Of a stretch of DNA of 64,000 nucleotides, positions 1-64,000 are shown piece by piece. Under the pieces are notes generated by a model that was not told where the DNA came from, made no database searches, and saw only the letters and a program-made list of their open reading frames with translations. Numbering within the stretch: position 1 is the stretch's first letter; every line of letters begins with the position of its first letter. A program made the position numbers and the translations under genes. The stretch lies in the NCBI GenBank assembly GCA_050010755.1, contig JBEKKK010000001.1, positions 192,001 through 256,000 of the forward strand, read 5' to 3'. The DNA comes from Candidatus Bathyarchaeia archaeon (lineage in GTDB: Archaea > Thermoproteota > Bathyarchaeia > Bathyarchaeales > Bathycorpusculaceae).

Positions 1-1
1 C

Positions 2-517
2 CTAAGCTCAAGCAGCTTTCTATCTGGCTTGGGAGAGACGAATATCCTCATGATTCAGAGCATAGCAACACTGGTCATCGGCATTCCCCTGGGCATCGTC
101 CTTATCTCAATGCTGGGGATAACCGGCCTCATAATCGCAACCGTGGTTTCAGGAGTGCCAAGCATGATTTGGGGCCTCTACTGGATATGGAAACACTACC
201 AAGCCAAAGCGGACTTCAAATCCTCAGCAAAAATCCTCACAGCCTCAGCCATAGCCGCCATCCTTGCATATTTACCCACCGTCTTCCTCAACACTGCCTA
301 CTGGACAAAACTCGTAATCGGCCTACTCATCTTCTTAGCCGCCTACATCTTCGGCGCACCCATCATCGGCGCAGTTAGCCTGACCGACATAACCAACCTC
401 AGAACAATGTTCTCCGGCATGACCACAATATCAAAAATCATGAACATCCCATTAAAAGCCGCAGAAAAAGCCGCTGGGATCAAACCGTCAAACAAAAAAA
501 CAGACGAAAAGCCTTAG
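2..517 (+). CDS. Polysaccharide/oligosaccharide flippase-like membrane protein, C-terminal part (5' truncated by window)
   Basis: Frame is open from the window start; multiple TM helices; C-terminus resembles Wzx/MurJ-type flippases. Confidence 0.6.
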   Translation, partial: LSSSSFLSGLGETNILMIQSIATLVIGIPLGIVLISMLGITGLIIATVVSGVPSMIWGLYWIWKHYQAKADFKSSAKILTASAIAAILAYLPTVFLNTAYWTKLVIGLLIFLAAYIFGAPIIGAVSLTDITNLRTMFSGMTTISKIMNIPLKAAEKAAGIKPSNKKTDEKP

Positions 518-552
518 CCACGCTTACCATCCTTTTTCGGAGCACCACCCAC

Positions 553-612
553 GCAACATGAAAACTTACAAAGCAACATTACATCTGATGTAAAGAAAAA
601 AAGGGGAGGGGG
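553..612 (+). repeat. Dispersed intergenic repeat, copy 1
   Basis: gcaacatgaaaacttacaaagcaacattacatctgatgtaaagaaaaaaaggggaggggg; palindromic core TTACATC-T-GATGTAA at 579-593. Confidence 0.95.
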
Positions 613-683
613 CCAGCGCCTGTGCTGCGAGAAGTCTTAATACCGCCGCTTCTGCATAGTTTAAACCTGCATCAAACGACAAG

Positions 684-1247
684 ATGATTGCCGTGAGTTT
701 AGAAAAAAGATTTCGTTCCTTGGGCGCGCTGATTCGCCGTTCAAAGAAAACAATTCTGCTCATAATCGTCGTAGTAGCCATAACGCTTCTGGTGAGCGGC
801 ATCATCTCGATAATACTGGACAGCGGCAGCCTCGTAAGCCTCCCCAGCGTCGGCAACATCCACACTATAGGCGTCAAAGCCTACTGGGACCAGACCCTCC
901 AGAACCAGACAACATCAATCAACTGGGGCACAGTCTACACGGGCGAATCCTACAACACGACACTGTACCTGCAGAGCGTCAGCAACGTCCCCACACTCCT
1001 CCAACTGACAACCACAAACTGGACCTTCATAACCACGAACAACACAATAGCCGCAGGACCGACAGAAAACACGCCCAACCTCAACCTAACCTGGAACTAC
1101 AACAACCAAACACTAAACCGCAACCAAACCATCCAAACAACCCTAACACTAACCGTAAACAGCAGCTACGACTTCGTCGCATTCCTAATAAACAACAACA
1201 TAAAACAAGTCACCATGGACATAATCATCCAAGCAAACGAAACTTAG
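684..1247 (+). CDS. Membrane-anchored/secreted beta-rich surface protein
   Basis: N-terminal TM after basic residues; Thr/Asn-rich; TSINWG motif shared with 2495-2938. Confidence 0.75.
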   Translation: MIAVSLEKRFRSLGALIRRSKKTILLIIVVVAITLLVSGIISIILDSGSLVSLPSVGNIHTIGVKAYWDQTLQNQTTSINWGTVYTGESYNTTLYLQSVSNVPTLLQLTTTNWTFITTNNTIAAGPTENTPNLNLTWNYNNQTLNRNQTIQTTLTLTVNSSYDFVAFLINNNIKQVTMDIIIQANET

Positions 1248-1307
1248 CACACACAGGCAAAGCATGCCTGAAAGAACAAGCCATCACAAAAAAGAAAAAC
1301 CGTTCTA

Positions 1308-2222
1308 ATGCCAAAAAGAACCAAACCTTTTACATGCAGAACAATAGTGATAAGTCAGACATTAGTTCAAACCAAAAGACGGAAAAGTCTCAGCTCTCGG
1401 AGAAACTCCATCTTGAAAATCACGGTGTCATTATCGCCTCCCCCGCGCGAGATGCAAATCGGCGTCATCTTCGCAGTGACGGGAATCTTGTCCCTGCTCG
1501 TAGCTGTCTATAAGCAATCAGAAGTGTTAGCCTTCATAGGCCTCGGCCTGACCCTGTGGGGCGTACTTTTCTTCCTCGTAAGACCCGTAATGTACGTTCG
1601 CGGAAGCCTCCTCAACCCAGCCTCGGAACCGCTCTATTCCACGATAGATAGAATACTCAACGACTCCAAGTATGAAGGCAGAGCCCTCTACGTTCCGCCC
1701 TACCCCAAACGGGCATACCTGCCCGAGCATCTTAAGGGGCTTAAAGAAACCGTCGTTTTCATCCCAGCAGGATCCGACACCGTTCCACCGCCCATAGAAG
1801 AAATGGCAACCGGCAAGTTCATGACCCAAAACCCCAAAGGAATACTCATCACACCCCCAGGCTCGGATCTAATGGATCAACTGGAAAAAACCGCTAGAAT
1901 AGACTTCACCAAGACCAGCCTAGAAGATCTATGCGATATTCTCCCCCAGCAAATACTGGAAAACTTTCAACTCGCAAAAGAAATAGAAATGAAAGCCGAA
2001 AACAATCAAATCCAACTCAAAATTTCCGACTCCATCTACACAGATCTATACCGGGACGAGACGCTCAAAAGCCTCAAACTGCTAGGATGCCCCCTAGTAA
2101 GCGCCGTCGCCTGCGCAATAGCAAAGGCAACAGGTAAAACGGTTTCGCTCCAGAAAATAACCACTTCTCCAGATGCAAAGACCGTTGAAGTTTCCTACAG
2201 CCTAGTTGAGGCTCAGAAATGA
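1308..2222 (+). CDS. Conserved archaeal hypothetical protein with 2 N-terminal TM helices (start may lie downstream, near 1451)
   Basis: Long ORF; two TM segments; C-terminal GCP..S..ACA V4R-like segment. Confidence 0.7.
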   Translation: MPKRTKPFTCRTIVISQTLVQTKRRKSLSSRRNSILKITVSLSPPPREMQIGVIFAVTGILSLLVAVYKQSEVLAFIGLGLTLWGVLFFLVRPVMYVRGSLLNPASEPLYSTIDRILNDSKYEGRALYVPPYPKRAYLPEHLKGLKETVVFIPAGSDTVPPPIEEMATGKFMTQNPKGILITPPGSDLMDQLEKTARIDFTKTSLEDLCDILPQQILENFQLAKEIEMKAENNQIQLKISDSIYTDLYRDETLKSLKLLGCPLVSAVACAIAKATGKTVSLQKITTSPDAKTVEVSYSLVEAQK

Positions 2223-2425
2223 ATTTTCCAATGTCATTCTCTGACATTAGCCTGTGGCTGGCAGTCATGGCTATCATGCTTCTAGTAACTTCTGAACTGC
2301 TCACATCCTCAACCGGCCCCTTGAGAAACCTCGCAATAGAGAAAAACCGCCTCAGACTACTCGCACTGGCACTGGGACTAGGCTTCATCATCACAGTGAT
2401 AATGCGCGCCTTCAACTACACATAA
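2219..2425 (+). CDS. Small 2-TM membrane protein
   Basis: ATGA overlap with upstream gene; two hydrophobic helices. Confidence 0.7.
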   Translation: MNFPMSFSDISLWLAVMAIMLLVTSELLTSSTGPLRNLAIEKNRLRLLALALGLGFIITVIMRAFNYT

Positions 2426-2494
2426 ACAGCACACAAACTCCCCCGTGCGCTCATTGGGCGAGGGGCGAGAAAAAATGGTTGGCGGCGTGTGTGT

Positions 2495-2938
2495 TTATTG
2501 TGTTCCTGTGATGGTTATGTCGAATGTGACGCTTGCGATGCCGACTGCGCTTGAGGAAACGTTGAGTGTTATAATTGCTGGGACGACTCCGGTGACTGGT
2601 AAGACCGTGTTCTGCTGGTTCCAGGTTACGGTGAAGTTTCCCTGAGCCGCCGATGGGTTCCAGTTGGCCGTTGCCATCGTTAACGTTACGGATACAGTGC
2701 CATTGTTCCTGACGTATACTGTTTGGGTCGGAGTGTCGCCCGGGTTCTGCATTCCCCAGTTTATGCTGGTAACTGGAATCGTGCAACTATTGTCCGAGAA
2801 TACGCCAACTCCAACAGCGTTCACTCCCATCGTATTGTGGAAGGTGCTCACAGAAGTCAACGCCGCGTACGTGGCTATTAGCGTGGCGAAAACCGCTACT
2901 AGTGCTATTACACCTATCGTGGAAGCTTTCATCGCCAT
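2495..2938 (-). CDS. Secreted surface protein, paralog of 684-1247
   Basis: Signal peptide MAMKASTIGVIALV; VGV..D...TSINWG...T.YV.N motif; start reset to ATG at 2938. Confidence 0.75.
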   Translation of the reverse strand: MAMKASTIGVIALVAVFATLIATYAALTSVSTFHNTMGVNAVGVGVFSDNSCTIPVTSINWGMQNPGDTPTQTVYVRNNGTVSVTLTMATANWNPSAAQGNFTVTWNQQNTVLPVTGVVPAIITLNVSSSAVGIASVTFDITITGTQ

Positions 2939-3210
2939 CGTTTCATCACTTGCCAAATAGCTTGTATCAAGTCTTAATAAACCATACTGTCCTCCTGAAC
3001 AACAAAAATACACAAAACCAAAAACAACACAAACCCACCACAACAAAAAACAAAAACAAACAAAGAACCCAAAAAACCAAACAGCAAAATCCCAACCCGC
3101 CCAGACGACCATACTGCCGCACGAACCGCGACGGCCGCCAGGCCCAGCGCAAGCCTCAGAACGAGAACAGGAAATGGAAAACACGGTTACCGGAGATTCT
3201 GTGCGAGTAA

Positions 3211-3280
3211 CATGCAAATTTACGCTTACACATTACAAAGCAACATTACAACAGACGTAAAGAAAAAAAAGGGGAGGGGG
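3211..3280 (+). repeat. Dispersed repeat, copy 2
   Basis: catgcaaatttacgcttacacattacaaagcaacattacaacagacgtaaagaaaaaaaaggggaggggg. Confidence 0.95.
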
Positions 3281-3299
3281 AGTCGTTCACAGCGAAACG

Positions 3300-3370
3300 C
3301 AACATGGACACACACGTGGATCCATTACATCCCAACATTACATCTGATGTAAAGAAAAAAAAAGGGAGGG
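3300..3370 (+). repeat. Dispersed repeat, copy 3
   Basis: caacatggacacacacgtggatccattacatcccaacattacatctgatgtaaagaaaaaaaaagggaggg; first 29 bp identical to 20492-20520. Confidence 0.95.
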
Positions 3371-3413
3371 AGCAGCGCGCGCGAGGAAACGAAAACGAGG
3401 AGGTGAAAACAGG

Positions 3414-3695
3414 TTGAGCAAAGATCAAACAATCGGCGCAGCAATAGCCTTAGTGTGCGCAGTTGTAGGCGTACTCTACACTCTAGGACTCTTCTACTGG
3501 GGATACTGGACAGCCGGCCGCTCATGGGCCCTATCGTTCACACTCGTAGCGCTTCCAATGTTCGTAGCATTCATCGCAATAATGGGCATAGGCGCATGGA
3601 TAGGCTGGACAATGGCCACAACCCCACCCCCAAAACCAATAGAAGAAATAACAAGCGCAGACGAGACAAAACCCGCAGAAAACAAAGAGCCATAA
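3414..3695 (+). CDS. Conserved small archaeal 2-TM membrane protein
   Basis: GGAGGTGA SD; WIGWTMATTPPPKPIEEI motif typical of a conserved TACK family. Confidence 0.8.
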   Translation: MSKDQTIGAAIALVCAVVGVLYTLGLFYWGYWTAGRSWALSFTLVALPMFVAFIAIMGIGAWIGWTMATTPPPKPIEEITSADETKPAENKEP

Positions 3696-3868
3696 CCAAA
3701 CCGTGCCGCCCGCTAGAGTCAAAGCCACCCTGGCAACCCGCAACACTCATTCCATTCTCTCTTCAGACGCCCAGACGACCCTTCCGCCGCACAAACCGCG
3801 GCAGTCGCCATCGGCCCAGCGCAAGCTCAGAACACCCGTAAAAACACTGATTCGGAAACACGCACTAT

Positions 3869-3938
3869 CAACATGGAAATTTACGCTGCAACATTACAAA
3901 GCAACATTACAACAGACGTAAAGAAAAAAAGGGGAGGG
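3869..3938 (+). repeat. Dispersed repeat, copy 4
   Basis: caacatggaaatttacgctgcaacattacaaagcaacattacaacagacgtaaagaaaaaaaggggaggg. Confidence 0.95.
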
Positions 3939-3982
3939 ACCGTTCGCAGTTGAAACCTTCCACCATGGCACGACGTCAAACA

Positions 3983-4103
3983 TCACAATGCAACATTATA
4001 ATTAACCTCACAAACAAACGAAAAAAAGCCCGCCGTAAGCCACGGTCAAGCCTGTTTTCAACATCGTCTGTCACAAAACAACATTACAACTAACCTCACA
4101 AAC
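3983..4103 (+). repeat. Pair of 33-bp imperfect direct repeats (3983-4015, 4071-4103) containing the CAACATTA half-motif
   Basis: tcacaatgcaacattataattaacctcacaaac vs tcacaaaacaacattacaactaacctcacaaac. Confidence 0.8.
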
Positions 4104-4123
4104 GCGGAGACGGGAGTCAAAAC

Positions 4124-4164
4124 GCAACATGGAAAACTTACAAAGCAACATTACATTACAACAT
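4124..4164 (+). repeat. Left half of split repeat (attL-like junction)
   Basis: gcaacatggaaaacttacaaagcaacattacattacaacat matches the 5' part of copy 1, then switches abruptly to element sequence. Confidence 0.85.
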
Positions 4165-4302
4165 AACCGACTCTTTTTGTCGGTTTATGAAGGTGCATTA
4201 AAATCGAAAAGTTAATCAGTTGATTAAAAAAGTCGAAAGTGCATAACAGAAAAACGTTTTAGCGACTCTGATGCTATATTTTAGGGAAAGGTGTGAGACA
4301 TT

Positions 4303-4728
4303 ATGGCAAATTCTGAAGAATACACAAAGATTGAAACTGTAGATTACGATTTTTATTTGAATAATGAACGAACAGTTTTCATTAAAAATTTTAAGGCTCG
4401 ATATGTGCCTATTCCCCTAGGGCTTGTAGGAGCCCTTGCAAGCGAAGCAATTCTTCACGCTGGAAAAAGTAAAGCTAAAGAGAAGAATCAGGAAATGAAG
4501 GATATGACTAAGGATATGACTTTAGATGAAAAATTGCAAAAAATCAAGGGCAGTTTTGCAGTAGCTCATAACGATGTAGAGTGGATTTGCCTTAGTAAAG
4601 GGCAATTGAATTTTAAAGCTAATAAAGTCTGGAAGTTTCTGAAGTTAAATAAGGAACAGTTTAGTCAATTCTCAAGTTTGCTTCCAAATATTCAGCTACT
4701 TAAGGATAAAACGAAAATAACCTATTGA
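4303..4728 (+). CDS. Hypothetical protein (element cargo)
   Basis: 141-aa ORF with AGGTG SD; AT-rich. Confidence 0.7.
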   Translation: MANSEEYTKIETVDYDFYLNNERTVFIKNFKARYVPIPLGLVGALASEAILHAGKSKAKEKNQEMKDMTKDMTLDEKLQKIKGSFAVAHNDVEWICLSKGQLNFKANKVWKFLKLNKEQFSQFSSLLPNIQLLKDKTKITY

Positions 4729-4760
4729 CAGTCCAACAGAAGACAAACTAGAGGTTAAAA

Positions 4761-5171
4761 ATGAGCAATCAAATAGTCGGTAACATAGGTCTTTACTATA
4801 TATGCTATGAATTATCGAAACGAGGTTGGAATGTTTTACCAACCTCAAGAAACGCAAAGGGTGTGGACTTGGTTATCTATAGTCAGGATGTCACCCGTAA
4901 GCATACTTTACAAGTTAAGACTCTGAGAAAGAGAAACCCCGTTCCTTTTGGAAATAGACCAAGTTTAATGGCGGATTATTTGGTAATTTGCAGAGTATCG
5001 GGTGAGAAGCCAGAGGTTTTTGTTACAGAAATTAATGATGATATAAAAAATAGAATCGAGAAAAAAACAAAGAATGAAAAAATAAGCTATTGGCTTCAAA
5101 TAAAAAATTATGAAGAGTTTAAAGACAATTGGGGTATAATTGGTAACGGTTCACTAGAGGTTCAAAAATGA
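4761..5171 (+). CDS. PD-(D/E)XK family endonuclease (Hjc/restriction-like)
   Basis: L..RGW.V........GVDL ... LQVKT motif pattern of PD-(D/E)XK nucleases. Confidence 0.75.
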   Translation: MSNQIVGNIGLYYICYELSKRGWNVLPTSRNAKGVDLVIYSQDVTRKHTLQVKTLRKRNPVPFGNRPSLMADYLVICRVSGEKPEVFVTEINDDIKNRIEKKTKNEKISYWLQIKNYEEFKDNWGIIGNGSLEVQK

Positions 5172-5803
5172 GTGAAAAGCTACCACTACCAGAACCACCA
5201 CTACCGCCGCCGCCACCACCCAATGACATGAGTGAAAAGGAAAGACGTAGGCTTGATGACCTATTCAATATTGCACTTGTGATTATTACCGTATTAGGAG
5301 CGGCTGAATTCGCATTCGTTGCCGCTGTTCTTTCTTTCTCCAAAGACATTAGCACGGATACCTATCTTAGCACGATAAGGTATGCCTTCTGGATTTCCAC
5401 GTATCCAATAATTTCACTTGTCATATGTTGGGTTTTGAAAGAATCTATTTCTTTTCTGGGAGTGCCTCAAGATGCTTCAAAAGTGCATATTGCAAACTGC
5501 ATCAAAAACCTAGTCGTGTTCGTTACAGAATTCTGCTGGTATTTTTGGGCGATTATACTCTATTTCTTCTTGAATTATTTTCTAACTTTCGTAACGGGGA
5601 ATACTAGTTTTCTCTTCACAATCTTTCATTGGGTCGTTACGGCAATCCCTTGGCTGTCTTTAGATGTTGCAATTGGATATGCTTACAGAAGAGCACTTGG
5701 AGATTTTTATTCTCCATGCAAATCAGTGGCATATTCTATGGGCGCATTTTGGTGTTCATTTATCACAATGATTTTTTACGCGCTAGCGCTTAGTATCCAT
5801 TAA
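5168..5803 (+). CDS. Multi-pass membrane protein with N-terminal polyproline tract
   Basis: ATGA overlap with nuclease gene; about 5 TM helices. Confidence 0.75.
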   Translation: MSEKLPLPEPPLPPPPPPNDMSEKERRRLDDLFNIALVIITVLGAAEFAFVAAVLSFSKDISTDTYLSTIRYAFWISTYPIISLVICWVLKESISFLGVPQDASKVHIANCIKNLVVFVTEFCWYFWAIILYFFLNYFLTFVTGNTSFLFTIFHWVVTAIPWLSLDVAIGYAYRRALGDFYSPCKSVAYSMGAFWCSFITMIFYALALSIH

Positions 5804-5870
5804 CTCGGCAACAGATAAAAAAAATACAGAAAGGCTCTAGTCAAGCTGAAAGAGGAAGAGCGGAATAAAG

Positions 5871-6221
5871 TTACCATGTACCTGAACCCGTGTCGTTATG
5901 TATCTTATCGCTAAATTGACAGCACATACGACACAAACCATCAAGAATGCTTTCTAGCTCTTCCTCTTGCTTCTTTTTCTTCTTTTCCGACATTTTATCT
6001 TTAAGGTTGCTTCTTGCCATTCCGTAAGCACAAATCATAAAGTCCAAGATGTGCTCGAAATCTCGAATCATTCTCGGTTTAAACGGTGCAACACCATAAA
6101 CGGGTTTAACGGGTTTAACAACGGGTTTAACGGTTTTCTGATTAGCTCTTCTCTCTCGCATGTAATTCTTAAAGTAGGAATTTCGCTTTTTCTTGTTCTT
6201 GAACGGCACAAATACCACCAA
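5871..6221 (-). CDS. Basic hypothetical protein with VKP repeats
   Basis: YFKNYMRERR helix; 9-bp tandem repeats AACGGGTTT at about 6099-6135. Confidence 0.65.
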   Translation of the reverse strand: MVVFVPFKNKKKRNSYFKNYMRERRANQKTVKPVVKPVKPVYGVAPFKPRMIRDFEHILDFMICAYGMARSNLKDKMSEKKKKKQEEELESILDGLCRMCCQFSDKIHNDTGSGTW

Positions 6222-6233
6222 AAAAAGAAGGGT

Positions 6234-6665
6234 TTACTTTCTCCGTCCTTGTTTACTTGTGTGAGGTGTCGGTTTTTCTAAATAAGAAATTTCCGCTCTA
6301 AGATGTTTCGCTTTCTCTTCATTACCGCTTTCCTCAGCTAGTTTTAACTGTCTCTTCTTAGTTTCGATTCTCCGCTCTAGCGGTGTTAAACTGTTGAATC
6401 GTTCTCTCTCTTCTTTCTCCTTTTCCCGTGCGCTTTTGCTGTCTTGTGCTTTCTGTTGTTTCTTTTGCCGAGACTCTAAAGCGGTTAATTCATAGCGTTT
6501 ATGAAGGGTTTCATAGACTTCCTTCGGCAATTTGTCTTTGTAAAACTCGGTCAAAACCCACAAAACCCGTGTTGCACTCAGTTGATTATTGTCGGCACAG
6601 TCTTTTTGAAGCAACATAGCCAACTCTAACGGCAAATAAAGAACTATACCGCGCGGTGTTGACAT
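6234..6665 (-). CDS. Hypothetical protein, possible RHH N-terminus plus coiled coil
   Basis: 143-aa ORF; beta-strand/helix/helix-like N-terminus; charged C-terminus. Confidence 0.65.
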   Translation of the reverse strand: MSTPRGIVLYLPLELAMLLQKDCADNNQLSATRVLWVLTEFYKDKLPKEVYETLHKRYELTALESRQKKQQKAQDSKSAREKEKEERERFNSLTPLERRIETKKRQLKLAEESGNEEKAKHLRAEISYLEKPTPHTSKQGRRK

Positions 6666-6675
6666 GGGTTAAGCC

Positions 6676-6837
6676 TCATTGAGTGGGGTTTTGTGTAATG
6701 GTTACTACACACTTAGACGAACCGCAATAACAACACCTAAAACGGTAAATCATACCGTTCTTGGTTGCTTTCTTGCCGTTCTTACTCATAAGAGTCTTGC
6801 ACTTGTCGCACCGTGGACGCTCGATATTTTCCGACAT
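6676..6837 (-). CDS. Small zinc-ribbon protein (53 aa; not in ORF track)
   Basis: MSENIERPRCDKCKTLMSKNGKKATKNGMIYRFRCCYCG...; CxxC...CxxC. Confidence 0.65.
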   Translation of the reverse strand: MSENIERPRCDKCKTLMSKNGKKATKNGMIYRFRCCYCGSSKCVVTITQNPTQ

Positions 6838-7589
6838 TTCACATCTACTTAGATAGACTATTACACACCAACTATTAAACTTTGCGGAGAATTACCCATG
6901 CACAAAACACCTTGAGCACAAACCCACCGCTAACCCTAGACTCGAACCTTATCAACACAATTTGTTAAAATCCGAGCGTAGAAAAGAAAGAGACAAATAC
7001 ACACTTTCATCTGGTTAGTGTGTAATAGTCTAGGTAGGTAGACAAGTGGTAGTAGTTAGTAGTAGGGAAAGCCTAGAGGACACCCGACACCCACCCAGAA
7101 CAGCTAAGTTATCACCCCAAAAACCCTCAAACCACTACTGAAAAACTACTTAATAGTGCTGAAAAAGGACGGGTGTGTTCATTTAAACGCGCCTATGTGG
7201 TGGATGTTGGCTTATGAATCTGGGTTGAACTATTCGTTTAATCGTACTAAAGTAATGATGTTTTCCATTCATTTAATCCATAATTGTAATGGTTCTCCAT
7301 GCACTCGAACGACTTTGAACGTGGCGCAACGGTTGAAATAGCCCAGAATCGGATTTAAGTCCCCCACTAGTGCCACATTCTAGCCCGTTTCAATCCGTAG
7401 CGTCCGTCCTTACACTTTTTGATAAGGGTTTGGTGGGTGTGGGGTTAGTCAGTAGCTACTGAAAAACTACTTACTAACTACTGAAAAGTGCTAACTCGGG
7501 ACAGGGACGGGTTTAACTGTCACTAACTCTTTTTGTATAACTGTAGAATAACCTTTAAATACCTCAGAGTAATACATGTAATGTAAGTA
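6838..7589. promoter_or_regulatory. Divergent control region / putative replication origin of the element
   Basis: About 750 bp non-coding between divergent gene sets; perfect 15-bp IR at 6854-6868/7018-7032; 18-bp DR at 7135-7152/7456-7473. Confidence 0.55.
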
Positions 7590-7997
7590 ATGGTGATAAC
7601 CGTGGAAGTAACTACGATTTCAATTGACAGAAAGACGCTCGAAAAACTCAGTGTCATAGCGGTTAAAGCTAGCATGACGAAAACGGAGCTAGTGACCGCA
7701 TACGTTGACGCACTCTTTAAACTCATTGAAGAGGCACGACCACCGAGCCAAAAAATCAGCTTAACAACTTTTGACATTGACCTTTTACACGGCACACTCA
7801 AACAGTCGTTCGCCAATTTGTACGACATAACCGAGCTACCCGACTTTATTCAAAACTTCTATTCGTGCCAAAAATTCATTGAAGACGGAGAAGCTAAAAC
7901 CCGATTCTACACGAAAGAGGAACTACTGAAAGAGGGTTTCAACGGTGCAGACATTGACATTTTGCTAGATGAACAGAAAAGGAGATTTAAGAAATGA
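7590..7997 (+). CDS. Ribbon-helix-helix (CopG-like) DNA-binding protein
   Basis: TTISIDRKTLEKLSVIA....MTKTELV RHH pattern. Confidence 0.75.
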   Translation: MVITVEVTTISIDRKTLEKLSVIAVKASMTKTELVTAYVDALFKLIEEARPPSQKISLTTFDIDLLHGTLKQSFANLYDITELPDFIQNFYSCQKFIEDGEAKTRFYTKEELLKEGFNGADIDILLDEQKRRFKK

Positions 7998-8623
7998 GCG
8001 AAGAAAACCAAGATAAGAAAGTAAAGGTTCAGATAGACGTAAACAACAAAGGAACAGAGGAATTAGTTAAGCTACTGAAAGAGAAAGAAGCTAAGGAAAA
8101 TGAAGGGTTCGACTTAGCTGGAAAAATCGCAGAGGCAAACGAAAAGTTTCACACTCAAATGTTTTCACAAGCACAAAACAGACAAATGTTAGCTTCAATG
8201 ATAACGTCTTTCGTTAACGACATAGCTTCACGCACAAACCCGACACCACCGAGCACAGGAACAGCACCGCTAAATGATGCTCAGTACGGAGCTAGACCTC
8301 AAGACCTCTATACTAAACCCTATACTGATTTTCAGAGTTTAGTTAAGGATTTGAGGGAAAAGGCGCGGAGCGGTTCAAAAGAAGCGGAAAGTTATCTTAA
8401 CTCACTTTTTGAGAAGCACCGAGAGCTTAAAATGCAAGACCCACACAGACCCGAGCCTAGTTATAACCCCAATTCACCAGAAGCCTTAGAAGAACTTAAC
8501 CTAGTGAAAAAGGACGGATTTCTAACACCCTCTAAGGTTGAGGACGGAGATTTAGGTCAATTGCAAAAGAAATGGCGTGAGGAAAGAAAAAGACAGAAAG
8601 AAGAGGGAGAAGTGAAGGCATAA
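7994..8623 (+). CDS. Hypothetical element protein
   Basis: 209-aa ORF, ATGA-coupled. Confidence 0.75.
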   Translation: MSEENQDKKVKVQIDVNNKGTEELVKLLKEKEAKENEGFDLAGKIAEANEKFHTQMFSQAQNRQMLASMITSFVNDIASRTNPTPPSTGTAPLNDAQYGARPQDLYTKPYTDFQSLVKDLREKARSGSKEAESYLNSLFEKHRELKMQDPHRPEPSYNPNSPEALEELNLVKKDGFLTPSKVEDGDLGQLQKKWREERKRQKEEGEVKA

Positions 8624-9162
8624 TGAGCACCAACCAAGACGATATAAAAACTTACGTAAATATGGGTAGGGTTTTCGAAGATGAAAAAGGAGAACTCTAT
8701 TTCATAAAAACAACTGAAAAACGAAAGTTCATAATGCGAAGTTCTGATAACGGAGAACCAATTTTTGAAAAGACACCGTGCGCAACAAAAGAAGAGCACG
8801 TTACACCGAGCGAACTAGGATTCACAAAAAAAGATACACGGGATATTTACGTTTATAAAACCGAAAACTCGGAGCTAGAAGAACAAACCGTTTATTATTC
8901 TATGACTCTCACGTTTGAAATTCCACAAGAAAAGAAATACAAAACCGCTTATCTCCGAAAAGCCAAAAGCGGAAGGGTGTTTCTTGTTTGGTTCGATAGT
9001 GGGTGTTCGAGTGAAGTTTCCGTTAATGATTCAGAGTTTTGTAAACGCTCGAAAGGTAAACGACTAGAACCCGACACTATCATAAACCGTAACGCTCCAA
9101 TTTTCACGCTTTCGGCAAGTGGAGAACTAGAACTTAGACTAGATTCAAGTAAGGTTTGGTAG
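8623..9162 (+). CDS. Hypothetical element protein
   Basis: 179-aa ORF, TAATG-coupled. Confidence 0.75.
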   Translation: MSTNQDDIKTYVNMGRVFEDEKGELYFIKTTEKRKFIMRSSDNGEPIFEKTPCATKEEHVTPSELGFTKKDTRDIYVYKTENSELEEQTVYYSMTLTFEIPQEKKYKTAYLRKAKSGRVFLVWFDSGCSSEVSVNDSEFCKRSKGKRLEPDTIINRNAPIFTLSASGELELRLDSSKVW

Positions 9163-9166
9163 GTAG

Positions 9167-9367
9167 GTGAAAAAGAAAATGGAAAACTTAGCGGAAGAGC
9201 AAAAGAAACGGATAGAGGAAGAAAAAAAGAAACGTCTTCAAACGATAGAAATTCAAGGACAAACCGAAGCACGAAAAAACGCAACGGATGACGGCAATAA
9301 GAAAGAACAAGATATACATGATGAAGTCGTAGAAGGCGAAGATTATCCGTTCACAGAAGGACGTTAG
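9167..9367 (+). CDS. Small charged hypothetical protein
   Basis: Operon context; AGGTGA SD before ATG near 9179. Confidence 0.6.
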   Translation: MKKKMENLAEEQKKRIEEEKKKRLQTIEIQGQTEARKNATDDGNKKEQDIHDEVVEGEDYPFTEGR

Positions 9368-9379
9368 AAAACATCACAT

Positions 9380-9451
9380 CGTTCGTCCCACAACGAACGC
9401 ACGGTTAAGGGTTTTCTTTTGTGGTTTAGAAGGTTTTCCTTTAACCGTGCG
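9380..9451. other. Two overlapping hairpins
   Basis: cgttcgt/acgaacg (9380-9399) and cgcacggttaa/ttaaccgtgcg (9398-9408/9441-9451). Confidence 0.7.
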
Positions 9452-9474
9452 CTCAAAATTATGAGGTTGAAAAT

Positions 9475-9711
9475 ATGAACAAAGAAGAACGAAAAGAATA
9501 TCATAAGCTGAAAATGCGTGAATTACGCAAAACCCCAGAATACAGACTTTATAATAGGCTTTATATGCGTGAATATAGGCGAAAACACCTTAAAAACCGA
9601 AAGCACCTTAAAACTTACTCAATTAAGGTTAATGCGCTCGGAATTGTGAAGGAAGAACAATTCGAAATTCCTACCGAACCCTTGAACGTGCCTAAAGAGG
9701 TTGTTGTTTAA
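9475..9711 (+). CDS. Small basic protein (YMREYRR helix)
   Basis: GAGGT SD; Arg/Lys/Tyr-rich helix common in viral proteins. Confidence 0.65.
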   Translation: MNKEERKEYHKLKMRELRKTPEYRLYNRLYMREYRRKHLKNRKHLKTYSIKVNALGIVKEEQFEIPTEPLNVPKEVVV

Positions 9712-10244
9712 TGTCGGACATTGACGAATACAACCAACTTAGCGCGGTTGACCAAGCATATATCAGCACTTATGGATGGGATATGTACCGCAAGAAGAAA
9801 GCACTCGAAGAGAACGGCAAGTTTCCAAGACAGCAACAGAGCACACCACAACCGCAAGAGGAAAGCATAGAAGAGACAGAACAAGAGGAAGAACCCGAGA
9901 CAGCAACAGACGAAGAAAAAGAAGAGTGGGAAAAAGAACTTGAAGAATCCGACTTTAAAGAGCGAAAAGAAAAGATTCTTGAAACTATCGAAGCCCAGCT
10001 TAAAGCGGAACAAGACACAGACGAATTAACATTATGGATTAAGTCAAACAAAGACCTTGAAACCCTTGTGAGAACTTTTCTAGGTTGCATAAAGACTCTT
10101 GGTAAATACAAAGACCCACAAAAAGCCACGATAATTATTAAGAAAAAGAACGAACGACTTTTCTTCAACTTTAAGTTGGTTGACGAAAACGGCGAAGATG
10201 TGATGTTCGACCCGAAAACAGGTAATGTGGCGAAGATAAATTGA
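9711..10244 (+). CDS. Acidic hypothetical element protein
   Basis: 177-aa ORF, TAATG-coupled. Confidence 0.75.
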   Translation: MSDIDEYNQLSAVDQAYISTYGWDMYRKKKALEENGKFPRQQQSTPQPQEESIEETEQEEEPETATDEEKEEWEKELEESDFKERKEKILETIEAQLKAEQDTDELTLWIKSNKDLETLVRTFLGCIKTLGKYKDPQKATIIIKKKNERLFFNFKLVDENGEDVMFDPKTGNVAKIN

Positions 10245-10435
10245 AGTGCGCTTTTTGCGGTCAATCTCTCTATGGCTCATTAAGAGTTTATGATAGTAAT
10301 AGTCGTGCGTTTTGCAGTCGTGGCTGTAAAGAAGATTATCAGAGACGTATGGCTCAAATTGACAAGAAAAGACGTGCTCAGAGCATAGCTGAAAGGCAAC
10401 AAAAAAGGCTTATGGAGTGGACAGGAGACGATTAG
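10241..10435 (+). CDS. TRASH/FCS-type zinc-finger protein
   Basis: CAFCG...FCSRGC motif. Confidence 0.7.
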   Translation: MKCAFCGQSLYGSLRVYDSNSRAFCSRGCKEDYQRRMAQIDKKRRAQSIAERQQKRLMEWTGDD

Positions 10436-10634
10436 AAAAAGGTGGATTGACGTGTCCGCTTATGAGTGTGACCGCAAACGGACAAAGAACCTCAAATTCG
10501 CGTCCTATGTTCGAACCAAGCATAAGGCGAAAGTTGAAAGCGAAATGTTTCAGAAGGTGGCGTTTACTTGAACCCTAACCCGATTAAACCGATTTTACCA
10601 AACCCGAATAAAAAACCGAAAAAGAGGCTCTAAA

Positions 10635-10826
10635 ATGAATGTTGTATGCCTTATCACCCGTGCGAAAATTGACGCAATGTTTCAGAACTACACACCCGAA
10701 AACGTTGACAAAACTAAGGAAGAAATTAATCCTCACTTGTTGCGGTGTGCCGAGTGCCGAGAATATCTTAACGCTCAATTCGAAAAAAAGAGAATGGAGA
10801 ATGAAAAAAATGGCAATGGTTGTTAG
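10635..10826 (+). CDS. Small protein with HxxxCxxC zinc motif
   Basis: HLLRCAEC; GAGG SD. Confidence 0.55.
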   Translation: MNVVCLITRAKIDAMFQNYTPENVDKTKEEINPHLLRCAECREYLNAQFEKKRMENEKNGNGC

Positions 10827-11256
10827 CTACGGGAACCCGAGCGAGATAAAAGAGAAGTTCGAGTCGGAAGAACGAGTTAAGGCTCAACTTGCCGAAATTC
10901 GGGACGGGTTATGTGAGGAAATCATAAACGAGCTAGATTCTATAATGCAAAAAGTGTTAGCTAGTGCAATTGAACTTTGTCCTAAAGATACGGGTGCATT
11001 AGCATCGAGCATTAACTTAGAAGGTGGTGCAATTTCACAAGGAAATGATTTTTATGAGGCTAACATCTATGCTGGAAGTGACGATATTATTAATTACAAA
11101 ACGGGAAAAGCTACGTCTGAATATGCTCAATATGTTGAGGACGGACACGGAACTTATGAGGGTGTGCCGTTTCTTGAAGAGGCTATGATGAAATATGAGA
11201 ACGAGCTAGAACTAGCGGTAAACCGCGCCTTAGCTGAATTGTGCACGGGTGATTAG
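10801..11256 (+). CDS. HK97 gp10-like phage neck/tail-completion family protein
   Basis: A..LCPKDTGALASSI ... YAQYVEDG ... PFL..A motifs of the HK97-gp10 family. Confidence 0.75.
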   Translation: MKKMAMVVSYGNPSEIKEKFESEERVKAQLAEIRDGLCEEIINELDSIMQKVLASAIELCPKDTGALASSINLEGGAISQGNDFYEANIYAGSDDIINYKTGKATSEYAQYVEDGHGTYEGVPFLEEAMMKYENELELAVNRALAELCTGD

Positions 11257-11307
11257 ATGATAATCAATTTTTCAAAAAAAGTTCGCCTATGCGGAGCGTG
11301 TTAAAAG

Positions 11308-11685
11308 TTGACGGTTGAACCCTCAGAGGAAATTCGAAAGAAGGAACAAAAGGCAAGATGGAACCACACGGCATATTTGAAGAGGAAAGCGAAACAAGAA
11401 CCCGAAAAACTTAGCGATAATCAAGTGATAGAGCACACAAGCAACAAAGAACACTTCTTAGGAAAAAGCGAAAGCGAAGAGTTTCCAGAGCACCGCGCTT
11501 ATGCGGAAGTTTTCAGCACACCCAGAGACAGACTTTTAGAAGGTTTGAATCCTAGACCAATGATTAAAAGGTCAAGTGACGACCCGTTAGCTTATGGTGA
11601 AAAAGGCACGTTTATCTGTTCTATACATGGGTGTCCCTTAACTAAAAGAGGGTGTCCCGTGTGCAACGGAGAACAAGACGCTTAG
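11308..11685 (+). CDS. Hypothetical protein with C-terminal zinc ribbon
   Basis: CSIH...CPVC. Confidence 0.65.
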   Translation: MTVEPSEEIRKKEQKARWNHTAYLKRKAKQEPEKLSDNQVIEHTSNKEHFLGKSESEEFPEHRAYAEVFSTPRDRLLEGLNPRPMIKRSSDDPLAYGEKGTFICSIHGCPLTKRGCPVCNGEQDA

Positions 11686-11986
11686 AAGTCACGGGAAAGC
11701 TGAACCAAGTTGAGAATGAAAATAGCAAAAAGCCTTGCCTCACCGCTATTAGACGAAATCGCCGCTCTAGGTTTTCGCACCTAGACAATAAGCGAAAGTT
11801 TGACTTTCCCGAGACAAATTAATAGAAAAAGGTAGGGTGTTTAAGGTACAAATTCGCTTTCTTCTTCTTCCTCATTGATTGTTGTGTCGTTTGGGGTTTC
11901 GGTTTCGTCCGTGGGTTCGTCTTGTTGGTTTTTTGGCACGGTAAGAAAAAGGCGAACGAAGACTTTCTTAAGTTTTTCTTTTGCGG

Positions 11987-12292
11987 TCACTCGAACACCT
12001 TCCTTCTTTTGACATCACTTAATATCACTTCTTTGCCTTTAACTAGCCAAGTCACACGGTAAACCCAATTTACTTTAGTATTTATTATTTCCGCATCTGG
12101 AAATTGCTCTCTAATGCTTTTGTAGATTAGCTTTCTCTCTTCTGGGTTTGGATATGTCTTTTCGTCCACATAGGCTGTTATGTCTGTTTTTTTGCCGTAT
12201 TTTTTCTCAATAGCCTTGATTTTGCGAGCAACTTCTAAATTAGTCTCTTCAATCAGCTTTTCCACGTCTTTTTTATAGTCATTCTTCACCAA
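11987..12292 (-). CDS. Hypothetical protein downstream of integrase
   Basis: AGGTGA SD; 101-aa ORF. Confidence 0.7.
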   Translation of the reverse strand: MVKNDYKKDVEKLIEETNLEVARKIKAIEKKYGKKTDITAYVDEKTYPNPEERKLIYKSIREQFPDAEIINTKVNWVYRVTWLVKGKEVILSDVKRRKVFE

Positions 12293-12307
12293 GTTTTCAC
12301 CTTCTTT

Positions 12308-13405
12308 CTAGTCAACCTTCACTTTCTGTTTAATGTTCAATTTCTTCTCTATCAAGTCTCGGAAATCGTTAAGTTCGCCTATGCTCTTGCTCATAGTGTT
12401 TTGGTTCTTCCGCAATACCTCAATTTCGGCATCCTTAGAAGCTATTTCCTTTTCTAATCGTTGAACGGTTGCCTCTAGTGCCTCAATCTTAACGTGGTTC
12501 TTGCCGTTTCCGTTAATGATTATGCTCGGCATAGCCCTTAGATACACTTCTCTTAATTGGTCTTGGCTAACATAAGCACCCTCACTAATCGCCTTTCCGA
12601 CAATTTGTTTCCATTGGCTCTCACTAGCAACCGCGCTAAGACGGTCAATAAGATATTTTCTGAGGTTGTGAAATCTAACCCGTTTTTCTCCGCTTTCAAG
12701 ACGTGCCTTTTTGAAAAGGTTCTGAACACAAGCGGTTAAGTTTTCCTCATCCCAATCTAGCACTCGGTCACTATTTTTCTTATCTGGGTTTCGCTCTAGC
12801 ATTGCCTTAACGACTTGAACAGCGTCACTATCAAGAAACGGGTAAGCTGGAATATGCTCCTTACCCGTTGCTTTTTCGCCTAAGAAAACGGGTGCTTCAC
12901 TGTCTAAGTGAATGCTTCTAAAGTCTCCGAAAGTGTAGGTAACGAAATCACCAGCACGTAAGCCTATGCTTTTGCCGACAAGCAAAACGTAACGCTCAAT
13001 AAAAGAGCCTTGTTCAACCATTCGGGCTAAGTCTTCTTTCGCAAAAAGATAGTCTTGTGTCGTTCTGTTGCTTTCTTGAAGCCTATCGCTTTCTTGCCTT
13101 GTGAAGACTAGAGGCACACGTTTAGAAGTGAAAAAGCCTCTTATCGCCGAAACACCCACGTTAGCATAGTTCTCAGATTTTTTGCACTCGTTGATTATGT
13201 ACGCTTTAAAGTTCATAACTAGCTTTTCGGTTTCAGCGTCCTTATCAGCTTTCCTAAATTCCAAAAGTGCCTTTCCGTTCATATGGGAAAAGTTAATCCA
13301 ATATTTCAGAATCGACCCGTAAGCGTTCTTACTGTTTGGCTTTAGGCTGTTCAAGAATGCCGTAAACTCAGAATCAAGTTTTTCTTCGCATTTTATTGCT
13401 TTCAT
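12308..13405 (-). CDS. int: Tyrosine recombinase/integrase (365 aa) with C-terminal coiled coil
   Basis: GLRAGD (R), RFHNLRK (HxxR), G....EGAY (Tyr nucleophile); start set at MKAIKC because the longer ORF runs across the att site. Confidence 0.9.
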   Translation of the reverse strand: MKAIKCEEKLDSEFTAFLNSLKPNSKNAYGSILKYWINFSHMNGKALLEFRKADKDAETEKLVMNFKAYIINECKKSENYANVGVSAIRGFFTSKRVPLVFTRQESDRLQESNRTTQDYLFAKEDLARMVEQGSFIERYVLLVGKSIGLRAGDFVTYTFGDFRSIHLDSEAPVFLGEKATGKEHIPAYPFLDSDAVQVVKAMLERNPDKKNSDRVLDWDEENLTACVQNLFKKARLESGEKRVRFHNLRKYLIDRLSAVASESQWKQIVGKAISEGAYVSQDQLREVYLRAMPSIIINGNGKNHVKIEALEATVQRLEKEIASKDAEIEVLRKNQNTMSKSIGELNDFRDLIEKKLNIKQKVKVD

Positions 13406-13484
13406 TCTCACACTTTCCTTATGAAGTATTACGACACCGAGTCTTTTAAATGTTTGGTCTAAACCGACAATTTTTAGCGGTAAA

Positions 13485-13526
13485 TACAACATTACATCAG
13501 ATGTAAAGAAAAAAAAGGGAGGGGGG
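13485..13526 (+). repeat. Right half of split repeat (attR-like junction)
   Basis: tacaacattacatcagatgtaaagaaaaaaaagggagggggg. Confidence 0.9.
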
Positions 13527-13625
13527 CACCGTTCAACGCTTAAAACCGTGCAACCCAACACGATGTTAAGGACAAACCAAAAACGAGAACAAGCCATCGC
13601 ATGAACACCGCCCAAACACCGGAGA

Positions 13626-13767
13626 TGGTGCGGGGGATGGGGTTTGAACCCATGCAGCCCTACGGCAACAGGTCTCTTAAAACGCAGCCTATTCCGAATG
13701 CAAATCTTTTGTTCTGGGCGGCGTTCTCCTAAGCCTGTCTCCTTTGGCCAAACTCGGACACCCCCGC
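13626..13767 (-). tRNA. trnL: tRNA-Leu(TAG) with canonical 37/38 intron (54 nt, 13674-13727), CCA encoded
   Basis: GCGGGGG/CCCCCGC acceptor stem; ACAGG/CCTGT anticodon stem; BHB central helix CTTA/TAAG; long variable arm. Confidence 0.93.
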
Positions 13768-13913
13768 CTAATGGGGAAGGTTCACTCTTGAATCAGCATC
13801 TTCTTTTATATTTGTTTAGTCTGTAACGATCCTTCACTTTTAGTCATGCTAAAGGGTTATATTTGATCATTTTGTATGATAAAGTGACCGGTAGTCTCGG
13901 GAAAGGTGAAAAA

Positions 13914-14504
13914 ATGAAAAATGATAAGCAACGCGAGCATCAAGTGCAAAAGACTGTTTCAGAAGTTCAATCCGAGATAGCGCCCCTGAAACACACTGAA
14001 GCAGCAGTTCTCTCGGAGTTGATCGCCAATTCTAGAAGAAGCGACAGAGAATTGGCCAAGGCCGTCGGAGTTTCCCAGCCAACGGTGAGCAGGATGATCA
14101 AAAGGCTGGAAAGTGACGGAATAGTGAACGAATACACGATGATACCCAATTTCAAGAAACTGGGTTACACGCTCTGCGCAATCATTTTCCTAAAACTCAA
14201 AGATCTTCCACCTGGAGGAATCGAAACGGTAAGAGAGGCCGTGAAAGAAAGTTTAAGCCAGAGCCGCTTCGTAATTCTCCTGCTCGAAAGAGGTTTAGGG
14301 CTAGGCCGAGATGCAGTAATGGTATGCCTCTACAAGGACTACACAGCATATGCTGACCACAAGAACGTAATCAGAAAATTCCCCTACATCGACGCCTCAG
14401 AAGTCGATAGTTTCCTAATAGATCTGTGCGATGACGTTCATTATCGGTACCTCACGTTTGCGAACTTGGCCAAAGATCTAATATCCGTCGCCCAAAAAGA
14501 ATGA
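13914..14504 (+). CDS. Lrp/AsnC family transcriptional regulator
   Basis: NSRRSDRELAKAVGVSQPTVSR..KRLE..G.V..YT HTH; AGGTGA SD. Confidence 0.9.
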   Translation: MKNDKQREHQVQKTVSEVQSEIAPLKHTEAAVLSELIANSRRSDRELAKAVGVSQPTVSRMIKRLESDGIVNEYTMIPNFKKLGYTLCAIIFLKLKDLPPGGIETVREAVKESLSQSRFVILLLERGLGLGRDAVMVCLYKDYTAYADHKNVIRKFPYIDASEVDSFLIDLCDDVHYRYLTFANLAKDLISVAQKE

Positions 14505-14585
14505 ACCATGAAGACAGAACACTGAAAAAGGCGATTGGACAGAAAACTCTAAATTTCATAGAATCCTTTTCAAACGAGAGTCTGC

Positions 14586-14662
14586 GCCTCGGTAGCCTAG
14601 CCTGGTGGGGCTCCGCCTTGGTAAGGCGGGGGTCGCGGGTTCAAATCCCGCCCGAGGCTCCA
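14586..14662 (+). tRNA. trnT: tRNA-Thr(GGT), CCA encoded
   Basis: GCCTCGG/CCGAGGC acceptor; CCGCC-TTGGTAA-GGCGG; GGTTCAAATCC T-arm. Confidence 0.97.
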
Positions 14663-15003
14663 CACTCTTGAACTAAAAGGAAGAATCAACGTTTTGAGGT
14701 TAATAGTCACTTCAGGATAAGTCAATTCTTTATACAGGCATGGCGGCACATAAAAAGCTGCGTTGCTAACCAAACGTGTGGACTCGCCCAAGTTGAGAGT
14801 ATCAGTAGGGCCACTTCACCGCATCTGGGAATGGATTACTCGCAGGCGAGCGTGTGTGCTCGGGCGCAGTCACAAGCATTTATTAGGACTTTAACAAGCT
14901 TGAAACTTTCGAAGCACAGGAATGCTTGCCGCATTTCAAAGCTTGGTGTTTGATTATGTCGCCCGATGAAGGGATTGGAAAGTTTGCGAGTAACCCGTTC
15001 ACG

Positions 15004-15831
15004 ATGAAGGGCAAAGTCCTCTTGAGCAAAGTTGCGACTACGGGAGACGTGAAGACAGACATTCTTAGGGCGGTCGACAGGATTGGCGGTTTCAACAAGA
15101 TCATAGACAAGGGTGACCAAGTTTTGCTTAAGCCCAACTTCAACAGTGCCGATCCTCCGCCCGCTTCGAGCGATCCTGAATTTCTCAAGGCAATTGTGGA
15201 GCTGCTTTTTGAACACGGCGCCGGAAAAGTCATCCTAGGAGAATCTTCCTGGCAAGCTCTTGCCACTCGGAAAGCGCTGGAAAAAACTGGAACACTCTCC
15301 ACACTGAAAGGCACGAATGCGGAAATCGCGTTTTTTGACGAAGAAAAACACGTTAAAGTCAACGTGGGCGGAAAATATCTAAAACAGGTCAGCCTGGCAG
15401 AACGAGCCATGCAAGTTGACAAGATAGTGTATTCGTGCTGCATGAAAACGCATTTCCGCGCCGATTTCTCGCTCAGTCTGAAGCTGGCCTTCGGGTTCAC
15501 AAAAAAGAGCGAAAGAATGGCATTTCACCTCAGACATTTGAGAGAAAAACTCGTCGATCTAAACTTGGTTGTGCATCCAAACCTGATAATCATGGACGGA
15601 AGAAAATGCTTCATAACCGGAGGACCCTTCAGCGGAGAAGTTCGAAACCCAAACCTCATTCTTGCCTCAGGAGACAGAATCGCCATCGACGTCGAATCCA
15701 TCAAAATCATCGAAAGCTTCGAAGGCTCCAAACTCATGGACAGCCCATGGAGCTACACTCAAATCCGCCACGCAATAACCCTAGGTCTAGGAGTAAAAAA
15801 CGAACAGGAATACACAGTACTATCTGAATAG
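15004..15831 (+). CDS. DUF362 family Fe-S protein
   Basis: GD.VLLKPN, MKTH, SLSLK, I.DG, D.IAID motifs; start uncertain. Confidence 0.85.
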   Translation: MKGKVLLSKVATTGDVKTDILRAVDRIGGFNKIIDKGDQVLLKPNFNSADPPPASSDPEFLKAIVELLFEHGAGKVILGESSWQALATRKALEKTGTLSTLKGTNAEIAFFDEEKHVKVNVGGKYLKQVSLAERAMQVDKIVYSCCMKTHFRADFSLSLKLAFGFTKKSERMAFHLRHLREKLVDLNLVVHPNLIIMDGRKCFITGGPFSGEVRNPNLILASGDRIAIDVESIKIIESFEGSKLMDSPWSYTQIRHAITLGLGVKNEQEYTVLSE

Positions 15832-15906
15832 CAAACAAGAAAGCCACAAGCGTCCCCTTCAAAAACCTCAAATAACCAATCATGTCTAAAACTGCTTGGT
15901 GCCAAC

Positions 15907-16152
15907 TTGGAAAACGTTCAACGCAAGTTCACTGTTGAAGAGCTGAAACAGTACGATGGAAAAAACGGCAAACCCGCGTACATCGCCTACAAGGGCAAAG
16001 TGTACGACGTCACAGACAATTATCTATGGCAGGACGGAGATCATCAGGGCCAACACGCAGCCGGCAAGGACTTAACAGAGGACTTGGCAAACGCGCCGCA
16101 CGGCGAAGAAAACCTGGAAAGGGTCAAACTCATCGGCATACTCGTTCCGTGA
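15907..16152 (+). CDS. Cytochrome b5-like heme/steroid-binding protein
   Basis: FT.EEL..YDG..GKPAYIA..G.VYDV...W..G.H...H.AG.DLT. Confidence 0.92.
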   Translation: MENVQRKFTVEELKQYDGKNGKPAYIAYKGKVYDVTDNYLWQDGDHQGQHAAGKDLTEDLANAPHGEENLERVKLIGILVP

Positions 16153-16319
16153 CCCTGTCAAAGCCGTACGCCAGCGAGGACTTTTCTCCCGCAAAACCAT
16201 TTTGAAAACCCTTTCTGTGATTGCAAGAAGTTCGGCAACAACTGATTCTTCAGCGAACTTGGCGTTTAGATAACTTATATATTGATTAGTTGCAATGAGG
16301 ATAAAGAGGGACGCGGTTA

Positions 16320-17027
16320 TTGCTCTTCGATGACACCTTAACTGTTGCAATAATCACGGTAGGGGTGATCATCGCCGCCTGCTTAATCGTTGTTTTTGGC
16401 ATGCGCAGGCGGGGAAAAAAGGAGAAGAAAACTAAGGAAGACGATTTACAGGCTGATCTGAGGGGTTATCCCTTCAGAATCAGCAAGAGCGTCCCAGCCG
16501 AGGACGCTTCACACGCCAAAGATGAACTCAGAACATTGGATTTGGAGAGAGAGATTCTAAGCGACGCCATCAGGCGACTCTACGAAGCGAATGCGGAAGG
16601 CAAAATAACGGAAGAAGAAAGAGAGAGACTCGGGCAAACGTACAAGTCCAGAATGATGACGGTGAAAGACGCCATTTCCAAAGACGAATCCGTCGTGGCC
16701 CTGCACGAGCTGGAAGGCATGCAGCAAGACCTGATGAAACTGTTCAGCGAACGATTCGACGACCTGACCTCGAAAATTGAAGAACTTCGAACAAGAACCG
16801 AAATCAAACCGATAAAAGAAATAACAATAGCCCCGAAAGCGCTGCCCACCGAAACGCCGGCAGCTGAAGAAGAAAAAACCACAGACGAGGAGAAAGCCAA
16901 GAAGAAGAGAAAACCAGCACCAGCAAAACCCAGCCCACGAACAGAAGCAGAAAAACGAATAGAAGAAATCAGAGCCGAAGTCGAAAAAGTCCTAGACAAA
17001 CTCGGGCAGATGGAAATTGAACCCTAA
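16320..17027 (+). CDS. Membrane-anchored coiled-coil protein
   Basis: N-terminal TM; long coiled coil; overlaps rpiA start. Confidence 0.75.
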   Translation: MLFDDTLTVAIITVGVIIAACLIVVFGMRRRGKKEKKTKEDDLQADLRGYPFRISKSVPAEDASHAKDELRTLDLEREILSDAIRRLYEANAEGKITEEERERLGQTYKSRMMTVKDAISKDESVVALHELEGMQQDLMKLFSERFDDLTSKIEELRTRTEIKPIKEITIAPKALPTETPAAEEEKTTDEEKAKKKRKPAPAKPSPRTEAEKRIEEIRAEVEKVLDKLGQMEIEP

Positions 17028-17739
17028 ACAAGAATGGATTGAAAAAGCCAAGAAAAACGCCGCCCTAGAAGCCACAAAAAACGTCAAGAACGGCTTCAAA
17101 ATCGGCCTAGGCAGCGGAAGCACGGCAGCCTACGCCATCGAAGAAATCGGAAAAAGAATAAAAAAAGAAAAACTGCACGTTCAAGGCGTGCCAACATCAT
17201 ACCAAGCCTTCATGCTCGCCGTCCAACACGGCATCCCCGCAACCACACTTGAAGAGCGGCCAACGCTTGATTTGACGATAGACGGAGCAGACCAGATAGA
17301 CCCAGAACTAAACCTCATCAAAGGCATGGGCGGAGCACTCGCACGCGAAAAAATCGTCGCCTCCGCATCCAAAAAACTGATAATAATCGCAGACCAAAAC
17401 AAGAAAGTCAAAACCCTAGGAGAAAACAACCACCCAGTGCCCCTGGAAGCACTCCCCTTCGCAGCCCCACTCGTGATGCGCAGAATAAAAGAAATAGGCG
17501 GAAAACCCGTTCTGAGAGAAGGAAAAATGAAAGTCGGACCCGTCATAACCGACAACGGAAACGTCATCATAGACGCAAACTTTGGACTCGTCCACGAACC
17601 CGCAGAACTAGAACACAAACTCAAATCCATCCCCGGAATCCTAGAGACCGGCCTCTTCGTCCAAATGGCACAAATAGCGTACATCGGAAAACAATCCAGC
17701 GTAGAAAAACTCACCAGAAAACAAGCCCCAAAAACTTAA
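17017..17739 (+). CDS. rpiA: Ribose-5-phosphate isomerase A
   Basis: GLGSGST, DGADQ, IKGMGGALAREK motifs. Confidence 0.97.
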   Translation: MNPKQEWIEKAKKNAALEATKNVKNGFKIGLGSGSTAAYAIEEIGKRIKKEKLHVQGVPTSYQAFMLAVQHGIPATTLEERPTLDLTIDGADQIDPELNLIKGMGGALAREKIVASASKKLIIIADQNKKVKTLGENNHPVPLEALPFAAPLVMRRIKEIGGKPVLREGKMKVGPVITDNGNVIIDANFGLVHEPAELEHKLKSIPGILETGLFVQMAQIAYIGKQSSVEKLTRKQAPKT

Positions 17740-17770
17740 AATATTCGCGCGGCCGCGCACCGATGATCTG

Positions 17771-18241
17771 TCAGCTCTTGAACATACTTCCCTTAGGTTT
17801 CTGGAATTGCTCAGTGAATCTGCTGTTTTTTTCCATGTCCATAAAAATGCGGATTTTTTCAGCGTTCTTCTCGTTCAAGGCTTTTCTTACTGTTTCGAGC
17901 AGCTGCTGCGGATCGAAGGGTTTCAAGACGTAACCATCGGCGCCCTCGTTTATTGCCTTAATCGCATTGTCCACAGAGGGATATCCCGTGATGATTATTC
18001 TGATCATTCTGGGCTGCTTCGCCTTAAGCTTGCAGAGGAGATCCACTCCCTTAATATCGGGCAGCTGAATGTCAATTAAAGCGACGTCGAAAACCTCCTC
18101 CTCGACGGCTTTAAGCGCTTGCTTCCCGTTCTCCCTCGTCTCCACCACGTACCCCTCAAGAGACAAAATTGAGGAGAGAGTTTTCCTCACCGCAGCATCG
18201 TCGTCTACAACGAGGACGCTTTCATTCATCAGCCACACCAC
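17771..18241 (-). CDS. Stand-alone response regulator receiver protein
   Basis: VLVVDDD, LID, ITG, KPF. Confidence 0.92.
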   Translation of the reverse strand: MVWLMNESVLVVDDDAAVRKTLSSILSLEGYVVETRENGKQALKAVEEEVFDVALIDIQLPDIKGVDLLCKLKAKQPRMIRIIITGYPSVDNAIKAINEGADGYVLKPFDPQQLLETVRKALNEKNAEKIRIFMDMEKNSRFTEQFQKPKGSMFKS

Positions 18242-18553
18242 CCATCAATGTGAGTCTCACGTGTTTTAATTGATACTATCGTTGAATAAATCTCCTATGA
18301 AGCATCAATATGAATCAGTGTTCCTTCATAGCAAGAGATGCTAAGGGGTTGGAAAACCTTGTTTCTCGAGATAAGAGGAAGTTTACCGTAACAGCCACCA
18401 CCTTTGCGACGGCGACAAGGCTGGATCGAAAAAGAAGGTTCAGAAAAATAGAAAAAACCCATCTGGGAGACAAAATACGAAATACGGAATTTGGAACCAC
18501 AGCAGGCTGGGCAAATGGAGTCTCTTAGTCCATCTGGCCAAGAGCGCGCCGTT

Positions 18554-19048
18554 TTAGTCTAGCGCTTTCCCCCTGTACACTTGCTCCATCTTGAAGCCCA
18601 TTTTGTCGTACAGTTTTGCGGCAGCTTTGTTGTTGACTGATACCATGAGCAGGATTCTGGAATAGCCCTTTTCTCGACAAAAACTTTCAGCCTTTTCCAA
18701 AAGTGCTCTTCCAACTCCTTTGCCTCTGAATTCTTTCTCGACAAATATGTCATAGATGAACCCATGCCTCTTTCCAGTCATCATGTTGCTGCCTACCCCA
18801 ACCCAAACGTACCCAAGAAAAACGTGGCTCTCGTTCTCGGCCACGAATATCCTGTGAGTCTCTCTGTCAAAGATCTTCTGGAACAGTTCCCCCATGTGCT
18901 TGGCCCATTCTTCTTTGTCCAGCTCCCCTCTCTCACTCTCAGAAAGACTTGCCCAGCCAGTCTCAACGCCGTATTTTCTCACTAGCTGAAGATCCGATTC
19001 CTTTGCCTCTCTAATAGTCACATCCATCTGAAGCTCCTTTCTTGACAC
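18554..19048 (-). CDS. GNAT family N-acetyltransferase
   Basis: V..EFRGKGVGRALL motif A; N..A..LY.K.GF. Confidence 0.92.
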   Translation of the reverse strand: MSRKELQMDVTIREAKESDLQLVRKYGVETGWASLSESERGELDKEEWAKHMGELFQKIFDRETHRIFVAENESHVFLGYVWVGVGSNMMTGKRHGFIYDIFVEKEFRGKGVGRALLEKAESFCREKGYSRILLMVSVNNKAAAKLYDKMGFKMEQVYRGKALD

Positions 19049-19289
19049 ATACCCAAGATTTTAGAAAGCAAACAGGTTGAAGACACTTTCGGTTCTTAGG
19101 ACTTGTGGAAAGCTTGTCAATCTTGCCTCTCCTCAGATAACAACGGACGTTCGAGTCTGTATTGGGGGGGGAGCGAAAAATGTGCCGAAAGCGCAGAAAA
19201 ACGCGCACAAATTTAAAGCCCATTCGCTCAGAATGCCCAAAACATCGACACAAATCTCTTAAATAATCGCTCCTTTAATGAACCTAGAA

Positions 19290-19436
19290 GCCGGGGTAGC
19301 CTAGCCTGGCCAGGGCGCCAGACTCATAATCTGGAGAACAACAAACGGGGCAACGAAGGCGCCCGATGTCCAGAAGTCGCGGGCTCGAATCCCGCCCCAC
19401 TGACGGAGCAAGCCTCCGCCAGGGCGAACGGCACCA
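19290..19436 (+). tRNA. trnM: Elongator tRNA-Met(CAT) with two non-canonical introns: 45/46 (19337-19375) and 68/69 (19399-19428)
   Basis: GCCGGGG 5' stem; CCAGA-CTCATAA-TCTGG; removing both BHB-type introns restores the AGGTC variable loop and CCCCGGC-A-CCA. Confidence 0.88.
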
Positions 19437-19590
19437 AGCATAGTCCGCAGCTTAAAGACACAATGGCCAGGCTAAGATTAACACGAGCATTTTCCCCTGC
19501 TGCTCCCGATTTGATCATTTCTCTTGTGCTATTTGGACCAGTGCAGGGGCTTCTAAGCCTTTATATCTCTTCGCTGGGTCAAGTCACTCA

Positions 19591-20286
19591 ATGCCGTCCA
19601 AGATGGGAAAGAGATACGCAAGTGACTATACCGATGAGGAACTCCGAGCCGAAGCTCGTGAACTTGAGAGTGCCGTCACCATTCCCGTGAACATTCAGAT
19701 CCAGGCGGACCACAGAGTATTCGACCTCGGCGAAGCGGAGAGCCTTCTGAGACGGGCTAAGAAGATTGTTCTTCAAGACTGCGGCTGCCGAACTGACAAA
19801 GGAAACTGCGACGCCCCCCGACACGTCTGCATAAACCTGGAACCGACAGAGGATTACGTGAAAAAGTTCGCCAAGCACAACCCGCATGAAGCCACGCTGG
19901 ATGAAGCGCTCAAAGCCCTCAAAAAAACCCACGAAGCCGGCCTCGTCCACATGGCCTACACGATGAAGGGCGACGACCACCCCACGATAATCTGCAGCTG
20001 CTGCCCATACTGCTGCCACACTCTAGGCAGACTGCTCCGTTATGGAATAGCAACACAAGTCCTCACATCCAATTACGTGGCCGAGCAGAACCCGGAAAAA
20101 TGCGTCGGCGCCGGCCGATGCGTCGACAGATGCGTTTTCGGAGCCCGCGAACTCGACAACAGCGAACTAAAACACGACAAAACGAAATGCTTCGGATGCG
20201 GATTATGCCTTTCCACATGCCCCGCACACGCAATAACACTCGTACCCAGACAACAGAACCCACCAAGAAAACCCGACTTCAAATAA
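19591..20286 (+). CDS. 4Fe-4S dicluster ferredoxin-domain protein
   Basis: C.CR, ICSCCPYCC, CFGCGLCLSTCP. Confidence 0.88.
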   Translation: MPSKMGKRYASDYTDEELRAEARELESAVTIPVNIQIQADHRVFDLGEAESLLRRAKKIVLQDCGCRTDKGNCDAPRHVCINLEPTEDYVKKFAKHNPHEATLDEALKALKKTHEAGLVHMAYTMKGDDHPTIICSCCPYCCHTLGRLLRYGIATQVLTSNYVAEQNPEKCVGAGRCVDRCVFGARELDNSELKHDKTKCFGCGLCLSTCPAHAITLVPRQQNPPRKPDFK

Positions 20287-20316
20287 TTTCCAGACACGCA
20301 CGCAGAAAGGCGAAAA

Positions 20317-20375
20317 GCAACATCGCCGTTTACGCTGCAACATTACGTCTGGCGTAAAGAAAAAAAGGCGGGGGG
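20317..20375 (+). repeat. Dispersed repeat copy
   Basis: gcaacatcgccgtttacgctgcaacattacgtctggcgtaaagaaaaaaaggcgggggg. Confidence 0.9.
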
Positions 20376-20491
20376 CCACCGTCAACCGTTCACATCTTGT
20401 AATCCGTCACAATGTCAAACCCGAACTCACACAGAGGGGCCCACTTTAACGCACGTGCCATTTTCCAGCCCTTTTTCGGAACACGCACGAA

Positions 20492-20563
20492 CAACATGGA
20501 CACACACGTGGATCCATTACGCGAATACATTACATCGGATGTGTGTGAAAAAAAGGGAGGGGG
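20492..20563 (+). repeat. Dispersed repeat copy (degenerate 3' arm)
   Basis: caacatggacacacacgtggatccattacgcgaatacattacatcggatgtgtgtgaaaaaaagggaggggg. Confidence 0.88.
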
Positions 20564-20636
20564 CCACAGCGCATGCTGAGATTTTGTGATCCAACCTGAT
20601 GTGGGCGTCGGACAGTTTCTGTTTCGGCCCTGCACT

Positions 20637-21797
20637 TCAGGTTTCCTTAGCTATCGAAGTTGTGTTTCTGGTTGACAGTTCCAGCTGGTCGCCAAAGCCC
20701 TTCTTGACATAAACGTTCTTGATGACTACTCTGTCGCCGACGTTCAAGTCTTTCACCGAATCCGCATGGTTTCGCCACGCCGAAACCCAAATCCTGCCCG
20801 TCTCGTCCTTCAACTCGAAAGTAGCCAACTTCAGAACCTCCTGCTTCGAAGTTTTCACTTCCCTAACCAGGGGCCTCGTCGCAACTTCACCCAAAACGTT
20901 GATCTGACCAGCACCCTCCTTCAAACTCGCAAAGGGCGAAAACTCTGAAAAATCCTGAACACCAACAAAAGTTGCCGAGTCAACATGAACCTCCACTCCT
21001 CCAGCAGACGCCTTCTTAACCTTCCCATTCACTACCTGCAATCCGCCGCCCATCTTAACCAGATTCGCAACCTCGTCAACCTTCTCGTTCCAAACCACCA
21101 CAGCCACTTCACCAGAACCATCCGACAAGAAGAACCTCATGACCTTGCCAACGCTTGAATCCGACCTCTCAAACTCCGACACCGAACCCAAACGCCTGAC
21201 AGTCCCAGCCAGGTTCACCCTGGAGCTGTTAGGAACGGCCTTCGACAGCTCGCCAATCCTCGTCGTAAACTTGTCGATCGAAGGATAACCCTTCGAACCC
21301 ACATCCTCCGGATTAACCTCGACAACGCTCTTCTCCCCAACGTGCACCTCCACCTTACCACCGAAATCCTCACGAGTGTAGCCGTGACGAAAACGAACCA
21401 CATCACCAACCTTCACCCTGCCAGGCTCTGCTAGAACGGCCTTGTCATTCCACAACACCACCCGCAGAACCCCGCTCTCATCAGCGATGAGCAAGCCTGC
21501 AAACCTTCCTTTCTTGAGGCCGCCGAAAGCTCGCGGAGAAAAAACAGCGACAACCCGCCCCACAATGCTCACATTATTCAGGCCGGGAATCAAATCAGCC
21601 ACCAACAGAACATGCACTGCAGCCTCGCCAACCGGAAAGTCGCACCCAAACCCAGCCGCAATCATCCTCAGAAGAGCCTCATCCGAAATCAGGCCGCCAG
21701 CCCTACTCCTCTCCACCTCCAACCTCTCCAGAACAGACTCCCTCGAAACCCCAGGACAACACGAAAGAATACGCTCAACCATCTCGTCAAACAACAT
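20637..21797 (-). CDS. rpa: Replication protein A / multi-OB-fold ssDNA-binding protein
   Basis: Three OB folds with D.SG...V.W motifs; N-terminal GGLISDEA domain. Confidence 0.88.
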   Translation of the reverse strand: MLFDEMVERILSCCPGVSRESVLERLEVERSRAGGLISDEALLRMIAAGFGCDFPVGEAAVHVLLVADLIPGLNNVSIVGRVVAVFSPRAFGGLKKGRFAGLLIADESGVLRVVLWNDKAVLAEPGRVKVGDVVRFRHGYTREDFGGKVEVHVGEKSVVEVNPEDVGSKGYPSIDKFTTRIGELSKAVPNSSRVNLAGTVRRLGSVSEFERSDSSVGKVMRFFLSDGSGEVAVVVWNEKVDEVANLVKMGGGLQVVNGKVKKASAGGVEVHVDSATFVGVQDFSEFSPFASLKEGAGQINVLGEVATRPLVREVKTSKQEVLKLATFELKDETGRIWVSAWRNHADSVKDLNVGDRVVIKNVYVKKGFGDQLELSTRNTTSIAKET

Positions 21798-21895
21798 CTC
21801 TGCTTCAACACTGCAAAAATAAAATCACAGACTCTATAAAGCTTATCAAAAACAGTGGCTGACTCTAAACATCAACAGGAGCCCAACCCAGAAAA

Positions 21896-22159
21896 ATGAC
21901 CCTCGAAACCCTCTACAGCATAGGCACAGCGCTGACCCTAGCCGGAATGCTAATAATGATAGTCGCAACCGTGCTCCTCCTTCTTTCAAAGAAGGGAAAA
22001 ACAGGGAAAACCAGAGGCGGTGGAGTGATATTAATCGGGCCAATCCCCATAATCTTCGGCACAGACAAACAATCACTCAAAACAATCCTACTGCTCTCAA
22101 TAGTCCTCACGACACTCCTCATAGCACTGGTCATAATCCTGTATTTCCTGAACAAATAG
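21896..22159 (+). CDS. DUF131 (TIGR00304) membrane protein
   Basis: GGGVILIGPIPIIFGTD. Confidence 0.88.
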   Translation: MTLETLYSIGTALTLAGMLIMIVATVLLLLSKKGKTGKTRGGGVILIGPIPIIFGTDKQSLKTILLLSIVLTTLLIALVIILYFLNK

Positions 22160-22168
22160 TTCTGGAGC

Positions 22169-22471
22169 GTGAAGCAAATGCCCGAAACATCCGAACCCGT
22201 CGACGAAAACGCGCCACGAAATTTCCTAGCTATCTTCATCCTCGGATTCTCAATGACCCTCGTTGGCCTGATTCTCATCACAGTCGCTGCCACAGTCTCC
22301 GGAGGCGGCTCAACTAGTTCTGGAGGAATCATATTCATCGGCCCAATCCCGATAGTATTCGGCGCCGGTCCCGGAGCATCTTGGCTGATTCTGTTCGCTA
22401 CAGTTCTGGCAGTCCTAAGCGTCATAGCGTTTCTGATCTTGCACAGAAGGCCAGGCATCGCGCGGCTCTAG
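22169..22471 (+). CDS. DUF131 membrane protein, tandem paralog
   Basis: GGIIFIGPIPIVFG. Confidence 0.85.
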   Translation: MKQMPETSEPVDENAPRNFLAIFILGFSMTLVGLILITVAATVSGGGSTSSGGIIFIGPIPIVFGAGPGASWLILFATVLAVLSVIAFLILHRRPGIARL

Positions 22472-22628
22472 GCTTCTTCCTTTTCCTCTTTGGCGAAAAG
22501 CATGTACAGGAAAACCAAGCCCAAAGCGATCAAAGTTGCAATTATCATGACGTATTGAAGCAGGACGAAGTACTCGCCTATTTGCACGCGCACAGCCTCC
22601 TTTTGACACTCTATCAGAGTTTAAATAT

Positions 22629-23039
22629 TTAAACCGTAGCCTTTTTCCACTCGTTCATGAGCGAATCGTAAAGCTCATCGTGCTCTTCAATGCCCTCATA
22701 CCAGCCTAGAGCCTTAGCCAGCTTCTGCGCGATGAGATGATAACACAGATGAACCTTCCTGTCCACGACTCGAAAATAGAAATCGTCACACGTGCAGAAC
22801 TCAGCCTCAGCCATGATCAAGTAGTCCCGCTCCTTCCCAACCACTATCCAAACATTCCTGCCGCTCGGCCTGAAAACGTACTTCTTCACCCGATTTTCCT
22901 TCAAAGCCTCAAACGACCTAGTGAAACGCTGCCCAAAAACATCGAAAAGCTTAGTCAAATCTCCGCCGGTAAGTTTGCCCTCTGCCTTAGCTTCCTTGCA
23001 AACGGCAAGCAGCAGTTCATTCTCAGATTCTAGATCCAT
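22629..23039 (-). CDS. SWIM zinc-finger protein
   Basis: FCTCDDF.......CYH. Confidence 0.88.
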   Translation of the reverse strand: MDLESENELLLAVCKEAKAEGKLTGGDLTKLFDVFGQRFTRSFEALKENRVKKYVFRPSGRNVWIVVGKERDYLIMAEAEFCTCDDFYFRVVDRKVHLCYHLIAQKLAKALGWYEGIEEHDELYDSLMNEWKKATV

Positions 23040-23082
23040 AACACATGAACTATCCAAAAATCCACGCCACTCAAGCACAAAG

Positions 23083-23682
23083 CTACTCTATGTTTATCGG
23101 CTCGCCCTCGGGCGGCTTCCCATCCTTTGCCTTCGGCAACGTGACCTCCAGAACACCATTCTTGTACTGCGACCTCGCCTCGCGAACCCTGACTTTCACG
23201 GGCAACGAGACCTCCTTGAAGTACTTGTGCTGAGGACTGTCAACCAAAATCGTGAGAGTGTCTTCCGTTCCGCTCAGCCTAATCTCCTTCTTCTCAACCC
23301 CCGGCAGCTCGGCCACAACCTGAATTTCACCATTCGCCTCAACCACGTCCACAAGAGGCTCACGCTCCTCCTGCACGTGAGGAAGCCCATTTCTCCTAGG
23401 CTTCACGTTTCCAAACTCGCGGATTTCAGGCTTCCCATCGGGACCGACCTTCATGCTGTAACCGTAAACGAAAGGCCCAAACTCCCGCGACGTCGAACCG
23501 TCAGGCAGCTTACGTTCCCTCACGTACTCCTTCGGAACCCGCGAGGCAAAATCCTTGAACTCCTCTTCCATCATCTTCTCCATCTCTTCGAAAATTTTAT
23601 CAACGTCATCAAAGCCCAAGTCTCTGAAGAACGGAGAACGTCTACTCCTGTGCCACCCCGAAGAATCATCATCCGAAGACAT
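23083..23682 (-). CDS. hsp20: Archaeal small heat-shock protein Hsp20
   Basis: GPFVYGYS..VGPDGKP.IREFGN; ELPGV; YKNGVLEV.LPK. Confidence 0.95.
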   Translation of the reverse strand: MSSDDDSSGWHRSRRSPFFRDLGFDDVDKIFEEMEKMMEEEFKDFASRVPKEYVRERKLPDGSTSREFGPFVYGYSMKVGPDGKPEIREFGNVKPRRNGLPHVQEEREPLVDVVEANGEIQVVAELPGVEKKEIRLSGTEDTLTILVDSPQHKYFKEVSLPVKVRVREARSQYKNGVLEVTLPKAKDGKPPEGEPINIE

Positions 23683-23921
23683 AACAACCGCCACCACTTT
23701 TAGCATAGAACGCGTTTATCTATAAACATTACGCGCACGACAAAGCAAATCTTCCCCCGAAACCTATGCTGGCCGTCCCGCTCACATCCTTAACTCCAAC
23801 AGATGACTGGACAACCACAGGGCCACGCAAGCCACAGCCAAAAAACCAGACCGAGGACATCAAACACCGCAATCCAAAGAACTTGAGAACAAGAACGCTG
23901 GATTACAGGTATCTCCCCAAC

Positions 23922-23996
23922 CAACATTGAAAACTTACATTGCAACATTACATTGCAACATTACATCTGATGTAAAGAAAAAAAAGGGAGGGAGGG
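23922..23996 (+). repeat. Dispersed repeat copy with duplicated 13-bp unit
   Basis: caacattgaaaacttacattgcaacattacattgcaacattacatctgatgtaaagaaaaaaaagggagggaggg. Confidence 0.95.
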
Positions 23997-24072
23997 CCGA
24001 CACCGCCTAAATCTGCAGAACACACTTACACCCACTCAAAGACAGGAAGAAACCAGCGCCAACGATGAAGGT

Positions 24073-24915
24073 TCAACTCAAAGCTCTGAGCTGCTCAATC
24101 GTTCCCAGCAACGTTCCGTCAAGCAGGTACGCCTCAGCAGCCCTCATGTCAACGGCATCCGACCTAAGAACCGGACCAGTCACCATCTCAGCCTTGCCTC
24201 CAGACGGTCTCCTCTCATTCAACGGTCTACCACCCAAGAAATCGTTAAAAGAAGGCATTATGAAAAGCTGCGAAGCCCTGGGCTTCATTCCATAAATTTC
24301 AGCGAAAGCATCCTGCCCGCCAGCCCCAACCTTCACCCCGTGCTTCTGCAATAGAACCTTAGAAAGCCTGCCCCCATCACAACTTGCCCGAACCCAAACC
24401 TGCCTAGTCACTCTGAACCCCGCAGGGTCACGGAACCCCACAACTGGATGAACATGCCCCATCACCAACGTCCTGCATTTCAGAATATCCGGCGAAGGCC
24501 ACTGGTGCCCATGAAAAAAACCCACGTCATCGAACGCCACACCGGTTGCAGGCAGCACCCTTATTCCCTCGGGCAACAACGGCTCCAAGTTTCCATCGTG
24601 GTTGCCTCGAATGATGGATACTCGTTCCACACGACTCCTCAAGACGTTAAAGAAGTCAGGGACATCATGCCACTCCATCTTCTCCGCCGTCGCAACCGTG
24701 TGCTTCACGTCGCCCAACACAAGCACTTCATCCGGCCCGTACTCAGAAACCAACCCAATAAGCTTCTTCAGAAGCTTCGACGACTGCGACGGAACATGAA
24801 TGCCCTCGCCTGAAAGAGACATCTCCCACCCCAGATGCAGATCAGCCACGGCCAAAAGCCTCGTTCCACGCGATTTCAGAAGCGCAGCCGGATAAGGCGG
24901 CAGAGGCGTTATCAT
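24073..24915 (-). CDS. Metallophosphoesterase (calcineurin-like, archaeal SbcD-related)
   Basis: DLHLG, GDVKH, GNHD, HGH, GHVHP. Confidence 0.9.
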   Translation of the reverse strand: MITPLPPYPAALLKSRGTRLLAVADLHLGWEMSLSGEGIHVPSQSSKLLKKLIGLVSEYGPDEVLVLGDVKHTVATAEKMEWHDVPDFFNVLRSRVERVSIIRGNHDGNLEPLLPEGIRVLPATGVAFDDVGFFHGHQWPSPDILKCRTLVMGHVHPVVGFRDPAGFRVTRQVWVRASCDGGRLSKVLLQKHGVKVGAGGQDAFAEIYGMKPRASQLFIMPSFNDFLGGRPLNERRPSGGKAEMVTGPVLRSDAVDMRAAEAYLLDGTLLGTIEQLRALS

Positions 24916-25748
24916 TCTTTTTCCTTTCCAGGCTTTACCAAATCGATTATCCTCTGATGCATTTCAGCGTTGGCAGCGGCTACGAACTCGACCTTCTGCC
25001 CCGGATCCAACTTCGCATCCAAGGGCTTCCCACCGGAAGTCGTCAACACCGCACCTGCTTCCTTCACAATCAAGCACGCAGCGGCCACATCCGTCGTGCG
25101 AAGCTTTCCACGAATGTCGATAAAGGCATCCGTTGACCCGTCCGCCACGTAGCACAGCTCCAGGGCGTTTGCTCCAAAATGGCGAATGTGCTTCGTTTTC
25201 TTAATCAAACCCGTCAGCCTTGGAGCAATCTCATCCACTTTGTAGCTATTCAGATCCAAACCCAGCACGGCCTCTTCAAGCGAGACGTTCTCAGACGGAT
25301 AGATTTTTTCGTCGCCACGACAGGAGCCCCTACCCTTCTGAGCCGTGTACGTCACATCATGGAACAAATCAGCCACCAAAGCACAGTGCACATCTTCCAA
25401 GAACGGTCTCCCTGACACTGCAACAGATGTTGCATAAAAAGGAAGTCTCCTCATCAAGTTTGTCGTACCATCGATGGGGTCAACAGTCACGAAGCACTCT
25501 CCAGGCTCCTCCCCATGTTCTCGAACGCCTGATTCCTCGCTTATCAACGTGAAAGAGATCCCTCGCCCGGTCAACGCCGTGACGATCGCATTCTCAGCCG
25601 CCAAGTCTATCCTTTTGATCGGATCGCCGCCTGCACCGATACCCAAGTCAGGCTGAGGTTCGTCCAACGTCTCGAGTAAAGGTGCGATTTGCTCCCGTAT
25701 CCGGTCCTTGCACTCCACCAAAATTCGCATCCAATCATACTGCCTCAT
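24912..25748 (-). CDS. Inositol monophosphatase / FBPase (class IV)
   Basis: SEE, DPIDGTTN, R..GA.AL, D.AA motifs. Confidence 0.9.
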   Translation of the reverse strand: MRQYDWMRILVECKDRIREQIAPLLETLDEPQPDLGIGAGGDPIKRIDLAAENAIVTALTGRGISFTLISEESGVREHGEEPGECFVTVDPIDGTTNLMRRLPFYATSVAVSGRPFLEDVHCALVADLFHDVTYTAQKGRGSCRGDEKIYPSENVSLEEAVLGLDLNSYKVDEIAPRLTGLIKKTKHIRHFGANALELCYVADGSTDAFIDIRGKLRTTDVAAACLIVKEAGAVLTTSGGKPLDAKLDPGQKVEFVAAANAEMHQRIIDLVKPGKEKE

Positions 25749-25953
25749 CAAAGCTCTCCATTCCTGCATACAACTACTTTCGTTAAAGCCTTTGCTGAAG
25801 GCGACCCGCCGCTCAAGAACCTTTAGCGTCGAAATCCTAGCCCCCGCACAAGATAACATTGACGTGAAAGATTACTCTAGAAAAAACTTCTCGAAGATAA
25901 CATCAGAAAGACTTTAAACGCATACACTCAATGAGTCACTGCTGGACCTGCAG

Positions 25954-26172
25954 ATGGCTTTCAAGATTGCCGGAGTTCTCGAGATGCTAAGCGACGGAGA
26001 ATGGCACGCTCTGCAGACGATTCGAAGGAGAATGAAGCTTAACAGAGATCAGAGCCAGCAAATTGCATTGTTTCTTGAAGAATACGAATTCGTGACATTT
26101 GATCAGACGAAAACCAAGATCAGAATCAAAGAAGACGTTCGAGAATTCCTGGTCAAAGATGCTACTTCATGA
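25954..26172 (+). CDS. Small winged-helix protein
   Basis: L.DGEWH pattern; HTH-like. Confidence 0.65.
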   Translation: MAFKIAGVLEMLSDGEWHALQTIRRRMKLNRDQSQQIALFLEEYEFVTFDQTKTKIRIKEDVREFLVKDATS

Positions 26173-26446
26173 GGGCTTTCAAACCCTTATAGGCTTTCAA
26201 GAATTCTCTGCCCTTCTCTGTAATTTCGAACATCGTATTGTCGGATTTGCCTGTTTGATGGTTCAGCTGTAACATTCTGTTCCCAAGCAGAAAATGCGAG
26301 TAGCCCTTCAATTGTTTAAAGCTCAGGTTACAGCGGTACATCAAACTGGTCTTCCCAGCGCCTCCGTAAGAAGCATCAAGTATGTCGGCGATGATGTCGA
26401 AATTTCCACGATGGTTCGCGCTGATTCTTTCTTCAGGCTCAATCAA
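26162..26446 (-). CDS. Winged-helix regulator (HTH_45/COG3432-like)
   Basis: DII.DIL......KT.LMY..NLSF.....Y...L ... ITEKG..FL. Confidence 0.85.
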   Translation of the reverse strand: MIEPEERISANHRGNFDIIADILDASYGGAGKTSLMYRCNLSFKQLKGYSHFLLGNRMLQLNHQTGKSDNTMFEITEKGREFLKAYKGLKALMK

Positions 26447-26825
26447 TTAACTCACCAGTGCACATCTTCAAGGAGCCGTTCGAAACCCTTTTCTCCCATT
26501 AGATAATGGGACGAACCGAAATTTAAACGTTCTGAAAACTTAAAAAACACAGAAGCCAGGTCGAAAATCTCCATCCGCAAAGGAAAACTCAGATTAGACC
26601 TTCATTTTGTGAGGAGAGGGTCATCGACGGTCCAATGGATAATCTGGAACCCGCTCCCCTCTACAGCCTTGCCCTTCTCCCTCTCGCAAGACTGTATTCT
26701 CCGCAGGAACAGATTTAAGAATTATGGAATCTTGTTCTATTTTCAGTGCAAAGCCCAAACATCAAACAACTGCAGCCCCAAAAGTCAAGCCGCATGCAAT
26801 ATCAAGGCGAAGTCCGAAACAGCAG

Positions 26826-27497
26826 TCAAGGCAGACTGGACAGCTTTGTGGCCTTGAAGACTTCACAATACTTGCCTTTTCCTGTCAATGCTCCTCGGTA
26901 TCTGGCCAAGCCTTCGAAGGCTTCATCGTATCGAGCATTCTTCATCTGTGACTCATGCTTCCTCAAAGCAGCGACTTTCTTGTCGATAAAACTCGAAACG
27001 TCTTCCACATATTCGAAGTCTAAAAGAGGCGTCCAGACTTCATAAGTCAACACGGTCTCGGTGGGCCAGGGAGGTCCTGTGTATTCCTGAAACAATCGTG
27101 CACTGGCTCTTATCAATGCCTCATTCACTAGCTGAAAAGTCGCTCTGTGATCCTGATGGCCATCAGATGCGTGATGAACATAAACCAAGTTGGGCTGCTT
27201 CTTTCTTATCAGCTCAACCAGCTTCTTCAGGTTGGCCTGATCATATTGCAGATAACCATCTGGGTTTTTCAGAAAGGTTAGATCCTGGAAACCGATAATC
27301 TGAGCGGCGTTCTTTGCTTCTTCTTCCCTTATTCTTGATAGTTCCTCTTTGGAGTGATCCAGGCTGCCTGCTTCTCCAGAAGTCATGTAACAAGCGGAGA
27401 CCTGATTTCCCAGTTTGACGTGTTTCGCCAAACTGCCGCCGCACCCTATTATGTCGTCGTCAGGATGCGCTGCAAAAACCAGTAGGCGTTTTATCAT
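26826..27497 (-). CDS. PIG-L family deacetylase
   Basis: AHPDD..IG.GG, R.EE, H.DH, H.SQ. Confidence 0.92.
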   Translation of the reverse strand: MIKRLLVFAAHPDDDIIGCGGSLAKHVKLGNQVSACYMTSGEAGSLDHSKEELSRIREEEAKNAAQIIGFQDLTFLKNPDGYLQYDQANLKKLVELIRKKQPNLVYVHHASDGHQDHRATFQLVNEALIRASARLFQEYTGPPWPTETVLTYEVWTPLLDFEYVEDVSSFIDKKVAALRKHESQMKNARYDEAFEGLARYRGALTGKGKYCEVFKATKLSSLP

Positions 27498-27656
27498 ACA
27501 CCTGCGTTAGCCGCCATTTCTATTAAACATTTATGCAACGCTCTCAGATCCAGCACCTATAAGTTACATCCGAATCATAATCGCCGGCGAACTTGTGTAT
27601 GTATGAGTTTGGCTTCGCCAGACTCTGGCAGACGTAGTCTTTTTTTGAGTCTGGTT

Positions 27657-27712
27657 CCCCCTTCTCTGTTGGTAACAACCGTGGTAATGTTGTGTGGTAA
27701 CAATTCGTGTTG
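27657..27712 (-). repeat. Degenerate reverse-strand copy of the dispersed repeat
   Basis: Reverse complement caacacgaattgttaccacacaacattaccacggttgttaccaacagagaaggggg keeps the CAACA..TTAC-N4-CAACATTAC-N7-GT.A..G-run spacing. Confidence 0.6.
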
Positions 27713-28482
27713 AAATTCTGATGTAAGTCTTCTTCTTTGGATTCGTCTTGTGCTTTTTGGTCAGCCTAGTAACAATGCTTGGTGACAAGTTTGTAAGCTC
27801 GAAATGAACTCTGAACTGCGAAAATCGCGCTGGGAAACGGGTTCGAGCATCAGTTGCTTACTAAACAGTAGCGCAATGTTCCCTAGCGTCTATGCTTGAT
27901 CTCGAGTATAGGGCAAGCGCTTTCTTCGCTGGCGCATACTGTCTGGGGTGACTTGGCGTTGTTGTTTTGGAGCTGCGCGGGCGAATTAAATAATTCGGGG
28001 AAGTGCTGAATGAGGATTCTTGTTGAAACTGAGACGTGAAGCGGCAGAGGGTGTCAACGTGATCTGCTGCATGTTTAGGGCAACCGTCTCCTCTGCTCCT
28101 GAGCGGTGTTCGATGAGTTTGAAGAAGTTTGAGCAGCCGTGAGCGCAACCTGGACAAAGCCATTGTTTCGCGTCTTCACCATCGTTAAACGGAATAATCT
28201 CTTCGGTCTGGACAGGGGCAACCTGTACAGTGTGTTTACATGTCGTTATGAGTGAGTTTCGAGTCTGAACAGAGCCTGCTGGGAGCTTCATTAGCAAAAC
28301 ACAATCTCCTTCCAGCTTAGTTCTGAAAAAAATTTTTTTCTCGGATCAAAATCCCGCGCCCAAACTCAACGCCACCATTCTCAGCATCCAAAGGCGCTCC
28401 CAAATTATCTACTTAGCCGGCGCGTTTGTTCTTTTCCTCTTTGAGGCACAGTGGAATTTAATGATGTATCTTGCAGTCGATG

Positions 28483-29481
28483 CTACGGCATGTATGTCAA
28501 GGCGGCGGCGATAGCTCCGTAAAGGCCGACATCGTCTCCTAGATGTGTGACTTTTATTTTCGGGATTCTGTTTAAAGCGTAGTTTTTCACGTGCTTTCTT
28601 ATAGGATTCAGAATCATTGCAGTGTTCTTCAGCGCTACGGTTCCGCCAACCGTGATGAGCGATGGGTCATATGCGTTTATAATGTTCGCAAAGCCAATGG
28701 CGTTCAAAACCCCAATCTCCTCCACCAGTCTAGTCGAAATGTAGTCGGCCTCTCCCGCGGCAGCGAACAGATCCTTTGCGCTCAACTTTGACAAATCTCC
28801 TGCTACCATTCTGAGAAGCAAACTTTCCCGCATATTTTTCTGGGGCATGTCTTTGAGTCTCATTCTGATGAAATTTGGAATGTTGCTTCCTGAACAGTAC
28901 GCTTCCCAATGGCCGCGTTTTCCGCAGCCGCATTTGAGCCTGCCTTCGTAGTCTATGACGATGTGGCCGACTTCATGGGCGTTGCCGTCCTTTCCCAAAA
29001 GGAGAGTTCCGTTGACAATCGCTCCACAGCCGATGCCCGTGCTAATGGTTACGTAAGCATAATTGTCTAGCCCCTTCGCAGCGCCGAACTTTTTTTCGCC
29101 AAGAGCAGCGCCTGAGGCATCGTTGATCAAGCAGGACGGTATGCCCAATTCCCTCGAGAGGGGCTCCGTGATGGGCACGCAGTCAAAGGGCATGGCGGTC
29201 GGATGCAAGAGGATGCCTTCTTTCTGGATCAAAGGACCGGTTGCAGCCACGCCCACACCGTTTAAAGACTTGATGCCCAAATCATGTTTGCTGCATAGGA
29301 AACGGCTGAGTCTGATCATCTGGTCACTAATTGCCTTTGCACTAGACTTGTCAACCTTTTCACTTGTTTTCGCAATAAAGTGCCCGCTCTTGTCCGAAAC
29401 GGCAACCCTTACCCACGTACCCCCTAGATCTATTCCAATCCAATACTCATCTGCAGCCAATCTTTCCACCCGGGAAAGCAT
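28483..29481 (-). CDS. ROK family sugar kinase (glucokinase-like)
   Basis: GIDLGGT, NDA..AALGE, STGIG, E.GH, CGCG..G.WE. Confidence 0.92.
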   Translation of the reverse strand: MLSRVERLAADEYWIGIDLGGTWVRVAVSDKSGHFIAKTSEKVDKSSAKAISDQMIRLSRFLCSKHDLGIKSLNGVGVAATGPLIQKEGILLHPTAMPFDCVPITEPLSRELGIPSCLINDASGAALGEKKFGAAKGLDNYAYVTISTGIGCGAIVNGTLLLGKDGNAHEVGHIVIDYEGRLKCGCGKRGHWEAYCSGSNIPNFIRMRLKDMPQKNMRESLLLRMVAGDLSKLSAKDLFAAAGEADYISTRLVEEIGVLNAIGFANIINAYDPSLITVGGTVALKNTAMILNPIRKHVKNYALNRIPKIKVTHLGDDVGLYGAIAAALTYMP

Positions 29482-29644
29482 AAGATGTCGTGAAACAATC
29501 TCATGCACAGTTCTTATTATTTGCGTATGCCGCGCACGTTGGTTCTGATATACGCGTATGTCTAGTAATAAGTCATAAATCGTAATATAGGTTAAATCTT
29601 TTAAGGATGAAAGGTAATACAAGAAAAGAATGGGATGATGCAGA

Positions 29645-29977
29645 ATGAAAGATGGAGAAGAGAAGAAGGCAATCAACATTCTAACGGACTCGAGGCTTTC
29701 GGCGATAAAGGCTATGCTTGAAAAGGACCATGCTATAGATTGCATTCTTTTGTTGAACATGAGCCGCGGAAAATGGAAAGATGCCAAAGACTTTATGCGC
29801 GAGCACCATCTGACGCTCAGCGACGGCACTTTTAGGGCTAGAATGATAGAAATCGAACAGTTGGGGCTGGCAAAGAGCGAGCGAATAGACCCACTCAAAA
29901 AGCTCTACAAGATAACACCACAGGGCAAGAAAACTGCGGAATTACTCATAGACCTGTTTGACAAACTGGAAGAATAA
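29645..29977 (+). CDS. Winged-helix DNA-binding protein
   Basis: C-terminal Y.IT..GK wing; divergent from ROK kinase. Confidence 0.7.
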   Translation: MKDGEEKKAINILTDSRLSAIKAMLEKDHAIDCILLLNMSRGKWKDAKDFMREHHLTLSDGTFRARMIEIEQLGLAKSERIDPLKKLYKITPQGKKTAELLIDLFDKLEE

Positions 29978-30176
29978 ACAAGAAAAAAACACAAACAGCA
30001 CAACTGTACAACACTTTCTTCTTCGACGTCCGCCACATGCTGCATTGGGGCTGTTTTATTGGAGTATGCGTATTTTTGTCATACAAATCGGAAATCTGAT
30101 GTAGTGAGTCGTAAGATTTAAAAGCTAAGCCTCCTCCTACATATTCAATAACTCCACAAGGAGGGATAAAAAGAAA

Positions 30177-30608
30177 ATGAAAATAAGGCGAAGTAGAAAA
30201 GCCCTAAGCCCCGTAATAGCCTCAATCATACTCATCGCAGTAACAGTCGCAGTCAGCATAGCCGTAGCCGCATGGATGGGAGCACTAACATTCAGCTTCA
30301 TGGCAACAGAACAAGGACAAGTAACAAACCTGCAATTCAACCCTGTCGCTAACACTATCCTAGTTACGTTCAACAATACTGGAACCTCTGCCATAACGCT
30401 CAGTTCGCTGTGGGTAAATAACGTACAAATTGGAGCTGGAGTTGGGACCGTAGCCCCCGCGCTAGGATCTGTCGCAGCCAATACAGGAACTCAGCTAACA
30501 GTCACGATGCCTGCCGCAACGCCAGTTACTTCAGGCTACTCATACACAGTCATGCTAGAAAGCGCAAAGGGCAACAAATTCAGCAGCACCGGCTCAGCTC
30601 CAAGCTAA
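30177..30608 (+). CDS. Archaeal type IV pilin (class III signal peptide)
   Basis: RKA/LSPVIASIILIAVTVAV PibD-type cleavage site and hydrophobic helix. Confidence 0.9.
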   Translation: MKIRRSRKALSPVIASIILIAVTVAVSIAVAAWMGALTFSFMATEQGQVTNLQFNPVANTILVTFNNTGTSAITLSSLWVNNVQIGAGVGTVAPALGSVAANTGTQLTVTMPAATPVTSGYSYTVMLESAKGNKFSSTGSAPS

Positions 30609-30689
30609 TCTCCACTACTTGTGGAGGTTAGGGGCGGGGTGAAGAATCCAATAGTTTCCCATATTGTTTCCTGTTTGGAGGTGCAATGA

Positions 30690-31115
30690 ATGGTTGTTGA
30701 AATAAAAGAGTACAGTTCAGCAGAAGATATAGCCGAAACATTGGACAAGGAGATAACCGAAACAAAAAGTACGTTAGGCGAGTACCTGCGTCGTTTAGAC
30801 GACATCAGAGCCTTAGCGGAGAAGTCCAAGAAGATTCATGAAGTAGTCATGAAACTCGCCGGCAAAAAAGCGTCCTCTGAAAGTCTCGGAGAGATATCGG
30901 TTGGCAGCTTGAACATCGTGCTAGACGCAAATCCGTTCCATGAGTTGACCGCAATCGAAGAGGTTGTGCGAAGCCATCAGGAAAGACTCCTGGTTTTGCA
31001 GAAGGCTCGCGATGCGTTGAAGTGGCTAGACCAGCTCGGCGACACTGAAGGCCTCAAGTACTTAGTCATAGAGAGCGACGGCGTTCCTGAGCGAATACTC
31101 TTCAGAATAACTTAG
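30690..31115 (+). CDS. Coiled-coil hypothetical protein
   Basis: GGAGGTG SD; 141 aa. Confidence 0.75.
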   Translation: MVVEIKEYSSAEDIAETLDKEITETKSTLGEYLRRLDDIRALAEKSKKIHEVVMKLAGKKASSESLGEISVGSLNIVLDANPFHELTAIEEVVRSHQERLLVLQKARDALKWLDQLGDTEGLKYLVIESDGVPERILFRIT

Positions 31116-31126
31116 CCTCATGAGAA

Positions 31127-31948
31127 GTGACAATCATGGAAAACGACGTTTACTCCCTTGTCCTAAAGAACACGCTGACCGAGATCACTAACGCGTGCCC
31201 AGACATCCAGAACATCTTCTTGTTCAAGGAAGACGGCAGCATCATAAGCAGAGAAGAAAGAACCCAGGAAGACGCCGCTGTGCATGCCGTTGACGCTCTT
31301 GACGAAGTGCTTGAAAGGGCCAAAGTGTTAGGCGGCACACAAAGCATAAGCCTCGAGGGCGCCAAGGCCACAATCAATGTCTCGCGGGTGAACGACTTTT
31401 ACCTAGTGACAGTAGTGCCGGAAAAAGCGGACCTGAAATACGTAAACATCTTCACAAATGTTCTTATTCCTACAGTGTTGAATCTCCTCGACAAAATCGC
31501 GCCCGCCCTCAACCAGAACAGCCTGTCTGAAACTACAAGCGAAGAGCCCATGAACAAACTGGCCATGAAGCCCAATGAAGACCCTGCCGAAGAGACTGCG
31601 GAAAATAATGAAAATCATGAGGCAGCTGAAGCTAGCACAGAGAAAATTCTTCCAGAGCCTCAAGTGAACCAGTTCATCGTTGAAAACGTCGGAGGATTAT
31701 TCGCATCAGCAGATACGGTGCGCATCGACTGCGACACGCTTTCACAATGGACAGAGCTTTATGAGGACAAAAAGATCGAGGAAGCCATGGTCGAGACGTT
31801 CGGAGGAAAATCGGTCCGGTGCAAACTCAAGCCACTGAAAAACGCAAAACTCGAAGGTAAGGGAATAATACAGATTCCAGAGAAAATCCAGCAGATGTTG
31901 GATGTTGGAAAAGGCGAACTCGTCAGAGTAAAACCAGTAATCGAATGA
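31127..31948 (+). CDS. Roadblock/LC7-domain protein with C-terminal beta-barrel
   Basis: N-terminal roadblock-like pattern (FLF..DG.II ... LEG); acidic linker; AbrB/CDC48N-like C-terminus. Confidence 0.6.
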   Translation: MTIMENDVYSLVLKNTLTEITNACPDIQNIFLFKEDGSIISREERTQEDAAVHAVDALDEVLERAKVLGGTQSISLEGAKATINVSRVNDFYLVTVVPEKADLKYVNIFTNVLIPTVLNLLDKIAPALNQNSLSETTSEEPMNKLAMKPNEDPAEETAENNENHEAAEASTEKILPEPQVNQFIVENVGGLFASADTVRIDCDTLSQWTELYEDKKIEEAMVETFGGKSVRCKLKPLKNAKLEGKGIIQIPEKIQQMLDVGKGELVRVKPVIE

Positions 31949-32358
31949 CTGAGGCTTCAATTATGGTTAAACAAAAGAAAAACTCTGAAGAAACTGTCAG
32001 CGAACTCGAACCGATAGCTGTCGAGAAAGCAACATGCGAAGACAACCTACGACCTGTGCTAGAAGAAATCATGAAGACCGATGGCGTCATAGGCTACATC
32101 CTCAGAAACACTACGTCAGCAACAATAGATCTCAACGATCCAACTAAACTAATAGACTACGCAACTCTATCCTCTTCAACCTTTGAGGCAAGTGAACAGC
32201 TCTCAGAGCTGTTCGAACTGGGCAAAATCAGGCACATAAAAATCGAAGGAAAGGACATGACCACGCTCCACGTGAGCATCGACGAAAACGACGTGAGCAT
32301 CTTCATGGAAAAAAGCGTAGACGCAAAGAACATTCTGGAAAGAATGCATTCACAGTAG
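31945..32358 (+). CDS. Roadblock/LC7-domain protein
   Basis: L.EI....GVIGYIL ... LS..FELG.I..I.IEG pattern. Confidence 0.7.
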   Translation: MTEASIMVKQKKNSEETVSELEPIAVEKATCEDNLRPVLEEIMKTDGVIGYILRNTTSATIDLNDPTKLIDYATLSSSTFEASEQLSELFELGKIRHIKIEGKDMTTLHVSIDENDVSIFMEKSVDAKNILERMHSQ

Positions 32359-32713
32359 GGAACGAAGGCAAATAAGCTGTCATATCTCTGGGTGTTCAAC
32401 AATTCTTTCCCGAGACAAACCGATCTATAACTGCAAAACGAAGCATCCTCTTTTTCTTCCTTCAAAATTGAAGCTTCCAGTTTGCATGACGTTCACAATG
32501 TGAAGTAACTCTTATGCCGTGATTTGAGATCTAGTTTTTATTGGGCAAATGAGAAAATCACTCACAATTCGCCTTTACACATGGGTCAACTTGGGATCAT
32601 AAGATTTCAGCATTCTTGTTCCATAGTTCTTTTAGGGAATATTGCGGTCAGAGAAATAAAGTATTATCTATTAAGATACGACTTATTCAATGTTGACATC
32701 AAGGTGAAGGATC

Positions 32714-33007
32714 ATGCTGAAAAAAACGGAATTCTTTGAAGAAAACAACTCGAATCAACAGGCTGACGCTAAAAAAACGATGGAAGCTACCTTGCAAAAG
32801 CTGCAAGCTTTGAAAAGCAGAATATCAGAATTGAGAGCCCATTTGGAAGAACTCCAGCTCCAAACGCACATTGAAGACCAAAGCAGCTTGCGTTGCGATG
32901 AATGCGGTCGTGCCATAGAGCCCGGAGAGGAAGTCGAAGCTAAGAACTTCGGTGAAAACGTGCTTCATTACCATAAGGAGTGTTTTCAAAAACTCTGGCT
33001 ACAATGA
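32714..33007 (+). CDS. Coiled-coil plus zinc-finger (LIM-like) protein
   Basis: CDECG...YH.ECF. Confidence 0.65.
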   Translation: MLKKTEFFEENNSNQQADAKKTMEATLQKLQALKSRISELRAHLEELQLQTHIEDQSSLRCDECGRAIEPGEEVEAKNFGENVLHYHKECFQKLWLQ

Positions 33008-33300
33008 TTCTTGCGCATGCACTGCTGACCGTTGGACACGTGCCCTTTTCTTCGACAAAGCTTAAGCGTCTCCTGAAGAGTCTTCTCAGCAGTTGCGACT
33101 GAGGAGAGCAGGTCGTCTATAGTGGCCACAAACGTTGGAAAACTTTCATTACACTCTATTTTGGTAATGACTTTTGTCTTTTCAGCTCTTGTCTCTGCTG
33201 ACAGGCCTGTCGGCGTTCTATAGTTGTCTGGGTACACGGCATCAGCTATGGCTTTAGCCATGTTTGCATCCTCATACTCTATCGTTATTTCAGCTTTCAC
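32986..33300 (-). CDS. pcc1: KEOPS subunit Pcc1
   Basis: A..I..AV.PDN motif; position after rps15-DHH genes. Confidence 0.8.
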   Translation of the reverse strand: MKAEITIEYEDANMAKAIADAVYPDNYRTPTGLSAETRAEKTKVITKIECNESFPTFVATIDDLLSSVATAEKTLQETLKLCRRKGHVSNGQQCMRKNHCSQSF

Positions 33301-34747
33301 TTTTCTCGCCTTTCAGCTGCTTCCCAACTAGTTCATCAACGACTTTTATGAAGTTGTTTATGTCTTCTATGGGTACTTGTGCACCGGCGGCAACGTTGTG
33401 TCCCCCGCCTTTTCCTTGGAATTTTTCTGCTGCGGCCTGCATGATCTCTCCCAGGTTGAGGCCTCTGCTCGTGACTGTGTCCGATGCTCTTGCGCTGATT
33501 TTCGCGATGTCTTCTCCTTCGACGTTTGAGTATGCGATTAAAGGTTTCTCCGGGTTTGGGAGGCTTCCTGAGAGTATTGATGAGATTGCGCCGATTATCT
33601 TGTCGTCGATGAAGTCTTCGCCAGAGACAACGTAGATGTTTTCAAACTCTTTTACGCGTTCGGGCTTCTCCATTATCCATCCTAGATACTTGTTTATCGT
33701 TGCTCTGTAATCGTCTAGAACCTTGTTTGCTCCTTCAAGCCCTTGTCCTCGGTCGCCCATGCACACTGCTATTCCTAAACCTGACTTGTCCATTCTCCCA
33801 GTGGCATTCAACAGAACAGCAAATTCCCTAGCATCTCTGAGTGGAGTCCAAGGTTCTTCTTGGTTCAGAATGTAAACGTGTCCTATGAGGTTTGAGGCTT
33901 CGTATCGCAGACCCTTCGAGAGCAGGTGATCTGCTAAAGCCGAACAGAGTCGCTTCTTCTCTTCCTCGGAAAGGTCTCTGAGAGCCCGCCACTTGTCACC
34001 TTCCCTTGCTTTGATGTCCAGACTTGCCAGAAAAGCCAGGCTCCTATCTTCTTCTCCGCTGATGCCAGGAATGAATGGGCTGGTGGCTGAAGACAGAGTC
34101 TTGTGGATGGGACGGGTTTCTCTGCCGAAGAATATCAAGTCTTTCTTCACAGTAAGAAGGCCAGAATTTGTCGCATCCTCAAGTATTCTCATGTTGAGCC
34201 CTCCGAACATTCGCTGATCATACTTATCCTGCATGTCTCCTAATGCCCCGACAATGGCGATTGGAGCCAGATCAACGTTGACCTTGTCAACTGCTTTAGC
34301 GACGAAATATGCCACGCCTGATCCGCTAACGTCCTTTGCGCCGTCGATTCCGTACAGATGCGGATTGACGTGGACAAAGTTGACCGATTCCTTGCCGATT
34401 ATCTGATGGTGATCCAGAATGGCGATTTTGAAATCAGCGAGTTTCTGACTTAACAAGTCCACGTATCCGCTTCCCAAATCGGTGAAAATCACCAGCTGCG
34501 GCTTGTCTGAGAGAATCTCGCCCACGATCTTCTGTTCAACCCATTGCGTTATGCGAATCCTGAACCTCGCGTCAAGCCTGAACAATGCCTTTCCGATAAT
34601 CCCCGCCGCTGCCACTCCGTCAGCGTCCAAGTGCGAAAAAACATGGATAAACCCGTCTTCCTTAACTGTCTCTAAAATCGTTTTGGCTGCCTCCTGAGCC
34701 GAATTCAGAAAACATGTAACCTGATTCTCGTTTGAGACGGAAGCCAT
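33290..34747 (-). CDS. DHH-family RecJ-like phosphoesterase
   Basis: HLDADG, D.G, DHH, GGGH..AAG. Confidence 0.92.
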   Translation of the reverse strand: MASVSNENQVTCFLNSAQEAAKTILETVKEDGFIHVFSHLDADGVAAAGIIGKALFRLDARFRIRITQWVEQKIVGEILSDKPQLVIFTDLGSGYVDLLSQKLADFKIAILDHHQIIGKESVNFVHVNPHLYGIDGAKDVSGSGVAYFVAKAVDKVNVDLAPIAIVGALGDMQDKYDQRMFGGLNMRILEDATNSGLLTVKKDLIFFGRETRPIHKTLSSATSPFIPGISGEEDRSLAFLASLDIKAREGDKWRALRDLSEEEKKRLCSALADHLLSKGLRYEASNLIGHVYILNQEEPWTPLRDAREFAVLLNATGRMDKSGLGIAVCMGDRGQGLEGANKVLDDYRATINKYLGWIMEKPERVKEFENIYVVSGEDFIDDKIIGAISSILSGSLPNPEKPLIAYSNVEGEDIAKISARASDTVTSRGLNLGEIMQAAAEKFQGKGGGHNVAAGAQVPIEDINNFIKVVDELVGKQLKGEKSES

Positions 34748-34843
34748 GGGCTATCACTTTAGGCTAGAGAATCAACTTATTTAAGGATTTAAGACTAGCA
34801 ACGAGCATTGTTCTGTACTCGGGCAAAAAACTAGCCGAGGGTT

Positions 34844-35284
34844 CTAGGTTATTGACGCTATTTTTGCTTCGTACTTCCAGTTTTGAGGCAGGATGCCCTT
34901 GAGCTTGTAGTATCTGGAGATTTTGTGTATCTTCGCCTCAATCAATTGAAGAGATCTTTTGTTATACTGGTCAGTCCTGTTCTTTTCAAGATGAAGTGAT
35001 AGGCTTTCAGCTTTTCGGAGCAGACTCGCCAAGTCTTCAGGCAGCGACGGAGCGAGGTCATTCTCTTTAAGCACCTTCATCACCCTTTTTCCGATTATCG
35101 GCTTTGCCAAAGGAATTGCATGTTGATCCCTGAGGATGGTCCCAATGCGGCTGGGAGAGTTGCCCTCTTTTCCCAATTTCACGATTAAGGCCTCCACTTC
35201 TTCTGGCTGATACTTGCACCAACTCGGAGGGCGTTTGCTGACTGGCCTGATTTGATGAGATTTTCCCTTTTCTTGTTTAGGCAT
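34844..35284 (-). CDS. rps15: 30S ribosomal protein S15P/S13e
   Basis: SRIG.ILRDQH.IP, LPEDL..L, LIEAKIH...YYK. Confidence 0.95.
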   Translation of the reverse strand: MPKQEKGKSHQIRPVSKRPPSWCKYQPEEVEALIVKLGKEGNSPSRIGTILRDQHAIPLAKPIIGKRVMKVLKENDLAPSLPEDLASLLRKAESLSLHLEKNRTDQYNKRSLQLIEAKIHKISRYYKLKGILPQNWKYEAKIASIT

Positions 35285-35463
35285 CAACCATCCCTTAAAC
35301 TCTATCAGCGAAGATACGCGCATATTTAAGAATACCTGTCACTCTCGGGTACGTAGGCTTTTCATCACCGTTCTCTGAGAATTGAATACATTTCAAAATC
35401 AGAGATTATCGGAGTTTCGTGAGTTTAATAATCTCTTACATCTTTAATCGTAACTGTGATTGT

Positions 35464-35574
35464 GTGAGAATTAAGTTAACTAGCGTGTTCGCTAATGATC
35501 ACGACAAAGCACTTAAGTTTTACACTGAGACCCTTGGTTTTGTAAAAAAGGCAGATATAAGAGCCGGGAAATAG
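35464..35574 (+). pseudogene. Truncated VOC/glyoxalase gene fragment
   Basis: MRIKLTSVFANDHDKALKFYTETLGF... stops after 36 aa. Confidence 0.7.
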
Positions 35575-35585
35575 AAGTTATTTCG

Positions 35586-35996
35586 ATGAACCCATCAAAA
35601 CAAATTGACAAACAGATCGCAGAACTGGCAGATTGGCGTGGCGATGTGCTTGCCAAACTTCGTAAAATCATCCATGACACTGATCCAGAAGTGATCGAGG
35701 AATGGAAATGGATGGGAACCCCAACCTGGTCGCATGATGGGATGTTCGTGTTGGTAAATGCGCACAAAGACCACGTGAAGATGACTTTTTCTCACGGCGC
35801 AAGTCTTCCAGATCCCGAGAAGGTCTTCAACGCTATGCTAGAAGGCAACAAATGGCGCGCGATCGATTTTTATGAGGGCGACAAGATCAATGAACGCGCT
35901 TTGAAAAATCTCATCCGCTCGGCTATCGCGTTCAATACTGCTGCCTTGAAAAAGAAAACTTCCAAGACCCGCCCTAGAGCACATAAAAAAACGTAA
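35586..35996 (+). CDS. DUF1801 (YdhG-like) protein
   Basis: DWRG..L..LR..I......EEWKWMGTP.W; F.HGA.L.DP. Confidence 0.88.
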   Translation: MNPSKQIDKQIAELADWRGDVLAKLRKIIHDTDPEVIEEWKWMGTPTWSHDGMFVLVNAHKDHVKMTFSHGASLPDPEKVFNAMLEGNKWRAIDFYEGDKINERALKNLIRSAIAFNTAALKKKTSKTRPRAHKKT

Positions 35997-36045
35997 CCAA
36001 GGCAGTTAAGCAAAAAACGAGCGATTTTTTTTACGAGTCTTAAGG

Positions 36046-36135
36046 GCATCGGTTGGCCTCAAAGGGAATTTGTGCTCTTGGAAAAGAGGGGCGAGATCAA
36101 AGGTTCGATTCTAGATATCGGTTGCGGAACTCCTC
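36046..36135 (+). pseudogene. Class I SAM-methyltransferase remnant
   Basis: IGWPQREFVLL..RG.I.GSILDIGCGT without start or downstream domain. Confidence 0.6.
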
Positions 36136-36219
36136 CATCCAATTCTCTGAGCCCCTTAGACTTGCTTCTGGCAGTTTGCTGACCTTCTAAGCAGCTTCTC
36201 CGGTTCGATGCCCCTGGAT

Positions 36220-37107
36220 TTATATTGAAAAAGTGTGTCTTCGATATTTCCAAGCGTCTGGATATGAATAAGGAATTGCCCACATGAAGGCGTAAAGGAA
36301 GGATTTTAGCAGATCAAATCCTGGACTAACTCTGTTGATAGTCCTTGTGAATACGCCTGCGTGTTTTTCGTAGGATACTCTTCCATACTCGCCCAGAATT
36401 CTTGAGAACTTGTGATCTTCTGCGACGGCTAGTTCTGGATCGTACAGATGTCCACAATCTGCGCGGATTCTGAGAGCCACTTCGCGGAGAACTGCAATGC
36501 TGAAGCCTGGCACACTGGGGCCTGAGATGGGGGTGCCCCGGATTTTCATTGTAGGCATCTTTGTTGAAAACCAGACTGTGTAGTTTTCGCCCATTGTTCC
36601 GAATCTTCGACTGATTTTCAGCGTGTCACTTGCCCTGGCAGAAGGGGCTGCTCCGACGATTTTCTTGCTTCTCAGCGCTTTATACATTACGTCAAAGTAG
36701 TTTTCATACTTGTCAAGCTTCGAGTTTACGTATTTGAGATCCAATTCCGTGCCGCTGGAAAATTGGGTATCTATGTCCTGAAAGACCACGATAGCTCCTC
36801 TTGCATAGGAAAAACCAAGGTTTCTGCCTATCGTGGGAGAATCCCATAATCCGTACTTGATTATTCCAGACTCGCAGAGGCCATGTCTGTATTTCTCGTA
36901 GGTTTCGCAATCTACCAGTTTGGAATCACTTAATTCGGGAAAACCCGCATTTTCTCCGGCATCAACAATTATGAATTCTATTTTCTTGCCAGTCTTCTTC
37001 TCGAAGAGCTGCTTGACGCTTTCCCAGTTTTCAAAAGTCTCTTTCAATAGCTTCTTGTCCTTCTCATTCTTTGCGGTGGTTACGACAGAGAAAGTTGGTT
37101 GTACCAT
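36220..37107 (-). CDS. Glycosyltransferase family 2
   Basis: SVV....NE, IIVD, RN.G...ARG....F.D.D, ED. Confidence 0.85.
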   Translation of the reverse strand: MVQPTFSVVTTAKNEKDKKLLKETFENWESVKQLFEKKTGKKIEFIIVDAGENAGFPELSDSKLVDCETYEKYRHGLCESGIIKYGLWDSPTIGRNLGFSYARGAIVVFQDIDTQFSSGTELDLKYVNSKLDKYENYFDVMYKALRSKKIVGAAPSARASDTLKISRRFGTMGENYTVWFSTKMPTMKIRGTPISGPSVPGFSIAVLREVALRIRADCGHLYDPELAVAEDHKFSRILGEYGRVSYEKHAGVFTRTINRVSPGFDLLKSFLYAFMWAIPYSYPDAWKYRRHTFSI

Positions 37108-37274
37108 GCTAGGAAGAGAATGCACATGATTCTTAAACTTTTCACAGCCGCTCCGACCTCTTAACGCTGCACGCTCGTTCTCAGGCAGACCTGATAGGAA
37201 AAAAGATGAGGATGACAAGATCACTTCAAATGCACGAACTTTTAAGCGCGCTGATGCAGGAATCGTTGCGAACG

Positions 37275-37347
37275 CCCTCCCCTCCCCTTTTTTTCTTTAC
37301 GTCAGACGTAATGTTACAGCGTAATGTGTAAGCGTAAATTTGCATGT
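37275..37347 (-). repeat. Reverse-strand copy of the dispersed repeat
   Basis: Reverse complement acatgcaaatttacgcttacacattacgctgtaacattacgtctgacgtaaagaaaaaaaggggaggggaggg; perfect core TTACGTC-T-GACGTAA. Confidence 0.95.
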
Positions 37348-37478
37348 ATCGTGCAGTGTTCCGGAAGCGACTTTGAGCACTTCGGTTGTGTGTTGCTTTG
37401 GCGGGTTGGTGCTTTCTTGACAAATCTGGTAACAAGTTATGTGTCTTCGTTTGGTTCGATGCGAAGTTTCAAGTTGTG

Positions 37479-38057
37479 TCACTTGTACCATGCAGCGAAC
37501 TTTCGAAAAGCTGCTGCGCGATGCGAGCGCTTGCATTTTTCAAGGACACTCATTTGTGCAAATGTTTCGTCGCTCTTGTCCGGCTTGAATATGGGGTCGA
37601 AGCCGAAACCCATTTTGCTTGCCTTACTTTGTTTGGGGACTATTTTTCCCGAGACGGAGCCTTCGAAACAAATTGGCGATTTTAGCTGGGAGGAAAAGTA
37701 TGCTATGACTGATTTGAACGTGGCTCTTCTGTCGTCTACCCTCTCCATCAGCTTGAGCAATCCCTTGTTGCCTATCGTTCGGTAAGCGTAGGCGGCGTAA
37801 GGACCTGGAAAACCATTAAGGGATTCTACGAACAACCCAGCATCTTCAACCACCATTGGCAGCCTGTATTTTTCAAAAGCCTCCATAACGCTGGCGTGTG
37901 CAATTTCCTGTATACTATCGCTCTGGATTTCCAGAGACTTGACTCTGAGCATTCCAACTGCGATGTTGCTCTCTGCCAAGACCATTCTCGCTTCGTTGAA
38001 TTTGTTGATATTATTTGTTGCAAAGAAAACGAAGTGACCTTTAAGTTGAAAACTCAT
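37479..38057 (-). CDS. rdgB: XTP/dITP diphosphatase (HAM1/RdgB)
   Basis: FAT.N..K, EDAGL....LNGFPGPY, GFGFDPIF, SHR. Confidence 0.95.
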   Translation of the reverse strand: MSFQLKGHFVFFATNNINKFNEARMVLAESNIAVGMLRVKSLEIQSDSIQEIAHASVMEAFEKYRLPMVVEDAGLFVESLNGFPGPYAAYAYRTIGNKGLLKLMERVDDRRATFKSVIAYFSSQLKSPICFEGSVSGKIVPKQSKASKMGFGFDPIFKPDKSDETFAQMSVLEKCKRSHRAAAFRKFAAWYK

Positions 38058-38127
38058 TTTGCTTCACGTTTTCTCTTTGTACTGTCAGCTGAAAAACAGA
38101 GACATTCTTCATTATGTTTCTGTTTGA

Positions 38128-38784
38128 TCATTCTCTTTCCTTCCTTTCTGAGACATAGCGTCCTCTTTTTTCTATTTCTTTGATCTTTTCTAAAACGTTT
38201 TCTGATGTTCGTGGACTCAAAACTGTTGAATACCCCATTATTGCAGACTCGAAGCATTCGTCGGCAAATTTGTAATGTGTGCTTTGAAGGGCTCTCTTCA
38301 TCAGATGCAGATCGACTCCTCTGGCTTCAAGTTCTTTGGTTTTGTCGCCAAGCCCGAAATCTAGGAAGAAGATCTTTCCCTCCGTGCGGAGGATAAGGTT
38401 TGATGTTGTTAGGTCGCCGTGAACTATTCCGTATTCATGAAGTCTGCCTATCAGTTCGCCAATTCTAAAGCACAGACTTTGTCTCTGACTCTTGGAAACT
38501 TCATTCAGTATTTGCTTGATCTGCTTCCCTTCGATATACTCCATTACTATGGTGGTGCTCTTGTGATCTACCAAGAAGATTATCGGTGTGGGCACACCGG
38601 CTTTTTTGGCTTCATGCATCAGCTGGGGTTCATGAATCGTTCGGTAAGAGCGGATTTGTTCATCCAACATTTTGGGACGATACTCTTTTGGCAGACGCCT
38701 CTTCAGCACGGCTTTTCTTCCGTGCCAATCTGCGAGGTAAAGGTTGGCTTCGGCTCCTTTTTTCATCAGCGCCGGCCGTTTCAT
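38128..38784 (-). CDS. bud32: KEOPS kinase Bud32
   Basis: GAEA, K.YR...LD, HGDLTTSN, DFGL, RGRY. Confidence 0.95.
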   Translation of the reverse strand: MKRPALMKKGAEANLYLADWHGRKAVLKRRLPKEYRPKMLDEQIRSYRTIHEPQLMHEAKKAGVPTPIIFLVDHKSTTIVMEYIEGKQIKQILNEVSKSQRQSLCFRIGELIGRLHEYGIVHGDLTTSNLILRTEGKIFFLDFGLGDKTKELEARGVDLHLMKRALQSTHYKFADECFESAIMGYSTVLSPRTSENVLEKIKEIEKRGRYVSERKERE

Positions 38785-39803
38785 TGCATCCAGGGAATTT
38801 CAACCTCCTCAAGCCGCCACCTTAGCCGAACCTGACTTTTTTCGATCGGAGTTACCGTGCCGTGCGTGTACGCCAGAACGCCTGTCCAGGCGACCATGGC
38901 TCCGTTGTCAATCGCAAAGCGAGTCGGAACAACGTCGAATCGAGCGTCGTGTTCTCTTGCTACAGACTCGATCATATTTTGCAGCCTTTTGTTAGCGGCA
39001 ACCCCGCCTGTCAGTAGAACCTCCTCTCTTCCCGTGTGTGCCAAGGCCCTCTCCGTCACCTCCGTGACCATCGAAAACGCTGTCTCCTGAAGACTGTAGC
39101 AAAGATCTTCGAGCCCACACTCTCCTTTCTTAGAGAGGACAACCGCGGCAGTGAGCAAGCCGCTGAGAGACACATCCATGCCTTTAACAGTGTAGGGCAG
39201 CTTGATCAACTGTTTTCCACCGTGCGCAAGCTTTTCAACCACAGCTCCGAACGGCAGACCTGGCTTCTGATGCAGTCCAGCTTCCCTTGCAAAAACGTCC
39301 AGGCAGTTTCCCAAGGCAATGTCTAGCGTCTCGCCGAAGATTCGGTACCGTCCAGCTTCGAAGGCCGCAACGATGGTGTTACCTCCCGAAACGTAGAGGG
39401 TCATGGGATTCTTGGTTCGGGCTGCCAGTTTTCCTATCTCGATGTGCGCCACACAATGATTGATTCCCACGAGCGGGATCTTCAGATATGAAGCCAGCGC
39501 ACGAGCCACTGTTGCTCCGGTCCGGAGGCATGGACCCAGTCCCGGGCCTTGTGAAAACGCGATTACACACAGATTCTGCGGTTTTACTCCAGATTCTTTA
39601 AGAGCACCACCTAAAACCTTGCTTGCCACTTCAGCATGATGTCTCGCAGCCTCTCGCGGATGTATACCACCCTCCGATGGAACATACGCGTCTATTACGT
39701 TGGCCAGTATCTTGCCGTTGAATGTTGATATTCCGACGCTGAAATCATCAGCTGAAGATTCTATTCCCAAGCAGTAACGCTCTTCTGCCCTCTTTTTCGT
39801 CAT
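38781..39803 (-). CDS. kae1: t6A synthase Kae1
   Basis: GIESSA, GGIHPREAA.HH, GPGLGPCL, NHC.AH, DNGAM. Confidence 0.96.
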   Translation of the reverse strand: MTKKRAEERYCLGIESSADDFSVGISTFNGKILANVIDAYVPSEGGIHPREAARHHAEVASKVLGGALKESGVKPQNLCVIAFSQGPGLGPCLRTGATVARALASYLKIPLVGINHCVAHIEIGKLAARTKNPMTLYVSGGNTIVAAFEAGRYRIFGETLDIALGNCLDVFAREAGLHQKPGLPFGAVVEKLAHGGKQLIKLPYTVKGMDVSLSGLLTAAVVLSKKGECGLEDLCYSLQETAFSMVTEVTERALAHTGREEVLLTGGVAANKRLQNMIESVAREHDARFDVVPTRFAIDNGAMVAWTGVLAYTHGTVTPIEKSQVRLRWRLEEVEIPWMQ

Positions 39804-39916
39804 TTTTCTCGTCCTTGAACATGCAATTTTTCGAAGCGGAACATACACCTTTCTATCAAATACGGTTGTTAAAGATAAAGAGAAGATTCAAAACTCGCGA
39901 GCTAAGGAAAATGGGG

Positions 39917-41545
39917 TTAGGGGTAGTGTTGTCCGAAGTGTCTGGCCACGAGTGCGACGTCTCTCATGTTGACTGTGCCGTCGTCGTTGATGTCTGCATT
40001 TGCATTCCAATTGATCGAGCCGATTGTGGATCCGAAGGCTCTTACAACAAGGGCAATGTCCCTCATGTCCACTTTGAAGTCTCCGTTAATATCCCCTGTA
40101 ATCGTTACAACGACATTGCCGCCTGTGCAGTTGTTGTTTGCAGTGTTGGTTTCGCTTGGAACAGGCCAGGCGCAGACGTTTATGGTGTAGTTTCCGTAGA
40201 CCAAGCTTGTGGTGTTACACACGCAGACTAAGATTATTCCTGAGGCTCCTGCTGAAAGAGTGACGTTCACGAATGCAGACGCAATCAGGCTCGTGTTCGC
40301 GTAGACTGTGATGTTGAAGTTTTCCGTGTAGTCGCCTAGGTTGAATACTGGGGCGTTTACGTTCAGGTTGTACCCTTGACCGACGACAGTTTTGGAAGGC
40401 CAGACATTCGTGACTGCTATGTCATGTGGTGACCACGGATTCATCAGTGGATAGTGATCAGTGTTGTTTGCATCTATAACATATGGAGTGTCGCCAATTC
40501 CATCGCTTCCTGTCAAGTTCTGATATGGACCGCTGTAAACATCGGTTCCATTGTAATCGCTCCAATAGTTTCCGCCATAAGGATAACCGTCATCCCAACC
40601 ATTGTTCATCGATGTCTCGAAAATGTAAGCTTGATGGGTGTTGTTGACAACATTGTTGTGATAAATTCGATTGCGATTGGAGCTAGACAGATACAAGCCA
40701 TAACCACAGTTGTCTATATTGTTTCCACGAATGAGGCTTTCGTTACAACTGTATAAAACTAAGCCCTGGCAGGTGCGATCGAAGTTGTTGATGTCGTTAT
40801 CAACAAACCAGTTTCCTTCGGAATTGGCCCATCCTACTATGTACATGTATGAAGTAGTGCAGTTTTGGATGTTGTTATTTGAGAAAACATTGTTGGATGA
40901 TTGATCCATCCATATCGCTGCTGCGTTGTTGAAAAAGCTGTTGTTAGATATGTAATTTGTGCCGGACTGAAACAGATTGATGGCTTCGGCGTTGTTACCA
41001 GTAAGATTGTTTTCTTCGATGGTGTTGTTATAGGAGTTGTTCAGTACTATACCATGGCCCAGATTGTCTGCAATTTGATTGGCATTAATTGTGATGTTAT
41101 TGGATGAAAGCAGTAGGATGCCATAGTTGCTCTGTTCAATGATGTTGTCTGTGACGTTGATGAAGTTCGCGCCATTGAGACAGATACTTGAGTTGGGATA
41201 GTAGAGCCCACTGTTCTTTATCGTGAACCCTGTCAGAACTACACTGTTTGCGATAATGTTTGCTACGATGCCTTCTTTTCCACCATCTATTATTGTCGTT
41301 TCCCTGCTTTCGCCGATTAAAGATAACGATTTGTCAACAGTAACATTTTCATAGTATGTTCCATTTCTGACGAAGACCGTGTCTCCATCACTTGCAGCGT
41401 TTATGGCTCCCTGTATTGTCGGATAATCGTCTGGAACTATGATGGTTGTAGGCTGTGCCTTGACTGGCTTAATGTTGAATGCCAATACTACCATGCCCAT
41501 TAACAATAATGACAACAATATTCCAGAAAATATTCTTCTGGACAT
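39917..41545 (-). CDS. Secreted beta-helix (NosD/CASH) protein with CARDB and dockerin-like domains
   Basis: VPDDYPTIQ.AI, Asn-rich PbH1 repeats, GGNYWSDY, GDINGD.KVD..D dockerin. Confidence 0.9.
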   Translation of the reverse strand: MSRRIFSGILLSLLLMGMVVLAFNIKPVKAQPTTIIVPDDYPTIQGAINAASDGDTVFVRNGTYYENVTVDKSLSLIGESRETTIIDGGKEGIVANIIANSVVLTGFTIKNSGLYYPNSSICLNGANFINVTDNIIEQSNYGILLLSSNNITINANQIADNLGHGIVLNNSYNNTIEENNLTGNNAEAINLFQSGTNYISNNSFFNNAAAIWMDQSSNNVFSNNNIQNCTTSYMYIVGWANSEGNWFVDNDINNFDRTCQGLVLYSCNESLIRGNNIDNCGYGLYLSSSNRNRIYHNNVVNNTHQAYIFETSMNNGWDDGYPYGGNYWSDYNGTDVYSGPYQNLTGSDGIGDTPYVIDANNTDHYPLMNPWSPHDIAVTNVWPSKTVVGQGYNLNVNAPVFNLGDYTENFNITVYANTSLIASAFVNVTLSAGASGIILVCVCNTTSLVYGNYTINVCAWPVPSETNTANNNCTGGNVVVTITGDINGDFKVDMRDIALVVRAFGSTIGSINWNANADINDDGTVNMRDVALVARHFGQHYP

Positions 41546-41641
41546 TTCTCCTCTCTCCTTTCAGGAACTAAGGATGGGCAATTCAAAGAATTAACACTTG
41601 TGGAACGACTATCTGTTGAACATTACAACGTATCTTGAACG

Positions 41642-41734
41642 CTAGCGCGCGCGAAGTACAACAGATGAATAACTCTTATTTGCGAAACAAACACAATAGG
41701 ATACCACTACAGAGGATAAGCTCGCGCGCGCTAG
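41642..41734. repeat. 93-bp segment bounded by perfect 13-bp inverted repeats (MITE-like)
   Basis: CTAGCGCGCGCGA (41642-41654) / TCGCGCGCGCTAG (41722-41734). Confidence 0.6.
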
Positions 41735-41756
41735 GAGAAAAAATGGAAGGTGTACT

Positions 41757-42275
41757 TTATGTCACATCTACCGATATCTGCAGGTTTGCTGTGACGGCGT
41801 TAGCACCAGCGGCTGCCTGTGTCTGAACGTATAGTATCCATTGTGTGCTTGCCGGCAGTGTCATGTATGACGTTGTGGTCGGAGTGATCCAAGTGATGCC
41901 TGAAACCGTGTAGTTGAAGGAAGCCTGTGCGCCTCCAGATGTGTTCTCGACAACGAAATTGAAGAATACGAAGTTTGCCACTGTTGCTGTTCCTGTGGCA
42001 GGTGTGATTGAAACGTGGCGTAGTCTGAAAATGTGAGATGCACTGTCGATGTTGCTGATGTTTAGTGGTTGATCGTATGTTAGAGTCGTGTTAGGATATG
42101 CTTTGAGGGCTAGGCTGGCCCATGTTGAGTTGGTTCCCATGGTCGATCCGGTGGGCCAGTCAGTTCCTGAAACAAACACTACAGTCACGCCGGTTACTGC
42201 CGCGCTTGGTTGCATTAATATTGAATAGTATATCGCTGATGCGATGAGCAGTGATAATAGGCGAGCTCGGGACAA
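41757..42275 (-). CDS. Secreted Thr-rich beta protein
   Basis: Signal peptide; GGAGA SD. Confidence 0.7.
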   Translation of the reverse strand: MSRARLLSLLIASAIYYSILMQPSAAVTGVTVVFVSGTDWPTGSTMGTNSTWASLALKAYPNTTLTYDQPLNISNIDSASHIFRLRHVSITPATGTATVANFVFFNFVVENTSGGAQASFNYTVSGITWITPTTTSYMTLPASTQWILYVQTQAAAGANAVTANLQISVDVT

Positions 42276-42519
42276 TTGACCATCTCCTTACCCCAGTGAA
42301 GAATGCACATGACCTAGTATAGACATTGTTTCAAACTTGGATGTATTCCAACGCCGAAAACCGATCAATCGCGAACCCTAGGAAATCTTGACGCGCACGT
42401 GTTTTGCAAATAGCGCGCGCTACTATCAGAAAACACGCTTATGACGAGCGGAGATTTTCCGCAAACTTTAAGCCGAGTTTGGAAGTAACCGTCTATTCAG
42501 AAACTGGGAAGGACAACCA

Positions 42520-42681
42520 TTGATTATCATTTGGCTCATAGTTTTGGTTGCGGCTCTCGCAGTTGTCTTGTCAACCGTCGCTGTCATAATTTGGCTTATG
42601 AGAAGACGACAATCGGTCAATGGATCCAAAAAGAATCGAGTGCCGCCTCCACCTCCGCCCGCGCTCTGTGATCTCCATTAA
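42520..42681 (+). CDS. Small single-TM protein with polyproline tail (53 aa; not in ORF track)
   Basis: TTG start; IIIWLIVLVAALAVVLSTVAVIIWLMRRR...PPPPPP. Confidence 0.45.
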   Translation: MIIIWLIVLVAALAVVLSTVAVIIWLMRRRQSVNGSKKNRVPPPPPPALCDLH

Positions 42682-43169
42682 CACCTAGCCTTATTGCGTC
42701 CTAGGCCTGCCTAATGTGCAAACTTGAATAGATTATTCTTCTAGAACTATCTTCCACAAGCCGTATTTGATTGGTACTGACTATCAAGATTGTACGAGAA
42801 GGGAAAGGACAGAGGGAAAGGGCAACGGGGAAAGGATGGAAAAAATATGCCCTTCCCCTCAGCCATCCGGCTTGTTCTTTGCAGTTGCTATTTAAATAGC
42901 TTCTGGACTCTTCCTTCTGCGGCGCGCGCTATTGAAGCTTCTCGGCACACATCGGACATTTAAGCGGATAATTGTCTTTCCTCATCATTCTTATTTCACA
43001 AAAAAAGCGCGCACGCTCTATCTCTTTTCAACAGTCGAGATGCCCCTGCTACCGCTGGGTATCGCTCAGCCGCCACACGTGATGCAGCAGAAAAGCTGGT
43101 GATAAGTCCCAAACGAAGAGGCCTTCTTGCGCGCCTCGGTCTTCAGATGCGCGGATATGGTTTAATGAA

Positions 43170-43889
43170 TTAATCCAATAGTTTTCCGAGTTCTCTTAAA
43201 ACTTGTTCTTTTGTCTTTTCTGTGAATTCAGTCGTGACGAACGTTCCTTTCCATGAATCCAAAAACCGTTTGTCGGAGATTTCGGTAATGATCAGTTTCA
43301 GATTCTTCTTTATCATCTCTGGATGAGCTAGTGCCTTCTTTGCTCTTTCCTCCGTATCGTCTGGGATGCCGTTTCTCCAGACTAACGTAGCTATGTCTCT
43401 AATGTCGCTTGGTCTTGCGGACATCATCTTCAAGAGCAAATAATCAGTATAATCAGGAACGAAAATCTCTACTTCCTTTTCAGCGATAGGAATCTTCACT
43501 TTCTTGGTCTTCTGCAAGAACTCCTGAGTTATGTAGAATACCTGCTCATCCGTTCTTCCTCTCACTTCTCCCTCCAGGAAATCGATTGATATCTTTGCAC
43601 CTCTGCTTTCGATCTGAAGGAGCTTGACACATCGTAGAAAACCGTAATTGTCTCTTTTCTCAAAGGTTTCGATGCTTAAGTCTTTAGGCAACAACGTTTG
43701 TATCCTGTCCAAATTCCAACCTTTCGATTTCTTTAGGACGAAATCGCAGTCTCTTGTGTACCTTGAAAATGTCGCGAATGCTCTGAGAGCATAGCCGCCG
43801 ATCGTTACAATCTTAGGATTTTCAAATCCGTTGGTTTGTTTAGAAAAGTGATCGATCAACTTTTCAATCTCTTCTTCTCTTACATTCAT
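43170..43889 (-). CDS. Nucleotidyltransferase, AbiEii/MenT-like toxin
   Basis: IGGYAL.......R.T.DCD motif; LK....R..D..D. Confidence 0.75.
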   Translation of the reverse strand: MNVREEEIEKLIDHFSKQTNGFENPKIVTIGGYALRAFATFSRYTRDCDFVLKKSKGWNLDRIQTLLPKDLSIETFEKRDNYGFLRCVKLLQIESRGAKISIDFLEGEVRGRTDEQVFYITQEFLQKTKKVKIPIAEKEVEIFVPDYTDYLLLKMMSARPSDIRDIATLVWRNGIPDDTEERAKKALAHPEMIKKNLKLIITEISDKRFLDSWKGTFVTTEFTEKTKEQVLRELGKLLD

Positions 43890-43902
43890 AACGTCGACAT
43901 GT

Positions 43903-44613
43903 CTAACCAAGTTCAGCAACCTTCTCTATTGCTTCATCAATTTCTCTTCTGACGAATGTGTCTTCCATTTTTGCTTCTCTGTGCCGGAATTCTACTCCGC
44001 TTAATTCGCCTAATTGATGGAAACCATACTCTAAGGCCTGTTTGGCCCTCACGTTTGTCTTTGAGATTCTCTTCCAATATGATTCCTTGTACAATCTATC
44101 CAAATTGATTCTGTCTTTGTTTTCATACAAGGTAGCGAATGCATCTGCGAAAGCCCATTTTTGCAAGCACACTATCACATTTTCTTCCATATCCTCAACA
44201 AACAAGTTTCCCATTTTTCTGTATCTAATCTCAGATGGGTCTTTTGAATACTCTATCTCAAAGGTCCAACCTCTTTTCTTTCCGAACTCTTTCAATGCCT
44301 CTCCGTAAGACCTGTCCTTGACCTTTAATACGTAAATATCTCTATGAACAAAGTCATGGTTCCAGAAGGACGCAGCAGTCTGGGCTGAGACTACTTTAAA
44401 GTTCTTGTCTTTCTCCAAAAAGTCCCAGACATCCTTGACCTTGGTAGGAATCCAATACCAACCCCACTTGACCCTTTCAACTAAGGCCTCCTTGGATAAT
44501 TTGTTCAAGTATTCCTTGGCGTTTGGCTCAACGCCTTTCACAGAGCTAACTCTAACCAAACTTCCTTTAGAGGATCTCAATCTCTTGTTAAACTCTGTCA
44601 AGTATTCGGGCAT
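43903..44613 (-). CDS. AbiEi-like antitoxin (wHTH N-terminus)
   Basis: L.KL.KE.LVERV.WG.Y and S..TAA..W patterns; directly upstream of the NTase. Confidence 0.65.
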   Translation of the reverse strand: MPEYLTEFNKRLRSSKGSLVRVSSVKGVEPNAKEYLNKLSKEALVERVKWGWYWIPTKVKDVWDFLEKDKNFKVVSAQTAASFWNHDFVHRDIYVLKVKDRSYGEALKEFGKKRGWTFEIEYSKDPSEIRYRKMGNLFVEDMEENVIVCLQKWAFADAFATLYENKDRINLDRLYKESYWKRISKTNVRAKQALEYGFHQLGELSGVEFRHREAKMEDTFVRREIDEAIEKVAELG

Positions 44614-44796
44614 TGTTGTTCACCTTTTATTATTGTTTGGCAAACTACTTAAAGATATCCGTTCACCTTTCAGCATGTTCTGGCAAAGAAGATGTTATGT
44701 TGGAAAACTCCAAACCTATCATTATTAGCGCGCGCCTTCCCACGTTTCTTGTGGACGTTTTCCCATGTTTCTTGTGAGCGTGCGCACTTGTTACGT

Positions 44797-44990
44797 TCAT
44801 GCTTTTTTAGAAATGCTGATTTGGTGCTCTCTCAAGACAACGGCGACAGCGAAGACTACGGTCAGCGCGACTAGGCTTAGCACTGTCGGTGTTAGGCGGA
44901 TGCCCCCCGGCGTGTAGTTTAGGAGTAGGCCCATGATGGGAACGAAAGCCAGGCTCATGCCTATACTGAGGGCTGTGCGTTCGATGATGA
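44797..44990 (-). pseudogene. DUF1616 membrane protein fragment
   Basis: IER.ALS.G.SLA.VP..GL.LNYTP.GI.L.P; N-terminal part absent. Confidence 0.65.
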
Positions 44991-45162
44991 AGTTAGTATT
45001 TTCTGTAATATTATATGAGGAAGGACAGAGAGGCATTATTTCCGTTTTTGGGCATAGCCGCAAGTTTGTCACTTTCATTTTTCCATGGTGTTTTACAATT
45101 GTTGTGGATATACCTTTTTATTTTAAAACAACACGTATTAAAGTGGATTGGAACGGATCGAG

Positions 45163-45543
45163 ATGCCGAAACGCAATGACTTGGAACAGAAGGCTCTGCA
45201 ATTCATAGTGAACACCGGTTTCAATGGGGTTCTTCAATCAGACCTGTGGCATGAACTCGGAGCAACCAGTCGAGAAGGCTCTAGAATATCGTTGAAGCTG
45301 GAGATTAAGGGACTCATCCGTCGAGAGAAAGAGCTTCGAGAAGGAAGATGGACATTCAGACTTTTCCCGAAGAGGTTGCCGGCCTCAATCGATTCCATAG
45401 CGGACTGTCCATGCCTAATGTGTCCAGATAACCCCCGATGCGACCCATCAAGCGCAACTTCACCCCAAACCTGCGAGCGCCTCACGGACTGGCTCCTCAA
45501 CATATCTGGAACCGCCCAGCAAGGCACGATGGGTGACAGTTAA
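45163..45543 (+). CDS. Transcription factor E beta subunit (RPC34-like, wHTH + 4Fe-4S)
   Basis: G.LQS.LW..L...SREGSR..LKLE; CPCLMC.....C........P..C..L..W. Confidence 0.85.
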   Translation: MPKRNDLEQKALQFIVNTGFNGVLQSDLWHELGATSREGSRISLKLEIKGLIRREKELREGRWTFRLFPKRLPASIDSIADCPCLMCPDNPRCDPSSATSPQTCERLTDWLLNISGTAQQGTMGDS

Positions 45544-46160
45544 TCTCGCCAAAAGCGTGGATCCAGGACAGGAAAAGAGACTACTACTATCAAAAGGCAA
45601 AACAGGAGAAATACCGTTCCAGAGCCTCGTACAAGTTGTTCCAAACAATCCAAAAATACCATTTTATAGAATTCGGCGATGTCGTCGTCGACTTAGGCGC
45701 GGCGCCTGGAGGATGGATTCAGGCGGCGAGAAAAACGGCGGGAAAACGAGGCTTCGTCCTGGGCGTCGATTTGAAGCACATCGAACCTTTTCCGCAGGAT
45801 TATGTCAGGACAATAATCTGTGACATTACGGAACAGGATGCTGCTCAACAAATTTCACAGATGCTTCCTAGAAAAGCTGATGTGGTGATTTCGGACGCCT
45901 CTCCCAACATCTCGGGAATATGGGATGTTGACCACGCTCGACAAATAGATATGGCACAGCATGCGCTGCAAATAGCTTTAGAGACGCTCAGGCCCGGAGG
46001 CAACTTCTTCGTGAAGGTCTTCCAAGGTGACATGCTTGACGGTTACACGCATGAGGTGAAGCAGCACTTTGAAACCGTCCTGGTGATAAAGCCCAAAGCA
46101 AGCAGGGCCAAGAGCTCGGAGATGTTCATTCTAGGACGGAATTTGCAAGAGGCTGCTTAA
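45543..46160 (+). CDS. rlmE: 23S rRNA U2552 2'-O-methyltransferase RlmE/FtsJ
   Basis: D.YY..AK.E.YRSRA.YKL, DLGAAPGGW, VKVFQG, P.ASR..S.E; conserved N-terminus requires a start upstream of 45636 (ATC at 45543). Confidence 0.92.
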   Translation: MSPKAWIQDRKRDYYYQKAKQEKYRSRASYKLFQTIQKYHFIEFGDVVVDLGAAPGGWIQAARKTAGKRGFVLGVDLKHIEPFPQDYVRTIICDITEQDAAQQISQMLPRKADVVISDASPNISGIWDVDHARQIDMAQHALQIALETLRPGGNFFVKVFQGDMLDGYTHEVKQHFETVLVIKPKASRAKSSEMFILGRNLQEAA

Positions 46161-46209
46161 GCAGCAAACATAAATTCTATCAGTTGATTTATGTAGATTC
46201 GGTGAAAAC

Positions 46210-46902
46210 CTGAGAATCATCGCGGCGGACTCGTCTGCAGCCGTTTTGAACGAGAAGTTCGAGCCCTTGTCGATTGTGGCCGCAGCGTCAGTCCTAGTGG
46301 TTCCGCCCTACCGAGAAGCAAGCGCGTTCTTGGCAGAGCCGATTTTTGCAAACGCAGCCAACGGAAGCGAAGTCGTCGTTCACGAGGCGGAACTCTGCAG
46401 AGAACTTATAGGAAAAGTGAAGGCAGACGTGGTGCACTTGGACATGTCTCTGGGATCTACTCCACTGGAACAGCTTTCACCGATTCAATTCACTAACATG
46501 AGAATATCCTCCAAGGCAAAGCAGCACCTTCTCAAAATCTTGCCAAGGATAAGAAAGATTGCGAATGAGATAACGCTGAAGCACGGAGCAGACGTGTTGG
46601 CGATAGGCAAAGAAAGCATCCCTGTGAGAATTGCAGAGTTGACGGCAGGCGCGCACGCAATACTGTACGCGTCTGAAAAGGCCGTCGCAGAAGGAAAGCC
46701 GCTCCTTCTGGGCCTGCCCTCCAGATGCCAACCCCGCTTCACCGAAGGCGCAGTGAGCCTCTACTCACTCATGGCCGCAGAACACGACGTGAGAGGCTCC
46801 GCAGAAGATTCAACGAAAACCCTAGACAAGGTTAATATCGCGGAAATGTTAAACCCAGTTGCAAGAGGCTTTCGAACCTTAAGAATAACGCCTAAAAACT
46901 GA
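46210..46902 (+). CDS. DUF4152 family protein
   Basis: (M)RIIAADSSAA.LNE N-terminus after GGTGA SD (CTG start); DVVHLD, GKES.PVRIAEL. Confidence 0.8.
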   Translation: MRIIAADSSAAVLNEKFEPLSIVAAASVLVVPPYREASAFLAEPIFANAANGSEVVVHEAELCRELIGKVKADVVHLDMSLGSTPLEQLSPIQFTNMRISSKAKQHLLKILPRIRKIANEITLKHGADVLAIGKESIPVRIAELTAGAHAILYASEKAVAEGKPLLLGLPSRCQPRFTEGAVSLYSLMAAEHDVRGSAEDSTKTLDKVNIAEMLNPVARGFRTLRITPKN

Positions 46903-46918
46903 ACGAGGATGATGTGCC

Positions 46919-47497
46919 ATGGGTATGAGTTTGTGGAAAGGCGCCTCCTCAAGAGGCAGAAGGATAATGATTATCGTTGCATTTTTGCTATTCGCAGTAT
47001 TGGTGACCATAATCGGCATTCTAGCTCCCCTGAGCTCTCAACAGATCGCAAGCGAGAACAGCGAATTGAACAGTACACAACAACAGATCCAAGGCATGGA
47101 TTTTGCGCATCGAACTGTGGCAATATTCCTGAACAACTTTGAGATATGTCTCCTGATGTTTGTGCCTTTCTTGGGAATCTTCATAGGAACATTTACACTA
47201 TTCAACACAGGCAGTGTGCTCGCAGCGCAGACGATAACCATAAACGCGAGCAACGCCGCTCGCATTCCTCCCATTCCTGCCGTTCCTCCCATTCTTGTCT
47301 TTGGGTTCCTGTTTGTTTTTCCGTTCGCATGGCTGGAATTCATATCGTACTCCACAGCTCTCTCAGAGGGCTTCTGGCTCATCAGACGCGGCTTACAGGG
47401 CGAATTGAAACGAGAAATCAAAAATCTTGGAAAACTCATCCTGATTACTGCAGCATTGCTTGCGGCAGGGGCCTTAATAGAAGCAGCCCTTATCTAA
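46919..47497 (+). CDS. SpoIIM/DUF95 family membrane protein
   Basis: IFLNN, P.A.LE, L...A.IE motifs. Confidence 0.85.
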   Translation: MGMSLWKGASSRGRRIMIIVAFLLFAVLVTIIGILAPLSSQQIASENSELNSTQQQIQGMDFAHRTVAIFLNNFEICLLMFVPFLGIFIGTFTLFNTGSVLAAQTITINASNAARIPPIPAVPPILVFGFLFVFPFAWLEFISYSTALSEGFWLIRRGLQGELKREIKNLGKLILITAALLAAGALIEAALI

Positions 47498-47566
47498 ACC
47501 CTCAGCTTAGCGTTGTGGGTTTGCAGACGGAAGGCCACAACCTCTGCCGCATTCGCGGGACTTGAC

Positions 47567-48424
47567 TCAGCCTCTTGCAATTTTCAGGTTAATATCTAAA
47601 GCTCTCGGGCTCTCTGTTATTTCTCCCAAGCTTACAATGTCAACTTTCGTTGAGGCGTAAGCAAGAACGGTCTCGGCGGTGATTCCGCCGCTGGCTTCGA
47701 TCAACACTTTTCCGAGAAAACCAGCTTTCTCCAGAAGTCTCATTGCCACCTGCACTTGTTTTGGAGAAAAATTGTCCAACATGATTATGTCGGCTCCCGC
47801 CTCTGCAGCTTTCACGGCGACAGCGGCGCTGGGCACTTCAACCTCTATTTTCTTGCTGAACGAAGCTCTCTCCTTAGCGGTTCTGACGGCCTCTCGCAGG
47901 CTTCCGGCCATAGCGATGTGATTGTCTTTAATCAACACCATGTCGTCAAGATGAAGCCTATGCGTGTCGCCTCCGCCCAAAAGAACCGCTTTCTTGTCAA
48001 AATAAAGAAGCCCCGGCGCCGATTTCCGTGTACACGCAATTCTCGTTTTAAGCCCTGCCTTCAGGATCATCTTCACCAGCTTCCTCGTTGCAGTTGCTAT
48101 GCCGCTCATACGCGAGAGAAGGTTGAGCAGCGTCCGTTCCACCGAAAGGATTGTCCTCGCGTCACCAGATATCCTCATTACGACCTGATTAGCCTCCACT
48201 TCGTCCCCGTCCCCGAATAAAGCTTGAGTCTCGAGTCCCAAACTCTCAAGAAGAACCGTGGATTCCTCGATTCCAGCGGCGACCCCTGACTCTTTAAACC
48301 TCACCTCAGCCTCCCCAGTTGCACCGACCTGAACTATCAGCGCCGTGGTTATGTCTCCTTCTCCTACGTCTTCGGCCAACATGTTCCGAAGCCTATCTTC
48401 CAAGATTTTGTGGGGCAAGAACAT
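47567..48424 (-). CDS. nadC: Nicotinate-nucleotide pyrophosphorylase (quinolinate PRTase)
   Basis: TRK..PG, HR..L.D..LIKDNH, IMLDN, EASGGI. Confidence 0.96.
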   Translation of the reverse strand: MFLPHKILEDRLRNMLAEDVGEGDITTALIVQVGATGEAEVRFKESGVAAGIEESTVLLESLGLETQALFGDGDEVEANQVVMRISGDARTILSVERTLLNLLSRMSGIATATRKLVKMILKAGLKTRIACTRKSAPGLLYFDKKAVLLGGGDTHRLHLDDMVLIKDNHIAMAGSLREAVRTAKERASFSKKIEVEVPSAAVAVKAAEAGADIIMLDNFSPKQVQVAMRLLEKAGFLGKVLIEASGGITAETVLAYASTKVDIVSLGEITESPRALDINLKIARG

Positions 48425-48573
48425 GCCCGTATTTCTTAATCTTCTAGCCTAAAACACTTGTCTTCTTTGGGGCCTGTCAATCATCGTTATTAGGGCGTGC
48501 GCACCAGCTAGTACATTTCGAGATTATCGACCAAGACGGATTCTTCTTCGAGCGGCTGCGATATGTAGCTACC

Positions 48574-49206
48574 TTATAGGAACATAGCATATAGGACTGA
48601 GTCTGCAGTTACGGTCACAGTTGTTGTGTTTCCAAAGATTTCTTGCCCATTGAAGTTCCAAGAATAGAACATGAATGGTGGCGTAGCGTCAATGGCTGTA
48701 AAGGTCATGTTAGTTCCTACTGGCACGGTGTATGTTCCAACATCGGGGCTTATGTCTCCGTATGGGTATGTCACTGGTTTAAAGCAGAACTTTAGCACTG
48801 TCAAAGTAACATTATTGGTTGGTGGCGGTGTCACTGGCGGTGTTGTTGGGGGCTGTGGGGACTCTATTGGATTGAATATTGCGATAAGAACGTGGTCGCT
48901 GTTCATTGTTATTGTTATTGTATTTCCTTCTGTCGTGACATTGTACATACTGTCTAGTATCCATGAGTCAAAATACCATCCTGGAATTGGATGTGCAATC
49001 ACGTCTACAACAGTTCCATTAGGATAAGTATTGATGCCTGGACTTGGGATTGTTGTCCCATAATCAGTTGCCCATCCAGAACAAGGTTCTGTTTTTATTG
49101 TTAGCGTACAGAAAGTTTGCGCTCGCGTGTCATGGACGACGCCCAAGGACAACACGCTGATAACCAGAAGAATCAATAGTGCTGAGGATGCTGCTCTCTT
49201 CAACAT
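48574..49206 (-). CDS. Secreted protein with two InlB-B/bacterial-repeat-like domains
   Basis: Signal peptide; P.PG..TY..G..V...A.P..G..F..W repeats; Pro/Thr linker. Confidence 0.8.
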   Translation of the reverse strand: MLKRAASSALLILLVISVLSLGVVHDTRAQTFCTLTIKTEPCSGWATDYGTTIPSPGINTYPNGTVVDVIAHPIPGWYFDSWILDSMYNVTTEGNTITITMNSDHVLIAIFNPIESPQPPTTPPVTPPPTNNVTLTVLKFCFKPVTYPYGDISPDVGTYTVPVGTNMTFTAIDATPPFMFYSWNFNGQEIFGNTTTVTVTADSVLYAMFL

Positions 49207-50004
49207 TCTCCCTTCTACTGGATATAGAAGTAGAAAATTGGAACTAATTAACACCTATGGAACACTCTTCTATTGCAAATCAGAATTTCCACAAGGATGA
49301 GGTATCAAATGCAAAGCCCGCGCTGTCTCGGTTTCTACTGAGCACGAACGCGCTGGATTTTAGATAACGACGGCGCGCGCGCTAAGAAACGTTCACAAAA
49401 TCAGCTTTCTTTCATGAAGCTTTTTGCCAAGGGGTCACCTTTCTTGGTCAACACGTACCTTCGATACGTGTCTCGGCTGGTGAATCTTAATTCACCCTTG
49501 ACGAGGTTAGCTCTTTCCGGCATGTTCAGATCCATCTCGCTTGGTTGATTTCCGTTGGGATACTCCCTTGAGCCAATATTACTAGATCATATCTCTTTGC
49601 TTTTTTGATGGCAAGCATGAGAGCCTTGAATCTTCGGGGTCCCTCTTCATTTATCTGTTCTTTTTCCCTCTCGAAGTCTTCCTCCACCACCTTTTCAAGA
49701 TATGCTCCCAACAACAATGACATTTTGACCCCCGAATCAGCTATGTCACTGAGGAGATACGAAATTTATGGAAAGCAAGAAGAAGAACTGAGGGCTGTCT
49801 TCACATGCGAAACGAAACCTCCTGTCGCGCGAGTCTTTTGGAGGCGAAAGAAGCGAAGCGCACGCTAGTGAGTTGCAAAGGCCATTGTCAACAACTGTTG
49901 ACCTATTGTTTAGGTTTGGTCAAGAACACAGGAATTATCTGTGCGTCTTTGGTTACAGCCTGTTGTCGTTGGCTGCTATGCATGGCCGACTTGAGAAAGA
50001 TGAC

Positions 50005-50601
50005 ATGGTGACGGTTCAGGCTCGGAGGGTTGAAGCGTTTGGGAAGTTGAGGCTAGGATTTACGCTGTCAATAGTCTCAGTTGTTATGTTCGCGTTAAGC
50101 ACTCTCGGGGCGTTGAGCCTTCTTGGAACGAATTTTCTGTTTGTTCTGGTTCCAGCAACCTATTTTCTGGGCATCTATGAACGAGCAAGCGGTTGGAAAC
50201 TCTTAGGCTTTGGGAAAACAGAAACGGTTATGTGGCTTAGTGCGATTCTCCTGGCTCTTTCTCCGTTGAGTTGGGTCTTTGCTGCAGGTTCGGGTTTGTT
50301 CTACTCGTACATCACAATTGACGCACTCTCTCTGGTCCCTCCAGCACTGTGGGCATTCTACACGATTGTTGAGAGTCACAACGTCGGGGAACTGGAGAAA
50401 AAACTGGGCTTGAACCTTAGACGAGGAAGAATCTTCGCTTTGTGTGGAATCCTGACCCTTATCGTCGCATATGGGGTTGCACTTTTTTCAGGGATTGGTT
50501 CTGCAACCTTCTACCTTCTGCCATTCAATTTGATCGTTTTCGCAGCTCCATTTCTGATCCTTTCCTGCGTCACGTTCATCAGAAAACTCAAACTCAAGTA
50601 G
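50005..50601 (+). CDS. Multi-pass membrane protein
   Basis: About 6 TM helices. Confidence 0.7.
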   Translation: MVTVQARRVEAFGKLRLGFTLSIVSVVMFALSTLGALSLLGTNFLFVLVPATYFLGIYERASGWKLLGFGKTETVMWLSAILLALSPLSWVFAAGSGLFYSYITIDALSLVPPALWAFYTIVESHNVGELEKKLGLNLRRGRIFALCGILTLIVAYGVALFSGIGSATFYLLPFNLIVFAAPFLILSCVTFIRKLKLK

Positions 50602-50609
50602 CACGCGCT

Positions 50610-51242
50610 TTATTTCTGCGCATCCTTCGGAGAAATGACTTCGACAGGACCGTTAGGGCTAGTTTCTTCTGCTATGACACACTGAAACTTGTATACTTTC
50701 GTCCCCTGTCGAAGCCAATAGTCCGAGAGCAAACCAGCTTTGTTACAACATTGACACAAGAATTCCTGTGCATCCCAACCCCACTCAACCGGCACTTGAG
50801 GCAGCAACAGTCCCTTGTACATGCCACTCTCAACGATGAGCCCGTCCTCACCCACCTTGACTTCGGTGCAGTATTCTTTTGGATTCTTTGCTTTTATCAG
50901 ACTTGGAGGAGTGAGAACGCTCACTTCGAAGACCACATGTTCAAGTTCGCCTAGAGACATGGGGGAAAAACGTGGGTCTTGAGTCGCAGCGTTGATTGCC
51001 GAGTCAATTACAGCCCGCGCCAAAGGCAAAGTGGGATACGGGAAGCCAATGCATCCTCTCAGTTCCTTTTCTCCGTTTGATATGCTGTTTATCGTGACGA
51101 AAACGCCGCTTGGCTGCAGGAGCTTTTCAGACACGTCCTTTGGAACATCTATGCATTTTCTTGTTCTTAGGTAGTGCTCGACGGCTTTGCGGGCGAGTTG
51201 GACGAGGAAAGTTCCTTCCTCCGAGTTTAGTTTAGATTGCAA
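50610..51242 (-). CDS. AMMECR1 domain protein (TIGR00296)
   Basis: GVFVT, LRGCIG, DPRF, GLLLPQV. Confidence 0.95.
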   Translation of the reverse strand: MQSKLNSEEGTFLVQLARKAVEHYLRTRKCIDVPKDVSEKLLQPSGVFVTINSISNGEKELRGCIGFPYPTLPLARAVIDSAINAATQDPRFSPMSLGELEHVVFEVSVLTPPSLIKAKNPKEYCTEVKVGEDGLIVESGMYKGLLLPQVPVEWGWDAQEFLCQCCNKAGLLSDYWLRQGTKVYKFQCVIAEETSPNGPVEVISPKDAQK

Positions 51243-51311
51243 TCCCGTTTCCCCCGTTGATGGCTTATGCTGATGCGCACGTTTAAGTGTTTAAGGGTTT
51301 GAGAATTGGAG

Positions 51312-51932
51312 CTAAAACTTTGTTGATTCTTCTTGTATCCCGTCTCTGGTTATTATCAGAAAATCTGTTCCGTCGCCGCTCATGATGTCCCTGCTTATGG
51401 CGCTTTTCATGGCTTTGACCACGAGCTCTTTTGCCTCTTGGGCACTCATGTTGTCTTTGTATCCTTCTTCTATAACTCCCATAGCGAGCTCCGTTCCAGA
51501 GCCCACAACAGTATACTTGTCAGGCAGCACTGACCCTAGCGGATCAAGCGAATAGAGTGATGGGCCTTCATCGTCTATTCCGCCCACTATCGTCTGAGTG
51601 ATTAGCGGCCCCAGGCGACGGTTGAAGAGCAGGTTTGACATCAGCTTCGCCGTTGATCTCACGGTGATAGGTCTTCCAGCGTCGAGAACAAACAGGTTCA
51701 CGTAGGCTTCCACCTCCCTAACCAGAACCTGCATGTCTGAAACCAATCCAGCGCAGGCTGCACCGATCAGGTCAGTTATCTTGAAAACTTTCTTGCCGGT
51801 CTTGCTGACGATGAGGTAACCGTACGAGACACGTTTCTCGGATGCCAGGATGACGCCATCTTTGAACGTTACTCCAATGGTCGTTGCTCCTGGAATGAAC
51901 ATGTAACCGTCCTGTTGCGATTGTTTCTCCAC
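51312..51932 (-). CDS. psmB: Proteasome beta subunit
   Basis: GATTIG....DGVILASEKR, AGLVSD, GSG, RD..SGD. Confidence 0.95.
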   Translation of the reverse strand: MEKQSQQDGYMFIPGATTIGVTFKDGVILASEKRVSYGYLIVSKTGKKVFKITDLIGAACAGLVSDMQVLVREVEAYVNLFVLDAGRPITVRSTAKLMSNLLFNRRLGPLITQTIVGGIDDEGPSLYSLDPLGSVLPDKYTVVGSGTELAMGVIEEGYKDNMSAQEAKELVVKAMKSAISRDIMSGDGTDFLIITRDGIQEESTKF

Positions 51933-52012
51933 GTCGGACACCTTTCTCGCTTTTATACACGGACAACCTATTAAACTTGATGTCCCAGGATATCTGGGTG
52001 GAGTGGAATCGA

Positions 52013-52609
52013 ATGGTGGGTGTTTATGCGCGAAAAGTTGGAGACGCGTGGTTCGGTGTCGCGTTCGAGGGTAAGCGGATCTATGCCACAGGATTTGGCT
52101 CAAACAAAGAAGGTGTTCTTCAAAGCCTGCGGGCGAGTGTTCCATCGAATGTTCCATTTCAGTTTTCGAACGAACCCTCAGCGTTTGTCGACCGCATCAT
52201 TGCCGTTTTGAAGGACGTCTACGATGGAAAGGACGTTTCACAGAATTTTGTATTCGAAACGAAGCATTTATCTAACTACGCCAAAGACGTAATCGAAACC
52301 GCCTGTCTTATCCCTCCGGGCTACGTTGCTTCTTATGGGGGAGTAGCTGATGCAGCAGGTGGAAGCCCCAGGGCCATTGGACGCGTAATGGCAACAAACC
52401 CTTTTGCGCCACTCTGTCCGTGTCACAGAGTTGTCGCCTCGGATTTCAGCCTATGCGGCTACGGCGGAGGCTTAGATGTGAAACTGGCCTTCTTAAAGCG
52501 GGAAAAAAGAGGCCATCTTTCAAAGAAATTAGTGGACGCAAGGAGCGGAAAGCTCGAATTGTTTCCCGTCGAGCTTGTGTTGGATAGGGCAGAGAAGAGT
52601 AAATGCTGA
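52013..52609 (+). CDS. ogt: Methylated-DNA-protein-cysteine methyltransferase
   Basis: IP.G.V.SYG, RA.G, NP....PCHRVV. Confidence 0.92.
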   Translation: MVGVYARKVGDAWFGVAFEGKRIYATGFGSNKEGVLQSLRASVPSNVPFQFSNEPSAFVDRIIAVLKDVYDGKDVSQNFVFETKHLSNYAKDVIETACLIPPGYVASYGGVADAAGGSPRAIGRVMATNPFAPLCPCHRVVASDFSLCGYGGGLDVKLAFLKREKRGHLSKKLVDARSGKLELFPVELVLDRAEKSKC

Positions 52610-52642
52610 TTGGTCTTGAACTCGTAACGCAGATGGCGGCCT

Positions 52643-53170
52643 TTGATGGCTAAACGCGGATTGTACGTTGGAAGGTTTCAGCCGTTTCATTTAGGTCACC
52701 TGAGCGCGGTGAAGAGCGTTCTGAAGGACGTGGAAGAACTCGTCATAGTCATCGGCAGCGCACAGTACAGTCACACCACGGCCAATCCATTCACTGCAGG
52801 CGAAAGGTTAATCATGATCCGAAAGGCGCTGGACGAGGCGGGTTTAGATTACAGTCGAATCTGGATCGTACCTGTGCCCGACGTGCACCTACACATGCTC
52901 TGGGTTGCCGCATTAGAAGGATACACTCCCAAGTTTGAAATCGTGTACACCAATGAACCTCTAACGCGAAGGCTTTTTACGGAGGCCGGATACAAAGTTA
53001 AGCAAATTCGCTTCTTCGAAAGAAAAGTCTATTCTTCGACAGACATCAGGGCAAAGATGATTAAAAACGAAGAGTGGAAGAAGCTCGTTCCCAAGAGCGT
53101 CGCGGCCTTCATAACAGAGATAGACGGAGTGAACAGACTCACCGACCTGACAAAGAGCGATAAAGTTTAA
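52643..53170 (+). CDS. nadM: Nicotinamide-nucleotide adenylyltransferase
   Basis: GRFQPFH.GH, GSAQ.SH...NPFTAGER. Confidence 0.95.
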   Translation: MMAKRGLYVGRFQPFHLGHLSAVKSVLKDVEELVIVIGSAQYSHTTANPFTAGERLIMIRKALDEAGLDYSRIWIVPVPDVHLHMLWVAALEGYTPKFEIVYTNEPLTRRLFTEAGYKVKQIRFFERKVYSSTDIRAKMIKNEEWKKLVPKSVAAFITEIDGVNRLTDLTKSDKV

Positions 53171-53321
53171 CCCAACTAGCCAAACCGCCACTACGGTCAC
53201 GCGCGCGATCGATCGGATGGACAAGGGCTCCAACGGAATACCTCTGAGATGAGAGCAATGCATTATACGTGAAAAAGCGGGCGTGTGTGGCAGGAGAACA
53301 CTAAATGTTGGTTTCCATCCC

Positions 53322-54227
53322 TTAAGTCACGAGTGGTTTCGGTTCTTTACCGACCTCAATCACCCTGCCGCTGTAATTTAGTACAAACTGTTCTGGGAAC
53401 GCCTTCCACAATTCTGCTTCTGATTTGAAACCGGTGCAATGGCATGGTGAAATGAGCTTCAACCCAGTTAATCCAAGGATAGTCTTCTCTACGTAGTTGT
53501 CGGTTCTCTCCACCAAATGTGTTCCTCCTGCGAATCCATAGATGGTATCGACTCCGGCCAGTCTTTTCACGTGGTTCAGAGTGTTTATCAAGCCTGAGTG
53601 ACAGCATCCTGTAACAACAAAGCATCCTATGCCCTCCACGACTGTGAACAGCGACTGATCATCCAGTATGTGGTCTGCCACTTCCCTGCCGTCTACGTTG
53701 ACTACTAACCGTTCATCCTTGCCAAGAGGTACAGGGTCTTCAAACGAATTCCGCGGTATTTCTCCGGTCGTCCACAAGCCCGGAACAACTTCAACCGGTT
53801 CTCTGCTAAGCACTATCTTACCGCCGGCTGCCTCGACCTTTTCGAGATTCTGTTTCTTGGGGACGCCGATCTCCATCCGTTTGCCATGAGCATCAATGAA
53901 TACATGCGGCAGAAACGCATACGGATGAGCATACACTCTTGTTTCTTTAGCGGATCTCACTGATTCAACGATCGCCCCCGTGTGATCGTGATGGCTATGA
54001 CTCAGCACGAGACAATCCAGGCCAGTTAAGTCCACCTTCAAAACTCGAATGTTGAACAACAATGCCTCGGGAGCCAGCCCTGTGTCAAAAAGGATGCTTC
54101 TGCTTTTTCCATTTGCATCAGCAAGGTTCAAGAGGCAACTGAATCCCCACTCACCGAGACACCCAGGCCCTGCGAGATTATCCGCTAGAGTGGTAATCTT
54201 CAAACTTTTCACAGAATTGACTTTCAT
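53322..54227 (-). CDS. MBL-fold metallohydrolase (MJ0301/dihydropteroate-synthase-like family)
   Basis: E.GFS, FDTG, SH.H.DH.G, GC.H.G, GG.H, P.HCTG. Confidence 0.88.
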   Translation of the reverse strand: MKVNSVKSLKITTLADNLAGPGCLGEWGFSCLLNLADANGKSRSILFDTGLAPEALLFNIRVLKVDLTGLDCLVLSHSHHDHTGAIVESVRSAKETRVYAHPYAFLPHVFIDAHGKRMEIGVPKKQNLEKVEAAGGKIVLSREPVEVVPGLWTTGEIPRNSFEDPVPLGKDERLVVNVDGREVADHILDDQSLFTVVEGIGCFVVTGCCHSGLINTLNHVKRLAGVDTIYGFAGGTHLVERTDNYVEKTILGLTGLKLISPCHCTGFKSEAELWKAFPEQFVLNYSGRVIEVGKEPKPLVT

Positions 54228-54397
54228 AAGTAACCATAGCTTACAAACCCGTTATAAGAGTTTGACAAACACAACGTTGCTGGCAATTGCACCGCCGCAC
54301 GCTACGTATAGTCTGATCGCGCTTTTGAAGATAGTCACAAAAGACCTTCAAAGAAGACTGTGGACGAGTCATATCTACTGACGCTTGCCTTCTCGGC

Positions 54398-55189
54398 CTA
54401 GCTAATCACAACTTTGTCATCGATCTGAGTTTTGAAAGTCTTCGCGGCGTTGCCTTGATTTACAGAGATTTCGAGGAAATTGTGGCTCCCGATGATTGCC
54501 AATGGTCGCCCCTTTCCGACATCACCATAGGCGATGCAAAACGTCGACCTTAGCTTGGTGCCGCCAACCTTGACATTCAGTTTGTCCTTGATTTTCGTTG
54601 TCTTGAGTTCTTTTTCTGTGAAATTTGTGATTATATTTCCGAAATCATCTATGTAAATGACCTGACCTTCCAACCCGTTTTTTCTCTTAGCAATCTTCGC
54701 AAACTTCGGCAATACCATTTGTTGAATCTCCGGACCAAATTCAGCCGGACATGCGCCCTTCGCTAAATAAGCAGCTGCTGGCGCGAATATGTCTCTTCCA
54801 TGAAAGGTGCTGGAGACCCTTGACAACATTAATGCGCTATTGGTTATGCCGTAGATACGAATCTTTTCGCCAATGTTTTTCACGGCTAGGCCTAACACAC
54901 CGTTATCGGGCCCGACAAAGAAGCATTTGTTCGTCTGCACGATTATGGGTCGTCTTTTTGTTCCGACGCCAGGATCCACGATTGCTACGTGAACCGTGCC
55001 GTTTGGGAATTGAGGAGCTGCACAGGCCAATACATATGCGCCCATTCTGACATTAAACTTCTCGATTTGGTGAGTTATGTCAACAACCGTTGCGTTTGGG
55101 ATTATGCTCAGAATCACTGCTTTCATTTCTGCTGCATAGGAGTCTCTCAATCCAAAATCCGTAGTCAGAGTGACTAATGGATAATCCAT
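54398..55189 (-). CDS. SAM hydroxide adenosyltransferase (DUF62)
   Basis: TDFG..D, DPGVG, GPDNG, STFHGRD.F, D.FGN. Confidence 0.93.
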   Translation of the reverse strand: MDYPLVTLTTDFGLRDSYAAEMKAVILSIIPNATVVDITHQIEKFNVRMGAYVLACAAPQFPNGTVHVAIVDPGVGTKRRPIIVQTNKCFFVGPDNGVLGLAVKNIGEKIRIYGITNSALMLSRVSSTFHGRDIFAPAAAYLAKGACPAEFGPEIQQMVLPKFAKIAKRKNGLEGQVIYIDDFGNIITNFTEKELKTTKIKDKLNVKVGGTKLRSTFCIAYGDVGKGRPLAIIGSHNFLEISVNQGNAAKTFKTQIDDKVVIS

Positions 55190-55278
55190 GCTACTCTTTT
55201 TGTAAACAGGGCATTAATTAGATTTGCAGGAATAGGGAGCCGCCTGTTTCTGGATGCTGTTTCTCAATCAGGAGTTCG

Positions 55279-55695
55279 CTACGACACTTCGTGTGAGAAG
55301 ACTTTGACCGTTTCATAAACCGATGTTGCTGCCGCGACGCTAATAACCACTAATGAGAATATGTAATCCCTTGTCAATATGGGCGGTCTGAGAAAAACTG
55401 CGAGCATAATGAGGGAGGTTATTAGGAATATCATGTAGAAGAAATTCCTCGGTATCAGTATTCTCCTGAAACGAATCAGGTTTTCGAGGATTACTCTATC
55501 AGCAATGTATCCGTTCGCTTCTTTCTTGATGAGTCCAGCTTCTTCAAGCTTGTTCATGTGGTAAAGCGCAAGCGTAGGACTGCTCAGGTTCAGTGCTCTC
55601 TGAACCTCACGAATTCCAACTGGTCTTTCGCTCCTAAGAACGAACTTGTAAACTTTTAATGTGAGTCCTCTGAGAACTTCTTTCTGTTCACCCAC
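55279..55695 (-). CDS. HTH protein with two C-terminal TM helices
   Basis: GIREVQRAL.LSSP.LA.YH..KL. Confidence 0.85.
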   Translation of the reverse strand: MGEQKEVLRGLTLKVYKFVLRSERPVGIREVQRALNLSSPTLALYHMNKLEEAGLIKKEANGYIADRVILENLIRFRRILIPRNFFYMIFLITSLIMLAVFLRPPILTRDYIFSLVVISVAAATSVYETVKVFSHEVS

Positions 55696-55824
55696 GACTT
55701 TCCAGTCTCCGTATAAAAAGAGCTGCTTCTTTTTATTTGGCTATTGCTGTTCAAATCCCTTGTACACCTGTGCAAAAACGTAGAGTTAAATCATTCACTG
55801 ATTACTCAATATTTGGTGGCGTGA

Positions 55825-56652
55825 GTGGACGTAAAGAAAGAACTATTACTGACGTCACTACTTGCCATAACTCTTGCCGTAGGTCTCGGAGCGTTGAGTT
55901 TCGGCCTTTTTTCTGAGACCACTCCTAACGTTCAAATCGACGTTTCTGCCACGAAGAACGGGGTTGCCGGCCTCTCCTTTCTCCCTGAAGACCAAGTCTT
56001 TATCGAGGCGCACGTATCGAGCAATAACGCCTCGGTAGTTGGCACCCCAGTTAATTTCGAGGTTAAATCGCCGAACGGCACTGACTTTCCCGTGCAACAA
56101 ACCCAACCAGTCCGTACTAATAGCCTTGGAATAGCGAACATCACCTTCCAGATACCCTGGCCTTCAGACTGGGCTTCAGTCCTCTCCCCAGAAAGCATGT
56201 GGGTACTAGGCACGTGGCAAACAAAGGCGACAGCTAAAGCCTATGGACAAACACTCGACGCCACGACAAACTTCACCTGCGAAACCCTGACGCCCACGAT
56301 AGATCTATACACTGAGAAAGGCGGGCGCGGACCAAACGCGCCAAGCGGAAACTTCACAACCGACGAAACAGTGACAGCCTATGTCGAAGCCCGAGATGAG
56401 TTGAATCAAACCGTCCCCAGCCTACCTGTAGGTTTTGAGAGTCTAAAATATCAAGCAGTTGATAACATTCCCACAATTAGTTCCAACGCGACGGACGCCC
56501 TCGGAATTGCATCCTTCAACGTGCGCTACCCGGGCAACCTGAATGCCCCAACCGCATATGAAGACATCGCGACTGCTCCTTATTCGTCCGCCCTTAACAT
56601 GAACATGACACTGACGGACAGCATGATAATCATCGTGCAACCCAGCGGCTGA
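55825..56652 (+). CDS. Secreted Ig-like surface protein
   Basis: N-terminal TM; T...GIA...F repeats. Confidence 0.75.
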   Translation: MDVKKELLLTSLLAITLAVGLGALSFGLFSETTPNVQIDVSATKNGVAGLSFLPEDQVFIEAHVSSNNASVVGTPVNFEVKSPNGTDFPVQQTQPVRTNSLGIANITFQIPWPSDWASVLSPESMWVLGTWQTKATAKAYGQTLDATTNFTCETLTPTIDLYTEKGGRGPNAPSGNFTTDETVTAYVEARDELNQTVPSLPVGFESLKYQAVDNIPTISSNATDALGIASFNVRYPGNLNAPTAYEDIATAPYSSALNMNMTLTDSMIIIVQPSG

Positions 56653-56685
56653 GTTAATAGAGCAAGACCACTCTATGTTAAGATT

Positions 56686-57444
56686 TCAGACTTTGAACGT
56701 ATTCATGAAGATGCAATCTTTTAGGGGCATCATCATTTCTTCTGAAACATGAACGTCATCGTCGAAATCCACTGGAGCATCTTTGATGAGAACAACAGGA
56801 GTCTTCTCTGCAGCTTCGCCCATCAACAAATGAGCCGCTGAAGCCAAATCATCCGCCACAGCATGCCTTGTAATGAGTATAGTCCTTCCGTACAAGTCTT
56901 TTCTGCCTCTCCACTCCCTTATCGGGTTGAAGCCCGCAACCCCTAAAGCCAATCCTACCGTGCCTATCCGAAGCGGAACCAAACCACTATCAACGACAAT
57001 CACAGCGACCCGCTTCCCGGTTCTGCGGTTGATTCCGCCTCTGAAAGCCGTCAACCATTCAGCAAGGTTCTCAGGCCACAAGACGGCTGAACCGATAGGG
57101 GCGTTCTTGTTGTCTATTCCTGCATTCGGTGTGATAACACTGTCTTTTAGAGTTAGGACGGCCTTTTCGACACCGCCGTAAACCTTTCCGGCTTCACGAA
57201 GAATAAGCTCTGCAAATTCTGGCTCCAGCGAGTATTTCTTTGCCATTTGCCTAGCCTTTTTCGAGGGCCTCACATCGCTCAGTTTGACGACACGACCTTG
57301 AGAATAGGCCACTATTTTCGACGCCAATGCTAAGACGTCATCATTCTCAACTTCAAGGTGTTGTTTTTCCAAAGCTTCATGAACTAGTTCAGCCAAATCA
57401 TCGCCAGGTCTTACAATGCGCGTTCTGACGGGGAACAGGCGCAT
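56686..57444 (-). CDS. cofE: Coenzyme F420:L-glutamate ligase family
   Basis: SK.V....G, NAGID..N, G..G.A.G..G, AD..A.AA...MGE. Confidence 0.9.
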   Translation of the reverse strand: MRLFPVRTRIVRPGDDLAELVHEALEKQHLEVENDDVLALASKIVAYSQGRVVKLSDVRPSKKARQMAKKYSLEPEFAELILREAGKVYGGVEKAVLTLKDSVITPNAGIDNKNAPIGSAVLWPENLAEWLTAFRGGINRRTGKRVAVIVVDSGLVPLRIGTVGLALGVAGFNPIREWRGRKDLYGRTILITRHAVADDLASAAHLLMGEAAEKTPVVLIKDAPVDFDDDVHVSEEMMMPLKDCIFMNTFKV

Positions 57445-57450
57445 GCACTC

Positions 57451-57735
57451 TCATCCTCCGTGCACGATTGGAACAAAAACCATTTCGTCTCCATCTTTGA
57501 TTGCCGTTTCGAAATGGTCCAATACGCTCATCTCTCGTCCGTTCACGAGTATAAGCAGGTTTGTTTTCGGGTTTCCAGATTCTGGATCGATCAAAGCTAG
57601 CTGAAGTTTGGGCAGTTCTTCGGTGATCATCTTGATGACGTTTCTCATCCGACATGGTCTTTCAAGTCTGAGTTCAAGCGTGTCTTTGCCAGAGAGACTG
57701 CGGAAAGAACCAATGAACTTAACGCTTACAGCCAT
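57451..57735 (-). CDS. MoaD/ThiS/SAMP ubiquitin-like protein
   Basis: ILVNG, DGD....P.V.GG C-terminus. Confidence 0.9.
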   Translation of the reverse strand: MAVSVKFIGSFRSLSGKDTLELRLERPCRMRNVIKMITEELPKLQLALIDPESGNPKTNLLILVNGREMSVLDHFETAIKDGDEMVFVPIVHGG

Positions 57736-57752
57736 TCTTTGTCCCTTCCCAA

Positions 57753-59129
57753 TCACAAAACCACTATTGCAGACACATCGTTGACGTTCGTGCCCGTGGG
57801 TCCTGTGAAGATGAGGTCGCCGAGTTTTGAAAAGAAGTGATACGAATCATTTTCCGCCAGAAACTTTTCAGGAACCAAACCCATCTTTAGAGCCCTTGTT
57901 ATCGTCTTCCCATCGATAACCGCTCCAGCCGCATCCGTCGGTCCGTCTACACCGTCTGTACTAAGAGAAGCCAGCACTATTCCCTCGGATCCTTTGAGTC
58001 GTGCGGCAGCAGCTAATGCCAATTCTTGGTTTCTTCCACCCAGCCCCTTTCCGGTTACGGTCACTGTCGTTTCTCCGCCCGCAACTATGCCTGCTGGCTT
58101 TGGAGCAGGATGAGCAGAAACTGAAACTTCCGAGCCGATTGACGCTAGCATGGTGCCTATATGTCGAGCTTCCCCCTCCAATGTTGCCGTCAACATAAGC
58201 GCGTGGAGCCCATCAGTTTTCAGCTGTTCATAGGCGGCTGAGGTTGAAGATCTGTTGTTTCCTATCACGACGTTGTGAACCTTTCTGAATGCTTTGTCTC
58301 TGGCCTTGGGAGTTTCCGGGATGAGCCCTTTCTTTCCTTCTGACAACACTTTTCTTATTGACTCTGGAGCCGCAGCCCATAGATTGTACTTCTTGAGTAT
58401 GGCTATGGCTTCGTTGAACGTTGTTGAGTCTGGGACTGTTGGGCCAGAAGCAATGAAATCTAGAGGATCGCCCACAACATCGGAGAGGATGAGATTGAGA
58501 ATCGTCGCGGGATAAGCCTTTTTCGCCAGCCAACCACCTTTGAAATCTGAAATGTGTTTCCGAACTGTGTTCACCTCGTTTATGGTTGCCCCTGACTTCA
58601 ACAGAGCCTGAGTCATCTCCTTTTTATCTGCAAGGGAAATCTTCCCACGGGGGAGAGGCATCAAGCTTGAGCCACCCCCGGAAATCAAACATATGATTAA
58701 ATCGTTGCCTTCTGCTTGTTCCACTATCTCAAGCATCTGGCGAGTTCCTTCAACTCCCGCCTCGTCTGGAACCGGATGGTTAGCTTCGTGGAGCTTGATT
58801 CTGCTTGTCCTGTTTGTGCTGCCGTGAAGAACATTGACGACCCCGCCTGTCAATCGGTCGCCCAGTATCTGTTCAACAGCTTCAGCCATTGATCCGCTTG
58901 CTTTGCCACCGCCCACAACGTATACTTTCTTCAGTTTCTCCAGATTGAAAGAGAGACTATCAACATTCAGTATCGAGTCGTGAAAAAGAAGCTTTGATTT
59001 CAACAACCGCTTTGGGTCGGCCGCGTTCAAGGCAGTTTCAAGACTCGTCAAAGCCAACCTCCTTGCTTCTCGGTTGAGCCTAGTCTCCCCGTTCTCGACC
59101 AGCTGCGCCTTGTTCTTAATCGCGATCAT
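57753..59129 (-). CDS. Glycerate 2-kinase (MOFRL family)
   Basis: G.GKA..MA, HP.PD, ISGGGS, GGETT, GGRNQE, TGTNVND. Confidence 0.95.
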   Translation of the reverse strand: MIAIKNKAQLVENGETRLNREARRLALTSLETALNAADPKRLLKSKLLFHDSILNVDSLSFNLEKLKKVYVVGGGKASGSMAEAVEQILGDRLTGGVVNVLHGSTNRTSRIKLHEANHPVPDEAGVEGTRQMLEIVEQAEGNDLIICLISGGGSSLMPLPRGKISLADKKEMTQALLKSGATINEVNTVRKHISDFKGGWLAKKAYPATILNLILSDVVGDPLDFIASGPTVPDSTTFNEAIAILKKYNLWAAAPESIRKVLSEGKKGLIPETPKARDKAFRKVHNVVIGNNRSSTSAAYEQLKTDGLHALMLTATLEGEARHIGTMLASIGSEVSVSAHPAPKPAGIVAGGETTVTVTGKGLGGRNQELALAAAARLKGSEGIVLASLSTDGVDGPTDAAGAVIDGKTITRALKMGLVPEKFLAENDSYHFFSKLGDLIFTGPTGTNVNDVSAIVVL

Positions 59130-59224
59130 CCATATAGCCCGATACGCTTTTTCAATAGTTAGTGCGTAAGTGTAATAAGTCAACGCTAATAAAATATTCC
59201 GCAAATCAATGTCTGGTGAACTGC

Positions 59225-60229
59225 ATGCCAAAACTGAGGATTTATGTCACGAGGCAAATGCCGGAGAGAGGTTTGATGATAATAAGGAAGTACTTCGAGA
59301 CTGAAGTGTGGCCGGAGTATGCCCCGCCCCCGAAGAAGACGATTATAGAAAAAGCCAAGAATGTGGACGCCCTTGCCACACTTTTGTCTGACAAGATAGA
59401 CGCCGAAGTTTTTGACGCCGCGCCGAAATTGAAGATTGTCTCACAGATGGCTGTGGGCTTCGACAACATCGACCTGAAAGAAGCCACTAAGAGAGGAATC
59501 TATGTCACGAACACGCCTGAGGTGCTGACCGATACCACCGCAGACTTTGCATGGGCTTTGCTCATAGCTGTGGCGAGAAGAGTCGTTGAGGCAGACAAGT
59601 ATGTTCGCACGGGTCAATGGAAGGTCGGTTGGCATCCTGACATGATGACGGGCCGGGATGTTCACAACGCAACTATAGGCATCGTGGGCGCTGGCAGAAT
59701 AGGCTATGCGATGGCGAAGAGAGCAAAAGGATTCGACATGAAGATTCTCTTCTACGATGTCATCCCACGACCCGAGATGGAGAAAGATTTTGGTGCAAAA
59801 CGCATGGATCTTGATGAACTATTGCAGCAAGCAGACTTCGTCAGCATACACGTTCCGCTCATGAAAGAAACGCAACACTTAATGAACGAACAAAGATTTA
59901 GAATGATGAAGAAAACGGCCTACTTGATAAACAATTCACGTGGCCCAGTTGTCGACGAGAAGGCCCTGTACAAGGCATTGAAAGAAGGCTGGATCGCAGG
60001 CGCAGGAATCGACGTTTTCGAACAAGAACCAGCAACATTGGACAACCCTCTGCTCAAGCTTGACAACGTTGTCCTCGCTCCACACATTTCAAGCGCAAGC
60101 CTCGAGACCCGCGCGAAAATGGCCGAAATGGTAGCAGACAACCTCGTTTCGTTCTTTGAAGGAAAGAAACCGCCAAACCTTGTCAACCAAGACGTTATGA
60201 AAGTGCGTCCACTATCGAAGCAAATTTAA
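59225..60229 (+). CDS. gyaR: Glyoxylate/hydroxypyruvate reductase
   Basis: AVGFDNID, NTP.VLT..TAD, G.GRIG, N.SRG, DVFE.EP, PHI.SA. Confidence 0.92.
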   Translation: MPKLRIYVTRQMPERGLMIIRKYFETEVWPEYAPPPKKTIIEKAKNVDALATLLSDKIDAEVFDAAPKLKIVSQMAVGFDNIDLKEATKRGIYVTNTPEVLTDTTADFAWALLIAVARRVVEADKYVRTGQWKVGWHPDMMTGRDVHNATIGIVGAGRIGYAMAKRAKGFDMKILFYDVIPRPEMEKDFGAKRMDLDELLQQADFVSIHVPLMKETQHLMNEQRFRMMKKTAYLINNSRGPVVDEKALYKALKEGWIAGAGIDVFEQEPATLDNPLLKLDNVVLAPHISSASLETRAKMAEMVADNLVSFFEGKKPPNLVNQDVMKVRPLSKQI

Positions 60230-60315
60230 ACGTGAAATCATAGACTTTGCCGCAAATAGTTAAATACCACTTTTCTTCTTACCTTCAATTTCCTTTCAAA
60301 AACAAGGTGACCAAT

Positions 60316-61488
60316 GTGGATACTATCTTTGCAGATAGAATGAAAACTCTTGGTACCGAAACAGCTTTCGAAGTGCTGGCAAAGGCAAAGGCGCTCGAGA
60401 GGCAAGGAAAAGACATTGTGCATTTGGAGATAGGCGAACCTGACTTTGACACGCCTAAGAACATAAAAGATGCCGCAATTAAAGCGTTGAATTCAGGTTA
60501 CACACATTACACTCCATCCGCAGGCATGCCGGAACTGAGACAGGCTATAGCAGACTACATTTCGAAAACCAGAAAACTGGACGTAAAACCGGAAGAAGTA
60601 GTCGTCACGCCTGGCGGAAAGCCGGTGATGTTCTTCAGCATTTTAGCGTTGGTAAATCCTGGGGACGAAGTCATGTATCCAAACCCGGGATTTCCTATTT
60701 ACGAGTCAATGATAAACTTTGTCGGCGCTAAGCCCGTCCCGATACAGCTCAAAGAGGAGAACGAGTTTGGCCTCGACACCGAATACGTCAAGAAGATGAT
60801 AACGAAGAAGACCAAGATGATAATTCTCAACTCTCCAGAAAACCCGACGGGTGGAATTGTAACACGAGAACAGCTCAAAGTAGTGGCTGACAGCATATCC
60901 GGCAGGAACGACGTGTTTGTGCTATCTGACGAAATCTACAGCAGAATAATCTATGAAGGCAAGCATGAAAGCATAACGCAATTTCCTGGAATGAAGGACA
61001 AGACAATTCTGTTGGACGGCTTTTCAAAAACGTATGCAATGACTGGCTGGAGACTCGGTTATGGAGTTATGAGAAAGGACTTGGCAGAAAAAGTTGCGCA
61101 ACTAATGACAAACTCGAACTCCTGCACTTGCGCTTTTACCCAATTGGCTGGGGTTGAAGCCCTAACGGGACCACAAAAAGAGTCAGAAAGAATGGATGAG
61201 GAATTCCGAAAGAGAAGAGAAGTCATAGTTCCCGGCTTGAACAACATCGAAGGCATAACATGCAAAAAGCCACACGGAGCTTTCTACGTGTTTCCGAACA
61301 TCACGGGAACAGGCATGGACTCTCGCACGCTGCAGGATTATCTGCTCAACAACGCTGGTGTGGCCGCTCTGGCGGGCACATCCTTCGGAAAATACGGTGA
61401 AGGCTACCTGCGCCTATCGTTCGCAAACTCAATCGAAAACATAAAGAAGGCACTAGAGCGAATAGCAAAGGCCGTTAAAAAGAAATAA
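60316..61488 (+). CDS. Class I/II PLP aminotransferase (aspartate aminotransferase-like)
   Basis: GEPDF.TP, NSP.NPTG, SDEIY, SKTYAMTGWRLG; GTG start after AGGTGA. Confidence 0.95.
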   Translation: MDTIFADRMKTLGTETAFEVLAKAKALERQGKDIVHLEIGEPDFDTPKNIKDAAIKALNSGYTHYTPSAGMPELRQAIADYISKTRKLDVKPEEVVVTPGGKPVMFFSILALVNPGDEVMYPNPGFPIYESMINFVGAKPVPIQLKEENEFGLDTEYVKKMITKKTKMIILNSPENPTGGIVTREQLKVVADSISGRNDVFVLSDEIYSRIIYEGKHESITQFPGMKDKTILLDGFSKTYAMTGWRLGYGVMRKDLAEKVAQLMTNSNSCTCAFTQLAGVEALTGPQKESERMDEEFRKRREVIVPGLNNIEGITCKKPHGAFYVFPNITGTGMDSRTLQDYLLNNAGVAALAGTSFGKYGEGYLRLSFANSIENIKKALERIAKAVKKK

Positions 61489-61495
61489 GTCTGGT

Positions 61496-61873
61496 CTACT
61501 CTTCCACTTTTTCTTCCGTCATAGCCTCAACGATGTCTGAGGCTAAACGCACTATATCGTTGGCCTGTTTCATAGCTTTCTCGCCATCGACTTCTTCAAT
61601 CTGAGCCAGCTGTTGAAACATCGCCTCAATTTCAACTAGAAACCTCAGAATGGGATCCGTAATCGGTCCCTGCGTCTTCTCAGCGGTTTCTCTCACAACT
61701 ATCTCAACGAAGGCTGGCTCTCCAAGGCTATAATAGATGGCGTTCCTAGCTTTTCTGATGGCCTCCAAAACCAAACTTGGAGCCATATAGGGCATCTTTC
61801 TCGCAGCCTGAAGCTCCGCTTTTGCTTCGCGCAAGTATCGCAACGCCCAACTTCTTCTATAATCATCCATCAT
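61496..61873 (-). CDS. Conserved hypothetical helical protein
   Basis: 125-aa ORF downstream of rps17e. Confidence 0.7.
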   Translation of the reverse strand: MMDDYRRSWALRYLREAKAELQAARKMPYMAPSLVLEAIRKARNAIYYSLGEPAFVEIVVRETAEKTQGPITDPILRFLVEIEAMFQQLAQIEEVDGEKAMKQANDIVRLASDIVEAMTEEKVEE

Positions 61874-61919
61874 TACAGTTCGACCCTCATTCTGTTGAAA
61901 GAGCCGACTTCAACCGAGG

Positions 61920-62186
61920 TTACGCGCCAACTGGCGCTCCTTCAGCCGATTCCTCGCCTTCCAGTTCCACTTCCTCGGAGGTCTCCTCTTGCAGTTGCCT
62001 TTGTTCTGTCGCCACAAAACGAGTTATGTAGCCCGCTATCTGGTTCAGAACCTTGGGAGTTCCTCCCTGCACTAGAGCCCTAACTAAATGTTTGTTATTC
62101 TCAAAATCATTGGTGAACTTTTCAGGAAATCGTTTGATAAGCTCCTTAGCTGTCCGTTTGATTTGCTCAGTCCGCACATTACCCAA
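61920..62186 (-). CDS. rps17e: 30S ribosomal protein S17e
   Basis: MG.VR...IKR.A..L.......F..DF..NK, N.IAGYIT. Confidence 0.95.
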   Translation of the reverse strand: MGNVRTEQIKRTAKELIKRFPEKFTNDFENNKHLVRALVQGGTPKVLNQIAGYITRFVATEQRQLQEETSEEVELEGEESAEGAPVGA

Positions 62187-62405
62187 ACTTCACGATCCTC
62201 CGAATGCCCTTGACTTTCTGCCCGCTCCGAAGCATGTTAATTCCAGTTTGGACTGTCATAAACCCAACATACTAATTTAAACTTACCCCACAGTACTCGC
62301 CAAAAACCTATTCAAGACTCATCGAACCATCCATGCCAATCGCTCACATGCAGAGCCTTACCTTTTACCGAAAAGTCGACAATTCTTAATCAAGCAAGTT
62401 CATCG

Positions 62406-63188
62406 TTATTGAATGCGCTCAACATCGAAGAAATTTTTGAAGTTTTCAAGTATCTGTTCTGCAACTTCTTCTACGCTTATTTTCTTGACCTCTGCGAAGG
62501 CCGCAATAACGGTCGGAATAAAAGAGGGCGTAGTTCTCTTTCCTTCAAAAGGTCTCTTGAAAAAACGAACTGGGCCGTCGGTCTCTGTTAAGAGATTGGT
62601 CAAGGGCACTTTTTTGACCACCTCACGTATTCCATTTGAATATAGTATCGCAGGCCCCTCAGTGATGTAATAACCTCTTTCGATGGCTTTGCCAAGCGCG
62701 CTGATTGGATTACTGAACCAGTGCAGCAGCACCTTCTTGAGCGTGTAAGAGGAAAGCATGTCAATCACCTGCACAGTCGTCCCCCGCGAATGAATAATGG
62801 CCGGCAAACCAAGCTTTTCAGCCAAACGCAGCATCAAATCAAAAACCTTCACCTGCTTATCCCATATGTCCATGTACTTGGAGTCTAGCCCTATCTCGCC
62901 CAAAGCGACGAACGCCTTGTTCCTCCTCTGCGCTGAGATCAGCTGTGAAACTTGATCGAGTTCGCTATCCTGAAGTTCCTTCACAGTCCAAGGATGAATA
63001 CCTAACGCAGCATACACGATCCCAGGATGACGCTCCGTTAATTCTAAGGTTCCATGGCAGGTTTTCAGATCCATGGAGTTTGAAACCAGAGCTACTACGC
63101 CTGAGTTTTTTGCTTCAGCCAGAACTTCATCCACAACTCCAGCATACTCCTCGTCTGAGAGATGAATGTGCGCGTCAACAAACTTCAT
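62406..63188 (-). CDS. tatD: TatD family hydrolase
   Basis: DAH.H, GIHP, GEIGLD, IHSR, H.F, ETD.P. Confidence 0.93.
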   Translation of the reverse strand: MKFVDAHIHLSDEEYAGVVDEVLAEAKNSGVVALVSNSMDLKTCHGTLELTERHPGIVYAALGIHPWTVKELQDSELDQVSQLISAQRRNKAFVALGEIGLDSKYMDIWDKQVKVFDLMLRLAEKLGLPAIIHSRGTTVQVIDMLSSYTLKKVLLHWFSNPISALGKAIERGYYITEGPAILYSNGIREVVKKVPLTNLLTETDGPVRFFKRPFEGKRTTPSFIPTVIAAFAEVKKISVEEVAEQILENFKNFFDVERIQ

Positions 63189-63371
63189 CGCTATCACTTT
63201 GGGCAACACTCATGCAACGTCTGCTTTAATAAATTCCCCTAGGAGGGTTCTGTTAACTCTTCGGCGCTTTTCAATGTTGATGAACAAGACTAGTTTCTGG
63301 AACGTACTGAACCAAGGCTCAGACAGACATATATTTTCCAATTGTCAATGTTAGATTGGAGGAGTTTAAGC

Positions 63372-64000
63372 ATGAGTGGAACAAAAGAAAGAAAAATCAC
63401 TCGAAAAGGGGTCCTTGTTACGCTTGGAATAATCTGCATCATTTTAGTAGCCTCCTTAGGCGGTGTGGTTGCAGCATATACATTAATGATAAACGACAAA
63501 AACAACACAATCTCATCCTTAACCAATCAGATTTCTCAATTAAACTCTAGTATAGCAAATCTTCAGAGCCAAGTTGCCTCCGAAAACTCCACGATTAATT
63601 CCCTGACCTCTCAGGTCGCAAATCTGCAAAAAGAATTAAATCCGAATACAACTTACACGGCGGCAGGAGTTCTCGACGGGTTGGAACTCACTATGAGGCT
63701 CGAAAATATCGTTTACATTCTCGGCGAACCAGTAAACATTACGCTCACAGTCACCAACATAAGCAATCAGACGATGAACTATAACTTCGAACACCCAAAC
63801 TTTGACTTTCGAGTTTACAACGACACGAATGACAACCTGTACCAATGGTCGAACACCCAGGTTTCTCTTAATTATGGCTCCATAATACCTCTCAACCCTG
63901 GCGAGAGTCTTGCTTCAGGTAATTTGGTTTGGCCTCAGACTTGCAACGTTATGGATGGTTCGCAAAGCTTTCCCGTTTCGCCAGGAACATATTACATTGT
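63372..64000 (+). CDS. Membrane-anchored coiled-coil plus Ig-like (BsuPI-like) protein, 3' truncated
   Basis: Open frame from ATG 63372 to window end; TM, heptad stretch, Y..GEPVNITLTVTN. Confidence 0.75.
   Translation, partial: MSGTKERKITRKGVLVTLGIICIILVASLGGVVAAYTLMINDKNNTISSLTNQISQLNSSIANLQSQVASENSTINSLTSQVANLQKELNPNTTYTAAGVLDGLELTMRLENIVYILGEPVNITLTVTNISNQTMNYNFEHPNFDFRVYNDTNDNLYQWSNTQVSLNYGSIIPLNPGESLASGNLVWPQTCNVMDGSQSFPVSPGTYYI

Follow-up and report, generated by a model that had tools for sequence, protein, structure and literature searches.

The attB sites of archaeal tyrosine recombinases, as listed in section 19 of a review of these enzymes, are only tRNA genes, intergenic sites and protein-coding genes (PMC8371274). 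Closest to the element described here are the non-suicidal elements of the pNOB8 or lambda type set out in that review, which have an intact integrase gene beside attP, a short flanking direct repeat, a GC content below that of the host and cryptic cargo, all of which our element shares (PMC8371274). It differs from them, as they are portrayed there, in that its target is one of ~56 copies of a repeat and not a tRNA gene or single-copy site, and in that its integrase does not reach the cut-offs of Pfam and NCBIfam, and carries an extra C-terminal helix of ~60 residues. The integrated mobile elements of Thaumarchaeota, with att sites of 8-26 bp and 15 of 68 elements in intergenic positions, are similar in having very short att sites and in being small, cryptic and equipped with tyrosine integrases, but a multicopy repeat as target is not known from that survey (PMC6563490). 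The earlier note on this DNA had known of no described archaeal example, and we likewise found no archaeal description of such repeat-targeting integrases in print; on the side of analogy, however, bacterial precedents exist in the Nf phages of Neisseria.

The Nf1 recombinase is of the Piv/IS110 type and is not known as a tyrosine recombinase. Tyrosine recombinases do serve TnPZ/XerT of Helicobacter and CTnDOT of Bacteroides; these need only 7-10 bp of identity and hence have several chromosomal sites; the window element has a similarly short identity core, but the TnPZ and CTnDOT sites are plain short words, whereas all four insertions known here are confined to a structured repeat family. 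The integron pair IntI/attC offers a further likeness, in the Xer-like tyrosine recombinase fold and in palindrome-bearing multicopy sites, some of them in tandem, although the window integrase is carried by the mobile element itself, and the system lacks a fixed platform and an attI. The Nf1 filamentous prophages resemble the element described here in having a dispersed repeat as target; theirs is dRS3, present in 200-700 copies per genome, so that their insertion loci vary between genomes; the Nf1 elements, as that source presents them, are bacterial and filamentous phages, unlike ours (PMC7058167).

An element between two halves of a dispersed repeat

In the window, by which we mean the whole stretch of 64,000 nucleotides analysed, from a peat archaeon of the Bathyarchaeia, a low-GC block sits between two halves of one dispersed intergenic repeat, as read directly from the sequence (Table 1); the GC content is 0.47-0.53 in the flanking DNA and drops to 0.36-0.42 within the block. 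The left flank reads ...CAACATGGAAAACTTACAAAGCAACATTACAT-TACAACAT/AACCGACT and the right flank GGTAAA-TACAACAT/TACATCAGATGTAAAGAAAAAAAAGGGAGGGGGG, and joining both flank halves rebuilds an intact repeat copy, which bears out the claim of the earlier note that the element lies exactly inside one. The two excision products that it had proposed also resemble the copies with which it compared them: removal at an 11-bp core agrees with the shorter intact copy at 58 of 60 aligned positions, and removal at an 8-bp core agrees with the copy at 23922-23996 at 69 of 74. Its choice of the 11-bp core as the register does not stand, since it is the 8-bp core that gives the modal (commonest) repeat form; the 8-bp reconstruction is the better fit for 52 of 58 other repeat copies and the 11-bp reconstruction for 6 of the 58, the closest match being the copy at C2:8460. 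With the 8-bp core, the element is 9328 bp long.

The assembly, a MAG, consists of 8 contigs, several ends of which stop at such elements, and it could be argued that a contig was misjoined at the repeat, the element not being truly inserted there. We regard such an artefact as exceedingly improbable, since the two junctions complement each other as halves of a single repeat, with a common 8-bp core and a clean GC step, and the same attR junction is present in a separately recorded 630-kb metagenome contig, possibly from the same sample. Of the words sampled from this stretch, 81-98% are present in four sequencing runs; two of these runs may be its source. The 630-kb contig was the sole metagenome contig recovered, and it has the same occupied form, with the element present; neither an empty-site allele nor a circular attP junction was seen in the sequences at hand.

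An element targeting the nearby tRNA gene was considered and rejected: the att core is not a copy of the tRNA and lies ~135 nt away, and no tRNA fragment was found at the left end with blastn-short, in agreement with the earlier note, which had the tRNA unduplicated at the other end. Its assignment to leucine is upheld by eye, as Leu(UAG) with a 5-bp anticodon stem ACAGG/CCTGT, but not by ARAGORN with introns, which calls Ser(GCT). The tRNA gene is conserved beside the right flank in three congeners (G002-G004); the left side of the orthologous locus is not syntenic in them, so that no empty site could be obtained from there.

Table 1. Coordinates of the features discussed, in window positions unless a contig (C2, C3) is named
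Feature	Position	Strand	Basis and remarks
Element body, low-GC block	4165..13484		Read directly; GC profile
attL, 8-bp core TACAACAT	4157-4164	+	Read directly, script-asserted; alternative 11-bp register (CAACATTACAT, script-asserted) 4146-4156
attR, 8-bp core TACAACAT	13485-13492	+	Read directly, script-asserted; 11-bp register (CAACATTACAT, script-asserted) 13487-13497
Left (5') part of composite repeat, ending in attL core	4079..4164	+	BLAST coverage 12-26 copies; matches left halves of intact copies
Right (3') repeat half: palindrome TTACATC-A-GATGTAA, A-run, G-run, CACCGTTCA	13485..13535	+	Read directly
Element-side arm, hairpin AACCGAC-TCTTTTT-GTCGGTT	4165..4185	+	Candidate integrase arm or core-type site; putative binding role
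Element-side arm motif AAACCGACAA	13461..13470	+	Direct copy of 4165-4171, inverted relative to 4177-4186; putative function
Tyrosine integrase, 365 aa, intact	12308..13405	-	Start ~80 nt from core; catalytic residues, fold model
Possibly PD-(D/E)XK-like ORF	4761..5171	+	phrog_5018 E 1.5e-7; Pfam PDDEXK_5 E 0.013, below cut-off
ORF, weak match to phage repressor family	7590..7997	+	phrog_876 E 7.7e-4
Small zinc-finger (TRASH / zf-FCS-like) ORF	10241..10435	+	Pfam zf-FCS E 1.7e-4, 21.8 bits vs cut-off 22.4
HK97-gp10-like tail-completion / neck protein	10639..11256	+	Pfam PF04883 26.4 bits vs cut-off 21.4; phrog_5 E 9.5e-13
Intron-bearing class II tRNA	13626..13767	-	Outside att site
Intact repeat copy, shorter form	553..612	+	Pattern match, reconstruction alignment
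Intact repeat copy, modal form	23922..23996	+	Within 326-bp stretch (about 23741-24066) that G002, G003 and G004 lack
Three more intact repeat copies, anchors 3242, 3334, 3903	3210..3945	+	Pattern match, BLAST coverage
Paralogous integrase	C2:93-1091		tblastn and genome search
Paralogous integrase	C2:199486-200484		tblastn and genome search
Paralogous integrase	C3:24487-25608		tblastn and genome search

Sister elements and the choice of site

The repeat, roughly 85 bp long, has 56 intergenic copies in the whole 2.19-Mb genome, where a reversed-pattern control gave 0 matches, and a 27-nt pattern allowing <=3 mismatches matched 8 times in the window vs 0 in 100 shuffles. The repeat is thus real and far above chance.

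The three closest paralogous integrases found in the same genome are ~70%, 70% and 40% identical to that of the window element. In all three, the 5' end adjoins a junction of non-repeat DNA with a repeat copy at CAACAT; the orientation of the insertion relative to the repeat is identical in 4 of 4 elements, and the repeat copies differ. On contig C2, both ends read ...GACTGTTAAATG/CAACATTA/CATCTGATG, and a matching left end for the C2 elements, CATTG/CAACATTA/TCAGTC, is found on contig C8, the last 74 nt of which match both C2 ends in a 100% overlap. Two left ends would be expected for the two C2 copies, and the second of them was not found. The integrase regions on C2 share 91.6% DNA identity and differ in their host flanks, so that the two insertions are separate events. 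The C3 element, with both ends mapped (C3:16387 and C3:25718), is ~9.3 kb long with a GC content of 0.37-0.43, and both ends fall in a further CAACATTACA unit that belongs to the composite repeat; its removal restores the module as in the intact form at window 4069-4105. Since the genome is a MAG (93% complete, 4.4% contamination), the paralogous elements could derive from co-assembled strains. As a separate observation, two inverted copies in this genome enclose a segment of 198 kb.

The claim that the integrase uses an abundant multicopy intergenic repeat as attB is supported by 4 of 4 insertions in the repeat family in the same orientation. The accompanying expectation, of homologues whose elements end in other copies of this repeat, holds for the three paralogues of this genome but not in other genomes, as no CAACAT repeat was found alongside the integrase relatives of 40-50% identity in other genomes.

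The identity cores between the ends are only 8-10 bp, and it might be supposed that integration is of low specificity, a short core (CAACAT plus 2-4 bases) being sufficient, as it is for CTnDOT or TnPZ in bacteria, and the repeat being struck because it holds many copies of that word rather than being recognised as such. The word CAACATTA would fit this, since 74 of its 175 occurrences genome-wide fall inside repeat territory, which is 0.35% of the genome, as would the C3 insertion, for which the composite repeat was entered at another of its units. However, just 4 of the 79 genome-wide occurrences of TACAACAT are in repeat territory, yet the window element sits in the repeat, and all four insertions fall within the repeat family with one and the same orientation, so that we consider this reading quite unlikely. 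Judging from these word counts, the core word alone does not seem to account for insertion in the repeat, and the integrase presumably recognises repeat context beyond the 8-10-bp identity.

A divergent integrase and its cargo

The residues R150, K182, H246, R249 and Y278 are invariant in 24 of 24 aligned sequences of the integrase family. With the AlphaFold model of the integrase (pLDDT 86.3), Foldseek returned 30 matches at E<=0.001, the best folds being XerA (5hxy, E 8.9e-9), IntI (2a3v, E 1.2e-6) and lambda Int (E 2.7e-5), and the protein is a tyrosine recombinase, very divergent, with the two-domain fold of such enzymes, akin to XerA, IntI and lambda Int. Its Pfam and NCBIfam matches are sub-threshold only (16.0 bits for Pfam PF00589, below the cut-off of 27.1), and a 24-sequence profile compared with the PDB by sequence found no integrase. 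An SSV-type ("suicidal", type I) integrase was rejected, as the gene is intact and the homologues align from the Met at 13405, with the core 80 nt upstream; the SSV1 Int catalytic domain is a weak fold match only (E 0.11). An IMEX-like element exploiting XerA/dif was rejected as well, since a recombinase gene is part of the element, the score for NCBIfam XerA_Arch is 19.3 bits vs a cut-off of 220, and the site is multicopy.

The integrase family is large and found in Bathyarchaeia metagenomes; it numbers 372 proteins at E<=0.001, nearly all of which lack annotation, and it appears to be tied to Bathyarchaeia. In another Bathyarchaeia MAG (L013), an element with a 50% identical integrase has the 15-bp direct repeat GTTGGTTGGATTAAA at its two ends, with copies 9.07 kb apart. 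This 15-mer is the left half of a palindrome, GGATTAAA-W-TTTAATCC, which differs from that of the window repeat (TTACATC-N-GATGTAA) and is likewise multicopy in its own genome, and with <=1 mismatch it occurs 20, 26, 0, 7 and 15 times in five genomes (0-2 times for the reversed control), which have only 1-2 close integrases each. The case for a family-wide habit comes from this one mapped element and the copy-number counts.

The element body holds about 20 ORFs, most without known relatives according to the ORF list and family scans. The zinc-finger ORF has a 29%-identical relative on the C8 element, and the HK97-gp10-like ORF, the only virus-type gene recognised, has a 42%-identical relative in another genome (L014). 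A head-tailed provirus (Caudoviricetes) was rejected, as the gp10-like neck protein alone was recognised, with no major capsid protein, portal or terminase gene, and 9.3 kb is too small; the element may be a satellite or a remnant. A casposon was rejected too, there being no Cas1 match among the 20 ORFs scanned and the ends being halves of a pre-existing repeat.

Integration and the origin of the landing sites

In our judgment, the element was probably integrated site-specifically by its own tyrosine integrase into the ~56-copy repeat as attB, and from the sequences at hand the docking site of these integrases seems to be a many-copy repeat and not a tRNA gene. Conservative site-specific recombination, presumably carried out by the integrase itself, would have brought the block into the chromosome. 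The attP would lie ~80 nt upstream of the integrase start, with a short crossover core, (T)ACAACAT, where cleavage is likely to take place, flanked by element-specific arm motifs (the AACCGAC copies), and attB would be the unit CAACAT(TA), immediately 5' to the palindrome. With ~56 copies in the genome, there are therefore many possible landing sites for the element, which may still be active. The same motif in the same repeat family would be used by at least three related integrase lineages of the genome, and the wider family, in other Bathyarchaeia, may use other short palindrome-bearing sequences that are multicopy too.

The distribution of the repeat raises the question of whether the repeats are themselves miniature att-bearing cassettes spread or remodelled by these integrases and not an independent feature of the host, landing pads and elements forming one system. 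The repeat is found in this genome only, with one near-match among 40 relatives (in G004) and a single 2-mismatch match in 400 other genomes of the class, and so, as far as the searched genomes go, it was restricted to this species. A lineage-specific stretch of 326 bp, missing from three congeners, contains the copy at 23922-23996. When the repeat was compared with MITEs and REP-like repeats, the palindrome TTACATC-N-GATGTAA was observed in it, and the flanks of the 326-bp stretch proved not to be repeated. There is 1 ACATTAC unit in 8 copies, 2 in 43 and 3 in 8, as recombination in shifted registers would give, and many copies are in tandem at a spacing of ~180-190 bp with a recurring module between, for which no conserved RNA fold was found. 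Nevertheless, conservative site-specific recombination does not leave a footprint, a circle of only ~185 bp is too small to be plausible, the element-side arm sequence is in none of the repeat copies, and slippage or gene conversion could account for the variation in unit number, all of which makes such an origin unlikely. A wider proposal, which we hold to be rather unlikely, is that a Bathyarchaeia-wide integrase family and species-specific palindrome-bearing repeats make up one co-evolving system, in which integrases create, multiply or reshuffle their own landing pads. If true, this would yield the tandem repeat-module-repeat arrays seen here and strings of palindromic sites elsewhere, a setting for gene capture in archaea comparable to the attC arrays of integrons, though with the recombinase on the mobile part.

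Returning to integration at a pre-existing repeat, archaeal integrases have been described as targeting tRNA genes or single sites, and docking at a many-copy repeat changes how elements must be searched for, as screens by tRNA plus direct repeat, or by Pfam PF00589, would miss these elements. It would also explain the assembly breaks at such elements. The Bathyarchaeia, to which the family appears tied, are abundant, uncultured archaea, and little is known about their mobile elements. The family also supplies a recombinase that is compact and has a short target occurring naturally in many copies. Many interchangeable sites in the host would invite inversions and deletions between copies.

Borders of the element and the repeat that it interrupts

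The low-GC block at window positions 4165-13484 lies between the two halves of a repeat dispersed in the host genome (2.19 Mb, 8 contigs), as an earlier note had observed, and the observation is confirmed by the border sequences, the step in base composition and two reconstructions of the target. GC falls from 0.47-0.53 in the flanks to 0.36-0.42 within the block; with the border marked by a slash, the left end reads ...CAACATGGAAAACTTACAAAGCAACATTACAT-TACAACAT/AACCGACT and the right end GGTAAA-TACAACAT/TACATCAGATGTAAAGAAAAAAAAGGGAGGGGGG. The note had proposed an 11-bp or, alternatively, an 8-bp core, and both of its reconstructions proved correct: excision at the 11-bp core gives a product matching the intact copy at 553-612 at 58 of 60 positions, and excision at the 8-bp core one matching the copy at 23922-23996 at 69 of 74. 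The 8-bp product is the commonest form of the repeat and a better fit than the 11-bp product in 52 of the 58 other copies, the best match of all being at C2:8460, on another contig of the same genome.

Features of the element, its surroundings and the dispersed repeat (window coordinates)
Feature	Position	Strand	Description
8-bp core common to both borders	4157-4164 and 13485-13492		word TACAACAT
11-bp word of the earlier note	4146-4156 and 13487-13497
Integrase ORF	12308-13405	minus	recombinase fold and catalytic residues
Integrase C-terminal helix	12308-12510	minus	residues 301-359; long, coiled-coil-like, poorly conserved, in all family members
Start region of record P0001	13405-13492	minus	starts at an ATG in the reverse complement of the att core CAACAT
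29-nt exact match	5830-5858		identical to C1:420388-420416
tRNA gene	13626-13767	minus
326-bp stretch	23741-24066		holds repeat copy 23922-23996
Repeat, part 1			CAACATGGAAAnnTTAC unit
Repeat, part 2			1-3 CAACATTACA units
Repeat, part 3			palindrome TTACATC-N-GATGTAA, or weaker TTAC...GTAA variant
Repeat, part 4			A-run, G-run, often CACCGTTCA

A 27-nt pattern finds eight copies of the repeat in the window, versus none in 100 shuffles, and 56 copies were found genome-wide, the multicopy portion being ~85 bp long. The CAACATTACA unit occurs once in 8 copies, twice in 43 and three times in 8. Many copies stand in tandem at a spacing of ~180-190 bp with a recurring module in between. This module was rejected as a structured RNA, since its alifold energy (14 sequences, 2 of 16 rows being left out as outliers) was -0.17 in the forward and 0.0 in the reverse direction and did not improve on column shuffles; at gathering level, Rfam found two tRNAs and nothing else in the window. 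A promoter role for the repeat was likewise rejected because the orientation of genes around the copies does not fit: by crude ORF-based gene calls, the downstream gene shares the orientation of the repeat in 32 cases and opposes it in 27, the corresponding counts for the upstream gene being 39 and 18.

Among the genomes searched, the repeat is restricted to this species. It was absent from 39 of 40 relatives, the remaining one (the congener G004) having one near-match, and among 400 other genomes of the class it was found in 1 only, as a single 2-mismatch match. The 326-bp stretch is missing from the congeners G002, G003 and G004, where the two genes neighbouring it abut in an otherwise colinear place, and only its central ~75 bp are repeated elsewhere.

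The integrase and its chromosomal surroundings

The integrase scores too low for Pfam PF00589 (16 bits, cut-off 27.1) and NCBIfam XerA (19, cut-off 220). Among 2848 candidates, 372 relatives were found at E<=0.001; identity in the best 120 is 45-71%, and nearly all of these lack annotation. The residues R150, K182, H246, R249 and Y278 are unchanged across 24 aligned sequences, and the structure model (pLDDT 86.3) has two recombinase domains followed by the long C-terminal helix. Sequence searches of the PDB with the protein and with the family profile gave no recombinase, and the fold search alone found some: Foldseek matched XerA, IntI, lambda Int, XerH, Tn1549 Int and Cre, and SSV1 Int at an E of 0.11 only. 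The PDB recombinases matched by fold are without the C-terminal helix. A gene-splitting integrase of the SSV type was rejected, since the gene is unbroken, with the core placed 80 nt upstream of the start. The database record of this integrase, P0001 (394 aa), begins 29 codons before the start that the homologues support, and its own start is therefore an annotation artefact produced by the junction.

In four related genomes (G001-G004) the right flank of the element is conserved but its left flank is unmatched, which leaves no empty site to compare across species; synteny with the congeners is lost on the left side of the tRNA. A scan of metagenome contigs with a unique right-flank word found one contig only, identical to the window and in the occupied form, with no empty site, circular junction or sign of activity seen, and eight sequencing runs speak for the presence of the window DNA only. 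The tRNA itself was missed by Rfam and by ARAGORN without introns; ARAGORN with introns calls it Ser(GCT) with a weak anticodon stem, and pairing ACAGG/CCTGT as a 5-bp anticodon stem makes it Leu(UAG), its intron being ~50 nt long. At two loci in congeners, L050 (G004:C12) and L051 (G003:C1), another integrase gene, with the tail ...LLGHKNIKNTL.Y.H... of a classical box II, terminates at a distance of 40-60 nt from the orthologous tRNA's 3' end. Judging from this other integrase abutting the same tRNA in two congeners, the tRNA appears to serve a different integrase family as a hot spot of integration.

As for the cargo, 20 ORFs were scanned with Pfam, PHROGs and NCBIfam and a single one, a gp10-like protein, was clearly matched, and an Atlas search with ORF 7994-8623 returned nothing usable (best score 0.83). 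When all ORFs of the element were compared by tblastn with the sister elements and 13 loci, the integrase alone was widely common, and seven pattern matches in viral contigs included no relative. The 29-nt stretch of the element that recurs exactly in a distant chromosomal intergenic stretch also has a related stretch on the C8 element; a CRISPR-like context was rejected, as the surroundings of C1:420388 are not CRISPR-like.

Relatives in other Bathyarchaeia and known systems

In Bathyarchaeia MAGs, relatives of the integrase with 46-50% identity were found at ten loci, and the CAACAT repeat is absent at all of them. At one locus, L013, the element is bounded by a 15-bp direct repeat, GTTGGTTGGATTAAA, with copies 9.07 kb apart. 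This 15-mer (<=1 mismatch) has 20, 26, 0, 7 and 15 copies in five of those genomes, with 0-2 for the reversed-pattern control in the same five, and close integrases number only one or two per genome there. In intact copies, short tandem units come first and GTTGGTTGGATTAAA then forms the left half of a palindrome, GGATTAAA-W-TTTAATCC. Judged from this one mapped element, the target architecture would parallel that in the window: tandem short units, then a palindrome, with the crossover at its left edge. Metagenome contigs of 9.5-10 kb (records P0003 and P0004) carry integrases 62-64% identical; with a third such record, P0026, the range becomes 60-64%. In another genome, G042, the palindrome GGATTAAA-W-TTTAATCC stands six times within 21 kb on C44 (448-21113), a contig that lacks integrases of this family, and a 3-kb stretch of C123 (127207-130105) holds it four times; these strings resemble cassette arrays.

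Short multi-site cores are known from TnPZ and CTnDOT. Bacterial Nf1 prophages integrate at the dRS3 repeat, present in 200-700 copies (PMC7058167). For archaea, section 19 of a 2021 review of tyrosine recombinases names attB sites in tRNA genes, intergenic regions and coding sequences, without any multicopy repeat among them (PMC8371274), and a thaumarchaeal survey describes short att sites, with 15 of 68 insertions intergenic (PMC6563490). Neither literature searches nor passages of PMC11705971, PMC10848311, PMC11529989, PMC6563490, PMC7058167 and PMC8371274 turned up an archaeal element with a dispersed repeat as attB; supplementary att-site tables may bear on it.

Sister elements in the same genome

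The proposal that homologous integrases end in the same repeat at other loci is supported by three close paralogues in this genome, which lie at repeat junctions. Two of them are at opposite ends of contig C2, facing outward, and each adjoins ...GACTGTTAAATG/CAACATTA/CATCTGATGTAAAG..., followed by differing host DNA; the matching left end, CATTG/CAACATTA/TCAGTC, is on C8, whose final 74 nt overlap both C2 ends. The C3 element has both ends mapped, the left as GTCACAAAA/CAACATTA/AAGTCG at C3:16387 and the right as CCATAGTA/CAACATTA/CAACTAACC at C3:25718, and encloses ~9.3 kb at a GC of 0.37-0.43. Its excision in silico yields a module found intact at window 4069-4105, which is another of the CAACATTACA units in the composite repeat. 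All four elements have the integrase start facing the repeat's 3' portion, and the cargo genes are almost wholly different between them. Because only 4 of the 79 genomic occurrences of TACAACAT fall in repeat territory, which makes up 0.35% of the genome, it seems that the repeat context, beyond the word itself, is chosen as target.

Two further low-GC blocks were noted. One, at C3:116300-126000 (GC 0.40-0.44), shares stretches of 72-85% identity with the C3 element, lacks an integrase and stops next to an intact repeat module; it probably represents the decayed remains of a sister element. The other, at C7:7000-16000, carries a distant integrase (27% identical); a location in the CAACAT repeat was rejected, as its borders lie outside it. 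The sister-element copies on C2 (C2:1-1400 and C2:199370-200576, with C8:11875-19792) are inverted and 91.6% identical; both overlap the C8 end by 74 nt and only one left end was found. Between them lies a host segment of ~198 kb, and the two copies could allow its inversion.
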